Shown: piece after piece, positions 1 through 64,000 of the stretch | Numbering within the stretch: position 1 is the stretch's first letter | Layout of the letters: every line of letters starts with the position of its first letter | NCBI RefSeq assembly: GCF_003334315.1 | Contig: NZ_QOWR01000008.1 | DNA: 64,000 nt | From: Escherichia coli | GTDB lineage: Bacteria > Pseudomonadota > Gammaproteobacteria > Enterobacterales > Enterobacteriaceae | Strand: one strand, 5' to 3' | Notes under the pieces: model-generated | Seen by the model: the letters and a program-made list of their open reading frames with translations, nothing else | What the model was told of the DNA's origin: nothing | The model's database searches: none | Program-made: the position numbers and the translations under genes

Positions 1-87
1 GCGCTGGTGGTGGTGTTTCTCTGTGGTATTGCTGTGATTGGCGTGCAATTTTTGATTGCGGCAGGGTTGTTACCAGAAGTGGGGTGA
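1..87 (+). CDS. tyrP: 3' end of tyrosine permease gene (partial; runs off the window start)
   Basis: In-frame translation ...IAAGLLPEVG then TGA at 85-87; hydrophobic C-terminus consistent with TyrP, and position upstream of yecA matches E. coli gene order. Confidence 0.55.
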   Translation, partial: ALVVVFLCGIAVIGVQFLIAAGLLPEVG

Positions 88-148
88 TCAGATAGCCTCA
101 AATTCCTTATTGGGTGCCAGAATTAACGCTGACACCCAATTTGACTTC

Positions 149-814
149 TTAATGCAGGCAGCACTGCTTAAATTTCTTACCACTGCCGCACGGACAAGGA
201 TCGTTACGCCCCGGTTTCTCTTCTGCTTTGATCGGTTGCTGAACAGCTTTTTCCTGCGGATGCGCCATCCAGTATGCATGTAAATCAAGCGCCGCCAGTC
301 GAATGGCATCTACGCTCTCTTCAAACGCTTCTGGCGACATCTTCTCTACCCGCTCGAAGTTGTCCTCAGTACCGTGCAGCGCTATCGCCTCCAGCGCTGG
401 TTTTAACGAATCGGGCAATGTTGACCAGTCAGAAAGTGCCACGCCCCGCATATAGCCAAAGCACCACTCCTCAACAATCGTCAGCTCGCTGCCATCAACT
501 TCTCGCAAGCCGAATAGCGGCTCAAACTGCTCCGGGAATTCGTTCAGACGCTCTGCGGTATCGGCCATATGTTGAAAGGCCAGGTTCATAAAGCGTGTCA
601 TCTCTTTCTCAGACGCCCAGCGCGGCACATAGTCAGCCCCACCCCACACGGCAACCAGCCACTGTGCCGGTTCAATCTCTTGCGGAGAACTCAACACCGC
701 CGTCAATAAACCGTCCAGCTCCGCCACATCAAGGATGGCGTGGTCAGTGTTGTATTTGGTCAGAATATCGTCCAGCCATTCCAACTCACTTTCGTTTAAC
801 GGTCCCGTTTTCAT
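149..814 (-). CDS. yecA: SEC-C metal-binding motif protein YecA
   Basis: 221-aa ORF ending ...[15 protein letters not shown] (SEC-C Zn-binding motif); conserved synteny next to the leuZ-cysT-glyW tRNAs. Confidence 0.9.
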
Positions 815-940
815 ACGCTTTTCCTTGTGGATCTCAACTCGCCAGCACCTATCTTACATGCCGGTCCGTATCAGAGATACTTTTTGAGTGGCTTTGCCGG
901 TGATTAAAAATTAAGGAGGGTGTAACGACAAGTTGCAGGC

Positions 941-966
941 ACAAAAAAACCACCCGAAGGTGGTTT
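941..966 (-). terminator. Rho-independent terminator downstream of the glyW-cysT-leuZ tRNA cluster
   Basis: GC stem aaaccacc / ggtggttt with a 4-nt loop (947-966) followed on the minus strand by a U-run (A-run 941-947 on plus). Confidence 0.5.
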
Positions 967-1009
967 CACGACACTGCTTATTGCTTTGATTTTATTCTTA
1001 TCTTTCCCA

Positions 1010-1096
1010 TGGTACCCGGAGCGGGACTTGAACCCGCACAGCGCGAACGCCGAGGGATTTTAAATCCCTTGTGTCTACCGATTCCACCATCCGGGC
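1010..1096 (-). tRNA. leuZ: tRNA-Leu (anticodon UAA), 87 nt
   Basis: Reverse complement reads GCCCGGATGGTGGAATCGGTAG...GGTTCAAGTCCCGCTCCGGGTACCA with long variable arm; anticodon loop carries UAA. Confidence 0.9.
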
Positions 1097-1108
1097 TCGG
1101 GAAGAAAG

Positions 1109-1182
1109 TGGAGGCGCGTTCCGGAGTCGAACCGGACTAGACGGATTTGCAATCCGCTACATAACCGCTTTGTTAACGCGCC
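1109..1182 (-). tRNA. cysT: tRNA-Cys (anticodon GCA), 74 nt
   Basis: Reverse complement reads GGCGCGTTAACAAAGCGGTTATGTAGCGGATTGCAAATCCG...CTCCA; anticodon GCA. Confidence 0.9.
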
Positions 1183-1236
1183 AAATTCTTCAGGCCTTTC
1201 AGCCAGACATCCGCTTGAGGCCGATGTCTTTTAAAC

Positions 1237-1312
<76 letters not shown>

Positions 1313-1463
1313 ATTCATCAAGCAATCAGTTAATCACTTGATTTTATTATCGTCTGGCAATCAGTGCCGCCGTTCGATGCGTTGCATTCTACTTACCTGG
1401 CGCGATGAGTCAACGATATTTTTCACCACTTTTGATCGTTTGCTGAAAATTGCACCAAAGCGA

Positions 1464-2012
1464 TCACTGATCAAGCAAATCTGCACGCGCAGCGCTCAAA
1501 TATTGCAACATTGACCACAGAGTCAGTACCGCAGCCACAAAGAAAAGTGCAATACCGGCGTACTCAACCCAAATGTTCGGACGCCACAGCAGCCAGGCCA
1601 ACGCCACCATCTGGGCCGTAGTTTTCACTTTCCCAATCCAGGAGACAGCCACGCTACTGCGTTTACCCAACTCCGCCATCCATTCGCGTAGCGCAGAAAT
1701 AATAATTTCACGGGCGATCATCGTTGCCGCCGGTAAGGTCACCCACCAGCTGTGATAATGCTCGGTTACCAGCACCATGGCGATAGCCACGAGAACTTTA
1801 TCTGCGACAGGGTCAAGGAAAGCACCAAACCGGGTACTCTGGTTCCAGCGGCGTGCCAGAAAACCATCGAACCAGTCAGTCACCGCCGCGACGCAGAAAA
1901 TGAGCGCGGCGGCAAACGGCGACCAGGTGACAGGCAGATAAAAGACCAATACAAAGAATGGGATAAGGATGACACGGAACAGTGTAAGCAACGTAGGGAT
2001 ATTAAATTGCAT
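1464..2012 (-). CDS. pgsA: CDP-diacylglycerol--glycerol-3-phosphate 3-phosphatidyltransferase (phosphatidylglycerophosphate synthase)
   Basis: 182-aa [23 protein letters not shown]... with CDP-alcohol phosphatidyltransferase motif (DG..AR......G...D...D); synteny upstream of uvrC. Confidence 0.93.
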
Positions 2013-2068
2013 AATGACGGGTAACTATCTGTTGTCAGTAAGATTACCCCTATGTTGCTACAGAGACA

Positions 2069-3901
2069 TCAATGTTTCAACGACCAGAAGATCTTTTCTG
2101 CCAGACCTTGCGAAATACCCGGCACTTTTGCAATTTCCTCGACGCTGGCGTTACGTAAACCTTGCAAACCGCCCATATATTTCAACAACATTTGCCGGCG
2201 TTTTGGCCCGACGCCTTCAATGGTTTCCAGGGAACTGGTATTTTTGACCTTCGCCCGTTTTTTACGGTGCCCGCCAATCGCGTGATCGTGTGATTCATCG
2301 CGAATATGCTGGATAACATGCAGCGCGGGAGAATCTGGCGGCAAACTGAATCCCTCACCTTCCGGCTCAAAGAACAGCGTTTCCAGCCCAGCCTTACGAT
2401 CTACTCCTTTGGCAACGCCAAGTAGCAGCGGATGATTTTTATCCCATGAGACATCCAGTTCGGCGAAGACATTTTTCGCCTGCGCAAGCTGGCCTTTGCC
2501 GCCGTCGATAAGTATCACATCCGGGATCTTACTGTCGTCGATGGCTTTACCATAACGCCGACGCAGCACCTGATTCATCGCCGCATAATCATCGCCCGGC
2601 GTGATGCCAGTAATGTTATAGCGCCGATACTCCGCACGCAGCGGGCCGTTAGCATCAAACACCACACAGGAAGCGACGGTTTGTTCACCCATGGTATGGC
2701 TGATGTCAAAGCACTCCATCCGCTTCACTTCCGGCAATTTCAACACACTGGCAAGTGCTGTAAGCCGCTGGTGAACGGTAGATTGCTGCGAAAGTTTGCT
2801 GGTTAAGGCCGTCGCCGCATTGGTGCGCGCGAGTTTCAGATAACGCGCCCGATCGCCGCGAGGTTTGGTTTGAACATTAATCTTGCGTCCCGCCAGTTCT
2901 GAAAGGGAATCGGCGAGCAGCGTTTTATCGCTAAGATTAAAATCGAGCAGGATCTCACCCGGTAAGGTGCGCATCTGGCTGCCTTGTAAATAGAACTGAC
3001 CTACGAAGGTTTCTACCACCTCGCTCAGTTCCGTACCGCCAGGCACTTTCGGGAAATAGCTGCGGCTGCCGAGCACTTTGCCCTGACGAATGAACAATAC
3101 GTGGACACAAGCCATGCCCGCATCGAACGCCACACCAATAACGTCGAGGTCGTCGCCGGTATTGGAAACGAATTGTTTTTCGGTGACGCGTCGCACCGCC
3201 TGAATTTGGTCGCGAATACGTGCCGCTTCTTCAAACTCCAGATTCTGGCTGGCAGTTTCCATACGACTAATGAGTTGCGTAAGCACCTGATCATCTTTGC
3301 CAGACAAAAACAGGCGCACATACTCGACCTGCTGAGCGTATTCTTCTTCACTCACCAGTCCTTCAACGCACGGTCCCAGACAGCGCCCTATCTGATATTG
3401 CAGACACGGACGCGAGCGATTGCGATAAACACTATTTTCGCACTGGCGAATGGGGAAAATCTTTTGCAGTAGCGCCAGTGTTTCACGTACGGCATAGCCA
3501 TTCGGGAACGGGCCGAAATATTCACCTTTGGCATGCTTCGCACCACGATGCATCGCCAGACGCGGGTGGGTATCGCCACTCAGGAAGATAAAAGGATAAG
3601 ATTTATCATCGCGTAGCAAAACGTTGTAACGCGGCTGATAGAGTTTGATGTAGTTGTGTTCCAGCAACAGCGCTTCGGTTTCTGTATGAGTAACCGTTAC
3701 ATCAATTTGCTGGATCTGGGCGACCAGCGCTTCGGTTTTGCGCGAAGCGAGGTTGCTACGGAAATAGCTGGAAAGCCGTTTTTTCAGGTCTTTCGCTTTG
3801 CCGACATAGATAACCGTACCACCAGCATCGTACATGCGATAAACGCCTGGCTGGCTGGTTACGGTTTTTAAAAACGCTTTTGCGTCAAACTGATCACTCA
3901 C
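2069..3901 (-). CDS. uvrC: Excinuclease ABC subunit C
   Basis: 610-aa ORF with N-terminal GIY-YIG motif (GVYRMY...GTVIYVGKA) and C-terminal helix-hairpin-helix region; start overlaps uvrY stop. Confidence 0.95.
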
Positions 3902-4554
3902 TGACTTGATAATGTCTCCGCATTACACAGACCATGGCGAATTGCCAGGTGAGTCAGCTCAACATCGCCATGAATGTTTAGTTTACTGAACATACGATAG
4001 CGGTAGCTGTTCACCGTTTTCGGACTGAGATTGAGCTGTTCTGAGATCTCATTGACCTTCTGGCCCTTGGTGATCATCAGCATAATCTGCAATTCACGTT
4101 CAGACAAACTGGCAAATGGGCTTTCTGTTTTTTCTGGTTCGATCTGGCTTAACGCCATTTGTTGAGCGATGTCAGAAGCAATGTAACGCTGCCCTGAATA
4201 GACAGAACGAATCGCACTCACGACTTCCTGCGGAGCCGCGCCTTTGCTGAGGTAGCCCGCAGCACCGGCCTGCATGACTTTCGCTGGTAAAGGGTTTTCT
4301 GTATGGACGGTAAGCATGATGATTTTGACATCAGCTGTGGAACGCGCGATTTTACGCGTCGCCTCAAGACCGCCAATGCCCGGCATACTCATGTCCATTA
4401 GCACCACGTCAACGGCATTTGCCCGACACCACTTAACGGCGTCTTCACCGCACGATGCCTCACCGACGACTTTTATACCCTTTATATCTTCCAGAATGCG
4501 TCGTATCCCTGCGCGCACCAGTTCGTGGTCATCAACAAGTAGAACGTTGATCAA
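3898..4554 (-). CDS. uvrY: Response regulator UvrY (BarA/UvrY two-component system), LuxR/FixJ family
   Basis: 218-aa [22 protein letters not shown]... with receiver domain and C-terminal LuxR-type HTH; 4-nt overlap with uvrC. Confidence 0.95.
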
Positions 4555-4946
4555 AGGAATATCTCCAGAAATAGGGATAACGCTACTGATAGTTAGTCAT
4601 TCGTATATTAGCGGTTTTTATTGCAACTTTGAAACGTTAAAAATGGTGGGTATTCGATTTTTCTCTCGTTTTTGTCAATTCGATTGTCCACAGTTATGGT
4701 CACGCCCGTCACCAACGGCTTACCGGATCGTTTCACAGTAAGCCCGGCGATGAAATGTGACAAAAATTGACTTTATTCAGCAAAAATGAAAATCAGCCCG
4801 CTGAATATGTAACATTAATTAACCCAAACAATACGGGCAAAAAACATTCATGATAAAAATATTTATTGGTCATTATATTAACGTATTTTATAGCACTGTT
4901 GATATCACGCTCAAAAAACAACCACTGCTATTTTTAGCAAAGCTTA

Positions 4947-4955
4947 TGGTATACT
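4947..4955 (+). promoter_or_regulatory. Candidate extended -10 element (TGgTATACT) upstream of yecF
   Basis: Near-consensus TGnTATACT about 58 nt upstream of the yecF ATG; no strong -35 seen. Confidence 0.3.
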
Positions 4956-5012
4956 CCGCCGCCTTAACATTTTTCACCGCAAATTTTCATTGCAACATGA
5001 CGAGGAAAATAA

Positions 5013-5237
5013 ATGAGTACGCCTGATTTTTCTACTGCCGAGAATAATCAAGAACTGGCAAATGAAGTCTCCTGCCTGAAAGCGATGCTGACGCTGATGC
5101 TGCAGGCGATGGGACAAGCTGACGCGGGCCGCGTGATGTTAAAGATGGAAAAACAGCTTGCGCTGATCGAAGACGAAACCCAGGCTGCAGTATTTTCCAA
5201 AACGGTTAAGCAAATTAAACAAGCCTACCGTCAGTAA
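5013..5237 (+). CDS. yecF: Small protein YecF (DUF2594)
   Basis: 74-aa [29 protein letters not shown]...; conserved position between uvrY and sdiA. Confidence 0.85.
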
Positions 5238-5241
5238 TATA

Positions 5242-5279
5242 AAACCGGCTGAGAACGTGCCTTTCAGCCGGTTTTTGCA
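5242..5279. terminator. Bidirectional rho-independent terminator between convergent yecF and sdiA
   Basis: Perfect 11-bp stem aaaccggctga / tcagccggttt flanked by an A-run upstream and a T-run downstream. Confidence 0.55.
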
Positions 5280-5303
5280 TCTGACACGCAGAAAGAAAAG
5301 AGA

Positions 5304-6026
5304 TCAAATTAAGCCAGTAGCGGCCGCGTAACAGGCAACCTGGGTCTTATTCGGTGCATTGATTTTTTTCTGCATGTTTTTCTGATGGAAATTGACCGTA
5401 TTCTCAGAGATTGACAAAATCATCGCTATCTCTGCTGATGTCTTCCCTTCCGCCGTCCACCTCAGAATTTCTTTTTCGCGCTTGCTGAAATTCATCTCTG
5501 GCGTCATCACTATTTCATCATTTAAACGCATCAGAGCCATCAGACTTTCGCGCACCAGTAACTGCATTTTTAATTGCAGTTCATCACTAAGAATGGGTAT
5601 TTCGCGCGCGCTGCAACGGGAAAAGGACAAAAAGCCCAGCGCCCGGTTTGGCAGCATTAAATACTGAGTGACACCGCGGCGTAAACCATGTGCGCGCGCG
5701 GCTTCCCATAACGGCTGTGCTTCGTTGAATAAGTCATCATTCCACATTAGATGGCCCTGACTAAAGTTTTCAGGGTTCAGCACCGGATCAATTGCGAGAA
5801 AGTTTTTTGCCTGATAATAACTAACCCACGCCTCAGGGTAATTGGTGTAGAAAGCCACTTTAGGTCGCGTGAATGGTACCGGGTGGCGAACACATAACGA
5901 ATAGTAATCGTACTCCAGCTGCTGAGCCTGAAGCTCTATTTCATGGTAGACCTCTTCTGCGGCCTCCATCCTCTGAAAACGCAACAGCATCGTGCGACGC
6001 CAGCTGAAAAAATCCGTATCCTGCAT
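5304..6026 (-). CDS. sdiA: LuxR-family quorum-sensing regulator SdiA
   Basis: ORF track gives 244 aa (5304..6038); trimmed to MQDTDFFSWRRTMLLRFQRME... (240 aa); autoinducer-binding domain plus C-terminal LuxR HTH. Confidence 0.92.
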   Translation of the reverse strand: MQDTDFFSWRRTMLLRFQRMEAAEEVYHEIELQAQQLEYDYYSLCVRHPVPFTRPKVAFYTNYPEAWVSYYQAKNFLAIDPVLNPENFSQGHLMWNDDLFNEAQPLWEAARAHGLRRGVTQYLMLPNRALGFLSFSRCSAREIPILSDELQLKMQLLVRESLMALMRLNDEIVMTPEMNFSKREKEILRWTAEGKTSAEIAMILSISENTVNFHQKNMQKKINAPNKTQVACYAAATGLI

Positions 6027-6255
6027 AGTAAACCGCAACGCCCCTGAGAGTGAGTATCATTTATAATGATAATTCAAACTATCACATAAATAAGATTTAT
6101 ATATAATTTATATTATTCAGGCAATGAATTACTTTTGCAAGCCATCACATTCTCTTATGTTATTAATGAGTTATGCTGATTTGTTAAGCAGTTTTATCAC
6201 GCTTGAAATAGCGTCCCGCCCCGACAGGTGAATCGTCGGGGCTGATTTTTTCTTA

Positions 6256-7008
6256 TTATTGCAGCAGAAACTTCTCGAGGAACTGGCGGGTGCGAGGCTG
6301 CTGGGGATCGGCAAATAACGCTTTTGCTGCCCCCTGCTCGACTATCCGCCCCTGGTCCATAAAAATCGCCCGGTCCGCAACATCCCGGGCAAAGCTCATT
6401 TCGTGCGTCACAATCACCATCGTGCGCTTTTCCTGCGCCAGCTGACGGATGGTATTCAGGACTTCGCCCACCAGCTCTGGATCCAGCGCTGACGTTGGCT
6501 CGTCAAACAAAATCACCTCAGGACGCATTGCCAGCGCACGCGCAATCGCAACACGCTGCTGTTGACCGCCAGACAAACGACGTGGATAGCTGGTTTCTTT
6601 ACCGGCCAGCCCAACTTTCGCCAGTAGCTCGCGAGCGCGCGCCGTGGCCTCTTCTTTCGGTTCGCCTTTGACGATCACCGGCCCTTCAATAATGTTCTCC
6701 AGCACCGTACGATGCGGAAACAAATTAAAGTTCTGGAAGACAAACCCGACGTGCTGACGCAACTGGCGAATCAGCGATTTTTGCTGACTTAATGAACGTG
6801 CAGTATCAATAGTGATATCGCCAACGGTGATCGTTCCCGCTTCGGGTTGTTCCAGCAGATTTATGCTGCGTAGCAACGTGGTTTTGCCGGAACCACTCGG
6901 ACCGATAATTGCCACCACTTCGCCAGGCTTTACCTCGAGGTCGATACCGTGCAGCACCGTCTGACCGTGGAATTTTTTCACCAGGTTCTTAACTTCAATG
7001 GCACTCAT
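6256..7008 (-). CDS. tcyN: Cystine ABC transporter ATP-binding protein
   Basis: 250-aa ORF with Walker A GPSGSGKTT, ABC signature LSGGQQQRVAIARAL and Walker B ILFDEPTSALD. Confidence 0.92.
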   Translation of the reverse strand: MSAIEVKNLVKKFHGQTVLHGIDLEVKPGEVVAIIGPSGSGKTTLLRSINLLEQPEAGTITVGDITIDTARSLSQQKSLIRQLRQHVGFVFQNFNLFPHRTVLENIIEGPVIVKGEPKEEATARARELLAKVGLAGKETSYPRRLSGGQQQRVAIARALAMRPEVILFDEPTSALDPELVGEVLNTIRQLAQEKRTMVIVTHEMSFARDVADRAIFMDQGRIVEQGAAKALFADPQQPRTRQFLEKFLLQ

Positions 7009-7673
7009 TTTGGTTCTCTCTCCTGGCGATTAAGTTGATTCTCAAAATGGTTCTGCAACGTCGATAACACAGTCGCCATGATCCAGTAGATGAGCGAAGC
7101 CGCCAGATACATGGTGAACACCTCCAGCGTACGCGAGGTAATCAACTGCGCCTGACGGAACAGCTCCGGCACCTGGATTGTCGCGGCCAGCGACGTATCT
7201 TTTACCAGGCTGATAAAGCTGTTCGACAGCGGCGGCAACGCCACACGCGCCGCCTGTGGCAAAATCGCGCGACGCATGGTCTGCCACGGCGTCATACCAA
7301 TACTGGCTGCCGCTTCCCACTGACCTTTATCAATAGAAGAAATGGCGGCGCGCAGCGTTTCGGCAGCATAGGCGGCAGTGTTCAACGACAGACCAATCAT
7401 TGCTGACGGAATGGGATCTAATTCGATACCAAACTGCGGCAGGCCGTAATAGATCATAAACAGTTGTGCGATGAGCGGCGTACCACGAAAAATAGAGATA
7501 TAAAAACGCGCCAGCCAGCGCACGGGCCAGATTGGCGACAGGCGCATCAGCGCGAGAATAAACCCGAGCAGTAAGCCAAAAAACATGCCGCCGATACTGA
7601 GTTGCAGCGTATACCCAGCACCTTTCAGCAGGAACGGCAAGGAATCAATAACCAGTTGTATACTTTCTTGCAT
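7005..7673 (-). CDS. tcyL: Cystine ABC transporter permease
   Basis: 222-aa polytopic membrane ORF of the polar amino-acid permease type; 4-nt overlap with tcyN. Confidence 0.92.
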   Translation of the reverse strand: MQESIQLVIDSLPFLLKGAGYTLQLSIGGMFFGLLLGFILALMRLSPIWPVRWLARFYISIFRGTPLIAQLFMIYYGLPQFGIELDPIPSAMIGLSLNTAAYAAETLRAAISSIDKGQWEAAASIGMTPWQTMRRAILPQAARVALPPLSNSFISLVKDTSLAATIQVPELFRQAQLITSRTLEVFTMYLAASLIYWIMATVLSTLQNHFENQLNRQEREPK

Positions 7674-7687
7674 GAGCGTTTCCGGAG

Positions 7688-9579
<1,892 letters not shown>

Positions 9580-9666
9580 ATTCACCCCGAATGTTGTTAT
9601 GTCTGTTTGCAGTGTAGAGCCATTGTTTGTAAACACAAAAACAACTCCGCTACATCTTATTCTTAT

Positions 9667-10218
9667 TTAATATATATCAGAAGCAGGCAGGCTGGAGGAT
9701 TTCTGCACAAGTCCGGTACAGGTTTGGCGCTGATAGTGTTGATACTTCCGTAACGCGATGCGGTAATTGTTGGTGCTGGTGGTGGGCAGCCACGGGGCGA
9801 GGATTTCATCAAGGAAACCGTCCTGCAGCTGATCGAGGGAAATATTTTGCTCGTGTAGATGATTCCCCAAACGGCGCAGACGAACGACATATTCACGCAC
9901 CGTACCTGGGCTCATTTCAGTTTGCTCAAAAAGAAATTGCTTAAAGCCGATAATATCGAAAAAATCACTCTGCGTTTTGCAATGTAAATCACCGCAAAAT
10001 CGGCACAATGCCGCCCATGATTTTTGTTCCGTTTGCCAGCCCTTTTCATCAAGCAGCGTGTCCAGGCGGGAAATCTCGATTTTATTCACTATTTTGCCGT
10101 CGCGAACGAGGGTAATGCGATCGAGTAATTTACGGCAATGCGCGCAATGGGTCTGGCTGTGTTTAAAGTCTTTAAGATAGCGGCTTAATGGCCGTCTTTT
10201 CAGGTGCTGCACCATCAT
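9667..10218 (-). CDS. fliZ: Flagellar/curli regulatory protein FliZ
   Basis: Trimmed to MMVQHLKRRPLSRYLKDFKHSQTHCAHC... (183 aa); immediately downstream of fliA on the minus strand. Confidence 0.9.
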   Translation of the reverse strand: MMVQHLKRRPLSRYLKDFKHSQTHCAHCRKLLDRITLVRDGKIVNKIEISRLDTLLDEKGWQTEQKSWAALCRFCGDLHCKTQSDFFDIIGFKQFLFEQTEMSPGTVREYVVRLRRLGNHLHEQNISLDQLQDGFLDEILAPWLPTTSTNNYRIALRKYQHYQRQTCTGLVQKSSSLPASDIY

Positions 10219-10263
10219 TAAGAACTCCTGGTAGTCAAAGTTAAAGTGCGGCATTTACTGACG

Positions 10264-10983
10264 TTATAACTTACCCAGTTTAGTGCGTAACCGTTTAATA
10301 GCCTGGCTGTGTAACTGACTGACCCGCGATTCCCCGACCTCCAGCACTGCACCAATCTCTTTGAGATTCAGCTCTTCCTGGTAATAGAGGGTTAATACCA
10401 GTTTTTCGCGCTCCGGCAACGTTTCGATGGCTTCCATCACCCGCTGGCGCAGATTATTGTCCAGCAGTTGTTGTAGCGGGTTTTCTCGCTGATGATCATC
10501 AGTAACCAGTTCGATGCTATCGCCGTGCTCTTCGCGCCACTCATCGTAGGAGAAGAGCTGGCTGTTATTGGTGTCGAGCAACATTTGGCGATAATCGGCA
10601 ATATCGATCCCTAAACGTTCCGCTACCTCAGTTTCCGTGGCGTTGCGGCCAAGTTCCTGCTCCAGTTGCCCTATTGCCTGTGCCACTTCACGCGCGTTGC
10701 GTCGCACGCTGCGCGGCACCCAGTCACGGCTGCGAAGTTCATCCAGCATAGCGCCACGGATACGCTGCACTGCGTAAGTTGTAAATGCCGTTCCTTGTAG
10801 GGCGTCATAGCGTTCGACGGCATTAAGTAACCCAATGCCGCCCGCCTGTAGCAGATCGTCAAGTTCCACGCTCGCGGGCAGTCGAACCTGCAGGCGCAAT
10901 GCTTCGTGACGCACCAGCGGGACATAACGCTGCCACAGCGAGTGTTTATCCATTACACCTTCAGCGGTATAGAGTGAATTCAC
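10264..10983 (-). CDS. fliA: Flagellar sigma factor sigma-28 (FliA)
   Basis: 239-aa ORF with sigma-70 family regions 2 and 4 (...YDALQGTAFTTYAVQRIRGAMLDELR..., ...LNLKEIGAVLEVGESRVSQLHSQAIKRLR). Confidence 0.95.
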   Translation of the reverse strand: MNSLYTAEGVMDKHSLWQRYVPLVRHEALRLQVRLPASVELDDLLQAGGIGLLNAVERYDALQGTAFTTYAVQRIRGAMLDELRSRDWVPRSVRRNAREVAQAIGQLEQELGRNATETEVAERLGIDIADYRQMLLDTNNSQLFSYDEWREEHGDSIELVTDDHQRENPLQQLLDNNLRQRVMEAIETLPEREKLVLTLYYQEELNLKEIGAVLEVGESRVSQLHSQAIKRLRTKLGKL

Positions 10984-11100
10984 GATAAACAGCCCTGCGT
11001 TATATGAGTTATCGGCATGATTATCCGTTTCTGCAGGGTTTTTAATCGGACGATTAGTGGGTGAAATGAGGGGTTATTTGGGGGTTACCGGTAAATTGCG
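10984..11100 (-). promoter_or_regulatory. fliA promoter region (expected flagellar class II/III control); includes a GCCGATAA sigma-28 -10-like element at 11009-11016
   Basis: Minus-strand GCCGATAA immediately upstream of fliA; no TAAA at the canonical 15-nt spacing, so the full promoter architecture is not resolved from sequence. Confidence 0.35.
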
Positions 11101-11103
11101 GGC

Positions 11104-11129
11104 AGAAAAAACCCCGCCGTTGGCGGGGA
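11104..11129 (-). terminator. fliC rho-independent terminator
   Basis: Minus strand reads ccccgcc-aacg-gcgggg hairpin followed by UUUUUUCU; lies downstream of the fliC stop and REP elements. Confidence 0.55.
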
Positions 11130-11160
11130 AGCACGTTGCTGACAAATTACCATTCATGTT

Positions 11161-11259
11161 GCCGGATGCGGCGTAACGCCTTATCCGGCCTACAAAAATC
11201 TGCAAATTCAATAAATTGCAATTCACCTTGTAGGCCTGATAAGCACAGCGCACCAGGCA
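11161..11259. repeat. REP/BIME element pair in the fliC 3' UTR
   Basis: gccggatgcggcgtaacgccttatccggcctaca and inverted copy tgtaggcctgataagcacagcgcaccaggc; canonical REP consensus. Confidence 0.6.
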
Positions 11260-11301
11260 ATTTGGCGTTGCCGTCAGTCTCAGTTAATCAGGTTACGACG
11301 A

Positions 11302-12612
11302 TTAACCCTGCAGCAGAGACAGAACCTGCTGCGGTACCTGGTTGGCTTTTGCCAGTACGGAGTTACCGGCCTGCTGGATAATCTGCGCTTTCGACATGTT
11401 GGACACTTCGGTCGCATAGTCGGCGTCCTGAATACGGGACTGCGCTTCAGACAGGTTGGTAGTGGTGTTGTTCAGGTTGGTGACTGCGGAATCCAGACGG
11501 TTTTGCACCGCACCGAGGGAGGAGCGGAAAGTATCAACCTGTGCAATCGCTTTGTCTAAAAGTGCCAGTGGATCAGCAGAAGAAGCCCCTGAGAACTGTG
11601 CAGTCGGTTTTGCTGTTGATAATTCAACAACAACTTTATTATCTGTTGCTTTTGCCGCAGTATTATCATCAAGTGCCTTTGAAACCGTTGTAGCGTAGTT
11701 TTTACCTTGGAATGTTACATATCCCGCAGCCGAGCCGTCAGAGTCAGCGGCAACTTTAATCAGTTGATCTTTCTGAGTAGCCGCAGTCGTTAGTCCATTA
11801 TCGGTGTCTGTGTATTCGACATCGGCTTTATTCAACGTGACTTTGCCGTCTGTATGATTAATCGACGCGGAGTAGAAATCATTGCCGGATTGAACGACGA
11901 ACTGTGATGTAGCAGCCCCTTTCGCATCCAGAGTGTTGTGTAACGTCAGGCTAGAAACATCGACTGTTTTACCTGTCGCAGTAGTCAGATCTTTCGCAAC
12001 AGCAGTGAAATCAACACCAACAGGTTTTGCCCCGGCGGCACCGGTAATTTGAGTAATGGAATCACTAACGTTAAGTGACTGACCCGAAACGGAGAAACCG
12101 TTCAGTCCTAATGTAGAAGAGTCAATCTTCTGCAAATCAATGCTAATAGTCTGCCCATCATTCGCGCCAACCTGAATCTTCATCGAACCATCTTTCGCCA
12201 GCACATTCACGCCGTTGAACTGGGTCTGACCGGAAACGCGATCAATTTCATCCAGACGGGATTTGATTTCGTCCTGGATTGAAGACAGGTCAGAATCAGA
12301 GTTAGTCCCGGTCGTCGCCTGAACGGTCAACTCACGCACACGCTGCAAGTTGTTGTTGATTTCAGACAGCGCGCCTTCAGTGGTCTGCGCCAGAGAGATA
12401 CCGTCGTTGGCGTTACGTGCGGCCTGAGTCAGACCTTTGATGTTAGAGGTGAAGCGGTTAGCAATCGCCTGGCCCGCAGCGTCATCTTTAGCGCTGTTAA
12501 TGCGCAGACCAGAAGAGAGGCGCTCGATAGAAGTCGACAGCGCAGACTGGTTTTTGTTGATGTTGTTCTGAGTGATCAGCGAGAGGCTGTTGGTATTAAT
12601 GACTTGTGCCAT
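11302..12612 (-). CDS. fliC: Flagellin (436 aa; conserved N/C-terminal D0/D1, divergent central domain)
   Basis: Trimmed to MAQVINTNSLSLITQNNINKNQSALS...; C-terminus ...QVPQQVLSLLQG; central third is Thr/Ser/Ala-rich with no K-12-like sequence. Confidence 0.93.
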   Translation of the reverse strand: MAQVINTNSLSLITQNNINKNQSALSTSIERLSSGLRINSAKDDAAGQAIANRFTSNIKGLTQAARNANDGISLAQTTEGALSEINNNLQRVRELTVQATTGTNSDSDLSSIQDEIKSRLDEIDRVSGQTQFNGVNVLAKDGSMKIQVGANDGQTISIDLQKIDSSTLGLNGFSVSGQSLNVSDSITQITGAAGAKPVGVDFTAVAKDLTTATGKTVDVSSLTLHNTLDAKGAATSQFVVQSGNDFYSASINHTDGKVTLNKADVEYTDTDNGLTTAATQKDQLIKVAADSDGSAAGYVTFQGKNYATTVSKALDDNTAAKATDNKVVVELSTAKPTAQFSGASSADPLALLDKAIAQVDTFRSSLGAVQNRLDSAVTNLNNTTTNLSEAQSRIQDADYATEVSNMSKAQIIQQAGNSVLAKANQVPQQVLSLLQG

Positions 12613-12688
12613 GATTTCTTTTCCTGTTTTCAAGTCTACGGTTTAAGTATTGGGCTTCCACCCTTCGGCTTCGTCGCCGTCAACCCTG

Positions 12689-12715
12689 TTATCGTCTGGT
12701 CACTCACAACCTTTA
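12689..12715 (-). promoter_or_regulatory. sigma-28 (class III) promoter of fliC
   Basis: Minus strand reads TAAA-N15-GACGATAA, one mismatch from TAAA-N15-GCCGATAA. Confidence 0.6.
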
Positions 12716-12788
12716 GAATTTTTTTCTAGCGGTCGAAATACTCCCCTTCCTCGTTGCTGTTCGTGCCATTAAGGCAAAAAATAAATCG

Positions 12789-12815
12789 TAAACTTTACCC
12801 CGCTTACGCCGATAA
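12789..12815 (+). promoter_or_regulatory. sigma-28 (class III) promoter of fliDST
   Basis: Exact TAAA-N15-GCCGATAA about 45 nt upstream of the fliD start. Confidence 0.65.
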
Positions 12816-12859
12816 CCCCGGTATTCGTTCTATACACGTCGCATGATTAAGGAAACTAT

Positions 12860-14275
12860 ATGGCTAGTATTTCAACGCTTGGGGTTGGGTCGGGGCTGAA
12901 CTTAAGCAGCATCCTTGACAGTCTGGAGGCGGCAGAAAAATCTACCCTGACGCCGATATCAAAACAGCAAAGCTCTTACACCGCGAAACTGAGCGCCTAC
13001 GGGACGCTGAAAAGTGCACTAGAGAGTTTCCAGACAGCCAACACAGCACTGAATAAAGCCGATTTATTTACCGCCACCTCAACCACCAGCAGTTCATCGG
13101 CTTTCAGCGCCACCACCACGGGCAGCGCGATTGCTGGGAAATACACCATTAGCGTTAGCCAACTGGCGCAGGCACAGACGCTGACAACAAAAAATAGTCA
13201 AAAAGACAGTAAAGCCGCCATCGCCACCAGCGATAGCGTACTAACCATCCAGCAAGGTGGCGGTAAAGATCCGGTCACGATTGATATCAGCGCGGCTAAC
13301 TCGTCACTTTCCGGCATTCGCGATGCCATTAACAACGCCAAAGCTGGTGTCAGCGCCAGTATCATCCATGTGGGTAACGGCGAGTATCGTCTGTCCATCA
13401 CTGCTAACGATACGGGCAGCGATAACGCTATGAAACTTAGCGTCAGCGGCGACAGCGCCCTGGAAAGTTTTATGGGTTACAACGGAACGTCGGGTGATAG
13501 CAGCAATGGCATGATTGAAAGCGTCACTGCGCAAAACGCCAAACTGACAGTCAATAACGTTGAGATTGAAAACAGCAGTAACACTATCAGCGACGCGCTG
13601 GAAGATATCACCCTCAACCTGAATGACGTCACCACCGGTAATCAGACACTGACCATCAGTAAAGACACATCCAAAGCTGAAAATGCGGTTAAAACGTGGG
13701 TGGATGCCTATAACTCATTGCAGGATACGTTCAGCAGCTTAACCAAATACACCGCTGTCGATGCCGGAGCAGAGAGTCAGGACTCCAGCAATGGCGCATT
13801 ACTCGGTGACTCCACACTGCGTACCATCCAGACTCAGCTTAAAACCTTGCTCGCCAATACTCACAGCAGTTCAAACTATAAAACGCTGGCACAGATTGGC
13901 ATTACCAGCGATGCCAGTACCGGCAAGCTGGAAATCGCGACCGACAAACTGCAAACGGCGCTAAAAAAAGATGCCGCTGGCATCAGTGAAATGTTTATAG
14001 GTGACGGTAAAAGTACAGGGGTAACCACCGGCATTAGTAGCAACCTAACCAGTTGGCTCTCTTCCACCGGGATAATCCAGGCCGCAAAAGATGGCGTCAG
14101 CAAAACGCTGAATAATTTGACCGACCAGTACAACGCAGCCAGTGAGCGTATCGATACCTTAATGACGCGCTATAAAGCCCAGTTCACCCAATTAGATGTG
14201 TTAATGAACTCGCTTAACTCCACCAGTAGCTATCTGACACAGCAATTCGACACCTCAAATAGCAACTCGAAATAA
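12860..14275 (+). CDS. fliD: Flagellar filament capping protein (hook-associated protein 2)
   Basis: 471-aa ORF MASISTLGVGSGLNLSSILDSLEAAEK... with conserved termini. Confidence 0.93.
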   Translation: MASISTLGVGSGLNLSSILDSLEAAEKSTLTPISKQQSSYTAKLSAYGTLKSALESFQTANTALNKADLFTATSTTSSSSAFSATTTGSAIAGKYTISVSQLAQAQTLTTKNSQKDSKAAIATSDSVLTIQQGGGKDPVTIDISAANSSLSGIRDAINNAKAGVSASIIHVGNGEYRLSITANDTGSDNAMKLSVSGDSALESFMGYNGTSGDSSNGMIESVTAQNAKLTVNNVEIENSSNTISDALEDITLNLNDVTTGNQTLTISKDTSKAENAVKTWVDAYNSLQDTFSSLTKYTAVDAGAESQDSSNGALLGDSTLRTIQTQLKTLLANTHSSSNYKTLAQIGITSDASTGKLEIATDKLQTALKKDAAGISEMFIGDGKSTGVTTGISSNLTSWLSSTGIIQAAKDGVSKTLNNLTDQYNAASERIDTLMTRYKAQFTQLDVLMNSLNSTSSYLTQQFDTSNSNSK

Positions 14276-14290
14276 TCTTCAGGAGAAACT

Positions 14291-14701
14291 ATGTACGCGG
14301 CAAAAGGCACCCAGGCCTATGCACAAATTGGCGTCGAAAGCGCCGTAATGAGCGCCAGCCAACAGCAGCTGGTCACCATGCTATTTGATGGAGTGCTGAG
14401 CGCACTGGTTAGAGCGCGCCTGTTTATGCAGGACAACAATCAGCAAGGCAAAGGCGTCTCTTTATCAAAAGCGATCAACATCATTGAGAACGGGCTGCGG
14501 GTGAGTCTTGATGAAGAGAGCAAAGACGAATTAACCCAAAACTTGATTGCTCTTTATAGCTATATGGTCAGGCGTTTGCTGCAAGCCAATTTACGCAACG
14601 ATGTCTCCGCAGTCGAAGAAGTGGAAGCATTAATGCGCAATATTGCCGATGCCTGGAAAGAGTCTTTACTCTCCCCTTCTTTGATTCAGGACCCAGTCTG
14701 A
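14291..14701 (+). CDS. fliS: Flagellin-specific export chaperone
   Basis: 136-aa [37 protein letters not shown]... Confidence 0.93.
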
Positions 14702-15066
14702 TGAACGACGCACCGCATTTGTATTTCGCCTGGCAACAACTCGTCGAAAAAAGCCAGCTCATGTTACGCCTGGCAACGGAAGAACAATGGGACGAACTCA
14801 TCGCCAGCGAAATGGCGTATGTGAATGCGGTGCAGGAGATTGCACATCTGACTGAAGAGATTGACCCGTCCATCACGATGCAGGAGCAGCTCCGCCCGAT
14901 GCTGCGCCTGATTCTCGACAACGAAAGCAAGGTAAAGCAGTTATTACAGATTCGGATGGATGAACTGGCGAAACTGGTCGGTCAGTCATCGGTGCAAAAA
15001 TCGGTGTTAAGTGCCTATGGCGATCAGGGCGGCTTTGTGCTGGCTCCGCAGGATAACCTCTTTTGA
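14701..15066 (+). CDS. fliT: FliD export chaperone / anti-FlhDC factor
   Basis: 121-aa ORF; start overlaps fliS stop (translational coupling). Confidence 0.92.
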
Positions 15067-15143
15067 ATCTGAATGAGTCGATGGCTCGCGAATAATCCGA
15101 TTACGGCTACGCTTCTAATGTTCCCCTTGAATGGAGTCGAAGA

Positions 15144-16631
15144 ATGCGTAATCCCACGCTGTTACAATGTTTTCACTGGTATTACCCGGAAGGCGGTAAG
15201 CTCTGGCCTGAACTGGCCGAGCGCGCCGACGGTTTTAATGATATTGGTATCAATATGGTCTGGTTGCCGCCCGCCTATAAAGGCGCATCGGGCGGGTATT
15301 CGGTCGGCTACGACTCCTATGATTTATTTGATTTAGGCGAGTTTGATCAGAAAGGCAGCATCCCTACTAAATATGGCGTTAAAGCACAACTGCTGGCCGC
15401 CATTGACGCCCTGAAACGTAATGACATTGCGGTGCTGTTGGACGTGGTAGTCAACCACAAAATGGGCGCGGATGAAAAAGAAGCTATTCGCGTGCAGCGT
15501 GTAAATGCTGATGACCGTACGCAAATTGACGAAGAAATCATTGAGTGTGAAGGCTGGACGCGTTACACCTTCCCCGCCCGTGCCGGGCAATACTCGCAGT
15601 TTATCTGGGATTTCAAATGTTTTAGCGGTATCGACCATATCGAAAACCCTGATGAAGATGGCATATTTAAAATTGTTAACGACTACACCGGCGAAGGCTG
15701 GAACGATCAGGTTGATGATGAATTAGGTAATTTCGATTATCTGATGGGTGAGAATATCGATTTTCGCAATCATGCCGTGACGGAAGAGATTAAATACTGG
15801 GCGCGCTGGGTGATGGAACAAACGCAATGCGACGGTTTTCGTCTTGATGCGGTCAAACATATTCCGGCGTGGTTTTATAAAGAGTGGATCGAACACGTAC
15901 AGGAAGTTGCGCCAAAGCCGCTGTTTATTGTGGCAGAGTACTGGTCACATGAAGTCGATAAACTGCAAACGTATATTGATCAGGTGGAAGGCAAAACCAT
16001 GCTGTTCGATGCGCCGCTGCAGATGAAATTCCATGAAGCATCGCGCATGGGGCGCGACTACGACATGACGCAGATTTTCACGGGTACATTAGTGGAAGCC
16101 GATCCTTTCCACGCCGTAACCCTCGTTGCCAACCACGACACCCAACCGTTGCAAGCCCTCGAAGCCCCCGTCGAACCGTGGTTTAAACCGCTGGCGTATG
16201 CCTTAATTTTGTTGCGGGAAAATGGCGTTCCTTCGGTGTTCTATCCGGACCTCTACGGTGCGCATTACGAAGATGTCGGCGGTGACGGGCAAACCTATCC
16301 GATAGATATGCCAATAATCGAACAGCTTGATGAGTTAATTCTCGCCCGTCAGCGTTTCGCCCACGGTGTACAGACGTTATTTTTCGACCATCCGAACTGC
16401 ATTGCCTTTAGCCGCAGTGGCACTGACGAATATCCTGGCTGCGTGGTGGTCATGTCGAACGGGGATGATGGCGAAAAAACCATTCATCTGGGAGAGAATT
16501 ACGGCAATAAAACCTGGCGTGATTTTCTGGGGAACCGGCAAGAGAGCGTAGTGACCGACGAAAACGGCGAAGCAACCTTCTTTTGCAACGGCGGCAGCGT
16601 CAGCGTGTGGGTTATCGAAGAGGTGATTTAA
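15144..16631 (+). CDS. amyA: Cytoplasmic alpha-amylase (GH13)
   Basis: 495-aa ORF with GH13 motifs ([24 protein letters not shown]); no signal peptide. Confidence 0.93.
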
Positions 16632-16636
16632 ATTCA

Positions 16637-16663
16637 TCCCCGGCGGCAAGCCGGGGAGATTTC
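16637..16663. terminator. Hairpin between convergent amyA and yedD
   Basis: Stem ccccggc / gccgggg with ggcaa loop; flanking tracts only moderately U-rich. Confidence 0.4.
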
Positions 16664-16664
16664 A

Positions 16665-17081
16665 TTACGGCAGTGGCGTCGGTAACGGCGCTTTATCCAG
16701 CGCGGCGGCACACTCTGCCGTCGGGCGATCCACACGCTCCATCGTCATACCATCGTACTCAATGGTGTTACCGTCACGCTCAACCTCGTACAGCTCACGT
16801 TTTACGGTAACGTTAGTGAGATCATCAGACATCAATGTCAACTTACCCGGCACAGCAATCACCCGCTGCCACTGACGGCAATCCAGAGTATCGCCCTCTT
16901 TAGTGACAATCAGGCTGCCTATCGCTTCCGGACTGACCAGCGCACGTTGCGGCCCTTTGGTCTGCCAGTAGCCCGCCAGCCAGTCCGGCGCGGGGGTTTT
17001 CACGACATTGTTATAGTTTTCGACTTCGGCACAGCCCGCCAGCAACATGAGCGCGCCTGCAATTGCGAGTTTTTTCATCAT
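16665..17081 (-). CDS. yedD: Lipoprotein YedD
   Basis: 138-aa ORF with lipoprotein signal MMKKLAIAGALMLLAGC. Confidence 0.88.
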   Translation of the reverse strand: MMKKLAIAGALMLLAGCAEVENYNNVVKTPAPDWLAGYWQTKGPQRALVSPEAIGSLIVTKEGDTLDCRQWQRVIAVPGKLTLMSDDLTNVTVKRELYEVERDGNTIEYDGMTMERVDRPTAECAAALDKAPLPTPLP

Positions 17082-17264
17082 TCGTCCTGCATGAGAAGAA
17101 AAGAGGATTGTGGCATTAAAGCCCTGATGTCGCCAGCCTTTCCAGGTTCAGAGAGAAATTTGATCTAACTATTATTTTTGTGAATTATTACCCCGAAAAT
17201 AAATGTGCATGATGTATGATTCGCGACTCTTGTTTCAAACCTTCTGAGTTCAGAGGCTACATTC

Positions 17265-18470
17265 ATGTCATGGCAGCAATTCAAACACGCCTGGTTGATT
17301 AAATTCTGGGCACCCATCCCTGCGGTCATCGCGGCGGGTATTCTCTCCACTTACTATTTTGGCATTACTGGCACCTTTTGGGCTGTCACGGGTGAATTTA
17401 CCCGTTGGGGCGGTCAGCTCCTGCAGCTGTTTGGCGTCCATGCTGAAGAGTGGGGTTACTTTAAAATTATCCATCTGGAAGGATCGCCATTAACCCGCAT
17501 CGACGGGATGATGATCCTCGGTATGTTTGGCGGCTGCTTTGCCGCAGCGCTGTGGGCCAACAATGTCAAACTGCGCATGCCACGCAGCCGTATCCGCATT
17601 ATGCAGGCCATCATTGGCGGCATTATCGCTGGTTTTGGCGCGCGTCTGGCAATGGGCTGTAACCTGGCAGCGTTCTTTACCGGTATTCCTCAGTTCTCGC
17701 TGCATGCCTGGTTCTTTGCCATCGCCACTGCCATTGGTTCATGGTTTGGCGCGCGCTTTACCCTGCTGCCCATCTTCCGTATTCCCGTGAAAATGCAGAA
17801 AGTTTCTGCCGCCTCACCGCTGACGCAAAAACCGGATCAGGCGCGGCGTCGTTTTCGTCTCGGGATGCTGGTCTTTTTCGGTATGCTGGGCTGGGCGCTG
17901 CTCACGGCGATGAACCAACCAAAACTGGGGCTGGCAATGCTGTTTGGCGTCGGCTTTGGTTTACTGATTGAACGTGCGCAAATCTGCTTTACTTCGGCGT
18001 TCCGCGATATGTGGATCACCGGACGTACCCATATGGCGAAAGCAATCATTATCGGTATGGCGGTGAGTGCCATCGGGATCTTCAGTTACGTACAGTTAGG
18101 CGTTGAACCCAAAATCATGTGGGCGGGACCAAACGCGGTAATTGGTGGTTTACTGTTTGGTTTTGGCATCGTGCTGGCAGGCGGCTGCGAAACCGGCTGG
18201 ATGTACCGCGCGGTAGAAGGCCAGGTGCACTACTGGTGGGTCGGTCTGGGCAATGTGATCGGCTCGACGATTCTGGCGTATTACTGGGATGATTTCGCTC
18301 CGGCGCTGGCCACCGACTGGGACAAAATCAACCTGCTGAAAACCTTTGGCCCGATGGGTGGCCTGCTGGTGACATATTTGCTGTTGTTTACTGCGCTGAT
18401 GTTGATTATCGGCTGGGAAAAACGCTTCTTCCGCCGTGCGGCACCGCAGACTGCTAAGGAGATCGCATGA
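17265..18470 (+). CDS. yedE: YeeE/YedE-family inner-membrane transporter (selenium/sulfur-compound transport family)
   Basis: 401-aa polytopic membrane ORF with internally duplicated GxCxxG-like motifs (AMGCNLAAFFTGIP, LAGGCETGWMY). Confidence 0.9.
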   Translation: MSWQQFKHAWLIKFWAPIPAVIAAGILSTYYFGITGTFWAVTGEFTRWGGQLLQLFGVHAEEWGYFKIIHLEGSPLTRIDGMMILGMFGGCFAAALWANNVKLRMPRSRIRIMQAIIGGIIAGFGARLAMGCNLAAFFTGIPQFSLHAWFFAIATAIGSWFGARFTLLPIFRIPVKMQKVSAASPLTQKPDQARRRFRLGMLVFFGMLGWALLTAMNQPKLGLAMLFGVGFGLLIERAQICFTSAFRDMWITGRTHMAKAIIIGMAVSAIGIFSYVQLGVEPKIMWAGPNAVIGGLLFGFGIVLAGGCETGWMYRAVEGQVHYWWVGLGNVIGSTILAYYWDDFAPALATDWDKINLLKTFGPMGGLLVTYLLLFTALMLIIGWEKRFFRRAAPQTAKEIA

Positions 18471-18700
18471 AAAATATCGTTCCTGATTACCGCCTTGATA
18501 TGGTGGGTGAACCCTGCCCTTATCCGGCAGTCGCAACTCTTGAGGCGATGCCGCAGTTAAAAAAAGGGGAAATCCTGGAAGTGGTGAGCGACTGTCCACA
18601 GTCGATCAATAATATCCCACTGGATGCGCGTAATCACGGCTATACGGTGCTGGATATTCAGCAAGACGGGCCGACCATTCGTTATTTAATTCAGAAGTAA
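18467..18700 (+). CDS. yedF: TusA-like sulfurtransferase-fold protein
   Basis: 77-aa ORF with TusA CPxP motif (GEPCPYPAV); 4-nt overlap with yedE. Confidence 0.92.
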   Translation: MKNIVPDYRLDMVGEPCPYPAVATLEAMPQLKKGEILEVVSDCPQSINNIPLDARNHGYTVLDIQQDGPTIRYLIQK

Positions 18701-18806
18701 TCCCTCATTCCCGCTGTGGCCCACTGCGGGAACATCGTTGCCTCTGACACATAGATTTTACCCACCCCCTCTCCTATTCTTTTCAGTATGATCTCAGGAG
18801 GTTTCT

Positions 18807-19475
18807 ATGTGTGGACGCTTTGCCCAATCCCAAACGCGTGAAGATTACCTTGCGCTTCTCGCGGAAGATATTGAACGCGATATTCCCTACGATCCCGAAC
18901 CCATTGGCAGATACAACGTCGCGCCGGGAACCAAAGTTCTTCTGCTCAGTGAACGTGATGAACACCTTCATCTGGATCCGGTTTTCTGGGGATATGCTCC
19001 CGGATGGTGGGATAAACCGCCGCTGATTAACGCCCGCGTAGAAACTGCGGCCACCAGTCGTATGTTTAAACCGCTCTGGCAACATGGTCGGGCAATCTGT
19101 TTTGCCGATGGCTGGTTTGAGTGGAAAAAAGAAGGCGACAAAAAACAGCCTTATTTTATCTATCGCGCTGATGGACAACCTGTTTTTATGGCCGCGATAG
19201 GTAGCACACCGTTTGAGCGCGGTGACGAAGCCGAAGGATTTTTAATTGTCACTGCAGCAGCAGACCAGGGTCTGGTATATATTCATGACCGCCGCCCGCT
19301 GGTTCTGTCGCCAGAAGCTGCACAGGAATGGATGCGGCAAGAGATTGGCGGTAAAGAAGCATCAGAAATTGCTACCAACGGCTGTGTGCCAGCAAACCAG
19401 TTCACCTGGCACCCGGTATCGCGCGCGGTAGGTAATGTCAAAAACCAGGGCGCGGAGTTAATTCAACCTATCTGA
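18807..19475 (+). CDS. yedK: SRAP-domain abasic-site processing protein (DNA-protein crosslink former)
   Basis: 222-aa ORF starting MCGRFAQSQ... with catalytic Cys2 typical of the SRAP/HMCES family. Confidence 0.92.
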   Translation: MCGRFAQSQTREDYLALLAEDIERDIPYDPEPIGRYNVAPGTKVLLLSERDEHLHLDPVFWGYAPGWWDKPPLINARVETAATSRMFKPLWQHGRAICFADGWFEWKKEGDKKQPYFIYRADGQPVFMAAIGSTPFERGDEAEGFLIVTAAADQGLVYIHDRRPLVLSPEAAQEWMRQEIGGKEASEIATNGCVPANQFTWHPVSRAVGNVKNQGAELIQPI

Positions 19476-19868
19476 TAAGCCTGGAGATTATTGATCAACA
19501 ATACTGCGTCATAAGAAATCTCTATTAGACAAAGTAGACGCTCCTTCCACATGCGCCACAAGAAACCTCTATTCCAGTGACACAATTACGCCTGATTATT
19601 TCCCTAGCCCGGAATATGAATAAAAACATCAACAAAGATTAAATTATTCAAACGTTACTGTTGCGTCTGCGGTCGTAGCAACATCCGACGTGGTGATGAG
19701 TGTTAAAAGAGACACTCTGATGTTCAGAGGGGTTATCGCGTTTACGGATCGTGGATGGCAGAAAACTTTCAGGATCAGGTATCCATTTTAAACCAGAAAT
19801 AGGGTGAGTTTGCCCCATCCATGCCCCACGCGGGCAGATGGGATGTAATTACCAACAGGTTACAAAAC

Positions 19869-20183
19869 CTACACCTGCATGGACATCACTTCCTGATACG
19901 CCGCCACCAGCTTATTACGCACCTGAATCCCCATTTGCATAGAAACTGAGGCTTTTTGCATATCGGTCATCACATCGTTTAACGCCACGCCGGGTTCACC
20001 GAGGGTGAATTTTTCTGCCTGCGTGCGGGCGGCTGTTTGTGTATCGCTTATGCGATCGAGCGCGGCGTGCAGCTGCCCGGTAAAACTAATGGTCGGTTGT
20101 GGCAGTGATTCCTGTGCACGCGCACTCATCGCCGTAGCCTGTAACTGGCTGATAACCCCTTCAATCCCCTGTATCGCTGACAT
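19869..20183 (-). CDS. fliE: Flagellar hook-basal body complex protein FliE
   Basis: Trimmed to [24 protein letters not shown]... (104 aa). Confidence 0.92.
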
Positions 20184-20397
20184 TTTCGTCTCCCGGATAA
20201 TTTCTGGTAGCAAAGCCTACCAGTAAGTCAATAAGACAAAGGCGCTAAATAGCAACAAAAAAACGGGTTTATTGGCGGATAGAAAAAAACGAAAGCACAA
20301 ATAATGGGAGCGTCAATTTTTCGAGTTTGCTGACCCGGGAGTGAGTCTTGTTCCACTTTGCCAATAACGCCGTCCATAATCAGCCACGAGGTGCGCG

Positions 20398-23722
<3,325 letters not shown>

Positions 23723-23723
<1 letters not shown>

Positions 23724-25096
23724 TGACCACGTGCCTGACTCGCTGGCTAACCACGCTGGATAACTTTGAAGCCAAAATGGCGCAGTTGCCTGCGGTACGT
23801 CGCTACGGGCGATTAACCCGCGCTACCGGGCTGGTGCTGGAAGCCACCGGATTACAATTGCCGCTCGGCGCAACCTGTGTGATTGAGCGCCAGAACGGCA
23901 CTGAAACGCACGAAGTAGAAAGCGAAGTCGTTGGCTTTAACGGTCAACGGCTGTTTTTAATGCCGCTGGAGGAAGTCGAAGGTGTCCTGCCCGGCGCGCG
24001 TGTTTATGCCAAAAACATTTCGGCAGAAGGGCTGCAAAGCGGCAAACAGTTGCCGCTCGGTCCGGCGTTATTAGGTCGCGTTCTGGACGGCAGCGGTAAA
24101 CCGCTCGATGGCCTCCCCTCCCCCGATACGACGGAAACCGGTGCGCTGATTACCCCACCATTTAACCCATTGCAACGTACACCGATTGAACATGTGCTGG
24201 ACACTGGCGTGCGCCCAATCAATGCCCTGCTTACCGTTGGGCGTGGGCAGCGTATGGGGCTGTTTGCCGGGTCCGGCGTTGGTAAAAGTGTGCTGCTGGG
24301 GATGATGGCCCGTTACACCCGCGCCGATGTCATTGTCGTGGGTTTGATTGGTGAACGAGGGCGCGAAGTAAAAGATTTTATTGAGAATATCCTCGGTGCC
24401 GAAGGGCGTGCACGCTCAGTAGTGATTGCCGCTCCGGCGGATGTTTCTCCGCTCCTGCGAATGCAGGGTGCCGCCTATGCCACGCGCATTGCCGAAGATT
24501 TTCGCGATCGTGGTCAGCATGTATTGCTGATTATGGACTCCCTCACCCGCTACGCGATGGCCCAGCGTGAAATTGCGCTGGCGATTGGCGAACCACCCGC
24601 CACTAAAGGTTATCCCCCGTCGGTGTTTGCCAAATTACCGGCACTGGTCGAGCGTGCCGGAAATGGCATTAGCGGCGGCGGATCGATTACTGCATTTTAT
24701 ACCGTGCTCACTGAAGGCGATGACCAGCAGGACCCCATTGCCGACTCTGCGCGGGCAATCCTCGACGGTCACATTGTGCTGTCTCGCCGACTGGCGGAAG
24801 CCGGGCACTATCCGGCTATCGATATTGAAGCGTCGATCAGCCGCGCAATGACGGCGTTGATCAGTGAGCAACATTACGCGCGAGTGCGCACCTTCAAACA
24901 GCTGTTGTCGAGTTTTCAGCGTAACCGCGATCTGGTTAGCGTCGGCGCGTATGCCAAAGGCAGCGATCCGATGCTCGACAAAGCCATCGCCCTGTGGCCG
25001 CAGCTGGAGGGCTATTTGCAACAAGGCATTTTTGAACGCGCGGACTGGGAAGCGTCTCTCCAGGGGCTGGAGCGTATTTTCCCGACAGTGTCATAA
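23723..25096 (+). CDS. fliI: Flagellum-specific ATP synthase (type III export ATPase)
   Basis: 457-aa ORF with Walker A GSGVGKS and F1/V1-ATPase-like fold motifs. Confidence 0.95.
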
Positions 25097-25114
25097 CCCA
25101 GGAGATAACGGCAG

Positions 25115-25558
25115 ATGGCAGAACATGGCGCGCTGGCGACCCTGAAAGATCTGGCAGAAAAAGAGGTAGAGGATGCCGCGCGCCTGCTGGGTGAAATGCG
25201 TCGCGGGTGTCAGCAGGCGGAAGAACAGCTCAAAATGCTGATCGATTATCAGAATGAATATCGCAATAACCTCAATAGCGATATGAGTGCCGGGATGACC
25301 AGCAACCGCTGGATCAACTATCAGCAGTTTATCCAGACGCTGGAAAAAGCCATTACTCAGCATCGCCAGCAACTTAATCAGTGGACGCAGAAAGTTGACA
25401 TTGCCCTGAACAGCTGGCGAGAAAAGAAACAACGTTTGCAGGCCTGGCAGACACTGCAGGAACGGCAATCCACGGCGGCACTGCTTGCAGAAAACCGCCT
25501 CGATCAGAAAAAGATGGATGAGTTCGCCCAGCGCGCCGCCATGAGGAAACCTGAATGA
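25115..25558 (+). CDS. fliJ: Flagellar export protein FliJ
   Basis: 147-aa coiled-coil ORF. Confidence 0.93.
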
Positions 25559-26682
25559 TTCGCTTAGCGCCCTTGATTACCGCCGACGTTGACACCACCA
25601 CATTGCCTGGCGGCAAAGCCAGCGATGCTGCACAAGATTTTCTCGCGTTGTTGAGCGAAGCATTAGCAGGCGAGACAACAACCGACAAAGCGGCCCCCCA
25701 GTTGCTGGTGGCAACAGATAAGCCCACGACAAAAGGCGAGCCGCTGGTCAGCGAGATTGTTTCCGATGCGCAACAAGCGGATTTACTGATCCCTGTGGAT
25801 GAAACACTTCCTGTCATCAACGACGAACAATCCACATCAACACCGTTAACCACCGCTCAGACGATGACGTTGGCTGCGGTGGCTGACAAAAATACGACAC
25901 AAGACGAAAAAGCGGATGACCTTAATGAAGACGTCACCGCAAGTCTGAGCGCCCTTTTTGCGATGTTGCCGGGTTTTGACAATACGCCCAAAGTGACTGA
26001 TGCACCGTCAACCGTGTTACCGGCAGAGAAACCAACGCTCTTCACAAAACTGACTTCTGCGCAACTCACTACAGCACAGCCTGATGACGCCCCCGGCACA
26101 CCAGCTCAGCCATTAACACCGCTGGTAGCAGAAGCCCAGAGTAAAGCGGAAGTCATCAGCACGCCTTCGCCGGTGACCGCTGACGCCAGCCCGCTAATCA
26201 CTCCACACCAGACACAGCCACTGCCCACCGTCGCCGCGCCTGTTTTGAGTGCACCGCTGGGTTCTCACGAATGGCAACAATCATTAAGCCAGCATATTTC
26301 GCTGTTCACCCGCCAGGGGCAACAAAGTGCAGAGTTGCGTCTGCACCCACAGGATTTAGGTGAAGTGCAAATTTCCCTCAAAGTGGATGATAACCAGGCG
26401 CAGATCCAGATGATTTCACCGCATCAGCACGTACGCGCCGCCCTCGAAGCAGCGCTGCCGGTACTGCGTACGCAGCTGGCCGAAAGTGGCATTCAGTTAG
26501 GGCAAAGCAACATCAGTGGCGAAAGCTTTAGTGGTCAGCAGCAGGCCGCGTCCCAACAACAGCAAAGCCAACGCACAGCAAACCATGAACCTCTGGCGGG
26601 GGAAGACGACGATACGCTTCCGGTTCCCGTCTCTTTACAAGGGCGTGTAACAGGTAACAGCGGCGTTGATATTTTCGCCTAA
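25555..26682 (+). CDS. fliK: Flagellar hook-length control protein
   Basis: 375-aa Pro/Thr/Gln-rich ORF with C-terminal FliK domain. Confidence 0.93.
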
Positions 26683-26730
26683 CGTCAGAGGTAGCACCGT
26701 AATCCTCGTCTTTTCCCCGCTTTGTTGCGC

Positions 26731-26757
26731 TCAAGACGCAGGATAATTAGCCGATAA
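26731..26757 (+). promoter_or_regulatory. sigma-28-type promoter upstream of fliL
   Basis: TCAA-N15-GCCGATAA about 30 nt upstream of fliL ATG. Confidence 0.45.
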
Positions 26758-26786
26758 GCAGTAGCGACACAGGAAGACCGCAACAC

Positions 26787-27251
26787 ATGACTGATTACGC
26801 GATAAGCAAGAAAAGCAAGCGATCGCTTTGGATCCCGATTCTGGTATTCATTACCCTCGCGGCCTGTGCCAGCGCAGGTTACAGCTACTGGCATTCGCAT
26901 CAGGTTGCCGCTGACGACAAAGCGCAGCAACGCGTCGTGCCCTCCCCGGTCTTCTATGCGCTGGATACCTTTACGGTCAATCTGGGCGATGCAGATCGCG
27001 TACTTTATATCGGCATAACCCTGCGCCTGAAAGATGAAGCTACCCGCTCGCGGCTGAGTGAGTATTTGCCGGAAGTCCGTAGCCGTTTGCTGTTACTGTT
27101 TTCGCGTCAGGATGCTGCCGTACTGGCGACAGAAGAAGGCAAGAAAAACCTGATTGCCGAGATTAAAACCACGCTTTCCACCCCGCTTGTTGCCGGGCAA
27201 CCGAAACAGGATGTCACCGACGTGCTGTATACCGCTTTTATTCTGCGATAA
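26787..27251 (+). CDS. fliL: Flagellar basal-body-associated protein FliL
   Basis: 154-aa ORF with single N-terminal TM helix. Confidence 0.93.
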
Positions 27252-27255
27252 CGAC

Positions 27256-28260
27256 ATGGGCGATAGTATTCTTTCTCAAGCTGAAATTGATGCGCTGTTG
27301 AATGGTGACAGCGAAGTCAAAGACGAACCGACAGCCAGTGTTAGCGGCGAAAGTGACATTCGTCCGTACGATCCGAATACCCAACGACGGGTTGTGCGCG
27401 AACGTTTGCAGGCGCTGGAAATCATTAATGAGCGCTTTGCCCGCCATTTTCGTATGGGGCTGTTCAACCTGCTGCGTCGTAGCCCGGATATAACCGTCGG
27501 GGCCATCCGCATTCAGCCGTACCATGAATTTGCCCGCAACCTGCCGGTGCCGACCAACCTGAACCTTATACACCTTAAACCGCTGCGCGGCACAGGGCTG
27601 GTGGTGTTCTCGCCGAGCCTGGTGTTTATCGCCGTGGATAACCTGTTTGGCGGCGATGGACGCTTCCCGACCAAAGTGGAAGGTCGCGAGTTTACCCATA
27701 CCGAACAGCGCGTCATCAACCGCATGTTAAAGCTGGCGCTTGAAGGCTATAGCGACGCCTGGAAAGCGATTAATCCGCTGGAAGTTGAGTACGTGCGTTC
27801 GGAAATGCAGGTGAAATTCACTAATATCACCACCTCGCCGAACGACATTGTGGTTAACACGCCGTTCCATGTGGAGATTGGCAACCTGACCGGCGAATTT
27901 AATATCTGCCTGCCATTCAGCATGATCGAGCCGCTACGGGAATTGTTGGTTAACCCGCCGCTGGAAAACTCGCGTAATGAAGATCAGAACTGGCGCGATA
28001 ACCTGGTGCGCCAGGTGCAGCATTCACAGCTGGAACTGGTGGCCAACTTTGCCGATATCTCGCTACGCCTGTCGCAGATTTTAAAACTGAAACCCGGCGA
28101 CGTCCTGCCGATAGAAAAACCCGATCGCATCATCGCCCATGTTGACGGCGTTCCGGTACTGACCAGTCAGTACGGCACCCTCAACGGTCAGTATGCGTTA
28201 CGGATAGAACATTTGATTAACCCGATTTTAAATTCTCTGAACGAGGAACAGCCCAAATGA
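27256..28260 (+). CDS. fliM: Flagellar motor switch protein FliM
   Basis: ORF track 368 aa overlapping fliL; trimmed to MGDSILSQAEIDALLNGDS... (334 aa). Confidence 0.92.
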   Translation: MGDSILSQAEIDALLNGDSEVKDEPTASVSGESDIRPYDPNTQRRVVRERLQALEIINERFARHFRMGLFNLLRRSPDITVGAIRIQPYHEFARNLPVPTNLNLIHLKPLRGTGLVVFSPSLVFIAVDNLFGGDGRFPTKVEGREFTHTEQRVINRMLKLALEGYSDAWKAINPLEVEYVRSEMQVKFTNITTSPNDIVVNTPFHVEIGNLTGEFNICLPFSMIEPLRELLVNPPLENSRNEDQNWRDNLVRQVQHSQLELVANFADISLRLSQILKLKPGDVLPIEKPDRIIAHVDGVPVLTSQYGTLNGQYALRIEHLINPILNSLNEEQPK

Positions 28261-28670
28261 GTGACATGAATAATCCGGCCGATGACAACAACGGCGCAAT
28301 GGACGATCTGTGGGCTGAAGCGTTGAGCGAGCAAAAATCAACCAGTGGAAAAAGCGCTGCCGACGCGGTGTTCCAGCAATTTGGCGGCGGAGATGTCAGC
28401 GGAACGTTGCAGGATATCGACCTGATTATGGATATTCCGGTCAAGCTGACCGTCGAGCTGGGCCGTACGCGGATGACCATCAAAGAGCTGTTGCGTCTGA
28501 CGCAAGGATCAGTCGTGGCGCTGGACGGTCTGGCGGGCGAACCGCTGGATATTCTGATCAACGGTTATTTAATTGCCCAGGGCGAAGTGGTGGTCGTTGC
28601 CGATAAATATGGCGTGCGGATCACCGATATCATTACCCCGTCCGAGCGGATGCGCCGCCTGAGCCGTTAG
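28257..28670 (+). CDS. fliN: Flagellar motor switch protein FliN
   Basis: 137-aa ORF with SpoA domain. Confidence 0.93.
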   Translation: MSDMNNPADDNNGAMDDLWAEALSEQKSTSGKSAADAVFQQFGGGDVSGTLQDIDLIMDIPVKLTVELGRTRMTIKELLRLTQGSVVALDGLAGEPLDILINGYLIAQGEVVVVADKYGVRITDIITPSERMRRLSR

Positions 28671-28672
28671 TG

Positions 28673-29038
28673 ATGAATAACCATGCTACTGTGCAATCTT
28701 CCGCGCCGGTTTCTGCTGCGTCACTGCTGCAGGTGAGCGGCGCACTCATCGCCATTATTGCCCTGATCCTCGCTGCCGCCTGGCTGGTAAAACGGCTGGG
28801 ATTTGCCCCTAAACGCACTGGCGTTAACGGTCTGAAAATTAGCGCCAGTGCTTCGCTGGGCGCGCGTGAACGGGTTGTGGTGGTCGATGTGGAAGATGCA
28901 CGGCTGGTGCTCGGCGTTACCGCAGGGCAAATCAATCTGCTGCATAAACTTCCCCCTTCAGCACCAACGGAAGAGATACCGCAGCCCGATTTTCAGTCGG
29001 TCATGAAAAGCTTGCTTAAGCGTAGCGGGAGATCCTGA
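28673..29038 (+). CDS. fliO: Flagellar export apparatus protein FliO
   Basis: ATG one codon after the GTG at 28670; [10 protein letters not shown]... (121 aa), single TM helix. Confidence 0.85.
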
Positions 29039-29775
29039 TGCGTCGTTTGTTGTCTGTCGCCCCTGTCCTTCTCTGGCTGATTACGCCCCTCGCCTTCGCG
29101 CAACTGCCGGGTATCACCAGCCAGCCGCTGCCTGGCGGTGGACAAAGCTGGTCGCTCCCGGTGCAGACGCTGGTGTTCATCACCTCGTTGACGTTTATTC
29201 CGGCAATTTTACTGATGATGACCAGTTTCACCCGCATCATTATTGTTTTTGGTTTATTGCGTAACGCGCTGGGAACGCCCTCCGCGCCACCTAACCAGGT
29301 ATTGCTGGGGCTGGCACTGTTTTTGACCTTTTTTATTATGTCGCCAGTGATCGACAAAATTTATGTCGATGCGTACCAGCCATTCAGCGAAGAGAAAATA
29401 TCAATGCAGGAGGCGCTGGAAAAAGGGGCGCAGCCGCTGCGTGAGTTTATGCTGCGTCAGACCCGTGAGGCGGATTTAGGGTTGTTTGCCAGACTGGCGA
29501 ATACTGGCCCGTTGCAGGGACCTGAAGCCGTGCCGATGCGCATTTTGCTCCCGGCCTACGTGACCAGCGAGTTGAAAACCGCATTTCAGATAGGCTTCAC
29601 GATTTTCATCCCTTTTTTGATTATCGACCTGGTGATAGCCAGCGTGTTGATGGCATTAGGGATGATGATGGTTCCCCCCGCCACCATTGCTCTGCCCTTT
29701 AAACTGATGCTGTTTGTACTGGTGGATGGCTGGCAATTGCTGGTCGGTTCGCTGGCGCAGAGCTTTTACAGCTAG
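29038..29775 (+). CDS. fliP: Flagellar export gate protein FliP
   Basis: 245-aa membrane ORF with signal peptide; start overlaps fliO stop by 1 nt. Confidence 0.95.
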
Positions 29776-29784
29776 AGAGGCAAA

Positions 29785-30054
29785 ATGACACCTGAATCGG
29801 TCATGATGATGGGGACTGAAGCGATGAAAGTCGCGCTGGCACTGGCTGCCCCGCTATTGTTGGTAGCGTTGGTCACGGGCCTTATCATCAGTATTTTGCA
29901 GGCCGCCACCCAGATTAACGAAATGACGCTGTCGTTTATTCCGAAAATCATCGCCGTATTTATTGCCATTATTATTGCCGGACCGTGGATGCTCAATCTG
30001 TTGCTGGATTACGTCCGCACCTTGTTCACTAACCTGCCGTATATCATCGGGTAG
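29785..30054 (+). CDS. fliQ: Flagellar export gate protein FliQ
   Basis: 89-aa two-TM ORF. Confidence 0.93.
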
Positions 30055-30061
30055 CCGTACT

Positions 30062-30847
30062 ATGTTGCAGGTGACAAGCGATCAATGGCTTTCCTGGCTA
30101 AGTCTGTACTTCTGGCCGTTACTGCGCGTGCTGGCGCTCATTTCTACCGCGCCAATTCTGAGCGAACGCAGCGTGCCGAAGCGGGTAAAACTGGGTCTGG
30201 CAATGATGATCACGTTCGCTATTGCCCCATCATTACCTGCCAACGATGTTCCTGTTTTTTCGTTCTTTACTCTGTGGCTGGCCGTGCAGCAGATCCTGAT
30301 CGGCATTGCGCTTGGTTTCACCATGCAATTTGCCTTTGCCGCTGTGCGAACCGCTGGCGAAATTATCGGTCTGCAAATGGGGCTGTCATTTGCGACGTTT
30401 GTCGATCCGGCCAGCCATCTCAACATGCCCGTTCTAGCGCGTATCATGGATATGCTGGCGTTACTGCTGTTCCTGACATTTAACGGTCATTTATGGTTGA
30501 TTTCACTGCTGGTCGATACCTTTCACACCCTGCCGATTGGTGGCGAACCGCTGAACAGCAATGCGTTTCTGGCACTCACCAAAGCAGGGAGTTTGATTTT
30601 CCTTAACGGGCTGATGCTGGCGTTACCGCTCATTACTCTGCTGCTGACCCTGAATCTGGCATTAGGTTTACTGAATCGTATGGCCCCGCAATTATCCATT
30701 TTTGTTATTGGATTTCCATTAACTCTGACTGTCGGCATCTCTTTAATGGCGGCATTAATGCCGTTAATTGCGCCTTTTTGCGAACATTTATTCAGTGAAA
30801 TTTTTAATTTGCTGGCTGATATTATTAGTGAATTGCCATTAATATAA
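30062..30847 (+). CDS. fliR: Flagellar export gate protein FliR
   Basis: ORF track 294 aa overlapping fliQ; trimmed to [22 protein letters not shown]... (261 aa). Confidence 0.92.
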
Positions 30848-30872
30848 TTCCGTAACGTTTATCATGCTACCC

Positions 30873-30886
30873 TAAGGATTATCCGA
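30873..30886 (+). promoter_or_regulatory. Candidate RcsAB box upstream of rcsA (autoregulation site)
   Basis: TAAGGATTATCCGA resembles the RcsAB box consensus (TaAGaatatTCctA) within the AT-rich rcsA leader. Confidence 0.4.
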
Positions 30887-31136
30887 AAAATAATATCTGC
30901 GAACATCTTCCAGGATACTCCTGTAGCGAAATATTTGTTTTAAGCTCACTCACATATCGCAACATTTACTTTACTTTAAGACAATTCCAGGCAAATTATA
31001 CAACACTTTACGGGATAGTAAGTCCGCCTGAAAAATTGCGAGAGTGGCGCATTAGGTGACCCATGTTGTTCCGTTTAGTCATGATGAAATATTCAGGTAA
31101 GGGGAATTATCGTTACGCATTGAGTGAGGGTATGCC

Positions 31137-31760
31137 ATGTCAACGATTATTATGGATTTATGTAGTTACACCCGACTAGGTTTAACCGGGTATCTGTTGA
31201 GTAGAGGGGTTAAAAAAAGAGAAATCAACGACATTGAAACCGTTGATGACCTTGCCATAGCTTGTGATTCACAGCGCCCTTCAGTGGTGTTTATTAATGA
31301 GGACTGTTTCATCCATGATGCTTCTAACAGTCAGCGCATCAAGCACATCATTAATCAACATCCCAATACGTTATTTATCGTTTTTATGGCAATTGCCAAT
31401 GTTCATTTTGATGAATATCTATTGGTCAGAAAAAATTTATTGATAAGTTCTAAATCGATTAAACCGGAATCTCTCGACGATATCCTTGGCGATATTCTGA
31501 AAAAAGAGACAACGATAACCTCTTTTTTAAATATGCCGACGTTATCATTGAGCCGAACCGAATCGAGTATGTTGCGAATGTGGATGGCAGGTCAGGGAAC
31601 CATCCAAATCTCTGACCAAATGAATATCAAAGCCAAGACCGTTTCATCGCATAAAGGTAATATTAAACGTAAGATCAAAACGCATAATAAACAGGTTATC
31701 TACCATGTCGTCCGACTGACGGATAATGTGACTAATGGTATTTTTGTCAACATGCGCTAA
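31137..31760 (+). CDS. rcsA: Capsule synthesis co-regulator RcsA (LuxR-type)
   Basis: 207-aa ORF with C-terminal LuxR HTH. Confidence 0.93.
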
Positions 31761-31766
31761 CACATT

Positions 31767-31800
31767 CTGACTGGTGGTTTCCCACCAGTCAGGCTGAATA
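31767..31800. terminator. Hairpin between convergent rcsA and dsrB
   Basis: 11-bp stem ctgactggtgg / ccaccagtcag with tttc loop. Confidence 0.45.
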
Positions 31801-31803
31801 AGA

Positions 31804-32082
<279 letters not shown>

Positions 32083-32154
32083 CTATACTTAAGAGATGCC
32101 AGGCGGACTTAACGACTGGCGGCAACAACAGAGTAACGGTTGCGAGGAAAGATG

Positions 32155-32382
32155 ATGAAAACCGCAAAAGAGTACAGCGATACCGCAAAACGTGAGGTCA
32201 GCGTCGATGTCGATGCCCTGCTGGCGGCGATCAATGAAATTAGCGAAAGCGAAGTTCATCGCAGCCAGAACGATTCTGAACACGTTAGCGTCGATGGACG
32301 TGAATATCATACATGGCGTGAATTGGCGGATGCCTTCGAACTGGATATTCATGACTTCAGCGTCTCTGAAGTGAATCGTTGA
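32155..32382 (+). CDS. yodD: Small stress-induced protein YodD
   Basis: Trimmed to MKTAKEYSDTAKREVSVDVDALLAAINE... (75 aa). Confidence 0.85.
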   Translation: MKTAKEYSDTAKREVSVDVDALLAAINEISESEVHRSQNDSEHVSVDGREYHTWRELADAFELDIHDFSVSEVNR

Positions 32383-32395
32383 ATGCACAATAAAA

Positions 32396-32482
32396 AAATC
32401 CCGACCCTGAGGGGGTCGGGATGAAACTTGCTTAAGCAAGAAGCACTTAAAAAATTCGTTACACCAGGAAATCTGATGTGTT
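32396..32482 (-). ncRNA. dsrA: DsrA small regulatory RNA (Hfq-dependent; activates rpoS, represses hns)
   Basis: Minus strand reads AACACATCAGATTTCCTGGTGTAACGAATTTTTTAAGTGCTTCTTGCTTAAGCAAGTTTCATCCCGACCCCCTCAGGGTCGGGATTT, ending in a terminator hairpin. Confidence 0.9.
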
Positions 32483-32661
32483 CATCACCTTATCCGCAAT
32501 TTTTTTCGCTGACAAGAAAATCTTCGCGATATGAATGATTAACGCTACTTATGAATAGAAATGTGACGTGCGTCACCCCTTGGTGGCTCTGGCGTCAACG
32601 GGATCGCTCCCGAAAAAATCATCTTTGATTATTTGTGCTGTTTTGAGAATCATCCTGGTAA

Positions 32662-35186
<2,525 letters not shown>

Positions 35187-35381
35187 CCTGACGACTCCCA
35201 ACCTGCTTTTTTATGATTCTGGCATAACCTGGCGATAGCGTACCGCAAAACAGCGATAATTTTATAATGGTGGCATGATAAGACGCGATAGCGTCGCATC
35301 AGGCAATTCAGTGCAGACACTGGCACACCCGACCGGATGCGACGTGAGCGCCACATCCGGTCGGGTGTTAATGATACCCTT

Positions 35382-35564
35382 TCAAACTTCTTCCGCAGGA
35401 CGACTTCCCACCCCTGGAACAAGCTCGGTTTCATGAAAAGCTTCCCGCTTGACCCCGTAACCGTCATACCAACGACACTCAACCATACCGCTGGAGTATC
35501 CGGTGACAATCATCCGCGGGCCGCCCTCTTTAACCGTAACTTCCTCACTAACCATAAAGCTCAT
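35382..35564 (-). CDS. yodC: Small protein YodC
   Basis: 60-aa ORF MSFMVSEEVTVKEGGPRMIVTGYSSGMVECRWYDGYGVKREAFHETELVPG. Confidence 0.8.
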   Translation of the reverse strand: MSFMVSEEVTVKEGGPRMIVTGYSSGMVECRWYDGYGVKREAFHETELVPGVGSRPAEEV

Positions 35565-35642
35565 ACTCGCCTCCTTTTTTCGAGTAAAACTTGTTCACCT
35601 TAGTTGAAGATGGCGAATTTTGCATAATAGCCAGTGCGAGTA

Positions 35643-36560
35643 TTAATGTGCCTGACCGCGTATTTTCGCTACGGCTTTCACTCCCAGCACCACGATGCCG
35701 CCGATGATAAATCCAAGAATCAGATTTAAAACAGTCGGTAATATCATCGCCACCACTGCACTTTGCTGCCCGGCGAAATGTTCAATGGCGTGATGCAGCG
35801 GCGCAATTCCATGTACCACAATCCCACCGCCGACGAGGAACATCGCCAGCGTGCCGACAATCGATAACGCTTTCATCAGCCAGGGCGCAATGATCAATAA
35901 CCCTTTACCTAATGCCTGCATCAGCGCGCTGGATTTTTCCGCCAGCCAATACCCCAGGTCATCAATCTTAACGATAACCCCTACCAGACCGTAGACGCCC
36001 ACGGTCACTACCAGCGCGATGCCTGAAAGCACCAGCACTTGATTAAGCAACGACGCTTCGGCCACAATCCCCAGCGTGATGGCGACGATTTCCGCAGACA
36101 ATATAAAATCGGTACGAATCGCCCCTTTTATTTTGTCCTTTTCAAACTTCAGCGGATCCTGCGCCGCCAGCTTCTCCAGACGCTGCTGGCTCTGCGCCGG
36201 ATCTTCTTTATGTTTACGCGCCTCCAGCATATGCAGCACTTTCTCTACCCCTTCAAAGCAGAGAAACGCGCCACCAATCATCAACAGAGGCGTAATCGCC
36301 CACGGGATAAACGCACTGATGATCAGCGCCAGCGGCACCAGAATCACTTTATTAATCAGCGATCCTTTCGCCACGCCCCAGACCACGGGAAGTTCCCGGT
36401 TGGCCCGCACGCCTGAAACTTGTTGCGCATTGAGCGATAAGTCATCCCCTAATACACCGGCGGTTTTCTTCGCCGCCAGTTTGCCCATCACGGAGATATC
36501 GTCCAGTAGTGTGGCGATATCATCGAGCAACGTCAGTAAACTACTCCCGGCCAAAAGCAT
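35643..36560 (-). CDS. yedI: Inner-membrane protein YedI (DUF808)
   Basis: 305-aa polytopic membrane ORF. Confidence 0.9.
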
Positions 36561-36732
36561 TCCCTCTCATTTTTATTGTTGAAGGGTGTAAGTATGAAGC
36601 AAAAACGGCAGCTCTGATACTTGCTTCACAGGTCAACATTTTTTTAACAATCAAGTGCAATTATATCTCTCGCCAGCAGAATGATTTTCACGTTTACTAT
36701 GAACCACCTTTTTATTTCCACCGTGAGGGATT

Positions 36733-37653
36733 ATGCGTTTCCGCCAGTTGTTACCGCTTTTTGGCGCGCTGTTTGCGTTGTATATCATTTGGGGCTCAAC
36801 CTATTTTGTCATTCGGATTGGCGTGGAAAGCTGGCCTCCGTTAATGATGGCAGGCGTTCGATTCCTGGCAGCCGGTATTTTATTGATGGCATTTTTGCTA
36901 CTGCGCGGACACAAGCTCCCCCCGCTACGTCCGCTGCTCAATGCCGCGCTGATTGGCCTGTTATTGCTGGCTGTCGGTAATGGCATGGTGACGGTTGCCG
37001 AGCATCAAAATGTTCCTTCCGGCATCGCCGCCGTAGTGGTTGCAACCGTGCCCCTCTTTACCCTGTGCTTCAGCCGCCTGTTTGGCATTAAAACGCGCAA
37101 ACTGGAATGGGTGGGTATTGCCATTGGGCTTGCCGGAATCATCATGCTCAATAGCGGTGGAAATTTAAGCGGCAATCCGTGGGGCGCGATTCTGATTTTA
37201 ATCGGCTCGATTAGCTGGGCGTTTGGCTCGGTTTATGGCTCGCGCATTACCTTACCTGTAGGGATGATGGCGGGTGCGATTGAGATGCTGGCGGCAGGCG
37301 TGGTGTTAATGATCGCGTCGATGATTGCAGGTGAAAAACTGACGGCGCTCCCTTCCCTTTCAGGCTTCCTTGCGGTCGGCTATCTGGCGCTGTTTGGTTC
37401 GATTATCGCCATCAACGCTTATATGTATTTAATCCGTAATGTCAGTCCGGCTCTCGCCACCAGCTACGCCTACGTTAACCCGGTGGTCGCGGTCTTGCTG
37501 GGTACGGGACTGGGCGGAGAGACGCTGTCGAAGATTGAATGGCTGGCGCTCGGCGTAATTGTCTTCGCGGTGGTACTGGTCACGTTGGGAAAATATCTCT
37601 TCCCGGCAAAACCCGTAGTTGCGCCAGTTATGCAGGACGCATCAAGCGAGTAA
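36733..37653 (+). CDS. yedA: EamA/DMT-family exporter YedA
   Basis: 306-aa ORF with 10 predicted TM helices and two EamA repeats. Confidence 0.9.
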   Translation: MRFRQLLPLFGALFALYIIWGSTYFVIRIGVESWPPLMMAGVRFLAAGILLMAFLLLRGHKLPPLRPLLNAALIGLLLLAVGNGMVTVAEHQNVPSGIAAVVVATVPLFTLCFSRLFGIKTRKLEWVGIAIGLAGIIMLNSGGNLSGNPWGAILILIGSISWAFGSVYGSRITLPVGMMAGAIEMLAAGVVLMIASMIAGEKLTALPSLSGFLAVGYLALFGSIIAINAYMYLIRNVSPALATSYAYVNPVVAVLLGTGLGGETLSKIEWLALGVIVFAVVLVTLGKYLFPAKPVVAPVMQDASSE

Positions 37654-38112
37654 ATGAATCCCCTGCGTGTCGATCTGCGCGCTGGCACCTTCGCCGCAGA
37701 TCCACTCTTCCAGACGCTCGGTAAGCGCTTCATCCGTCAGCTTCTCGCGCCCACGTAATGCACACTCCCAGACAATCAGTACGCGCCAGCCGAGTTCCTG
37801 CAAACGACTGATATCGCGGCGATCGCGTTCAACATTTTTACCTATCTTCTCCAGCCAGAACTCGGTTCGAGTCGCAGGCACTTTAAACAGATAGCAGTGA
37901 TGATGATGCCAGAAGCAGCCATGGGTAAATATCACGCAGCGATATTCATCAACGACAAAATCCGGGCGACCGGGCAGACTGGCGTCCTGAACGCGAAACG
38001 CCAGGCCCTGCCCGGTTAACAGACTGGCGAGGCGCTTCTCAATCGCCGTATCACGCGTGGCAATCGCGCGCATATTTTTGCTGCGAGTGGCCTTATCGTG
38101 AACGTCGGCCAT
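37642..38112 (-). CDS. vsr: Very-short-patch repair endonuclease
   Basis: ORF track 210 aa; trimmed to [28 protein letters not shown]... (156 aa); start lies inside the 3' end of dcm in another frame. Confidence 0.9.
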
Positions 38113-39511
38113 GTTGTGCCTCTTGCTGACGCAACGCCACCGCCTGTTTGATTTTTGGCTCAAGCAGTTTTGCCACCGCGGCAAAGACCGGCACGACCAC
38201 CGAGTTACCGAACTGGCGATAGGCCTGAGTGTCCGAAACCGGAATGCGGAATTTCGCTTCTCCCGGCGCTTCAAAACCCATTAAGCGCGCGCATTCCCGA
38301 GGCGTTAACCGACGTGGACGATGTTGCTGATTCTGCGGATCGTCAAAGTCTTTCTCACCTTTGGCCATATCCCAGCCGCGATCGATTAAAATTTCCGCGC
38401 CATCTTTGTAATAACGCGCAGACAGCGTACGCGTGACGCTTTGCGGATTGTTCGGATAAACCATTCCATAACCGAAGCCGTTACCGCGCGCCTGATGTTT
38501 TTTCGCATAACGATAGAGGTACTTCCACAGCACCGGCGTCAGGATATATTTCGCCTCGACCATCGGGTCCAGCAGCTGCGCCAGCGTCACTCGCTGTGCA
38601 GGGAAACATTCGCTGATATCACGCAGAGTAAAATCGGCTTTCAGATTCAGATCGCGACGAAAACCCACCAGCACGATGCGTTCACGGTGCTGCGGCAGGA
38701 AATGTTTGCCGTCGATGATTTTCGGATCGTCCGGCCCGTTATCTTCTGCATCAGCCACGTCATAGCCCAGTTCGTCCAGCGTCTGAATGATGATGCGGAA
38801 CGTTTTACCCTGGTCGTGACTTTTCAGGTTTTTGACGTTTTCGAGCACAAACATCGCCGGACGACGCGCGTCGATAATGCGCACCACATCAAAGAACAGC
38901 GTGCCCTGGGTATCGCAGGCAAAACCGTGCGCCCGCCCGAGCGAGTTCTTTTTCGATACGCCAGCCAGCGAAAATGGCTGACAAGGGAAACCGGCCAGTA
39001 AAACATCGTGTTCAGGAATGTGTTGACGAATATGTTCCGCCGCCGCCTCATCACTCACGCCTTCTTTATGGCTGAGGGTGATGTCGCGGATATCTTCATT
39101 AAAATGATGCGTCGCCGGGTCGCAATAATGGTTGGCTTTATAAGTACGTACCGCATGTTTGTTCCATTCGCTGGTAAACACGCACTGTCCGCCAATCGAT
39201 TCAAAACCGCGACGGATGCCGCCAATTCCGGCAAATAGATCGATAAAGCGAAACGCATAATGCGGATGATGTGCCGGTGGTTTGGGTAATAACGTTTGCA
39301 GATGGGCGAACTCTTTCTCACTTAAACGGTGCCATGCCGAGTCATTCGCCAGCGCACGTTTTAAAATTGCCGCGCTCCAGTGATTCTCACCCACACCATT
39401 AAGCTGCGCCACCAGCGTTTTAACATCATATATTTGCAGCAGTTTCTCCAGCATTGCCTGTGCGGCATTCCCGGTGCTGTATGAATCGGTTACTGATATA
39501 TTTTCCTGCAT
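38093..39511 (-). CDS. dcm: DNA-cytosine C5 methyltransferase Dcm (CCWGG)
   Basis: 472-aa ORF with C5-MTase motifs ([10 protein letters not shown] motif I, GFPCQPFS motif IV, ENV motif VI). Confidence 0.93.
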
Positions 39512-39577
39512 AGATTTAACCGGCCATCTGAGATGGCCGACAGGTTAACATAATTACAGCCATTTAGGGCCACGCGC

Positions 39578-40273
39578 TCAGCCCGCGGGTGAAAACGCAT
39601 CTATCACCTTGTGATCGACACCTTCATTCTCCCCCGCCAGTTCGGCACTGAGCTTCGCCATAAACTCGACTAAAAAATGCGCGTTGTGCTGCGCCAGCTG
39701 CTTGCCTCTTGCGGTTTGCATGGTTTGCGGTAGCTTCAGCAACTTAGTCTGGAAATGATCCAGCGCGTAGCGTTTATCATCAAGCGGGCGATACTGTGCG
39801 AACGGATCTTCGCCATCAAACAGCGCCACGCCCAATGCCCCTGAAACGGCAAACACGCGCGCCAGGCCAATCGCCCCCAGGGCTTCCAGCCGATCCGCAT
39901 CCTGGACGATTTTAGCTTCCGTTGTTAAGGGGGCGATTTGCGCGCTGAAACTGTGAGCGGCAATGGCATGACAAACGGCCTCGATTTTCTCCGCCGGAAA
40001 TTGCACGAACTCTTCACGGAGCAGGCGACGCGTCTCTTCTGCCGCCAGGATTGAAGAACGCTGCCGTTGCGGATGATTTTTCGCCAGGCTCACAATATCG
40101 TGGAAATAACAGGCGGTTAAAATCACCAGCATATCGACGTCATCATCTGCCGCCAGCTTCTGTGCCGTAGCCCAGACGCGACGAAAATGACACACGTCAT
40201 GGGCCGCGTCCTGGTGCTGATGATGGTTTTTCAACCAGTTTTCGAACTCTGCCTGCCAGTGTTGTAAGTCCAT
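39578..40273 (-). CDS. yedJ: HD-domain phosphohydrolase YedJ
   Basis: Trimmed to [19 protein letters not shown]... (231 aa); HD motif ...CYFHDIV... Confidence 0.88.
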
Positions 40274-40312
40274 ACGCGCTCCGTTGCCAAAGAGTCGCAA
40301 CCTTAGCAGTTT

Positions 40313-59495: not shown

Positions 59496-60548
59496 TCATA
59501 TTCTCGCCAAAACACTTTTTAATGCCTTTGCGAATTCATCCAGACTTATATTGTCAATTTTTTGCCCAACGACGACTGACTCCGAAACATCGGCCATTGC
59601 GGGCCATCGCGTTTTGTAATCAGCATAAATTGCAACAACGGGAGTATTATAGGCACTTGCCATATGTAATATTGAGGTGTCAGGAGTTATTGCGATATAA
59701 GCATCTTTTATGATTGCTGCTGAACGTTTAATCGAGGGTGATAAGGATAAACGGTAGACATTATTATAACAATCCACTAATACCCTGGCTTTATCTTCCC
59801 CTTTTGGTCCATGAACGATCACTATTGGTATATCTGTTTCACTTTGAATTTTTGCTATTAGATTTTCTGCAATCGATAATGAAAATGTACGTTCCTGCGA
59901 GCTACCTTCTAAATTAAGCGCAATGTAAGATCCTAACGATCGCATTTCCTCGCGCACCTCATCGAGTACATCCTCACTTAGTGGCAATTCATATATTGGC
60001 CTGACTGCTGGAAAACCCGCCTCACGCATCATAAATGCCCATGTCATGGGTACAGGAGCCCGGATATTCTGATCCATCCGGGACGCGTTCTTGCACAAAG
60101 GGGAGTAGCACTTCATGGTTAAACCAACAACCTGAAAATTCGTTTTTGCTTTCAACTGACTGATAAATATCATCGTTTTCAGGTTCTTTTTACGCATCGC
60201 CTCTATACAAAGATCCGGCGTACCGTATTTCTGTGTTATGTTCTTTGCTAAATCTTTTATTTCTTTTAATGTTGCGTGATCCTGCATAGTCATTGTGACT
60301 AATGTTAATTTAGTCTTTTCAAGTTTAAGTGCATTAAACACTTCTAAATTAATTGTCGACGTAACAATTAAAAGATGCTTAATTTTATGCAATTCAAGCG
60401 CCCGAATAACAGGAAAGATGGCCATAGCATCGCCAATCTGGTCGGGAATATGGATGACAACAAAGTCTGTTTTTTCAATATTGAAATTATAAGCTTTATA
60501 ATCGTAGTAACTAAATGCAATACGTCTCAACAATGATGCTAAAAACAT
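59496..60548 (-). CDS. yeeL: Glycosyltransferase family 9 (heptosyltransferase-like) protein, intact
   Basis: 350-aa uninterrupted ORF; GT-B/GT9-like C-terminal region (…IAITPDTSILHMASAYNTPVVAIY…); convergent with yeeJ. Confidence 0.8.
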   Translation of the reverse strand: MFLASLLRRIAFSYYDYKAYNFNIEKTDFVVIHIPDQIGDAMAIFPVIRALELHKIKHLLIVTSTINLEVFNALKLEKTKLTLVTMTMQDHATLKEIKDLAKNITQKYGTPDLCIEAMRKKNLKTMIFISQLKAKTNFQVVGLTMKCYSPLCKNASRMDQNIRAPVPMTWAFMMREAGFPAVRPIYELPLSEDVLDEVREEMRSLGSYIALNLEGSSQERTFSLSIAENLIAKIQSETDIPIVIVHGPKGEDKARVLVDCYNNVYRLSLSPSIKRSAAIIKDAYIAITPDTSILHMASAYNTPVVAIYADYKTRWPAMADVSESVVVGQKIDNISLDEFAKALKSVLARI

Positions 60549-60862
60549 ACCTAACCTCGCCTCCCTACTGGTTATAATGCAATGCAGTCTATCAGACTCA
60601 TCAGGGTGCCATTTTGTGCATATGCGGACTTTTATGTTTCATATCTCTAACCTGTGGGTCCTCTGCTTAATCCTTAAACAACACCAGCAACTCCTGCGCT
60701 TTCATCTTCCATCGAATTTTTCATGTTGCCGCTAATCAGCCATAAAATCATTTGCAGATGCGCTCTGTCGAGGTAGTCTCATAAGGTTCGTTTATAGATC
60801 GACGGCAATGTGAGTTACCTTTTCCATACTAATTATAAAAAGACAGTACAAACAGGATCATT

Positions 60863-62179
60863 ATGGACTCCACGCTCATCTCCACTCGTCCCGATGAAGG
60901 GACGCTTTCGTTAAGTCGCGCCCGACGAGCTGCGTTAGGCAGCTTCGCTGGTGCCGTCGTCGACTGGTATGATTTTTTACTCTATGGCATCACCGCCGCA
61001 CTGGTGTTTAATCGCGAGTTTTTCCCGCAAGTAAGCCCGGCGATGGGAACGCTCGCCGCATTTGCTACCTTTGGCGTCGGATTCCTTTTCCGTCCGCTCG
61101 GCGGTGTCATTTTCGGTCACTTTGGCGACCGACTGGGACGTAAGCGCATGTTAATGCTGACCGTCTGGATGATGGGCATCGCGACAGCCTTGATTGGTAT
61201 TCTTCCTTCATTCTCGACCATTGGGTGGTGGGCACCTATTTTGCTGGTGACACTGCGTGCCATTCAGGGATTTGCCGTCGGCGGCGAATGGGGAGGCGCG
61301 GCGTTGCTTTCCGTTGAAAGTGCACCGAAAAATAAAAAAGCCTTTTACAGTAGCGGTGTACAAGTTGGCTACGGTGTAGGTTTACTGCTTTCAACCGGAC
61401 TGGTTTCATTGATCAGTATGATGACGACTGACGAACAGTTTTTAAGCTGGGGCTGGCGCATTCCTTTCCTGTTTAGCATCGTACTGGTACTGGGAGCATT
61501 GTGGGTGCGCAATGGCATGGAGGAGTCCGCGGAATTTGAACAACAGCAACATTATCAAGCTGCCGCGAAAAAACGCATCCCGGTTATCGAAGCGCTGTTA
61601 CGACATCCCGGTGCTTTCCTGAAGATTATTGCGCTACGACTGTGCGAATTGCTGACGATGTACATCGTTACTGCCTTTGCACTTAATTATTCAACCCAGA
61701 ATATGGGGTTACCGCGCGAACTTTTCCTCAATATTGGTTTGCTGGTAGGTGGATTAAGCTGCCTGACAATTCCCTGTTTTGCCTGGCTTGCCGATCGTTT
61801 TGGTCGCCGCAGGGTTTATATCACAGGTGCGTTAATCGGAACGTTGAGCGCATTTCCTTTCTTTATGGCGCTTGAAGCACAATCTATTTTCTGGATAGTT
61901 TTCTTCTCCATAATGCTGGCAAACATTGCGCATGACATGGTGGTGTGTGTGCAACAACCGATGTTTACCGAAATGTTTGGTGCCAGTTATCGCTATAGTG
62001 GCGCTGGAGTCGGTTATCAGGTTGCCAGTGTGGTTGGCGGTGGATTTACACCTTTTATTGCCGCTGCACTCATCACTTACTTTGCCGGGAACTGGCATAG
62101 CGTCGCCATTTATTTGCTGGCTGGATGCCTGATTTCCGCAATGACCGCTTTGTTGATGAAAGACAGTCAACGCGCTTGA
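60863..62179 (+). CDS. shiA: Shikimate:H+ symporter (MFS)
   Basis: 438-aa 12-TM ORF with MFS signature (GHFGDRLGRKRML). Confidence 0.93.
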   Translation: MDSTLISTRPDEGTLSLSRARRAALGSFAGAVVDWYDFLLYGITAALVFNREFFPQVSPAMGTLAAFATFGVGFLFRPLGGVIFGHFGDRLGRKRMLMLTVWMMGIATALIGILPSFSTIGWWAPILLVTLRAIQGFAVGGEWGGAALLSVESAPKNKKAFYSSGVQVGYGVGLLLSTGLVSLISMMTTDEQFLSWGWRIPFLFSIVLVLGALWVRNGMEESAEFEQQQHYQAAAKKRIPVIEALLRHPGAFLKIIALRLCELLTMYIVTAFALNYSTQNMGLPRELFLNIGLLVGGLSCLTIPCFAWLADRFGRRRVYITGALIGTLSAFPFFMALEAQSIFWIVFFSIMLANIAHDMVVCVQQPMFTEMFGASYRYSGAGVGYQVASVVGGGFTPFIAAALITYFAGNWHSVAIYLLAGCLISAMTALLMKDSQRA

Positions 62180-62280
62180 TAGCCTGGCGAAGATCATCCG
62201 ATCTTCGCCTTACACTTTTGTTTCACATTTCTGTGACATACTATCGGATGTGCGGTAATTGTATGGAACAGGAGACACAC

Positions 62281-63735
62281 ATGAATAATAAGGGCTCCGG
62301 TCTGACCCCAGCTCAGGCACTGGATAAACTCGACGCGCTGTATGAGCAATCTGTAGTCGCATTACGCAACGCCATTGGCAACTATATTACAAGTGGCGAA
62401 TTACCTGATGAAAACGCCCGCAAACAAGGTCTTTTTGTCTATCCATCACTGACCGTAACCTGGGACGGTAGCACAACCAATCCCCCCAAAACGCGCGCAT
62501 TTGGTCGCTTTACCCACGCAGGCAGCTACACCACCACGATTACTCGCCCTACTCTCTTTCGTTCGTATCTTAATGAACAACTTACGTTGCTGTATCAGGA
62601 TTATGGTGCGCATATCTCAGTGCAACCCTCGCAGCATGAAATCCCTTATCCTTATGTCATCGATGGCTCTGAATTGACACTTGATCGCTCAATGAGCGCT
62701 GGGTTAACTCGCTACTTCCCGACAACAGAACTGGCGCAAATTGGCGATGAAACTGCAGACGGCATTTATCATCCAACTGAATTCTCCCCGCTATCGCATT
62801 TTGATGCGCGCCGCGTCGATTTTTCCCTCGCACGGTTGCGCCATTATACCGGTACGCCAGTTGAACATTTTCAGCCGTTCGTCTTGTTTACCAACTACAC
62901 ACGTTATGTGGATGAATTCGTTCGTTGGGGATGCAGCCAGATCCTCGATCCTGATAGTCCCTACATTGCCCTTTCTTGTGCTGGCGGGAACTGGATCACC
63001 GCCGAAACCGAAGCGCCAGAAGAAGCCATTTCCGACCTTGCATGGAAAAAACATCAGATGCCAGCATGGCATTTAATTACCGCCGATGGTCAGGGTATTA
63101 CTCTGGTGAATATTGGCGTGGGACCGTCAAATGCTAAAACCATCTGCGATCATCTGGCAGTGCTACGCCCGGATGTCTGGTTGATGATTGGTCACTGTGG
63201 CGGATTACGTGAAAGTCAGGCCATTGGCGATTATGTACTTGCACACGCTTATTTACGCGATGACCACGTTCTTGATGCGGTTCTGCCGCCCGATATTCCT
63301 ATTCCGAGCATTGCTGAAGTGCAACGTGCGCTTTATGACGCCACCAAGCTGGTGAGCGGCAGGCCCGGTGAGGAAGTCAAACAGCGGCTACGTACTGGTA
63401 CTGTGGTAACCACAGATGACAGGAACTGGGAATTACGTTACTCAGCTTCTGCACTTCGTTTTAACTTAAGCCGGGCCGTAGCAATTGATATGGAAAGTGC
63501 AACCATTGCCGCGCAAGGATATCGTTTCCGCGTGCCATACGGGACACTACTGTGTGTTTCAGATAAACCGTTGCATGGCGAGATTAAACTTCCCGGCCAG
63601 GCTAACCGTTTTTATGAAGGCGCTATTTCCGAACATCTGCAAATTGGCATTCGGGCGATCGATTTGCTGCGCGCAGAAGGCGACCGACTGCATTCGCGTA
63701 AATTACGAACCTTTAATGAGCCGCCGTTCCGATAA
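62281..63735 (+). CDS. amn: AMP nucleosidase
   Basis: ORF track 536 aa overlapping shiA; trimmed to MNNKGSGLTPAQALDKLDALYEQSV... (484 aa). Confidence 0.92.
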   Translation: MNNKGSGLTPAQALDKLDALYEQSVVALRNAIGNYITSGELPDENARKQGLFVYPSLTVTWDGSTTNPPKTRAFGRFTHAGSYTTTITRPTLFRSYLNEQLTLLYQDYGAHISVQPSQHEIPYPYVIDGSELTLDRSMSAGLTRYFPTTELAQIGDETADGIYHPTEFSPLSHFDARRVDFSLARLRHYTGTPVEHFQPFVLFTNYTRYVDEFVRWGCSQILDPDSPYIALSCAGGNWITAETEAPEEAISDLAWKKHQMPAWHLITADGQGITLVNIGVGPSNAKTICDHLAVLRPDVWLMIGHCGGLRESQAIGDYVLAHAYLRDDHVLDAVLPPDIPIPSIAEVQRALYDATKLVSGRPGEEVKQRLRTGTVVTTDDRNWELRYSASALRFNLSRAVAIDMESATIAAQGYRFRVPYGTLLCVSDKPLHGEIKLPGQANRFYEGAISEHLQIGIRAIDLLRAEGDRLHSRKLRTFNEPPFR

Positions 63736-64000
63736 TAAGTTCTGAACCTTCTTATCAGAAATAGATGTGAAGGAGTAAGTAAGACACCTGGCAAATAGCC
63801 TGCAATAATCGTGGGCTGTTTGCTTCCTTGGGCGGATACGAGTTTTATTATCGTCTTAATGATTTCCACATATTAAAAGCAAGTATGCTTTCAAAACACA
63901 ATTATAAAAAATCCCGCCAACAATATAAGTTTTTATAAAATTAAATATAAGATTATGGCTTTAGAATATTTTTATTTCTAATAGACGAGATTTTTCCTGT

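What the first reader, a model, noticed from the sequence alone, without database searches (positions are those of the whole stretch)
11104..11301. Structured fliC 3' UTR (REP pair plus terminator) as a possible source of a 3'-UTR-derived sRNA
Downstream of the fliC stop the minus strand carries two inverted REP palindromes and then a strong intrinsic terminator. Such structured 3' UTRs are known to yield stable Hfq-binding fragments, and a fliC-derived sRNA has been described in E. coli. The element is conserved here despite the divergent flagellin coding region.
Basis: partly seen in the sequence, partly recalled or inferred. Interest (0 to 1): 0.2.

Follow-up and report, generated by a model that had tools for sequence, protein, structure and literature searches.

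The report
Known FliX small RNA after fliC
The structured stretch after the flagellin gene is this strain's copy of FliX, a small regulatory RNA already characterised in E. coli K-12 and annotated there, so the finding is real but ordinary.

Summary
Window 11104-11301 (minus strand) is the fliC 3' UTR, between the fliC stop (11304-11302) and the fliA promoter region. It holds two inverted REPs (z1 11258-11230, y 11193-11160) around a 36-nt L linker. Downstream lies a G+C-rich terminator (stem 11128-11112, T6).

The REP pair is a BIME-1 dispersed repeat, with at least 31 copies counted in every E. coli genome. The interval is the orthologue of K-12 fliX (b4827, 195 nt). It is 187/198 identical, and the 20-nt seed segment AAUUUGUCAGCAACGUGCUU is identical.

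FliX is a sigma-28-dependent, Hfq-bound sRNA processed from the fliC mRNA. Melamed et al. 2023 (PMC10578931) showed that it represses fliC and S10-operon ribosomal protein genes. Their cloning primers place the FliX 5' end at about 11298 and the FliX-S 5' end at about 11209.

Verdict: observation confirmed, interpretation supported, already known, low interest.

One point I did not find in the papers I read. The roughly 157-nt block (BIME plus seed) occurs in only about 65% of 5426 complete E. coli genomes. At least 1666 genomes have a 163-164-nt fliC-fliA spacer that keeps only the terminator. FliX is therefore an accessory feature that travels with some flagellin alleles, here an H4-type allele.

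The parts
12689..12715 (-). sigma-28 (class 3) promoter of fliC: TAAAGGTT-N11-GACGATAA. It drives the transcript from which FliX is cut.
   Evidence: The boxes are the same as in K-12, although the rest of the fliC-fliD spacer is only 180/265 identical.
11302..12612 (-). fliC, the parental mRNA: a 436-aa flagellin, H4-type.
   Evidence: It is 1296/1311 nt and 435/436 aa identical to fliC of an O25b:H4-ST131 strain.
11105..11298 (-). Full-length FliX orthologue (~194 nt).
   Evidence: It aligns to K-12 fliX b4827. The 5' end is the position equivalent to cloning primer SM044. The 3' end is the terminator U-run.
11259..11298 (-). Single-copy 5' segment of FliX. It contains CUGAC, which the fold predicts to pair with GUCAG of the seed in the long form.
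   Evidence: predicted pairs at columns 34-38 / 169-173; no covariation.
11230..11258 (-). z1-type REP (iREP orientation; ends in CCTAC).
   Evidence: hairpin -11.8 kcal/mol.
11194..11229 (-). L linker of the BIME-1, with an IHF-like site (ATTCAATAAATTG on the + strand). The FliX-S 5' end lies inside it.
   Evidence: Rfam ES036/CssrF hit at 34.7 bits, below the gathering score of 37.6. IHF consensus matched with 1 mismatch. Primer SM673 maps to 11209.
11160..11193 (-). y-type REP (starts with GTAGG).
   Evidence: It matches the first hairpin of Rfam naRNA4 almost exactly but only partly overall: 35.1 bits against a gathering score of 59.5. Hairpin energy -17.4 kcal/mol.
11105..11209 (-). FliX-S orthologue (~105 nt): y REP + seed + terminator.
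   Evidence: Folds at -39.6 kcal/mol, z = -2.9.
11129..11148 (-). Seed segment AAUUUGUCAGCAACGUGCUU. The GCA triplet changed in the published M1 mutant is at 11139-11137.
   Evidence: Identical to K-12. A 41-nt segment containing it is single-copy and present in 3509/5426 genomes.
11106..11128 (-). Intrinsic terminator: 7-bp all-G-C stem, 3-nt loop, U6. Inferred to be the Hfq-binding 3' end.
   Evidence: Conserved in both the long and the short spacer forms.

Best explanation
The interval is this strain's fliX gene, that is, the fliC 3' UTR.

Shown in K-12 and carried over here by orthology:
- fliC is transcribed from its sigma-28 promoter and transcription stops at the intrinsic terminator.
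- The mRNA is processed to a ~200-nt FliX (5' end about 4 nt after the stop codon) and a ~100-nt FliX-S.
- Both bind Hfq.
- Overexpression lowers fliC mRNA and flagellin, and lowers rplC, rpsS-rplV and rpsQ reporter fusions. Direct pairing was shown for rpsS, with compensatory mutations.

Inferred:
- The FliX-S 5' end lies in the A+U-rich L linker between the two REPs. The cleaving enzyme (RNase E is likely) has not been shown.
- The single-stranded seed UUUGUCAGCAACGUGCUU lies between the y REP hairpin and the terminator.
- The REP hairpins act as 5' structural caps that define and stabilise the processed species, and the terminator hairpin with its U-run is the Hfq-binding module.

The REP pair itself is an ordinary BIME-1 repeat (z1-L-y) that sits in this UTR. 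Only the ~40-nt 5' segment and the ~31-nt seed segment are locus-specific.
For: - Position and strand are right: the interval follows the fliC stop directly and lies upstream of fliA.
- K-12 RefSeq annotates fliX b4827 at the equivalent place.
- Identity to K-12 is 187/198, and the seed and M1 triplet are identical.
- The published cloning primers and gBlocks map to 11298, 11209 and 11081-11060.
- The terminator is strong.
- The sigma-28 promoter boxes upstream of fliC are conserved.
- The fold is more stable than shuffles.
- Experimental evidence in K-12 covers northern blots, Hfq coIP, RIL-seq, footprinting, reporter fusions and the chromosomal M1 mutant (PMC10578931). The FliX coordinates are also listed in PMC8175672.
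Against: - No expression data exist for this allele.
- There are 11 differences from K-12. Four are clustered immediately 5' of the seed (AUGAAUGGU here, AUAAAGCGC in K-12), and their effect on processing or seed accessibility is unknown.
- Rfam 15 gave no FliX match, so there is no independent model score.
- There is no covariation support for any helix: 0 compensatory pairs among 65.
- The physiological effect in K-12 is small. The fliX-M1 mutant has slightly more flagella late in growth and no motility change.
- About 35% of E. coli genomes lack the block, so it is dispensable.
Confidence: 0.92

Rival explanations
1. The structure is mainly a generic BIME-1 that happens to lie in a 3' UTR. 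On the RNA it blocks 3'-to-5' exonucleases and stabilises fliC mRNA. On the DNA it binds IHF or gyrase. The sRNA fragments would then be decay intermediates with little regulatory weight in this strain. This is not exclusive of the main explanation.
For: - The 98-nt REP-L-REP core is a dispersed repeat with at least 31 counted copies per genome.
- The L linker has an IHF-like site.
- REP roles in mRNA stabilisation and protein binding are summarised in PMC3333891.
- The chromosomal seed mutant has a weak phenotype.
- About 35% of genomes do without the block.
Against: - The seed segment is not part of the repeat: it is single-copy.
- It is invariant between K-12 and this strain although 4 of the 11 adjacent bases differ.
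- In K-12, seed-dependent pairing with rpsS was shown with compensatory mutations, and FliX is enriched with Hfq.
Confidence: 0.25
2. The functionally important element is only the terminator, which insulates the very strongly transcribed fliC from the fliA promoter just downstream. The rest of the UTR would be neutral passenger sequence.
For: - The terminator and the downstream fliA promoter region are kept in every spacer form.
- Everything between the stop codon and the terminator is replaceable (alignment A1).
- The terminator-to-fliA segment is 117/122 identical to K-12.
Against: This does not explain why the single-copy seed is identical across divergent alleles. It also does not explain the K-12 experimental data on FliX targets.
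Confidence: 0.1
3. A small protein or an antisense RNA is encoded in the interval. Candidate ORFs are 11074-11253 (minus strand, 59 aa, GTG start) and 11136-11381 (plus strand, 81 aa, TTG start).
For: These ORFs appear only in the mechanical ORF list.
Against: - Both ORFs run through REP palindromes and the terminator.
- No promoter-like site lies in 11104-11301 on either strand.
- No such gene is annotated in any of the RefSeq records inspected.
Confidence: 0.02

Closest known systems
FliX / FliX-S sRNA of E. coli K-12 (gene fliX, b4827; Melamed et al., eLife 2023, PMC10578931)
   Same: Same locus, strand and architecture. Identity is 94%, with an identical seed and the same terminator stem. 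The sigma-28 fliC promoter boxes are the same, and the processing-site sequences are the same apart from one base each.
   Different: - 11 substitutions or indels, including a 4-base haplotype difference just 5' of the seed, a 1-nt shorter y REP loop, a terminator loop of AAC instead of ACC, and U6 instead of U7.
- The parental flagellin is H4-type, not H48.
- No experimental data exist for this allele.
BIME-1 / RIP (RIB) elements: z1 REP + L linker with IHF site + y REP (definition in PMC3333891)
   Same: z1 and y REPs in inverted orientation, GTAG/CTAC feet, a conserved long L linker with an IHF-like site, a single BIME at the locus, and many copies per genome.
   Different: This copy is transcribed as part of a very abundant mRNA, and it supplies the hairpins and the processing site of an sRNA.
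Other 3'-UTR-derived Hfq sRNAs processed from mRNAs (FlgO from flgL, per PMC10578931; MalH, NarS and GadF, listed in PMC8175672; CpxQ and SroC from my own knowledge)
   Same: They share the parental terminator as the Hfq-binding 3' end and are released by endonucleolytic processing. FliX acts in trans, partly on its own pathway.
   Different: FliX carries a REP/BIME inside the sRNA body, and its documented target sites lie inside coding sequences.
naRNA4 (Rfam RF02564), the REP325-derived nucleoid-associated RNA
   Same: The y REP hairpin is nearly identical to the first hairpin of the model (positions 1-34).
   Different: The second hairpin is absent, and the score of 35.1 bits is below the gathering score of 59.5. 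The resemblance is only shared REP ancestry.

Membership tests
FliX sRNA (fliX, b4827) | Lies in the 3' UTR of fliC on the same strand, starting a few nt after the stop codon and ending at the fliC terminator. | tested here: met
   The stop is at 11304-11302, the FliX-equivalent 5' end at 11298 and the U-run at 11111-11106.
FliX sRNA (fliX, b4827) | Sequence homology to the K-12 fliX gene over its whole length. | tested here: met
   187/198 identical with two 1-nt gaps.
FliX sRNA (fliX, b4827) | Seed sequence containing the GCA triplet mutated in FliX-M1 (UUUGUCAGCAACGUGCUU). | tested here: met
   The published gBlock and primer sequences are identical to window 11148-11129.
FliX sRNA (fliX, b4827) | Rho-independent terminator hairpin plus U-run at the 3' end (typical Hfq-binding module). 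| tested here: met
   7 G-C pairs, T6; -12.2 kcal/mol.
FliX sRNA (fliX, b4827) | Sigma-28-dependent synthesis through the fliC promoter. | tested here: inconclusive
   The promoter boxes TAAAGGTT-N11-GACGATAA are present at 12715-12689 and identical to K-12. Expression itself cannot be tested with these tools.
FliX sRNA (fliX, b4827) | Stable ~200-nt and ~100-nt processed species that co-purify with Hfq. | not testable with these tools
   Shown only for K-12 (PMC10578931).
FliX sRNA (fliX, b4827) | Base pairing with sites inside the rplC, rpsS, rpsQ and fliC coding sequences. | not tested
   The S10 operon is outside the window. The seed-versus-fliC duplex prediction (about -15 kcal/mol in both strains, at different sites) was not discriminating.
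BIME-1 (RIP/RIB) repeat | One z1 REP and one y REP in inverted orientation with GTAG/CTAC feet. | tested here: met
   Definition from PMC3333891.
BIME-1 (RIP/RIB) repeat | Long conserved L linker, frequently with an IHF site. | tested here: met
   36-nt linker. The Rfam ES036 model of this motif aligns end to end at 34.7 bits, just under its gathering score. ATTCAATAAATTG matches WATCAANNNNTTR with 1 mismatch. IHF binding itself was not tested.
BIME-1 (RIP/RIB) repeat | Dispersed in many copies in the genome. | tested here: met
naRNA4 (RF02564) | Score at or above the Rfam gathering threshold, with both hairpins present. | tested here: not met
   35.1 bits against 59.5. The central 42 model positions are replaced by 16 nt.

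The most novel reading that the evidence does not exclude
FliX may be an accessory module that travels with part of the recombining flagellin (H-antigen) cassette, not a core E. coli sRNA.

The ~157-nt block (5' segment + BIME-1 + seed) is present in about 65% of complete genomes. Carriers include H4/ST131, H48/K-12, O157:H7 and Nissle 1917. At least 31% of genomes have 20-23 nt there instead, including O111:H8 and strain 042.

If this reading is right, exchanging the flagellin allele would also switch on or off a feedback repressor of flagellin and S10-operon ribosomal protein genes. The FliX-less lineages would then be natural knock-outs.

The presence/absence pattern is observed directly. 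That it has regulatory consequences, and that it is unreported, are not established.
Probability: 0.4. Interest if true: 0.35.

Novelty: already known. Interest (0 to 1): 0.1.

Why it matters
The finding adds little beyond correct annotation. PGAP leaves this interval unannotated in all non-K-12 records inspected, and Rfam 15 gave no FliX match, so the sRNA is invisible in routine annotation. The useful by-product is the population picture. FliX is present with some flagellin alleles and absent with others. This gives natural controls for testing what the sRNA does for flagellar and ribosomal-protein feedback in clinically important lineages.

Tried and rejected
- **Rfam.** The permissive scan of 10000-13500 and the gathering-threshold scan of the whole window gave no FliX family. 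They gave only sub-threshold REP-derived hits (naRNA4, ES036), which I rejected as memberships.
- **Outgroup search.** It therefore says nothing about other species or about gain versus loss of the block. Seed variants such as Nissle's U-to-C show the exact pattern was too strict.
- **Target prediction.** RNAduplex of FliX-S or the seed against the fliC 5' region gave about -15 kcal/mol for the seed, at different sites in the two strains. That is not discriminating, so I did not use it.
- **Covariation.** The 7-sequence alignment gave 0 compensatory pairs. It is uninformative within one species.
- **A wrong guess, corrected.** I first assumed the short U14A-type spacer belonged to H4/ST131. 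Searches showed the opposite: an O25b:H4-ST131 strain carries the long FliX form, and its flagellin is 435/436 aa identical to the one in the window.
- **Small-ORF and antisense readings.** Rejected: there is no promoter-like site, and the ORFs run through the palindromes.

Full report
**Observation**

On the minus strand, the fliC ORF ends with TAA at 11304-11302. The true start is the ATG at 12612, giving a 436-aa flagellin. fliA starts with GTG at 10983. The reported interval 11104-11301 is therefore exactly the fliC 3' UTR down to the end of the terminator tail.

Its layout (coordinates):
- a ~40-nt single-copy segment, 11298-11259;
- a z1-type REP, 11258-11230;
- an A+T-rich 36-nt linker, 11229-11194;
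- a y-type REP, 11193-11160;
- an 11-nt variable stretch, 11159-11149;
- the 20-nt segment AATTTGTCAGCAACGTGCTT, 11148-11129;
- the hairpin CCCCGCCAACGGCGGGG, 11128-11112;
- T6, 11111-11106.

The REPs are inverted relative to each other, with 16-nt arms that are 94% complementary. The REP tail motif is found on both strands here, 3 times in the window against 0.02 expected. The terminator has 7 G-C pairs and a 3-nt loop and folds at -12.2 kcal/mol. The whole UTR folds at -70.7 kcal/mol (z = -2.8 against shuffles), and the 3' 106 nt at -39.6 kcal/mol (z = -2.9).

**What it is**

The K-12 MG1655 RefSeq record annotates an ncRNA at the equivalent place: fliX (b4827), 'small RNA FliX', at 2001912-2002106, 195 nt, beginning 4 nt after the fliC stop. 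The window interval is 187/198 identical to it.

Melamed et al. (eLife 2023, PMC10578931) describe FliX as follows:
- It is processed from the fliC mRNA.
- It is seen as a ~200-nt band, plus a ~100-nt FliX-S that 'includes one of the REP sequences downstream of fliC'.
- It is enriched by Hfq co-immunoprecipitation.
- When overexpressed, it lowers fliC mRNA, flagellin, flagella number and rplC, rpsS-rplV and rpsQ fusions.
- Direct pairing to rpsS was shown with compensatory mutations.

Their oligonucleotides map onto the window:
- The FliX cloning primer SM044 maps to 11298.
- The FliX-S primer SM673 maps to 11209, inside the linker.
- The reverse primer maps to 11081-11060.
- The M1 seed mutation (GCA to CGT) falls at 11139-11137, inside a segment that is identical in the two strains.

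The FliX coordinates are also listed in PMC8175672. The sigma-28 promoter boxes of fliC (TAAAGGTT-N11-GACGATAA, 12715-12689) are the same as in K-12. Rfam 15 gave no match to a FliX family at this locus. It gave only sub-threshold matches to two REP-derived families, naRNA4 at 35.1 bits (gathering score 59.5) and ES036 at 34.7 bits (gathering score 37.6). This may be why the RefSeq records other than K-12 show no feature here.

**The REP pair**

By the definition in PMC3333891, a BIME-1 is a single z1 plus y REP pair separated by a conserved long L linker that often carries an IHF site. The element here fits:
- z1 and y REPs with CTAC/GTAG feet;
- a 36-nt linker that the Rfam ES036 model aligns end to end;
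- ATTCAATAAATTG, which matches the IHF consensus with one mismatch.

The 98-nt core alone hits every one of 5426 complete E. coli genomes. By contrast, a 41-nt segment holding the seed is single-copy. So the middle of the 'conserved element' is a common repeat. Only the 5' ~40 nt and the seed segment are specific to the locus.

**Mechanism**

Shown in K-12 and transferred here by orthology:
- sigma-28 transcription of fliC;
- processing to FliX and FliX-S;
- Hfq binding;
- repression of fliC and S10-operon genes when FliX is overexpressed, with seed-dependent pairing shown for rpsS.

Inferred:
- Termination occurs at the hairpin plus U-run.
- The REP hairpins serve as structured 5' bodies that delimit and stabilise the two species.
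- FliX-S arises by cleavage in the single-stranded A+U-rich linker loop, probably by RNase E.
- In the long form, CUGAC at about 11268-11264 may pair with GUCAG of the seed. This is a predicted pairing with no covariation support.

**Conservation and population picture**

Against K-12:

| Region | Identity |
|---|---|
| fliC 3' UTR | 94.4% (187/198) |
| fliC, first 510 nt | 86.9% (443/510) |
| fliC, last 270 nt | 89.6% (242/270) |
| fliC central domain | unalignable (531 vs 717 nt) |
| fliA | 716/720 |

The flagellin here is H4-type. It is 435/436 aa identical to that of an O25b:H4-ST131 strain, which also has the same 318-nt spacer (313/318 identical).

Across 5426 complete E. coli genomes:
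- 5380 contain the fliA-proximal flank, but only 3502 contain the full 601-nt region.
- 3503 contain at least 80% of the 198-nt UTR.
- 3509 contain the seed segment, essentially always once.

Five genomes of the remaining class were fetched and aligned. All have a 163-164-nt (one 154-nt) fliC-fliA spacer in which 20-23 nt follow the stop codon and lead straight into the same terminator. The 5' segment, the BIME-1 and the seed are all missing.

Two junction types account for 865 genomes (flagellin ending LSLLR*, for example O111:H8 and strain 042) and 801 genomes (U14A type). FliX is thus linked to particular flagellin alleles and is absent from about a third of sequenced strains.

Among carriers there are two haplotypes just 5' of the seed: AUGAAUGGU here and in Nissle 1917, and AUAAAGCGC in K-12 and O157:H7. 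Occasional seed variants also occur (Nissle U-to-C; strain 504237 U-to-C next to the terminator). [quoted passage not shown] I could not establish that it is unreported.

**Rivals**

- The BIME may act mainly as a generic mRNA stabiliser or IHF site. This is compatible with the main reading and is supported by the weak phenotype of the chromosomal seed mutant. It does not explain the invariant single-copy seed.
- Only the terminator may matter, as an insulator before the fliA promoter. This fits the short forms but not the K-12 target data.
- A small ORF or an antisense gene has no support.

**What failed**

- The single genome-contig scan with an exact 22-mer returned only a contaminated MAG contig. 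Distribution outside E. coli and the direction of change (gain or loss) therefore remain open.
- Duplex prediction against fliC was not discriminating.
- The alignment shows no covariation.

**Verdict**

The element is the already known FliX sRNA built on an ordinary BIME-1. It is of low interest. The presence/absence polymorphism is the only mildly new point.

Noticed in passing
window 11129-11298; loci L003-L007 (alignment A1): The FliX block (5' segment + BIME-1 + seed, about 157 nt) is a presence/absence polymorphism. The seed is present once in 3509/5426 complete E. coli genomes. At least 1666 genomes have a 163-164-nt fliC-fliA spacer with only the terminator.
   Followed up: partly
window 11149-11159; alignment A2: Two linked haplotypes lie immediately 5' of the seed: ATGAATGGT (window, Nissle 1917) and ATAAAGCGC (K-12, O157:H7, EC77). 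Seed-adjacent variants also occur in Nissle 1917 (TTTGCCAGC) and strain 504237 (GTGCTC). Their effect on FliX is unknown.
   Followed up: no
L008 (JAIJJM010000281.1, 3920 bp): A contig of a MAG labelled 'Collinsella sp.' carries typical E. coli fliC-fliX-fliA sequence. This is almost certainly bin contamination.
   Followed up: no
L006 (NZ_CP074866.1, strain 2013C_3653), around locus positions 880-900: This short-spacer variant has a 10-nt deletion that cuts the terminator T-run to TTT. That might weaken termination and allow read-through from fliC into fliA.
   Followed up: no
window 12613-12859: The fliC-fliD spacer (fliC promoter and 5' UTR) is only 180/265 identical to K-12, although the sigma-28 boxes are kept. 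The flagellin allele exchange therefore seems to include the 5' UTR, where the published Hfq/sRNA contacts on fliC begin.
   Followed up: no
L004 (NZ_CP042934.2, E. coli 042): fliA is annotated as a frameshifted pseudogene in this assembly of strain 042. This could be a sequencing error or a non-motile laboratory variant.
   Followed up: no
window 32396-32482 (-), 40847-40936 (+), 1013-1312 (-), 50691-50777 (-), 51769-51841 (+): Rfam gathering-level hits elsewhere in the window: DsrA, RseX and five tRNAs. A third REP-like tail lies at 48393-48406.
   Followed up: no
window 11230-11258: The z1 REP of this strain has two substitutions relative to the six other long-form sequences aligned (at 11253 and 11245). 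In the consensus fold each turns a Watson-Crick pair into G-U.
   Followed up: no

What the first reader, a model, noticed from the sequence alone, without database searches (positions are those of the whole stretch)
11700..12200. Flagellin with conserved termini but a short, divergent central (surface-exposed) domain
This FliC is 436 aa with a Thr/Ser/Ala-rich middle section (…VGVDFTAVAKDLTTATGKTVDVSSLTLHNTLDAKGAATSQFVVQSG…) unlike the K-12 flagellin, so the strain carries a different H antigen. Sequence alone places this as a non-K-12 E. coli lineage; the central domain determines serotype and immune recognition.
Basis: seen in the sequence. Interest (0 to 1): 0.3.

Follow-up and report, generated by a model that had tools for sequence, protein, structure and literature searches.

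The report
Ordinary E. coli H5 flagellin gene
This is the normal flagellar filament gene (fliC) of an E. coli strain whose surface-exposed middle part is the well-known H5 antigen type rather than the H48 type of laboratory K-12; it is common and already described.

Summary
Window 11302-12612 (- strand) encodes a 436-aa flagellin. Its ends are conserved against K-12 FliC: 94% identity over residues 1-175 and near-identity over the last ~90. The ~170-aa centre cannot be aligned with K-12 H48 at the DNA level.

The allele is H5. It differs by 2 residues from FliC of SE15 (published as O150:H5) and by 2 from MCJCHV-1 (O75:H5:K1). It is not H4, which is 349 aa, even though one matching RefSeq record sits under the taxon name 'O25b:H4-ST131'.

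The central segment occurs at >=99% identity in 309 of 5426 complete E. coli genomes. The exact protein is on >=1000 contigs. The window is about 99.95% identical and collinear with a Vietnamese human isolate, and sister isolates with 100% identity over 25 kb are ST206.

The centre is "short" only relative to K-12. A model and a weak profile match suggest one D2-like beta domain with no D3.

The centre differs by 0.2-0.4% from phylogroup B2 H5 strains, against 1.4-2.6% in most flanking segments. That fits the known horizontal exchange of H determinants.

This is a known allele of a known gene. Interest is low.

The parts
11302..12612 (-). fliC coding sequence, 436 aa plus stop; H5-type flagellin
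   Evidence: ORF. Pfam Flagellin_N residues 5-140 at 1.3e-46 and Flagellin_C residues 350-434 at 1e-31. NCBIfam FliC/FljB NF005953 at 624.7 bits against a cutoff of 619, and NF005294 at 515.6 against 387. 100% nucleotide identity to annotated FliC/FljB flagellin genes in many genomes.
12088..12612 (-). Conserved N-terminal part (residues 1-175; D0/D1 helices and beta-hairpin)
   Evidence: 94% amino-acid identity to K-12 FliC 1-175. 81-90% nucleotide identity to K-12. Helices in the AF2 model.
11578..12087 (-). Variable, surface-exposed region (residues 176-345) carrying the H5 determinant
   Evidence: No DNA alignment to K-12. 1-2 nucleotide differences from SE15 and MCJCHV-1. The overlapping 481-nt query (window 11650-12130) is at >=99% identity in 309 of 5426 genomes. 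No PDB sequence match on its own. The AF2 model is beta-rich with pLDDT mostly 80-94 over residues 190-300.
11302..11577 (-). Conserved C-terminal part (residues 346-436; D1/D0 helices) and stop codon
   Evidence: Essentially identical to the K-12 C-terminus. Pfam Flagellin_C.
12689..12715 (-). Candidate FliA (sigma-28) promoter of fliC: TAAAGGTT, 11 nt, GACGATAA
   Evidence: Read from the sequence. Matches the class-3 flagellar promoter consensus TAAAGTTT-N11-GCCGATAA, which is established knowledge. This is a consensus match only, with no expression data.
11105..11301 (-). fliC 3' untranslated region: an inverted pair of REP elements (11180-11243) and an intrinsic terminator (stem 11112-11128, then a T run). 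It corresponds to the stretch annotated as sRNA FliX in K-12.
   Evidence: Terminator scan. Inverted repeat I3. K-12 annotation of fliX directly after fliC. 93-95% identity to K-12. No Rfam family reached threshold.
12789..12815 (+). Candidate sigma-28 promoter of the divergent fliDST operon: TAAACTTT, 11 nt, GCCGATAA
   Evidence: Read from the sequence. Consensus match only.
12860..14275 (+). fliD (filament cap, 471 aa), of an allele class different from K-12; part of the same block that diverges from K-12
   Evidence: 80% amino-acid identity to K-12 FliD. 67-77% nucleotide identity. NCBIfam FliD NF005955 at 684.5 bits. Same class as in SE15 and MCJCHV-1, at 2.3% divergence. Found in 1326 of 5426 genomes.

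Best explanation
The region is the central part of fliC, the gene for the flagellar filament subunit, in its usual chromosomal place: fliA on one side and, divergently, fliDST on the other.

**How it works.** The conserved N- and C-terminal segments fold into the D0/D1 helical core. That core polymerises into the filament, is exported through the flagellar type III system with the chaperone FliS, and carries the TLR5-recognised surface. These functions rest on established knowledge of flagellins, not on tests here. The ~170-residue middle is displayed on the filament surface and defines the H serotype.

**Which allele.** This is H5. The same type is carried by ST131 clade A (O16:H5), by ST1193 (O75:H5) and by the ST206-like lineage the window comes from.

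**Structure (inferred).** The H5 centre is most likely a single D2-like beta domain. It lacks the D3 domain present in Salmonella FliC and probably in K-12 H48, which accounts for the 62-residue shorter protein.

**History (inferred).** The determinant has spread between E. coli phylogroups by homologous recombination, with breakpoints in or near the conserved ends of fliC.
For: **Flagellin identity and context.**

**H5 assignment.**
- 434/436 residues match FliC WP_000079768.1 of SE15. SE15 is called O150:H5 in PMC3203889.
- 434/436 residues match FliC of MCJCHV-1. MCJCHV-1 is serotype O75:H5:K1 in the title of PMC6256591.
- ST131 clade A is typed O16:H5 in silico (PMC5343136).
- Only 1-2 amino-acid changes fall in the variable region: K312T in both strains, plus A195T in MCJCHV-1.

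**Not H48.**

**Not H4.** H4 flagellin is 349 aa (PMC548302).

**Frequency.** 309 of 5426 complete genomes, always chromosomal and single-copy. The exact protein is on >=1000 contigs.

**D3-less reading.**
- AF2 model with mean pLDDT 76, mostly 80-94 across residues 190-300, showing one helix and about ten strands.
- The best Foldseek PDB hit is 9iwq, Salmonella FliC with residues 204-292 deleted. That same chain aligns in one stretch over residues 2-434.
- A profile of the centre matches Salmonella FljB residues 290-384 with E=0.016.
- H5 residues 190-306 align to K-12 residues 278-378 at 32% identity, leaving K-12 residues 176-277 without a counterpart.

**Recombination.** The centre differs by 0.20% from SE15 and 0.39% from MCJCHV-1, against 1.4-2.6% in most flanking segments.
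Against: - No H5 type-strain or SerotypeFinder/EcOH reference sequence was available, so the H type rests on strains labelled H5 in the literature. SE15's published O group was later questioned (PMC5343136). That paper says the expected H alleles were found in all 20 reference genomes that had a reported H type, but I could not confirm SE15 was among the 20 because Table S2 is not held.
- H5 and H56 are a related pair (PMC7018530), and H56 was not compared directly.
- The low divergence of the centre rests on small counts: 1-2 differences in 510 nt. fliA is also low, at 0.6-0.8%.
- Expression and motility of this strain were not and cannot be tested here.
Confidence: 0.93

Rival explanations
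1. The allele encodes H56, the serotype whose flagellin is closest to H5, rather than H5.
For: Hu & Reeves state that H5/H56 are one of the few similar pairs, with only limited segments of poor alignment (PMC7018530). No H56 reference was compared here. A metagenomic fragment, P0016, is 79% identical to the centre, so close relatives do exist.
Against: The variable region differs by only 1-2 residues from flagellins of two independent strains published as H5. All 309 genomes matching the central segment are >=99% identical, with no second identity band.
Confidence: 0.04
2. The allele encodes H4, as the organism name 'O25b:H4-ST131' on some matching RefSeq records would suggest.
For: Records NZ_OX637959.1 and NZ_CP103742.1 carry that organism name and match the central segment at 99.8%.
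Against: All sequenced H4 flagellins are 349 aa (PMC548302); this one is 436 aa. The FliC in NZ_OX637959.1 is the same protein accession as in SE15. The name is an NCBI taxon label for ST131. ST131 clade A is O16:H5.
Confidence: 0.01
3. The gene is a new or mosaic H type, or a decaying, non-functional flagellin.
For: One residue (K312) differs from both H5 comparison strains.
Against: The reading frame is intact and both terminal domains score fully. The identical protein occurs on >=1000 contigs, and the identical gene is in many complete genomes from humans, poultry, pigs and frogs. fliA, fliD, fliS and fliT are intact alongside.
Confidence: 0.02

Closest known systems
E. coli H5 flagellin (FliC of SE15, WP_000079768.1; FliC of ST1193 strain MCJCHV-1, WP_001538885.1)
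   Same: Same length (436 aa), same locus, 434/436 identical residues, and the same fliD allele class next door.
   Different: K312 instead of T312 against both strains. A421 instead of S421 against SE15. A195 instead of T195 against MCJCHV-1. 12-15 nucleotide differences overall. The chromosomal background is different: an ST206-like lineage rather than phylogroup B2.
E. coli K-12 H48 flagellin (FliC b1923, 498 aa)
   Same: Same locus and orientation. 94% identity over residues 1-175 and a near-identical C-terminus. Weak similarity (32% over 100 columns) in one sub-region of the centre.
   Different: 62 residues longer. The central DNA does not align. K-12 residues 176-277 have no counterpart here. 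The neighbouring fliD is only 80% identical in protein.
Salmonella Typhimurium FliC with the D3 domain deleted (PDB 9iwq, delta 204-292)
   Same: Best Foldseek match of the model. The sequence aligns in a single stretch over the whole protein, which suggests the same D0-D1-D2 layout without D3.
   Different: It is an engineered deletion in another species. The outer-domain sequence similarity is barely detectable: the profile hit to the D2 part of the related phase-2 flagellin FljB has E=0.016.
E. coli H4 flagellin (349 aa)
   Same: A short E. coli flagellin with conserved ends. It is found in the sister clades of ST131 (PMC548302; PMC5343136).
   Different: 87 residues shorter and a different central sequence type. 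I did not align it directly because no H4 sequence was fetched.

Membership tests
FliC/FljB flagellin (bacterial flagellar filament subunit) | N-terminal helical region (Pfam PF00669) | tested here: met
   Residues 5-140, E=1.3e-46.
FliC/FljB flagellin (bacterial flagellar filament subunit) | C-terminal helical region (Pfam PF00700) | tested here: met
   Residues 350-434, E=1e-31.
FliC/FljB flagellin (bacterial flagellar filament subunit) | Score above the curated NCBIfam cut-off for FliC/FljB | tested here: met
   NF005953 at 624.7 bits against 619. NF005294 at 515.6 bits against 387.
FliC/FljB flagellin (bacterial flagellar filament subunit) | Position in the enterobacterial fli region, between fliA and the divergent fliDST | tested here: met
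   ORFs. The same order is annotated in K-12, SE15, MCJCHV-1 and 2017.04.03CC.
FliC/FljB flagellin (bacterial flagellar filament subunit) | Class-3 (sigma-28) promoter upstream | tested here: inconclusive
   TAAAGGTT-N11-GACGATAA at 12715-12689 was read from the sequence. It matches the consensus, but no transcription data exist and the scanning tool covers sigma-70 only.
FliC/FljB flagellin (bacterial flagellar filament subunit) | Polymerises into a filament and confers motility | not testable with these tools
   Needs a motility assay or electron microscopy.
E. coli H5 antigen type | Variable region near-identical to the flagellin of strains typed H5 | tested here: met
   1-2 residue differences in residues 176-345 against SE15 (O150:H5, PMC3203889) and MCJCHV-1 (O75:H5:K1, PMC6256591).
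E. coli H5 antigen type | Best match to the fliC-H5 reference allele of the typing databases (SerotypeFinder, EcOH), ahead of fliC-H56 | not testable with these tools
   No reference set is held. Wang et al. 2003 is not held. The supplements of PMC5343136 are not held.
E. coli H5 antigen type | Agglutination or immobilisation by H5 antiserum | not testable with these tools
   Serology is required.
E. coli H48 antigen type (K-12) | Central region matching K-12 fliC | tested here: not met
   No DNA alignment between window 11529 and 12122. 33-45% column identity in a forced alignment. Only 32% protein identity over 100 columns.
E. coli H4 antigen type | Flagellin of 349 aa with the H4 central sequence | tested here: not met
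   This protein is 436 aa. All six sequenced H4 flagellins are 349 aa (PMC548302).

The most novel reading that the evidence does not exclude
The block that diverges from K-12 is not just the fliC centre. It runs from the fliC 3' UTR through all of fliD (window about 11000-14290). The fliD class found here is shared by 24% of E. coli genomes, far more than carry H5.

The most novel reading not excluded is that discrete FliD cap classes are functionally matched to groups of flagellin outer-domain architectures, for example the D3-less flagellins. Under that reading fliC and fliD would be exchanged and selected as a compatible cassette, and fliD would not be diverging by hitch-hiking alone.
Probability: 0.1. 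Interest if true: 0.4.

Novelty: already known. Interest (0 to 1): 0.08.

Why it matters
It matters only as annotation. It lets the strain be typed as H5 in silico and places the window in a non-K-12, ST206-like commensal or livestock-associated background.

H5 flagellin is of some medical interest because it is carried by the ExPEC clones ST1193 (O75:H5) and ST131 clade A (O16:H5). Nothing about this copy is unusual.

Organism names on database records can mislead H-type inference. A record under the name 'O25b:H4-ST131' carries an H5 gene.

Tried and rejected
- **Wang et al. 2003 (PMC154406).** This is the reference paper on E. coli fliC diversity. It is not held.
- **Supplements of the EcOH paper.** Not held. 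No direct comparison with H5 or H56 reference alleles was therefore possible.
- **Cluster look-up.** It gave only generic names such as 'FliC/FljB family flagellin', with no H type.
- **Word-indexed protein search with the centre.** It returned only nine mostly fragmentary hits and missed the main cluster. The exhaustive search found just 29 cluster representatives, many of them frameshifted metagenome fragments. I trimmed these before use.
- **AF2 without an alignment.** Unusable, at pLDDT 47.
- **Rfam.** No family found in 8000-16000, so the FliX-like 3' UTR could not be confirmed as an RNA family member.
- **Sigma-70 promoter scan.** No enrichment over shuffles, and irrelevant to a sigma-28 gene.
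- **H4.** Considered and rejected on length.
- **Strain names matching the window.** The literature search gave an ST (ST206 for 2017.01.04CC and 2018-01-1CC; ST940, phylogroup B1, for the 99.9% match STO_Bone1B) but no published serotype.
- **Repeat scan.** No internal direct repeats in the gene.

Full report
**1. What is there**

The finding's coordinates (11700-12200) fall inside a - strand ORF, 11302..12633. Counting from the ATG at 12612 the product is 436 aa and begins MAQVINTNSL. This is the same start as K-12 FliC and the same 1311-nt gene that RefSeq annotates as 'FliC/FljB family flagellin' in identical genomes.

The protein has both flagellin terminal domains:
- Pfam Flagellin_N covers residues 5-140 (1.3e-46) and Flagellin_C covers residues 350-434 (1e-31).
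- It passes the curated NCBIfam cut-offs for FliC/FljB.

The neighbourhood is the canonical one:
- On the - strand: tcyJ, fliZ and fliA (10264-10983), then fliC.
- Divergently on the + strand: fliD (12860-14275), fliS, fliT and amyA.

Upstream of fliC there is a good match to the sigma-28 class-3 promoter consensus: TAAAGGTT-N11-GACGATAA at 12715-12689. The fliD side has a matching element, TAAACTTT-N11-GCCGATAA, at 12789-12815. Both were read and are consensus matches only.

Downstream of fliC lie an inverted pair of REP elements (11180-11243) and an intrinsic terminator (stem 11112-11128). This stretch corresponds to the sRNA FliX annotated in K-12. No Rfam family reached threshold there.

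**2. Comparison with K-12**

Against K-12 FliC (498 aa), residues 1-175 are 94% identical and the last ~90 residues are essentially identical. The DNA between window 11529 and 12122 does not align with K-12 at all. A forced alignment gives 33-45% column identity.

A sensitive protein alignment finds only one weakly similar sub-region:
- H5 residues 190-306 align to K-12 residues 278-378 at 32% identity over 100 columns.
- The score is 93, against a shuffle mean of 60.5 and sd of 9.3, and one of 300 shuffles reached it.
- K-12 residues 176-277 have no counterpart in this protein.

The Ala/Thr/Ser richness of the centre (38.8%) is matched by K-12's centre (38.4%). It is a generic property of flagellin variable regions and does not distinguish this allele.

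**3. Which H type**

The central 481 nt are found at >=99% identity in 309 of 5426 complete E. coli genomes. Every match is chromosomal and single-copy, and there is no intermediate identity band.

Two matching records carry the organism name 'O25b:H4-ST131'. H4 flagellin is 349 aa in all six strains sequenced by Beutin et al. (PMC548302), so this 436-aa protein is not H4. One of those records, NZ_OX637959.1, encodes FliC WP_000079768.1. That is the same protein as in strain SE15.

The evidence for H5:
- SE15 is described as 'E. coli O150:H5 strain SE15' (PMC3203889).
- ST131 clade A is typed O16:H5 in silico (PMC5343136).
- Strain MCJCHV-1, published as serotype O75:H5:K1 (PMC6256591), also carries a 1311-nt fliC.
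- The window protein differs from SE15 by K312T and A421S, and from MCJCHV-1 by A195T and K312T.

Two independent H5-labelled strains with only 1-2 changes in the variable region make H5 the clear assignment.

The caveat is H56. Hu & Reeves list H56 as a near relative of H5, with limited segments of poor alignment (PMC7018530). I could not obtain H5 or H56 reference alleles. An H56 identity is unlikely but was not formally excluded.

**4. Strain background**

Window 1-25000 is 100% identical to about 28 complete genomes with small chromosomes (4.4-4.9 Mb). They come from humans, poultry, pigs, frogs and water. The whole window is collinear and 99.93-99.96% identical to NZ_AP025205.2, strain 2017.04.03CC from a healthy resident in Viet Nam. 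The sister isolates 2017.01.04CC and 2018-01-1CC are ST206 (PMC7056805). A 99.9% match, STO_Bone1B, is ST940 and phylogroup B1. The exact protein is seen on at least 1000 contigs. The allele is common.

**5. Structure of the centre (inference)**

- On its own, the 170-residue centre has no significant sequence match in the PDB.
- It has only 29 cluster representatives among 1.84 billion proteins.
- With an alignment of those relatives, AF2 gives a usable model. Mean pLDDT is 76, and mostly 80-94 over residues 190-300. The centre shows one helix and about ten strands.
- Foldseek's best PDB hit is 9iwq, Salmonella FliC with residues 204-292 deleted. By my knowledge of Salmonella FliC domain boundaries (D3 is about 190-283) this is a D3-deleted flagellin. 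The same chain is the only high-ranking PDB flagellin (rank 6 by E-value) that aligns to this protein in one continuous stretch.
- A profile of the centre weakly matches Salmonella FljB residues 290-384 (E=0.016). By the same domain boundaries that stretch lies in the C-proximal part of D2.

**6. Evolutionary pattern**

The window was compared with the two phylogroup B2 H5 strains segment by segment.

| Segment | Divergence from SE15 | Divergence from MCJCHV-1 |
|---|---|---|
| fliC centre (510 nt) | 0.20% | 0.39% |
| fliC 3' end | 2.90% | 1.09% |
| fliC 5' end | 1.14% | 1.33% |
| fliD | 2.26% | 2.33% |
| amyA | 2.62% | 2.28% |
| tcyJ side | 1.59% | 1.37% |
| fliA | 0.56% | 0.83% |

At about 2% divergence roughly 10 differences would be expected in 510 nt. 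One or two were seen. This fits the long-known horizontal exchange of the H-determining segment between lineages. The counts are small, and fliA is also low.

Relative to K-12, the divergent block is wider than the fliC centre:
- It begins in the fliC 3' UTR at about window 11000.
- It covers all of fliC, the fliC-fliD spacer (about 65% identity) and all of fliD (67-77% nucleotide identity, 80% amino-acid identity).
- It returns to about 98% at fliS, at about window 14290.

This fliD class occurs in 1326 of 5426 genomes. It is therefore shared with H types other than H5.

**7. Verdict**

The feature is an ordinary, already described allele (H5) of a textbook gene. Interest is low. The only mildly open point is whether discrete fliD classes are functionally coupled to flagellin types.

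Noticed in passing
window 12860-14275 (fliD), with the divergent block spanning about 11000-14290: fliD belongs to an allele class very different from K-12: 80% amino-acid and 67-77% nucleotide identity. The divergence from K-12 runs continuously from the fliC 3' UTR to the fliD stop and returns to about 98% at fliS. This fliD class is in 1326 of 5426 complete genomes, far more than the 309 carrying H5.
   Followed up: partly
window 11578-12087 compared with L004 (SE15) and L005 (MCJCHV-1): The H5-determining segment differs by only 0.2-0.4% from two phylogroup B2 strains, while most flanking segments differ by 1.4-2.6%. This is a signature of horizontal exchange of the central fliC segment.
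   Followed up: yes
L002 (NZ_OX637959.1, 2519-3829): A RefSeq chromosome under the organism name 'Escherichia coli O25b:H4-ST131' carries an H5-type fliC identical in protein to SE15. It is probably an ST131 clade A (O16:H5) isolate, so the taxon name misstates its H type.
   Followed up: partly
L005 35389-36108 (MCJCHV-1, ST1193): fliA, the sigma-28 gene needed to transcribe fliC, is annotated as a pseudogene with an internal stop in this O75:H5:K1 meningitis strain. Its H5 flagellin may therefore not be expressed.
   Followed up: no
window 11105-11301 (- strand): The fliC 3' UTR holds an inverted REP pair (11180-11243) and a strong terminator (11112-11128). It corresponds to the K-12 sRNA FliX and is 93-95% identical to K-12. 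No Rfam family matched.
   Followed up: partly
window 41219-42463 (+ strand): An intact porin gene, annotated 'porin OmpC' in the near-identical genome, sits between hchA and drpB. From memory, K-12 has the yedS pseudogene at this position; I did not check that here.
   Followed up: no
window 52083-59234 (+ strand) and the adjacent tRNA-Asn: A full-length gene for the inverse autotransporter adhesin YeeJ (about 2360 aa) lies next to a tRNA-Asn gene. The window shows no island genes (neither yersiniabactin/HPI genes nor prophage genes) between that tRNA-Asn and yeeJ, whereas SE15 carries the yersiniabactin genes in the corresponding region.
   Followed up: no

What the first reader, a model, noticed from the sequence alone, without database searches (positions are those of the whole stretch)
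17265..18700. yedE-yedF: translationally coupled YeeE/YedE-family transporter plus TusA-like protein
A polytopic membrane protein with duplicated Cys-containing motifs is followed, with a 4-nt overlap, by a 77-aa TusA-fold protein carrying the CPxP active-site motif. This two-gene module is associated in the literature with selenium/thiosulfate-type chalcogen uptake and trafficking, but its physiological role in E. coli is still poorly defined.
Basis: partly seen in the sequence, partly recalled or inferred. Interest (0 to 1): 0.3.

Follow-up and report, generated by a model that had tools for sequence, protein, structure and literature searches.

The report
E. coli yedE–yedF selenium-handling gene pair
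This is the already annotated E. coli yedE–yedF operon, a membrane channel plus a small sulfur-carrier-like partner thought to bring selenium into the cell; it is ordinary, except that its leader carries an invariant hairpin resembling the RNA signal that the selenocysteine factor SelB binds.

Summary
ORF 17265-18470 (401 aa) and ORF 18467-18700 (77 aa) overlap by ATGA. The stretch is 100% identical to E. coli chromosomes, where the genes are annotated yedE and yedF. YedE has the YeeE/TsuA fold and the three conserved pathway cysteines. YedF is the TusA-fold protein of PDB 1JE3, with the CPxP motif.

- YedE's two halves are in the opposite order to TsuA/YeeE.
- The E. coli proteins fail the HMMs (TIGR04112, TIGR03527) on which the published SelD co-occurrence was computed. 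They belong with Campylobacter FdhT/FdhU (44% and 64% identity).
- Pairs of this subfamily lie next to selD in Ligilactobacillus salivarius and 5 kb from it in C. jejuni.
- The ATGA overlap is present in 78 of 80 Enterobacteriaceae species.
- A 17-nt block covering the yedE Shine-Dalgarno (17240-17256) is nearly invariant across these species. It has the architecture of a SelB-binding SECIS minihelix and shares both arms with the hairpin I take to be the selAB leader operator.

No direct E. coli phenotype was found in the papers read. Verdict: a known gene pair whose selenium-trafficking role is inferred, plus one new, testable regulatory lead.

The parts
17265..18470 (+). yedE CDS (401 aa): polytopic inner-membrane protein with the YeeE/TsuA fold, NCBIfam YedE/FdhT subfamily
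   Evidence: ORF. NF033796 620 bits against a cut-off of 350. Pfam Sulf_transp matched twice. AlphaFold2 model with pLDDT 88 matches only YeeE structures in the PDB at E<1e-3. Annotated yedE in RefSeq.
18467..18700 (+). yedF CDS (77 aa): single-domain TusA-fold protein with active-site C17 in CPYP (18515-18526) and a second Cys, C43, in DCPQS
   Evidence: ORF. NF008242 156.8 bits against a cut-off of 79. Pfam TusA E=1e-20. Identical to PDB 1JE3 residues 21-97. Cys positions.
18467..18470 (+). ATGA start/stop overlap of yedE and yedF (translational coupling signal)
   Evidence: Sequence. The same 4-nt overlap occurs in 78 of 80 Enterobacteriaceae species, in Hafnia and in two distant homologues, L006 and L091.
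18456..18461 (+). AAGGAG Shine-Dalgarno of yedF, inside the yedE coding end
   Evidence: Sequence. An AAGGA-type motif is kept in this position in the other species.
17658..17660 (+). Codon of YedE C132 (GARLAMGC), equivalent to TsuA C302 and S. thermophila YeeE C293
   Evidence: Alignments. Invariant in 23 diverse homologues.
17985..17987 (+). Codon of YedE C241 (QICFTSAFRD), equivalent to TsuA C25 and StYeeE C22
   Evidence: Invariant.
18186..18188 (+). Codon of YedE C308 (VLAGGCETG), equivalent to TsuA C94 and StYeeE C91
   Evidence: Invariant.
17240..17256 (+). Nearly invariant 17-nt leader element CCUUCUGAGUUCAGAGG. It can form 2 bp, a bulged U (17242), 4 bp and the loop AGUU (17247-17250). 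Its 3' arm is the yedE Shine-Dalgarno AGAGG (17252-17256). Candidate SECIS-like SelB operator.
   Evidence: The exact 16-mer CTTCTGAGTTCAGAGG occurs once in 77 of 80 enterobacterial species loci, always just upstream of yedE, while the flanks vary. The pattern scan that finds it also finds the fdhF and fdnG/fdoG SECIS elements and one site in the selA leader. No Rfam match.
17215..17220 (+). TATGAT, candidate -10 promoter hexamer (TA..AT conserved)
   Evidence: Conservation profile of 79 upstream regions. This is an inference and no transcription start data were consulted. The consensus scan proposed a different weak site at 17147-17175.
17159..17165 (+). Conserved TTTGATC, possibly a half-site for an FNR/CRP-type activator
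   Evidence: At least 85% conserved. It fits the anaerobic, FNR/ArcA-dependent iModulon that contains yedEF (PMC7888660). This is a weak inference.

Best explanation
This is the E. coli yedE-yedF operon. YedE is an inner-membrane protein of the YeeE/TsuA fold, built from two homologous halves. Its re-entrant loops carry three invariant cysteines (C132, C308, C241). YedF is a cytoplasmic single-domain TusA-fold protein with a reactive Cys in a CPxP motif, made by translational coupling. By orthology with Campylobacter FdhT/FdhU and by mechanistic analogy with TsuA/TsuB (YeeE/YeeD), the most likely function is uptake of a reduced or thiol-reactive selenium species at trace concentration. The species would be relayed along the YedE cysteines to YedF C17, possibly held with C43, and handed on towards selenophosphate synthesis for selenoproteins (formate dehydrogenases) and selenouridine. 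Shown here: gene identity, fold, conserved residues, conserved pairing and overlap, and proximity to selD in other phyla. Inferred: the substrate, the direction of transport and the relay.
For: Identity: 100% DNA match to annotated yedE and yedF; NF033796 and NF008242 above their cut-offs; YedF equals PDB 1JE3. Fold: only YeeE structures match the pLDDT-88 model. Cysteines: the three YeeE pathway cysteines align to C241, C308 and C132 and are invariant in 23 homologues down to 26% identity. Orthology: C. jejuni FdhT is 44% identical and collinear over 398 residues, and FdhU (75 aa) is 64% identical to YedF. [quoted passage not shown] Partner: in every homologue examined, a TusA-family gene lies beside the YedE-type gene. 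Selenium context: in L. salivarius the order is selB, selA, selD, yedE, yedF. In C. jejuni, selD and a two-domain YedF lie 5.3 kb away. Mechanistic model: YeeD is essential for YeeE-mediated uptake and its CPxP Cys binds the substrate (PMC11073785; PMC7449682). Selection: YedF has a median identity of 96% across 80 species, against 88% for YedE. Expression: yedEF sits in an anaerobic iModulon proposed to serve molybdenum and selenium usage.
Against: None of the papers read reports an E. coli yedE or yedF deletion with a selenium phenotype. Deleting the YedE-family genes in Methanococcus maripaludis gave no clear selenium transport defect (PMC11097638). The SelD co-occurrence statistic of Lin et al. 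2015 was computed for TIGR04112 and TIGR03527, which the E. coli proteins fail. Most homologue contexts fetched show no selenium gene within the available flanks. The closest characterised relatives transport sulfur species. A Salmonella yedF deletion is pleiotropic (motility, virulence, anaerobic genes), and yedF mRNA fell 27-fold anaerobically there (PMC5681696). That disagrees with the anaerobic induction seen in E. coli.
Confidence: 0.6

Rival explanations
1. YedE/YedF import or traffic a sulfur species (thiosulfate, persulfide or zero-valent sulfur) rather than selenium, as TsuA/TsuB, SoxT and YedE1E2 do.
For: Same fold and the same three cysteines as the thiosulfate channel. Family members import thiosulfate, zero-valent sulfur or sulfur for oxidation. 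YedF is a TusA-family sulfur carrier by sequence. The co-regulated gene ynjE encodes a sulfurtransferase.
Against: An E. coli cysPUWA yeeE double deletion cannot grow on thiosulfate although yedEF is still present (PMC7449682). TusA, YedF and YeeD cannot substitute for each other (PMC11094781). YedE is far below both TsuA cut-offs (121 against 400 and 81 against 645 bits). Its orthologues lie beside selD, selA and selB, and the FdhTU role is described as selenium-related.
Confidence: 0.2
2. YedF (called Vrf in Salmonella) is mainly a regulatory factor that controls motility, virulence and anaerobic respiration genes. On this view its position inside the flagellar region is meaningful.
For: A Salmonella yedF deletion lowers motility, chemotaxis and invasion genes and raises nar, nir, dms, hyp and fdhF expression, and it can be complemented (PMC5681696). 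In E. coli the pair lies between amyA and fliE.
Against: YedF is a 77-aa TusA fold with no DNA-binding domain. A tusA deletion gives a similar pleiotropic pattern, which suggests an indirect effect through cofactor or selenoprotein supply. In 33 of 80 species yedEF had no detectable yedD, amyA or fliE neighbour within 10 kb, so the flagellar location is not conserved.
Confidence: 0.08
3. YedE exports or detoxifies excess selenium or another chalcogen, as Lin et al. suggested as an alternative.
For: Lin et al. raise this idea because selenate and selenite already enter through sulfate permeases.
Against: Characterised relatives all act as importers. [quoted passage not shown] In M. maripaludis, yedE mRNA rises on selenium starvation.
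Confidence: 0.07

Closest known systems
Campylobacter jejuni FdhT/FdhU (Cj1500/Cj1501), NCBIfam NF033796 'YedE/FdhT' plus a short TusA-like partner
   Same: FdhT is 44% identical and collinear with YedE. FdhU is 75 aa and 64% identical to YedF, including GEaCPYPA and DCPQSIN. The gene order is the same and the genes are adjacent. Both membrane proteins pass the same curated model.
   Different: The C. jejuni genes are 3 nt apart rather than overlapping, and they lie near selD and a two-domain YedF. The selenium-related FDH role is reported for Campylobacter only. The leader hairpin of the enterobacterial gene is absent there.
TsuA/TsuB (YeeE/YeeD) thiosulfate uptake system; PDB 6LEO, 8J4C
   Same: Same fold, the same three pathway cysteines, and an adjacent TusA-fold partner with a CPxP Cys plus a second Cys. 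This is the best available mechanistic template.
   Different: The order of the halves is swapped. The YedE C-half against the TsuA N-half gives z=26.9, and the N-half against the C-half gives z=8.7, whereas same-order comparisons give z of about 4. Pfam, NCBIfam and PDB alignments show the same swap. Scores are far below the TsuA cut-offs. YedE does not replace TsuA on thiosulfate. tsuA and tsuB are separated by 13 nt and do not overlap.
TIGR04112 'YedE family putative selenium transporter' and TIGR03527 two-domain YedF (Lin et al. 2015, PMC5322559)
   Same: Same superfamily and the same gene names. TIGR04112 aligns collinearly with E. coli-order proteins. These are the families whose SelD co-occurrence underlies the selenium annotation.
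   Different: E. coli YedE scores 17 bits against a cut-off of 200. E. coli YedF scores 22.7 against 110 and lacks the DsrE-like domain with its CGxC motif. They are therefore related but separate families.
YedE1E2 / PmpAB split zero-valent-sulfur importers (PMC10812762)
   Same: Same COG2391/Sulf_transp superfamily. The conserved cysteines are needed for activity.
   Different: These are two separate proteins of about 14 kDa with four helices each, and their substrate is sulfur. The 'EcYedE3' tested in that paper is described as a 39-kDa thiosulfate transporter, so it is probably TsuA and not this 401-aa protein.
SECIS-like SelB operator in the selAB 5' UTR (Thanbichler and Böck 2002, as described in bioRxiv 10.64898/2026.03.03.709296)
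   Same: The yedE leader element has the same architecture (2 bp, bulged U, 4 bp, loop nGUn). Its arms CCUUCU and AGAGG are identical to those of the E. coli selA leader hairpin CCUUCUCCGUGUGAGAGG. Both lie at or next to the Shine-Dalgarno sequence.
   Different: SelB binding to the yedE element has not been tested. Its loop is AGUU (4 nt) against CGUGU (5 nt). It overlaps the Shine-Dalgarno sequence rather than preceding it. It is invariant, whereas the selA hairpin covaries between E. coli and Klebsiella or Enterobacter.

Membership tests
NCBIfam NF033796 selenium metabolism membrane protein YedE/FdhT | Whole-protein HMM score above the curated cut-off (350 bits), in one collinear stretch | tested here: met
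   620 bits; residues 10-390 match profile positions 2-385 of 387.
NCBIfam NF033796 selenium metabolism membrane protein YedE/FdhT | Orthology with the characterised member, C. jejuni FdhT, and an adjacent short TusA-like partner | tested here: met
   44% identity over 398 residues. The partner FdhU is 64% identical to YedF. A TusA gene is adjacent in all homologue loci examined.
NCBIfam NF033796 selenium metabolism membrane protein YedE/FdhT | Selenium-dependent phenotype (formate dehydrogenase activity) | not testable with these tools
   Described only for Campylobacter, and only through reviews. The primary paper, PMC3416564, is not held.
YeeE/YedE superfamily (Pfam PF04143 Sulf_transp; YeeE fold) | Two Sulf_transp half-domains and the hourglass YeeE fold | tested here: met
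   Pfam hits at 4-161 and 237-394. The AlphaFold2 model (pLDDT 88.2) matches only 6LEP, 6LEO, 8J4C and 8K1R at E<1e-3 with probability 1.00.
YeeE/YedE superfamily (Pfam PF04143 Sulf_transp; YeeE fold) | Three conserved pathway cysteines on re-entrant loops | tested here: met
   C241, C308 and C132 align to StYeeE C22, C91 and C293 and are invariant in 23 homologues.
TsuA/YeeE thiosulfate transporter (NF041049, NF052577) | HMM score above the cut-off (645 or 400 bits) and the TsuA order of halves | tested here: not met
   80.8 and 120.9 bits, each matching only swapped halves. The half-against-half z-scores show the permuted order.
TIGR04112 YedE family putative selenium transporter (the family analysed by Lin et al. 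2015) | HMM score above the 200-bit cut-off | tested here: not met
   17 bits, E=0.0026.
YedF, NF008242 (PRK11018) / TusA fold PF01206 | HMM above the cut-off, the CPxP active-site motif, and a solved TusA-type fold | tested here: met
   156.8 bits against 79. Pfam TusA E=1e-20. C17-P-Y-P present. 100% identical to PDB 1JE3.
TIGR03527 two-domain selenium YedF (SirA-like plus DsrE-like) | C-terminal DsrE-like domain with CGxC, and an HMM score of at least 110 bits | tested here: not met
   22.7 bits, covering profile positions 1-59 of 194 only. The protein ends at residue 77.
SelB-binding SECIS / SECIS-like RNA (E. coli type) | Minihelix of 2 bp, a bulged U and 4 bp, with G and U at +6 and +7 from the bulge in a 4-5 nt loop | tested here: met
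   17240-17256 fits. The same scan recovers the fdhF and fdnG/fdoG SECIS elements and a selA leader hairpin that covaries between genera. The background rate is about 1e-4 per nt.
SelB-binding SECIS / SECIS-like RNA (E. coli type) | Binding of SelB and selenium-dependent control of translation | not testable with these tools
   Needs gel shift or reporter assays. No Rfam family matched.

The most novel reading that the evidence does not exclude
The nearly invariant 17-nt hairpin over the yedE Shine-Dalgarno (17240-17256) would be a second SECIS-like operator, after the one in the selAB leader. [quoted passage not shown] The cell would then shut off a dedicated selenium importer when selenocysteinyl-tRNA is plentiful. 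If so, this would be the first direct regulatory tie between yedEF and selenium status, and a feedback loop for selenium uptake.
Probability: 0.35. Interest if true: 0.75.

Novelty: already known. Interest (0 to 1): 0.4.

Why it matters
According to a 2024 study (PMC11097638), no transporter dedicated to selenium is known in any organism, and YedE/YedF is the standing candidate. This window adds nothing new about the genes themselves. Three clarifications do sharpen the question. The E. coli pair belongs to the FdhT/FdhU subfamily and not to the families used for the SelD statistics. The channel is a permuted version of the thiosulfate channel. Its leader carries an invariant element with the shape of a SelB binding site. 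If SelB binds that element, yedEF expression is tied to selenium status, and the transporter hypothesis can be tested with simple reporter fusions.

Tried and rejected
1. An upstream leader peptide ending at the TGA inside the 17-mer. I rejected this because its ATG lies in the probable -10 box and the upstream sequence and its length vary freely.
2. The 17-mer as a DNA operator for a dimeric transcription factor. This is unlikely because the two arms differ by one extra T, which is the bulged U, and that asymmetry is also present in the selA and Hafnia elements. It is not excluded.
3. A shared DNA motif upstream of the iModulon partners ydjX, ynjE and yjiM. Only a weak TTTGAT/ATCAA similarity appeared.
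4. A wider regulon carrying the same 16-mer. A metagenome scan returned 120 contigs. In 75 of them the motif lies upstream of enterobacterial yedE, and the other 45 look like unrelated chance matches.
5. Rfam gave no match, with either the gathering or the E<=10 threshold.
6. The E. coli ydjX leader has a strict pattern hit with the same AGUU loop next to its Shine-Dalgarno sequence. It is absent from the Klebsiella ydjX leader and is weak (-2.1 kcal/mol), so I treat it as unconfirmed.
7. The pattern hit upstream of yedE homologues L216 and L221 lies in a probable promoter spacer, so I did not count it.
8. Proteus yedE has only near-miss hairpins. C. jejuni, Firmicutes and Actinobacteria-like homologues have none.
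9. The genome-contig scan returned only relatives of 85% identity or more, so it could not test selD adjacency in distant taxa. The viral-contig scan gave one locus.
10. The primary papers Shaw 2012 (PMC3416564) and Thanbichler and Böck 2002 (PMC139081) are not held. Their content is cited only through later papers.
Full report
**Observation**

The window holds an ORF at 17265..18470 on the + strand (401 aa) and a second ORF at 18467..18700 (77 aa). The second ATG overlaps the first TGA as ATGA. An AAGGAG ribosome-binding site lies at 18456-18461, inside the end of the first gene.

The 3-kb stretch around the two genes is 100% identical to several E. coli chromosomes. It is present in 5378 of 5426 complete E. 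coli genomes. RefSeq annotates amyA, yedD (opposite strand), yedE, yedF and yedK, followed by fliE.

**What the proteins are**

YedE:
- It scores 620 bits on NCBIfam NF033796, 'selenium metabolism membrane protein YedE/FdhT' (cut-off 350). It falls far below both thiosulfate-transporter TsuA models.
- Pfam finds two Sulf_transp half-domains.
- An AlphaFold2 model built from 23 homologues has a mean pLDDT of 88 and a pTM of 0.87.
- Against the PDB, only the YeeE/TsuA structures 6LEP, 6LEO, 8J4C and 8K1R pass E<1e-3, each with probability 1.00.

YedF:
- It scores 157 bits on NF008242 (cut-off 79) and matches Pfam TusA.
- It is identical to the chain of PDB 1JE3.
- It has Cys17 in CPYP and a second Cys43 in DCPQS.

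**The halves of YedE are in the opposite order to TsuA**

All sequence comparisons with YeeE/TsuA align YedE in swapped order. YedE 224-333 matches S. thermophila YeeE 5-116, and YedE 71-164 matches YeeE 233-325. The Pfam and NCBIfam matches show the same swap.

Against E. coli TsuA, the half-by-half scores are:

| YedE half | TsuA half | z-score |
|---|---|---|
| C-terminal | N-terminal | 26.9 |
| N-terminal | C-terminal | 8.7 |
| same-order pairs | | 4.2 and 4.5 |

The three cysteines proposed to guide thiosulfate through YeeE (PMC7449682) map as follows:
- StYeeE C22 (TsuA C25) corresponds to YedE C241.
- StYeeE C91 (TsuA C94) corresponds to YedE C308.
- StYeeE C293 (TsuA C302) corresponds to YedE C132.

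All three are invariant in 23 homologues down to 26% identity. C91 of YedE is not conserved.

The sequential Foldseek alignment reaches only TM 0.44-0.56 at 15-17% identity. That is what would be expected if pseudo-symmetric but non-equivalent halves are being superposed. None of the papers I read mentions this permutation.

**Which 'YedE/YedF' family this is**

The comparative-genomics paper behind the selenium annotation analysed TIGR04112 (YedE) and TIGR03527 (a two-domain YedF with SirA-like and DsrE-like parts). It found co-occurrence with SelD at P=2.2e-16 (PMC5322559).

The E. coli proteins do not belong to those families:
- YedE scores 17 bits against a cut-off of 200.
- YedF scores 22.7 against 110 and covers only the first 59 of 194 profile positions.

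The E. coli pair is instead the counterpart of Campylobacter jejuni FdhT/FdhU:
- FdhT is 44% identical and collinear over 398 residues.
- The next gene, 3 nt downstream, encodes a 75-aa TusA-fold protein that is 64% identical to YedF. It keeps both the CPYP and the DCPQSIN motifs.

[quoted passage not shown] The primary papers were not available.

**Genomic context elsewhere**

Every YedE/FdhT-type gene I examined has a TusA-family gene beside it.

Across 80 Enterobacteriaceae species:
- The ATGA overlap is present in 78.
- The pair is always intact.
- YedF is more conserved than its neighbours. Median identities are 96% for YedF, 88% for YedE, 87% for AmyA, 80% for FliE and 71% for YedD. YedF is 100% identical in two Salmonella subspecies.
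- The flagellar neighbourhood is not conserved. In 33 of the 80 species, none of yedD, amyA or fliE was found within 10 kb.

Direct links to selenium genes exist for this subfamily:
- On a Ligilactobacillus salivarius megaplasmid the order is two-domain yedF, DUF3343, selB, a class-V aminotransferase, selA, a metal-sulfur cluster assembly gene, prdC, selD, yedE (55% identical to E. coli YedE), short yedF.
- In C. jejuni, a selenocysteine-containing selD and a two-domain YedF lie 5.3 kb from fdhTU.

Most other contexts fetched were short or showed no selenium gene.

**How it most likely works**

The best template is TsuA/TsuB:
- YeeD is essential for YeeE-mediated uptake.
- It docks on the cytoplasmic face of the channel.
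- Its CPxP cysteine binds the substrate after relay along the channel cysteines (PMC11073785).

By analogy, YedE would pass a thiol-reactive selenium species along C132, C308 and C241 to YedF C17, and YedF would then deliver it towards SelD. This step is inferred.

Evidence against a thiosulfate role:
- An E. coli strain lacking cysPUWA and yeeE cannot grow on thiosulfate although it still has yedEF.
- TusA, YedF and YeeD cannot substitute for one another.

Evidence that weakens the selenium reading:
- No E. coli phenotype was found in the papers read.
- A yedE-family deletion in Methanococcus gave no clear transport defect.
- The Salmonella yedF deletion is pleiotropic.

Expression data also disagree. 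In E. coli, yedEF belongs to an uncharacterised iModulon with ydjXYZ-ynjABCD, ynjE and yjiLM. That iModulon is more active anaerobically and less active in fnr and arcA mutants. In Salmonella, yedF mRNA fell 27-fold without oxygen.

**An unexpected conserved leader element**

I aligned 79 distinct upstream regions from the 80 species. The block CCTTCTGAGTTCAGAGG (17240-17256, which is -25 to -9 from the ATG) is essentially invariant. The sequence 5' of it and the 7-9 nt spacer to the ATG vary freely.

- The exact 16-mer occurs once per locus in 77 of the 80 species, always at this place.
- In a metagenome scan, 75 of 120 contigs carrying the 16-mer have it upstream of enterobacterial yedE. The rest look like chance matches.
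- Rfam has no match.

As RNA the block can form 2 bp (C-G, C-G), a bulged U, 4 bp (U-A, C-G, U-A, G-C) and the loop AGUU. Its 3' arm is the Shine-Dalgarno sequence AGAGG.

From my own knowledge of the literature, this is the architecture of the minimal SelB-binding SECIS hairpin of E. coli: a bulged U17 and loop bases G23 and U24, six and seven nucleotides after the bulge.

A pattern scan encoding only these features recovers the following:
- the fdhF SECIS, GGUUGCAGGUCUGCACC, 15 nt after UGA140;
- the fdnG and fdoG SECIS elements;
- exactly one site in the 153 nt upstream of selA, CCUUCUCCGUGUGAGAGG.

I take that selA site to be the SECIS-like element through which SelB represses selAB translation. 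That element is described in bioRxiv 10.64898/2026.03.03.709296. The original paper is not held, and the preprint's statement that the element lies three nucleotides from the selA Shine-Dalgarno sequence does not obviously fit this minimal hairpin.

The selA hairpin is present with compensatory changes in Klebsiella and Enterobacter (CCUCUCCCGUCGGGAGGG). Three of the four upper-stem pairs change on both sides. So the scan picks a real, covarying element.

The yedE element shares both arms (CCUUCU and AGAGG) with the E. coli selA element. Its predicted stability (-5.5 kcal/mol) is similar to that of the genuine hairpins (-4.2 to -5.0).

Hafnia alvei, in a different family, lacks the 17-mer. It has GUUCCCCGGUCGGGGGC in its yedE leader, which gives a bulged U, four G-C pairs and the fdhF loop GGUC, about 10 nt before the ribosome-binding site.

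The background rate of the pattern is about 1e-4 per nucleotide per strand. A hit in a given 120-nt leader is therefore expected about 1% of the time.

Evidence against, or neutral:
- Proteus has only near-misses.
- More distant homologues have no hit.
- The hit in lineage L216/L221 probably lies in a promoter spacer.
- The E. coli ydjX leader has a strict hit with the same AGUU loop next to its ribosome-binding site, but this is not conserved in Klebsiella.
- Three species carry variants of the 17-mer: the bulged U becomes G in two, and one has a one-base insertion in each arm.

I rate SelB-mediated translational control of yedEF at about 0.35. The invariance of the element is itself a firm observation. 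No paper in the searchable library links yedE with a SECIS-like leader.

**Comparison with what is known, and verdict**

The gene pair is already known and annotated.

Membership:
- The pair belongs to the YeeE fold superfamily, NF033796 (YedE/FdhT) and NF008242/TusA.
- It does not belong to TsuA, TIGR04112 or TIGR03527.
- It most likely works like TsuA/TsuB, but with a selenium species as substrate. I give that 0.6, with sulfur trafficking as the main rival at 0.2.

The only potentially new item is the leader hairpin, which offers a cheap and decisive experiment.

Noticed in passing
window 17265-18470 (YedE residues 1-200 against 201-401): The two homologous halves of YedE are in the opposite order to those of TsuA/YeeE, a circular-permutation-like swap. 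Some 400-aa relatives (for example P0173, P0181, P0186) keep the TsuA order yet score best on the YedE/FdhT model, in two stretches.
   Followed up: partly
window 18807-19475 (yedK) and loci L008-L010: yedK (SOS response-associated peptidase) follows yedF in this window. tblastn found no yedK in the three Escherichia species representatives, where 2.5-5.3 kb of other DNA separates yedF from fliE, and only 2 of 80 species loci gave a yedK hit. The yedF-fliE interval appears to be variable.
   Followed up: no
window 32396-32482 (-), 40847-40936 (+), 1013-1312 (-), 50691-50777 (-), 51769-51841 (+): Rfam gathering-score matches to DsrA sRNA, RseX sRNA and five tRNA genes.
   Followed up: no
L092:5373-5389 (E. 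coli K-12 ydjX leader, -29 to -13 from the ATG): AUUAUCAAGUUUGAUAU fits the same SelB-type pattern (bulged U, 4 bp, loop AGUU) and abuts the ydjX ribosome-binding site. ydjXYZ-ynjABCD is co-regulated with yedEF in an uncharacterised iModulon. The hairpin is weak (-2.1 kcal/mol) and absent from the Klebsiella pneumoniae leader.
   Followed up: partly
L092:5277-5291 and L227 (xthA-ydjX intergenic region): TTGAG-AAAA-ATCAA in E. coli and CTGAG-CAAA-ATCAA in Klebsiella form a conserved FNR-like site upstream of ydjX. This fits the anaerobic activity of the iModulon.
   Followed up: no
L215:1574-1777: A YdfZ-family gene (Pfam PF14001) lies 1.2 kb upstream of yedE in a Klebsiella-like metagenome contig. 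From memory, E. coli YdfZ has been described as a selenium-binding protein.
   Followed up: no
L222:1-1484 and L225 (Proteus lineage): In the Proteus lineage, yedE lies directly downstream of hypD and an AIRS-family gene (probably hypE). These hydrogenase maturation genes are linked to formate hydrogenlyase.
   Followed up: no
PMC7888660 against PMC5322559 Table 1: yjiL and yjiM (2-hydroxyglutaryl-CoA dehydratase activator and subunit homologues) are co-regulated with yedEF in E. coli. Genes annotated the same way are top STRING neighbours of YedE, YedF and SelD in Slackia heliotrinireducens. This may point to an unrecognised selenium-linked enzyme.
   Followed up: no
window 16637-16657: A GC-rich hairpin (TCCCCGGCGGCAAGCCGGGGA) lies between the convergent genes amyA and yedD and is probably a terminator.
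   Followed up: no
L088:11609-12631 (-): C. jejuni selD has an in-frame TGA at codon 17 (KAAG*AAKLS), so it is a selenocysteine-containing SelD. It carried no precomputed Pfam hit in the contig table.
   Followed up: partly

What the first reader, a model, noticed from the sequence alone, without database searches (positions are those of the whole stretch)
19476..19868. Compact yedK-fliE junction lacking the K-12 insert
Only about 390 bp of non-coding DNA separates yedK from fliE. As I recall, K-12 carries extra genes and an integrase remnant here (yedL, yedN, intG), so this strain appears to hold the ancestral, unoccupied state of a known insertion hotspot. The spacer is moderately AT-rich and contains an imperfect palindrome near 19820-19850 (cccatccatgcccc / gggcagatggg) that may be a fliE regulatory site or a recombination scar.
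Basis: partly seen in the sequence, partly recalled or inferred. Interest (0 to 1): 0.3.

Follow-up and report, generated by a model that had tools for sequence, protein, structure and literature searches.

The report
Decayed prophage scar beside fliE
The short yedK-fliE spacer is real, but it is not an empty site: it holds the worn-down end of an old prophage (integrase tail plus attachment core) at a phage integration site in the last codons of fliE, which is ordinary genome decay.

Summary
yedK ends at 19475, fliE (minus strand) ends at 19869, and the spacer is 393 bp at 43% GC. K-12 has about 2.2 kb there (yedL, yedN', intG').

- K-12 differs by two separate blocks, yedL (603 bp) and yedN (about 1.2 kb), not by one insert.
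- The intG remnant is also present in the window. Positions 19713-19850 encode the last 46 codons of a lambdoid integrase (80% identical to phage IdasGreatGrand).
- The remnant is followed by phage-type DNA and a ~21-bp att core that overlaps the fliE stop and its last six codons.

Truly empty sites (Citrobacter, Kosakonia and others) have yedF 50-100 bp from fliE, with no yedK and no integrase. Twelve other species and eight E. coli genomes carry a full integrase or prophage at this point.

The compact form occurs in about 1015 of 5426 complete E. coli genomes. A 14-bp direct-repeat footprint suggests it lost yedL secondarily. The palindrome is strong only in this lineage. Its left arm is a conserved motif, probably an integrase arm-site, and nothing supports a regulatory role.

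The feature is ordinary, already annotated and of low interest. A side result is that yedK itself is probably domesticated prophage cargo.

The parts
18467..18700 (+). yedF, the last gene on this side that is native and conserved in all outgroups
   Evidence: ORF list. Homology with other Escherichia, Salmonella and Citrobacter runs up to about 18717 and then stops.
18708..18732 (+). yedF terminator-like hairpin (TTCCCGC...GCGGGAA), which marks the native boundary of the variable segment
   Evidence: The hairpin is conserved after yedF in all loci compared, and sequences diverge right after it.
18807..19475 (+). yedK (SRAP / SOS response-associated peptidase), intact at 222 aa. It lies inside the variable yedF-fliE segment and is probably domesticated prophage cargo.
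   Evidence: ORF. It is absent at this locus in E. whittamii, E. albertii and the cryptic-clade Escherichia genomes. Homologs of 79-84% aa identity sit next to att in phages PHB10, Gifsy-2 and a Klebsiella prophage. In E. cloacae L053, yedK follows the orphan core and P' arm of the fliE-integrating phage family.
19476..19534 (.). Spacer segment 1: the yedK 3' flank, shared with K-12. It contains direct repeat DR1, AAGAAATCTCTATT, at 19513-19526.
   Evidence: blastn window 18700-19534 = K-12 L001 3282-4118.
19535..19601 (.). Spacer segment 2: equals the K-12 yedL-yedN intergenic piece. It contains DR2, AAGAAACCTCTATT, at 19560-19573. K-12's 603-bp yedL block would sit between 19534 and 19535.
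   Evidence: blastn window 19535-19601 = L001 4722-4788, 94%. The repeat occurs in 9 of 1000 shuffles.
19602..19712 (.). Spacer segment 3: equals the K-12 spacer between yedN and intG. K-12's ~1.2-kb yedN block would sit at about 19594-19610. In a 100%-identical relative, IS1 is inserted at 19607-19615.
   Evidence: blastn window 19598-20300 = L001 6001-6701, 95.4%. Junction. IS1 relative.
19713..19850 (+). Integrase 3' remnant (the 'intG' equivalent): the last 46 codons (aa 386-431 of 434) of a lambdoid tyrosine integrase, with an in-frame stop at 19800-19802
   Evidence: tblastn gives 80% identity, E = 7e-17 against the whole window. At the DNA level it is 86% identical to phage IdasGreatGrand. 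PGAP calls a partial 'integrase' at the same place in compact-junction genomes.
19809..19829 (+). TTTGCCCCATCCATGCCCCAC, a candidate integrase arm-type binding site.
   Evidence: A near-identical variant (TTTGCCCCATATATGCCCCAC) lies on the other side of the core in the phage attP, so the motif occurs at L007 2621-2641 and 2829-2849. The window 21-mer matches the att end of Gifsy-2 exactly. It is invariant in occupied sites of other genera. Binding is inferred and was not tested.
19810..19848 (.). Imperfect palindrome / hairpin, strong only in this allele
   Evidence: Folds give -18.3 / -19.3 kcal/mol here, against -7.7 / -12.2 in K-12 and -12.3 in the phage. No U-tract follows. The right arm is variable in the alignment.
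19853..19867 (.). Phage-type DNA (end of the P arm) directly downstream of the fliE stop. It contains the left half of an AGGTT-N4-AACCT inverted repeat.
   Evidence: It is identical to phage attP and absent from empty sites.
19868..19888 (.). att core CCTACACCTGCATGGACATCA: the fliE stop codon, its last six codons and one flanking base
   Evidence: It is the only stretch shared by phage attP, empty attB sites and occupied sites. It is duplicated at both ends of the live prophage in UTAK-1 and of the island in E. cloacae L053. It occurs once in the window.
19869..20183 (-). fliE. Its 3' end lies within the att core.
   Evidence: ORF and annotations of matching genomes.

Best explanation
The 393-bp spacer is the residue of an old prophage or island that integrated at an attB site overlapping the last codons of fliE.

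Shown:
- Window 19713-19888 consists of an integrase 3' remnant, phage P-arm DNA and the ~21-bp core fused to fliE. This is the same int-end + core + fliE layout as the fliE-side junction of a live prophage.
- A family of lambdoid and P22-like phages uses this core. It includes IdasGreatGrand, CobraSix and prophages in Citrobacter, Enterobacter, Leclercia and E. coli UTAK-1.
- The true empty site has yedF next to fliE.
- About 95% of complete E. coli genomes carry the same remnant.
- Incoming phages integrate at the core beside the remnant.

Inferred:
- The ancestor of E. coli acquired such a prophage with yedK as the first gene on the P' side. The interior was then deleted, and yedK was kept.
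- The rest of the spacer (19476-19712) is leftover inter-cassette DNA. K-12 and O157 still hold two single-gene, moron-like cassettes in it: yedL (a GNAT acetyltransferase) and yedN/espR4 (a type III secretion effector with leucine-rich repeats).
- The compact form most likely arose by loss of those cassettes. For yedL it leaves two 14-bp direct repeats with 33 bp of cassette termini between them.
- The palindrome is not a functional unit. Its left arm is a probable integrase arm-type site, and its right arm became complementary only in this lineage.
For: Integrase remnant:
- tblastn of the K-12 intG peptide finds phage integrases at 78% identity, E = 5e-20.
- The match is to the C-terminal end of a 434-aa integrase.
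- Window 19713-19850 matches aa 386-431 at 80% identity.

Shared DNA and the core:
- Window 19705-19888 equals the phage int end plus attP at 86%. The match runs through the int stop into the last 20 nt of fliE and then diverges.
- Empty sites share only CCTACACCTGCATGGACATCA with the phage.

Outgroups:
- At least 15 species have yedF about 50-100 bp from fliE.
- 12 species have a full-length integrase (11 at 84-87% identity, one at 67%) 33-42 bp after fliE.

Live use of the site:
- 8 E. coli genomes have a full integrase at fliE.
- UTAK-1 has a complete P22-like prophage bounded by two core copies, with the old remnant pushed inward.

Prevalence of the remnant:
- 5160 of 5426 genomes match the end of the int probe.
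- 5350 of 5426 match the junction probe.

yedK as cargo:
- yedK is absent at this locus in other Escherichia species.
- Phage homologs lie next to att.
- The E. cloacae island is bounded by a 19-bp core duplication, and its far end reads orphan core, P' arm, then yedK.

Cassette structure and loss:
- K-12 differs by two separate blocks.
- All four combinations exist: none, yedL only, yedN only and both.
- The direct-repeat footprint is described and occurs in 9 of 1000 shuffles.
- A yedL homolog sits at the same locus in a divergent Escherichia lineage.
Against: - The window has no second (orphan) core copy and no significant P'-arm trace between yedF and yedK. The far junction of the supposed ancestral prophage is therefore not demonstrable in E. 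coli, and yedK could have arrived separately.
- The indel junctions show no clear target duplications or strong microhomology for yedN.
- The direct-repeat argument for yedL has an alternative reading: the window-type arrangement is ancestral and UTAK-1 is a repeat-mediated deletion.
- The states were not mapped on a genome phylogeny, and recombinant alleles exist. LH10-b-1 combines the emrE island with a window-type right side, which blurs the direction of change.
- The arm-site function of the motif rests on its repetition and conservation only.
Confidence: 0.8

Rival explanations
1. One reading: the compact junction is the ancestral, unoccupied state of the hotspot, and K-12 later received one insert carrying yedL, yedN and intG.
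For: The window does lack yedL and yedN. The compact form is common, in 1015 of 5426 genomes.
Against: The integrase remnant and phage P-arm DNA are present in the window. K-12 differs by two separate blocks, not one. True empty sites have yedF next to fliE without yedK or integrase.
Confidence: 0.03
2. A weaker version: the site is an old prophage scar, but the compact arrangement is ancestral with respect to yedL and yedN. These would have been added later as separate moron-type cassettes, possibly in phage genomes before transfer, and spread by homologous recombination of the flanks.
For: Each block is one gene with its own flanks, which is moron-like. All four presence/absence combinations exist. 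The region is unusually divergent between strains at 94-95% identity, and recombinant alleles occur. There is no strong deletion microhomology at the yedN junction.
Against: The window keeps two 14-bp direct repeats that flank the yedL block in K-12, whereas UTAK-1 has one copy. Such a repeat is rare by chance, 9 of 1000 shuffles. A yedL homolog is at this locus in another Escherichia lineage. yedN alleles of 85% identity at the same position suggest long residence.
Confidence: 0.25
3. The palindrome at 19810-19848 is a functional RNA hairpin, the transcription terminator or 3'-end stabiliser of fliE, or a protein-binding regulatory site.
For: It lies 20-60 nt downstream of the fliE stop on the fliE sense strand and folds at -19.3 kcal/mol, z -2.2. 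After the ancient integration, fliE lost the hairpin it shares with yedF in empty sites, so some phage-derived structure must now end its transcript.
Against: No U-tract follows it, and the terminator scan did not call it. In K-12 and in the phage the same stretch folds no better than shuffled sequence, because the right arm varies. The 139-nt 3' region as a whole has z +0.15. There is no Rfam match. The fliE promoter is on the other side of the gene.
Confidence: 0.1

Closest known systems
E. coli K-12 intG pseudogene, labelled 'cryptic prophage PR-G' in NC_000913.3
   Same: It is the same remnant at the same place. Window 19598-20300 aligns with K-12 at 95.4%, including the whole intG stretch.
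   Different: In K-12 the remnant frame is open for 92 codons and runs antisense into fliE. In the window it carries an in-frame stop. K-12 also keeps yedL and yedN' to its left.
Prophage junctions of lambda-family tyrosine integrases that target the 3' end of a protein gene and carry a replacement 3' end (for example phage 21 and e14 at icd; from general knowledge)
   Same: The integrase 3' end abuts the junction. The core is shared between phage and host, and the phage copy reconstitutes the last codons of the target gene. The core is duplicated at both prophage ends.
   Different: The target here is fliE. In the window only the int-side junction survives, and the prophage interior and the other junction are gone.
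Phages IdasGreatGrand (PP925829) and CobraSix (NC_071003), and the P22-like prophage of E. coli UTAK-1
   Same: They share the integrase family (78-80% aa over the remnant), the core and the arm motif. UTAK-1 shows integration at this exact site.
   Different: They are complete, functional phages. The window holds only the last 46 codons plus the P arm and core. These particular phages do not carry yedK.
The int-attP-yedK (SRAP) end module of lambdoid phages: PHB10, Gifsy-2 and Klebsiella ST846-OXA48phi9.2
   Same: A yedK-like gene is the first gene across attP from int, often with umuDC nearby. In Gifsy-2 an effector gene (sseI) lies beside it, much as yedN/espR4 lies near yedK in K-12 and O157.
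   Different: The PHB10 integrase is only 44% identical, and its attP lacks the fliE core. The link to the fliE site comes from E. cloacae L053.
The Salmonella yedF-fliE interval carrying SL1896 (PMC5122947)
   Same: The same pair of flanking genes encloses lineage-specific DNA. That paper already lists yedK, yedL, yedN and intG as the K-12 content of this variable interval.
   Different: The gene content is different, and no integrase remnant was detected in the two Salmonella loci examined.

Membership tests
Prophage junction scar of a lambda-family tyrosine integrase | An integrase gene or remnant homologous to phage tyrosine integrases lies adjacent to the junction | tested here: met
   Window 19713-19850 is 80% identical to aa 386-431 of the IdasGreatGrand integrase. 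172 phage records match the K-12 version, the best at E = 5e-20.
Prophage junction scar of a lambda-family tyrosine integrase | A core sequence is common to phage attP and bacterial attB | tested here: met
   CCTACACCTGCATGGACATCA is shared by phage attP, the window and empty sites in Citrobacter and other genera.
Prophage junction scar of a lambda-family tyrosine integrase | Related genomes have an empty site lacking the element | tested here: met
   At least 15 outgroup loci have yedF about 50-100 bp from the fliE stop and no integrase. Enterobacter has yedD next to fliE.
Prophage junction scar of a lambda-family tyrosine integrase | The core is duplicated at both ends of the integrated element | tested here: inconclusive
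   This is met for the live prophage in UTAK-1 and for the E. cloacae island. It is not met for the window's own remnant, which has only one core copy and no orphan copy within 6 mismatches between yedF and the integrase remnant.
Prophage junction scar of a lambda-family tyrosine integrase | Arm-type integrase binding sites flank the core | tested here: inconclusive
   The motif TTTGCCCCAT..ATGCCCCAC lies on both sides of the core in phage attP and is conserved across genera and in Gifsy-2. Protein binding cannot be tested here.
Prophage junction scar of a lambda-family tyrosine integrase | The site supports integrase-mediated recombination | not testable with these tools
   There is only indirect evidence: 8 E. 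coli genomes and 12 other species have a full integrase or prophage at exactly this point.
Unoccupied (ancestral) attB | No phage-derived DNA lies between the flanking native genes, and the sequence matches outgroup empty sites | tested here: not met
   The integrase remnant and P-arm DNA are present. The DNA left of the fliE stop differs from every empty site. yedK is absent from outgroup sites.
Intrinsic (Rho-independent) terminator, tested for the palindrome | A G+C-rich stem-loop | tested here: met
   It folds at -19.3 kcal/mol on the fliE sense strand.
Intrinsic (Rho-independent) terminator, tested for the palindrome | A U-tract immediately after the stem | tested here: not met
   The stem is followed by CAAACUCACCC. 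The consensus scan did not call it.
Intrinsic (Rho-independent) terminator, tested for the palindrome | The pairing is conserved in related sequences | tested here: not met
   The K-12 and phage versions fold no better than shuffles, and the right arm is variable.

The most novel reading that the evidence does not exclude
In E. coli the whole yedF-fliE interval is phage-derived. That would include yedK, the model bacterial SRAP/HMCES enzyme. On this reading yedK was the first P'-side cargo gene of a prophage that integrated into the fliE 3' end before E. coli diversified. It was kept while the rest decayed, and fliE has since carried a phage-supplied 3' end and 3' flank.
Probability: 0.55. Interest if true: 0.3.

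Novelty: already known. Interest (0 to 1): 0.15.

Why it matters
It matters little for new biology. It is a common allele (about 19% of complete E. coli genomes) of a variable region that is already annotated as a cryptic prophage remnant.

It is still useful as a correction. 'Short spacer' does not mean 'empty site' here, because the real empty state lacks yedK altogether.

It also defines a concrete, still-used phage attachment site in the last codons of fliE. And it suggests that the well-studied yedK gene is domesticated prophage cargo, which bears on how its regulation and distribution are read.

Tried and rejected
- NCBIfam scan of the 66-67-aa remnant peptides gave no family; the peptides are too short.
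- The sigma-70 promoter scan of 19400-20450 found no sites. The terminator scan found only a weak minus-strand site at 19729-19715 and did not call the palindrome.
- An Rfam scan of 19350-20450 at E <= 1 gave nothing.
- The search for a second att core copy found only the one at fliE in the window. Nothing lay within 6 of 21 mismatches between yedF and the integrase remnant in the window or in K-12.
- Local alignment of the yedF-yedK spacer against the P' arms of L053, IdasGreatGrand, UTAK-1 and the PHB10 attP gave scores at the shuffle mean. Only the ~45 bp just upstream of the yedK ATG is homologous.
- PHB10 as the direct source of the E. coli arrangement is rejected. Its integrase is 44% identical and its attP has no fliE core.
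- The indel junctions showed no target-site duplications for the yedL or yedN blocks and only weak microhomology for yedN.
- The repeat finder with 8-nt seeds missed the 14-bp direct repeat, which has a central mismatch. It was found by eye and tested by shuffling.
- Literature searches for fliE with prophage, integration site or attB, and for yedK with fliE, found no description of this attB. The only relevant text notes that the yedF-fliE interval varies between Salmonella and K-12.

Full report
**Observation**

The window has an intact 222-codon yedK at 18807-19475 (+). fliE is on the minus strand at 19869-20183, which leaves a 393-bp spacer at 19476-19868. The spacer is 43% G+C against 49.4% for the window.

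The imperfect palindrome exists, with arms at 19814-19826 and 19832-19842. It folds at -18 to -19 kcal/mol, better than nearly all shuffles.

K-12 MG1655 has yedL, the yedN pseudogene and the intG pseudogene between yedK and fliE, about 2.2 kb. The observation and the recollection are both correct.

**Comparison with K-12**

K-12 does not differ by one insert. It aligns with the window in three pieces:
- Window 18700-19534 matches up to 59 bp past yedK.
- Window 19535-19601 matches the 67-bp piece between yedL and yedN.
- Window 19598-20300 matches everything from just right of yedN through intG and fliE.

K-12 therefore has two extra blocks. One is 603 bp with yedL, between window positions 19534 and 19535. 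The other is about 1.2 kb with yedN, at about 19594-19610. The intG stretch is present in the window.

**What the right part of the spacer is**

The K-12 intG peptide matches phage integrases, the best at 78% identity and E = 5e-20 (Escherichia phage IdasGreatGrand). The match is to the extreme C-terminus of a 434-aa protein. In the window, 19713-19850 is 80% identical to residues 386-431, with one in-frame stop.

At the DNA level the phage matches window 19705-19888 at 86%. The match runs through the integrase stop codon and into the last 20 nt of fliE, and then diverges. The phage attP therefore carries a copy of the fliE 3' end.

**Outgroups define the empty site and the core**

Eighty loci around fliE were collected from other species and fall into these groups:
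- At least 15 species of Citrobacter, Kosakonia, Phytobacter, Buttiauxella and others have yedF 50-100 bp from the fliE stop. They have no yedK and no integrase.
- Twelve species of Citrobacter, Enterobacter, Leclercia, Pseudenterobacter and Kosakonia have a full-length integrase starting 33-42 bp after fliE. Eleven are 84-87% identical to the phage integrase and one is 67%.
- Several others have partial integrases.

Aligning the fliE stop regions shows that empty sites share only about CCTACACCTGCATGGACATCA with the phage. That stretch is the fliE stop, its last six codons and one flanking base, window 19868-19888. Everything to the left of the fliE stop in the window is phage-type DNA.

**The site is still in use**

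Eight complete E. coli genomes have a full integrase abutting fliE. In strain UTAK-1 a complete P22-like prophage of about 38.7 kb lies between fliE and the old integrase remnant. It is bounded by two core copies. The inner junction reads old remnant, core, then a phage P' arm nearly identical to that of IdasGreatGrand.

About 95% of complete E. coli genomes carry the remnant next to fliE.

**States of the interval in E. coli**

Counts with state-specific probes, out of 5426 complete genomes:

| State or block | Genomes |
|---|---|
| Compact junction | 1015 |
| yedL block present | 1287 |
| yedN block present (annotated espR3/espR4 type III effector in EHEC) | 1531 |
| emrE-ybcL-ybcM island abutting a shorter integrase remnant | 2596 |

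Also seen:
- yedL only.
- yedN only.
- A compact junction interrupted by IS1 in a strain otherwise 100% identical to the window.
- yedK truncated beside IS200/IS605-family transposase genes in ST131.

**yedK is inside the variable segment**

In E. whittamii, E. albertii and cryptic-clade Escherichia genomes, homology with the window stops about 17 bp after yedF and resumes only at the integrase remnant or core. yedK is absent there, and a DUF1398-like ORF sits next to yedF in its place. A paper on Salmonella also lists yedK among the K-12-specific content between yedF and fliE (PMC5122947).

YedK homologs of 79-84% identity occur in temperate phages directly across attP from the integrase (PHB10) or at the prophage end (Gifsy-2, a Klebsiella prophage). 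umuDC or effector genes are often nearby.

The strongest link is E. cloacae DSM 26481. A 4.8-kb island sits between fliE and yedD and is bounded by a 19-bp core duplication when compared with empty Enterobacter sites. It contains an integrase remnant, umuC fragments and yedK. Its far end reads orphan core, IdasGreatGrand-like P' arm with the arm motif, about 130 bp, then the yedK start.

For E. coli itself the corresponding far junction could not be found. The cargo origin of E. coli yedK is therefore an inference, which I put at about 0.55.

**Is the compact form ancestral or derived with respect to yedL and yedN?**

K-12 has 14-bp direct repeats (AAGAAATCTCTATT and AAGAAACCTCTATT) flanking the yedL block. 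UTAK-1, which has no yedL, has a single copy. The window has both copies with 33 bp between them, and those 33 bp equal the first 8 and last 25 bp of the K-12 block. Such a repeat arises in 9 of 1000 dinucleotide shuffles of the spacer.

The simplest reading is that the window descends from a yedL-bearing form by an internal deletion. A yedL homolog (79% aa) at the same locus in a divergent Escherichia lineage points the same way, as do yedN alleles of 85% identity at the same position.

The yedN junction shows only weak microhomology, and recombinant alleles exist. I put secondary loss at about 0.6 and 'never had the cassettes' at about 0.25-0.3.

**The palindrome**

Its left arm is part of TTTGCCCCATCCATGCCCCAC (19809-19829). 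A near-identical variant lies on the other side of the core in the phage attP. The 21-mer is invariant in occupied sites of other genera and matches the att end of Gifsy-2 exactly. This is the pattern expected of an integrase arm-type site, but that is inferred.

The right arm varies. In K-12 and in the phage the region folds no better than shuffled sequence. No U-tract follows, and no Rfam family matches.

The spacer is downstream of fliE, so it cannot hold the fliE promoter. The strong hairpin is a feature of this lineage's allele with no evidence of function.

**Verdict**

The junction is a reduced form of a known cryptic-prophage remnant at an active phage attachment site. It is not an unoccupied ancestral site.

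It is a common, already annotated allele, so novelty is 'already known' and interest is low. The one point of wider interest is the probable prophage origin of yedK.

Noticed in passing
window 18807-19475; L053 12154-13170; L089 2436-4675: yedK lies inside the lineage-variable yedF-fliE segment and is absent there in other Escherichia species. In E. cloacae it directly follows the orphan core and P' arm of a fliE-integrating prophage, and in phage PHB10 it is the first gene across attP from int. The model SRAP gene of E. coli looks like domesticated prophage cargo.
   Followed up: partly
L004 8684-11804; L005 9945-11804 (equivalent to just left of window 19732): In about 48% of complete E. coli genomes (2596 of 5426), emrE-ybcL-ybcM lie next to fliE, abutting a shorter integrase remnant. 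In K-12 these genes sit in the DLP12 prophage. In those strains the multidrug exporter emrE therefore sits at the fliE locus.
   Followed up: partly
window 19607-19615; L003 1832-2529: Strain VTB97420v is 100% identical to the window across this junction except for an IS1A insertion with a 9-bp target duplication at 19607-19615.
   Followed up: yes
L005 8533-9788: In ST131 strain 5506, yedK is annotated as a C-terminally truncated pseudogene next to a partial helix-turn-helix CDS and an IS200/IS605-family tnpA, so this lineage lacks a functional YedK.
   Followed up: no
window 19878-19880 (fliE Ser codon); L001; L092 39530-39550: The penultimate Ser codon region of fliE has two synonymous alleles that differ at two bases: GGA (TCC) in the window and the phage, and GCT (AGC) in K-12. 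In UTAK-1 the fliE copy has the phage allele and the orphan core keeps the K-12-type allele, as expected from exchange at the core. Both alleles also occur in empty sites of other genera.
   Followed up: partly
window 19513-19526 and 19560-19573: There is a 14-bp direct repeat, AAGAAA(T/C)CTCTATT, with 33 bp between the two copies. In K-12 the two copies flank the yedL block, and UTAK-1 has a single copy.
   Followed up: yes
window 19857-19870: A perfect inverted repeat, AGGTT-ACAA-AACCT, spans the fliE stop codon. The equivalent AGGTTA-N3-AACCT is present in occupied sites of other genera, so these may be core-type integrase binding sites.
   Followed up: no
L011 10261-10665; L012 13012-13416; L013 10766-11170: Non-coli Escherichia species carry a conserved 134-aa ORF (DUF1398-like by recollection, not scanned here) next to yedF, at the position where E. 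coli has yedK.
   Followed up: no
L008 2869-4539; L089 7116-8666; L090 1877-3522; L053 10866-11915: umuC/umuD-like translesion polymerase genes recur on the P' side of attP in this group of phages, together with or in place of yedK. This points to a DNA-damage-tolerance cargo module at that prophage end.
   Followed up: no

Follow-up and report, generated by a model that had tools for sequence, protein, structure and literature searches.

Where does translation of vsr begin, and what is to be made of its beginning inside another gene? The gene for the very-short-patch repair endonuclease (Vsr) of Escherichia coli starts before the gene for a DNA cytosine-5 methyltransferase (Dcm) has come to its end, and it does so in a different reading frame. 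In the stretch of DNA considered here (64,000 nucleotides, called the window in what follows), the vsr frame is also open well upstream of the start given by RefSeq, and a purely mechanical reading of the sequence produces a protein of 210 amino acids. The features at issue are these:

38093..39511, minus strand: dcm coding sequence, DNA cytosine-5 methyltransferase, 1419 nt, 472 amino acids, from ATG 39511 (open reading frame and RefSeq)
37642..38112, minus strand: vsr coding sequence, very-short-patch repair endonuclease, 471 nt, 156 amino acids (translation and RefSeq)
38093..38112, minus strand: out-of-frame overlap of dcm and vsr, ATGGCCGACGTTCACGATAA, 20 nt, with vsr in the +1 frame relative to dcm
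38113..38274, minus strand: 54-codon upstream extension of the vsr frame, from TTG 38274, in the +1 frame of the 3' region of dcm

Read directly from the sequence, dcm stops at TAA (38095..38093) after a C-terminus of ...QHGRRSR, and vsr runs from ATG (38112..38110) to TGA (37644..37642). The original prediction placed the vsr ATG at 38112 on the minus strand, 20 nt into the 3' end of dcm, and both the sequence and RefSeq bear this out. It also called the arrangement a seven-codon out-of-frame overlap. The difference in frame (+1) stands, but the figure of seven holds only when partial codons are counted: on the vsr side, the overlap consists of six whole codons and 2 nt of codon seven, and on the dcm side, of 2 nt of His467, codons 468-472, and the stop. 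The length of 20 nt includes that stop codon; the A of the vsr ATG lies 17 nt ahead of the T of the dcm TAA. The TAA itself is formed out of the vsr codons Asp6-Lys7 (GAT AAG). A reading of the sequence gives the same open reading frames, the same overlap, and the same mechanical 210-residue frame, and the coordinates were therefore exact.

The locus is the known E. coli dcm-vsr junction itself, no mere relative of it, and there is nothing new in it. The operon in E. coli K-12 was described by Sohail et al. (1990), Hennecke et al. (1991), and Dar & Bhagwat (1993). Compared with that operon, the window has a Vsr that is 100% identical, the same 20-nt +1 overlap, and the same neighbours, in the order yedJ-dcm-vsr-yedA; its Dcm differs, being 99.4% identical (about three amino-acid changes relative to a K-12-like genome), which is nothing substantial. 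The 2.4-kb locus is 100% identical to that of E. coli HS30-1, where RefSeq has dcm and vsr (WP_000786005.1) with the same 20-nt overlap. Annotated dcm-vsr loci had been named as the comparison to make, and the RefSeq coordinates match exactly in the 100%-identical genome and in the K-12-like one. It is also right that the overlap is well documented: the same 20 nt and a vsr of 471 nt are found in RefSeq, a passage of PMC4444293 states that the two genes overlap, and the overlap is named already in the title of Dar & Bhagwat (1993). Among complete E. coli genomes, 5359 of 5426 contain at least 80% of the 2.4-kb locus, and 3577 of 5333 carry the 110-nt junction with an identity of 99% or more. 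The exact 156-residue Vsr, named VSR_ECOLI, occurs on at least 1000 contigs in public protein sets.

Strain CM13, in which the locus is covered only in part, was considered as a natural deletion of dcm and set aside, as it is K-12-like elsewhere and has no recorded natural host or source. It is read as an engineered K-12 derivative that retains vsr and a short stub of the 3' end of dcm, and it therefore says nothing on natural variation. At the other end of the locus, vsr (minus) and yedA (plus, 36733..37653) converge, their 3' ends sharing 12 nt (37642..37653), as they do in RefSeq. Among relatives, the shared 3' segment ranges from 0 nt (Cedecea, Buttiauxella) up to about 23 nt (Kosakonia).

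Both proteins are readily recognized. In a profile search, Dcm matches NCBIfam NF007772 with 950.4 bits (cut-off 710) over residues 1-469 and TIGR00675 with 350.7 bits (cut-off 100.65). Vsr matches TIGR00632 with 182.7 bits (cut-off 97.85), its residues 1-118 falling on profile positions 1-119. The Pfam match (PF03852, E = 3.9e-39) begins at residue 56 of the 210-residue frame, which is Ala2 of the 156-residue protein. That protein is 100% identical to chain A of the E. coli Vsr-DNA complex (PDB 1CW0_A) over all 155 residues, 2-156, the sequence of the chain beginning ADVHDK. Because of this identity, every functional residue of Vsr, whether catalytic or Zn-binding, must be present.

Evidence for the position of the start comes from comparison. 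A scan of species, with one genome taken from each, gave 80 Enterobacteriaceae loci whose Vsr is 76-97% identical to that of the window. In 57 of the 80, dcm overlaps vsr, and the junctions of these 57 loci align without gaps. Their overlaps measure 20 nt in 49 cases, 17 nt in four, 14 nt in two, and 35 nt in two; the dcm stop is always TAA, and vsr starts with ATG in 50 and with GTG in seven. From codon 2 of vsr onwards, variation is restricted to third positions of the vsr frame, the N-terminus of Vsr being conserved as protein; within the overlap, these third positions are the first positions of dcm. The change of regime at the start codon is evident from the mean entropy of alignment columns, given here for codon positions 1/2/3 and numbered from the A of the ATG:

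-165..-31, dcm frame: 0.27/0.23/1.23
-30..-1, dcm frame: 0.99/0.77/1.42, relaxed at all three positions
+3..+19 (the overlap), vsr frame: 0.29/0.10/0.83
+20..+119, vsr frame: 0.38/0.29/1.27

At ATG 38112, across the 57 Enterobacteriaceae loci, purifying selection thus passes from the frame of dcm to that of vsr. What rises above chance is this switch of frame, together with the matches to a solved structure and to a family model, rather than the presence of an ATG as such. Nothing was found that contradicts either the start site or the overlap. The TRAINSPOTTER supplements, consulted as a source of start-site profiling or N-terminomics, do not name vsr or dcm. All told, we put at roughly 0.92 the probability that this is the canonical dcm-vsr junction, at which a Vsr of 156 residues initiates within the end of dcm at its own ATG, 38112, by means of its own Shine-Dalgarno-like AAGAGG. 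That element is placed as follows:

38119..38124, minus strand: Shine-Dalgarno-like AAGAGG of vsr, core GAGG at 38122..38119, separated from the ATG by 6 nt

The AAGAGG falls within the dcm codons Gln-Glu-Ala. Its GAG (columns 51-53 of the alignment) is conserved in 98/93/86% of the sequences, and the adjacent columns have entropies of 1.2-1.8 bits, making GAG the sole conserved island in the variable tail of Dcm, its last dozen or so codons. The tail ends in HGRRSR in some loci and in HGGRSR, NDGCAQ, or other sequences elsewhere, variants that are by-products of synonymous changes in vsr. To judge by the alignment, there is no constraint on the final twelve or so residues of Dcm. Since it is the vsr frame that dictates the sequence of the overlap, the Dcm tail may be seen as a passive read-through extension over the ribosome-binding site of vsr, and the overlap as a whole looks like an extension of dcm, by read-through, across the region in which vsr is initiated. 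The length of the overlap (14, 17, 20, or 35 nt) looks to be set by the choice of vsr codons, with GAT-AAG making the TAA.

The same start and the same Shine-Dalgarno sequence are present in the other 23 of the 80 relatives, where there is no overlap. The dcm stop lies 12 nt ahead of the vsr ATG in Cedecea colo (L076) and 35 nt ahead in one Buttiauxella (L069), and in four other Buttiauxella (L051, L054, L057, L063), dcm ends about 0.9-1 kb upstream of vsr. (One of these four, L051, carries a 172-residue open reading frame on the opposite strand between the two genes.) In the remaining 17 loci, vsr occupies the syntenic site with the same start and Shine-Dalgarno sequence and has no adjacent dcm:

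Kosakonia: L060, L061, L065-L067, L079
Kosakonia sp. S29 and Phytobacter: L032, L037, L043, L047
Klebsiella: L033, L046, L081
Others: L025, L035, L036, L070

The group includes Klebsiella indica, K. oxytoca, K. spallanzanii, Pseudescherichia, and Enterobacter sp. kpr-6. Among the loci whose upstream open reading frames were listed, yedJ comes directly before vsr in Kosakonia, Phytobacter, K. indica, and Enterobacter sp. kpr-6. In five of the loci lacking dcm (L025, L032, L043, L046, L081), there is a TAA at +20 in what was the dcm frame, with no more than 9-15 open codons ahead of it; this TAA may be left over from a former dcm 3' end.

A purine-rich GAGG or GGAG stands at an equal distance from the start in the non-overlapping relatives and in those without dcm. 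Because relatives lacking the overlap, or dcm altogether, retain both the start and the Shine-Dalgarno sequence, the two appear to be self-contained, and since as many as 23 of the 80 relatives retain them without overlap, the vsr site is evidently competent for independent initiation. Kosakonia, Phytobacter, and the others resemble in this regard the bacteria with an orphan or unlinked vsr, for example Caulobacter with its VsrA (PMC12907096), where enzymes of the Vsr family function although no methylase gene overlaps theirs. The vsr of the window differs from these in being physically joined to dcm through the overlap.

How is the gene transcribed? In E. coli, dcm and vsr form one operon (PMC4924334, PMC12907096), and we regard co-transcription in the operon, with initiation at the Shine-Dalgarno sequence and ATG belonging to vsr, as well supported. 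A scan of 37300..39900 for the sigma-70 -35/-10 consensus, a crude one, turned up no promoter-like site and none inside dcm. The spacer between yedJ and dcm does contain two conserved elements:

39542..39550, minus strand: candidate extended -10, TGTTAACCT (TGnTAnnCT), about 30 nt before the dcm ATG, in the yedJ-dcm spacer
39512..39524, minus strand: conserved CCGGTTAAA block, just before the dcm ATG

Both TGnTAnnCT and CCGGTTAAA are conserved in Escherichia, Citrobacter, Salmonella, Enterobacter, Klebsiella, and Superficieibacter. Going by this conservation, they are candidates for a dcm-vsr promoter and leader that the consensus scan would have missed. The same spacer holds a perfect inverted repeat, CGGCCATCT-c-AGATGGCCG (39521..39539, minus), which reaches to within 9 nt of the dcm ATG and folds with z = -2.6; it is confined to Escherichia, being absent in Citrobacter, Salmonella, and Enterobacter. 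The ATG of dcm is not preceded by a Shine-Dalgarno-like run of purines. A search for known RNA families found none at the junction. The sole match, about 2.7 kb away, is the Hfq-binding small RNA rseX (40847..40936, plus; Rfam RF01401, 97.7 bits, full length), between a porin gene and drpB (yedR). That porin gene (41245..42459, plus), in the position of yedS and called 'ompC' by PGAP, is intact in the strain identical to the window, whereas at the same position the K-12-like genome has a frameshifted pseudogene with an internal stop.

There remains the matter of what, if anything, the overlap does. Every element of the original prediction that could be checked holds; its softer point is the statement that the arrangement couples the translation of Vsr to Dcm. 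According to a passage of PMC4444293 (citing Dar & Bhagwat 1993), dcm-6, a nonsense mutation at codon 45 of dcm, abolishes vsr activity as well. The phenotype is compatible with a dependence of Vsr synthesis on the translation of dcm, and it is compatible also with Rho polarity. Repair by the very-short-patch pathway takes place mainly in stationary phase, and because an excess of Vsr is mutagenic, as reported in the literature, the level of the protein needs control. The sequence of events may be pictured in this way. One transcript, starting upstream of dcm, would carry both genes. Vsr would initiate at its own ATG, 38112, served by the AAGAGG at 38124..38119, inside the last codons of dcm. 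Ribosomes finishing dcm would traverse this start and come to an end just past it (a spacing of -20 nt), and efficient synthesis of Vsr would require that ribosomes be translating dcm. Given the -20 spacing, the dependence could come about by local re-initiation, by transient opening of the mRNA, or by protection from Rho polarity.

The spacing itself is unusual. Efficient termination-reinitiation has been tied experimentally to stop-start distances of -8..+10 nt (PMC10666635), and -20 nt is outside that range. Within the 50 kb around the locus, the remaining annotated overlaps between co-directional genes measure 1, 4, or 8 nt. Coupled gene pairs with short overlaps (ATGA/TGATG, -4/-1/-8 nt; Huber et al. 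2019, 2023) are like dcm-vsr in being co-directional and within one operon, in having a downstream start near the upstream stop, and in having a Shine-Dalgarno sequence embedded in the upstream gene. They are unlike it in that the dcm-vsr spacing lies beyond their -8..+10 window and in that Dcm and Vsr are not subunits of a complex. The other likeness is to the coat and lysis genes of phages MS2 and fr (-50/-38 nt, +1), where the downstream gene likewise starts in another frame, tens of nucleotides before the upstream one ends, and where expression of lysis reportedly requires translation of the gene before it (PMC12548453). In the phages, however, the lysis start is kept silent by a defined inhibitory structure in the RNA, while the hairpin at the dcm-vsr junction, described below, has neither conservation nor overall covariation. 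The -20 nt of dcm-vsr thus falls between the common -1/-4/-8 pairs, with their established termination-reinitiation, and the phage overlaps at -38/-50.

The overlap might also be a by-product, nearly neutral to selection, of the loss or shift of the ancestral dcm stop codon, after which dcm would read through the ribosome-binding site of vsr; Vsr would be translated independently from its own Shine-Dalgarno sequence and ATG, and the phenotype of the dcm nonsense mutation would be due to Rho polarity. Much of what has been said above is congenial to this idea: the unconstrained tail of Dcm, whose sequence vsr dictates; the early dcm stops of Cedecea and Buttiauxella, 12 and 35 nt short of the vsr ATG; the 17 loci that have the same start and Shine-Dalgarno sequence with no adjacent dcm; and a spacing beyond the usual window for reinitiation. 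To these may be added the outcome of the folding analyses given below (no conserved structure sequestering the ribosome-binding site, and opening energies that are no different) and the position of the mutation, nonsense at codon 45 in a gene of 472 codons being the textbook situation for polarity (PMC12548453). Nonetheless, the 20-nt overlap is strongly conserved, being present in 49 of the 57 overlapping loci and in many genera. Also, in an explicit study of 1993, Dar and Bhagwat reportedly found that vsr has no promoter of its own, that no fusion product is made, and that translation of dcm is needed for Vsr to be synthesized efficiently. We regard the by-product explanation as unlikely.

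At the opposite extreme, the overlap might contain a dedicated device: a lineage-specific mRNA switch, formed by the 3' end of dcm together with the opening codons of vsr, that would gate translation of Vsr on the passage of ribosomes translating dcm. In such a switch, the Dcm codons Ala-Val-Ala would pair with the Vsr codons Lys7-Arg10 and so enclose the vsr Shine-Dalgarno sequence and ATG. The minimum-free-energy fold of the window junction, a single sequence, does form a hairpin that encloses both (z = -2.05). The only trace of the switch among relatives is a covariation, wobble with wobble, between Val GTN of dcm and Ala8 GCN of vsr (columns 35 and 84), in Escherichia and Citrobacter. This single covarying pair is noisy, and it is broken in 24 of the 57 sequences. 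Applied to all 57, RNAalifold predicted no pairs across the junction. The cells of the alignment that are paired in the hairpin number 68.7%, as against 68.4% in column shuffles, which is no excess, and opening -15..+13 costs 10.7 kcal/mol where the genes overlap, as against 10.0 where there is no overlap or no dcm (p = 0.23). A conserved hairpin sequestering the ribosome-binding site is therefore unsupported by RNAalifold, pair counts, or opening energies, though not disproved by them. A switch restricted to some lineages seems to us quite doubtful. If it were real, it could underlie the reported control of Vsr levels by growth phase.

We return to the preferred reading, in which Vsr begins at 38112, and to the starts that might compete with it. 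One lies downstream:

38071..38073, minus strand: internal in-frame ATG, Met14 of Vsr, a possible alternative start without support

Were Vsr, or a second isoform of it, to start at Met14 (38073), the product would have 143 residues and would be clear of the overlap with dcm. The ATG is invariant (57 of 57 sequences), public gene calls include a Vsr of 143 residues, on 21 contigs, truncation of the N-terminus leaves Vsr able to fold and to bind MutL (PMC2715241), and truncated forms have been crystallised (1VSR, 1ODG). However, codons 2-13 are conserved as protein, their variation being synonymous only. Because variation is confined to third positions, these codons must be translated, and because they are constrained at the level of protein, Met14 is excluded as the main start. 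Furthermore, the chain that begins at Ala2 has been crystallised in full length (1CW0), Vsr deprived of its N-terminal 14 residues is diminished in endonuclease and repair activity (PMC2715241), and the alignment to the Vsr family model begins at residue 1. No Shine-Dalgarno-like run was found before Met14 in the 57 aligned sequences. An origin of Vsr at Met14 is thus highly improbable. The 143-residue calls on the 21 contigs presumably come from gene callers avoiding the overlap, a small inconsistency of annotation that recurs.

The other competing start lies upstream. If the translated form were the 210-residue frame from TTG 38274, or began at some other upstream start in the vsr frame, one could point to the 56 open codons before the ATG in the window, likewise open in 33 of the 57 related loci, and to a TTG at the same position in 50 of 58 sequences. 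Read in the vsr frame, the columns of the extension from -165 to -31 have entropies of 0.23/1.23/0.27, with the peak at second codon positions. The extension varies most at its own second positions because it is the dcm frame that shows selection there: the signature is that of dcm. In 24 of the 57 overlapping loci, the extension is broken by in-frame stops, and in two subspecies of Salmonella enterica, arizonae and diarizonae, an in-frame TAG stands right before the vsr ATG. The 54 residues gave no family match in a profile search, no Pfam match ahead of residue 56, and no match in PDB; the 210-residue sequence was not found among about 15 billion public proteins; and the solved full-length protein begins at Ala2. 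The 54-codon extension is non-coding in the vsr frame. It is the variation at second positions, along with the in-frame stops, that fixes the start at 38112 and excludes the 210-residue form, to which we give next to no credence. The original prediction had held that the six-frame track over-extends vsr to 210 residues and that the true protein has 156, and on this point structure, family model, entropy, and in-frame stops are in accord with it. A similar over-extension is seen at yedJ, where the mechanical open reading frame (39578..40300, minus, from TTG 40300) has 240 residues as compared with 231 in RefSeq.

Finally, that Vsr is produced as a Dcm-Vsr fusion through +1 ribosomal frameshifting in the last 56 codons of dcm is scarcely to be believed: the vsr frame is open over 38280..38113 in this strain, and a +1 shift anywhere in that stretch would therefore yield a fusion, but 24 of 57 relatives do not have the stretch open, a conserved start codon (ATG or GTG) and a Shine-Dalgarno sequence belong to vsr itself, orphan vsr genes share the same start, and Vsr is a separate 18-kDa protein in structures and in biochemistry.

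The finding is of little weight in itself, because the overlap was already published in 1990-1993 and is reproduced by every annotation pipeline. Its practical value is that of a positive control, in which an out-of-frame start was placed to the base from raw sequence and a longer open reading frame was rejected. There are also small refinements. The vsr frame rules the overlap, the tail of Dcm appears to be unconstrained, and the length of the overlap is polymorphic by way of synonymous changes in vsr. Also, several enterobacterial genera retain vsr at the syntenic site without the overlap or without dcm. These non-overlapping and dcm-less genes bear on the deletion of dcm in strains meant to keep very-short-patch repair, and they bear as well on claims that the expression of Vsr requires the overlap.
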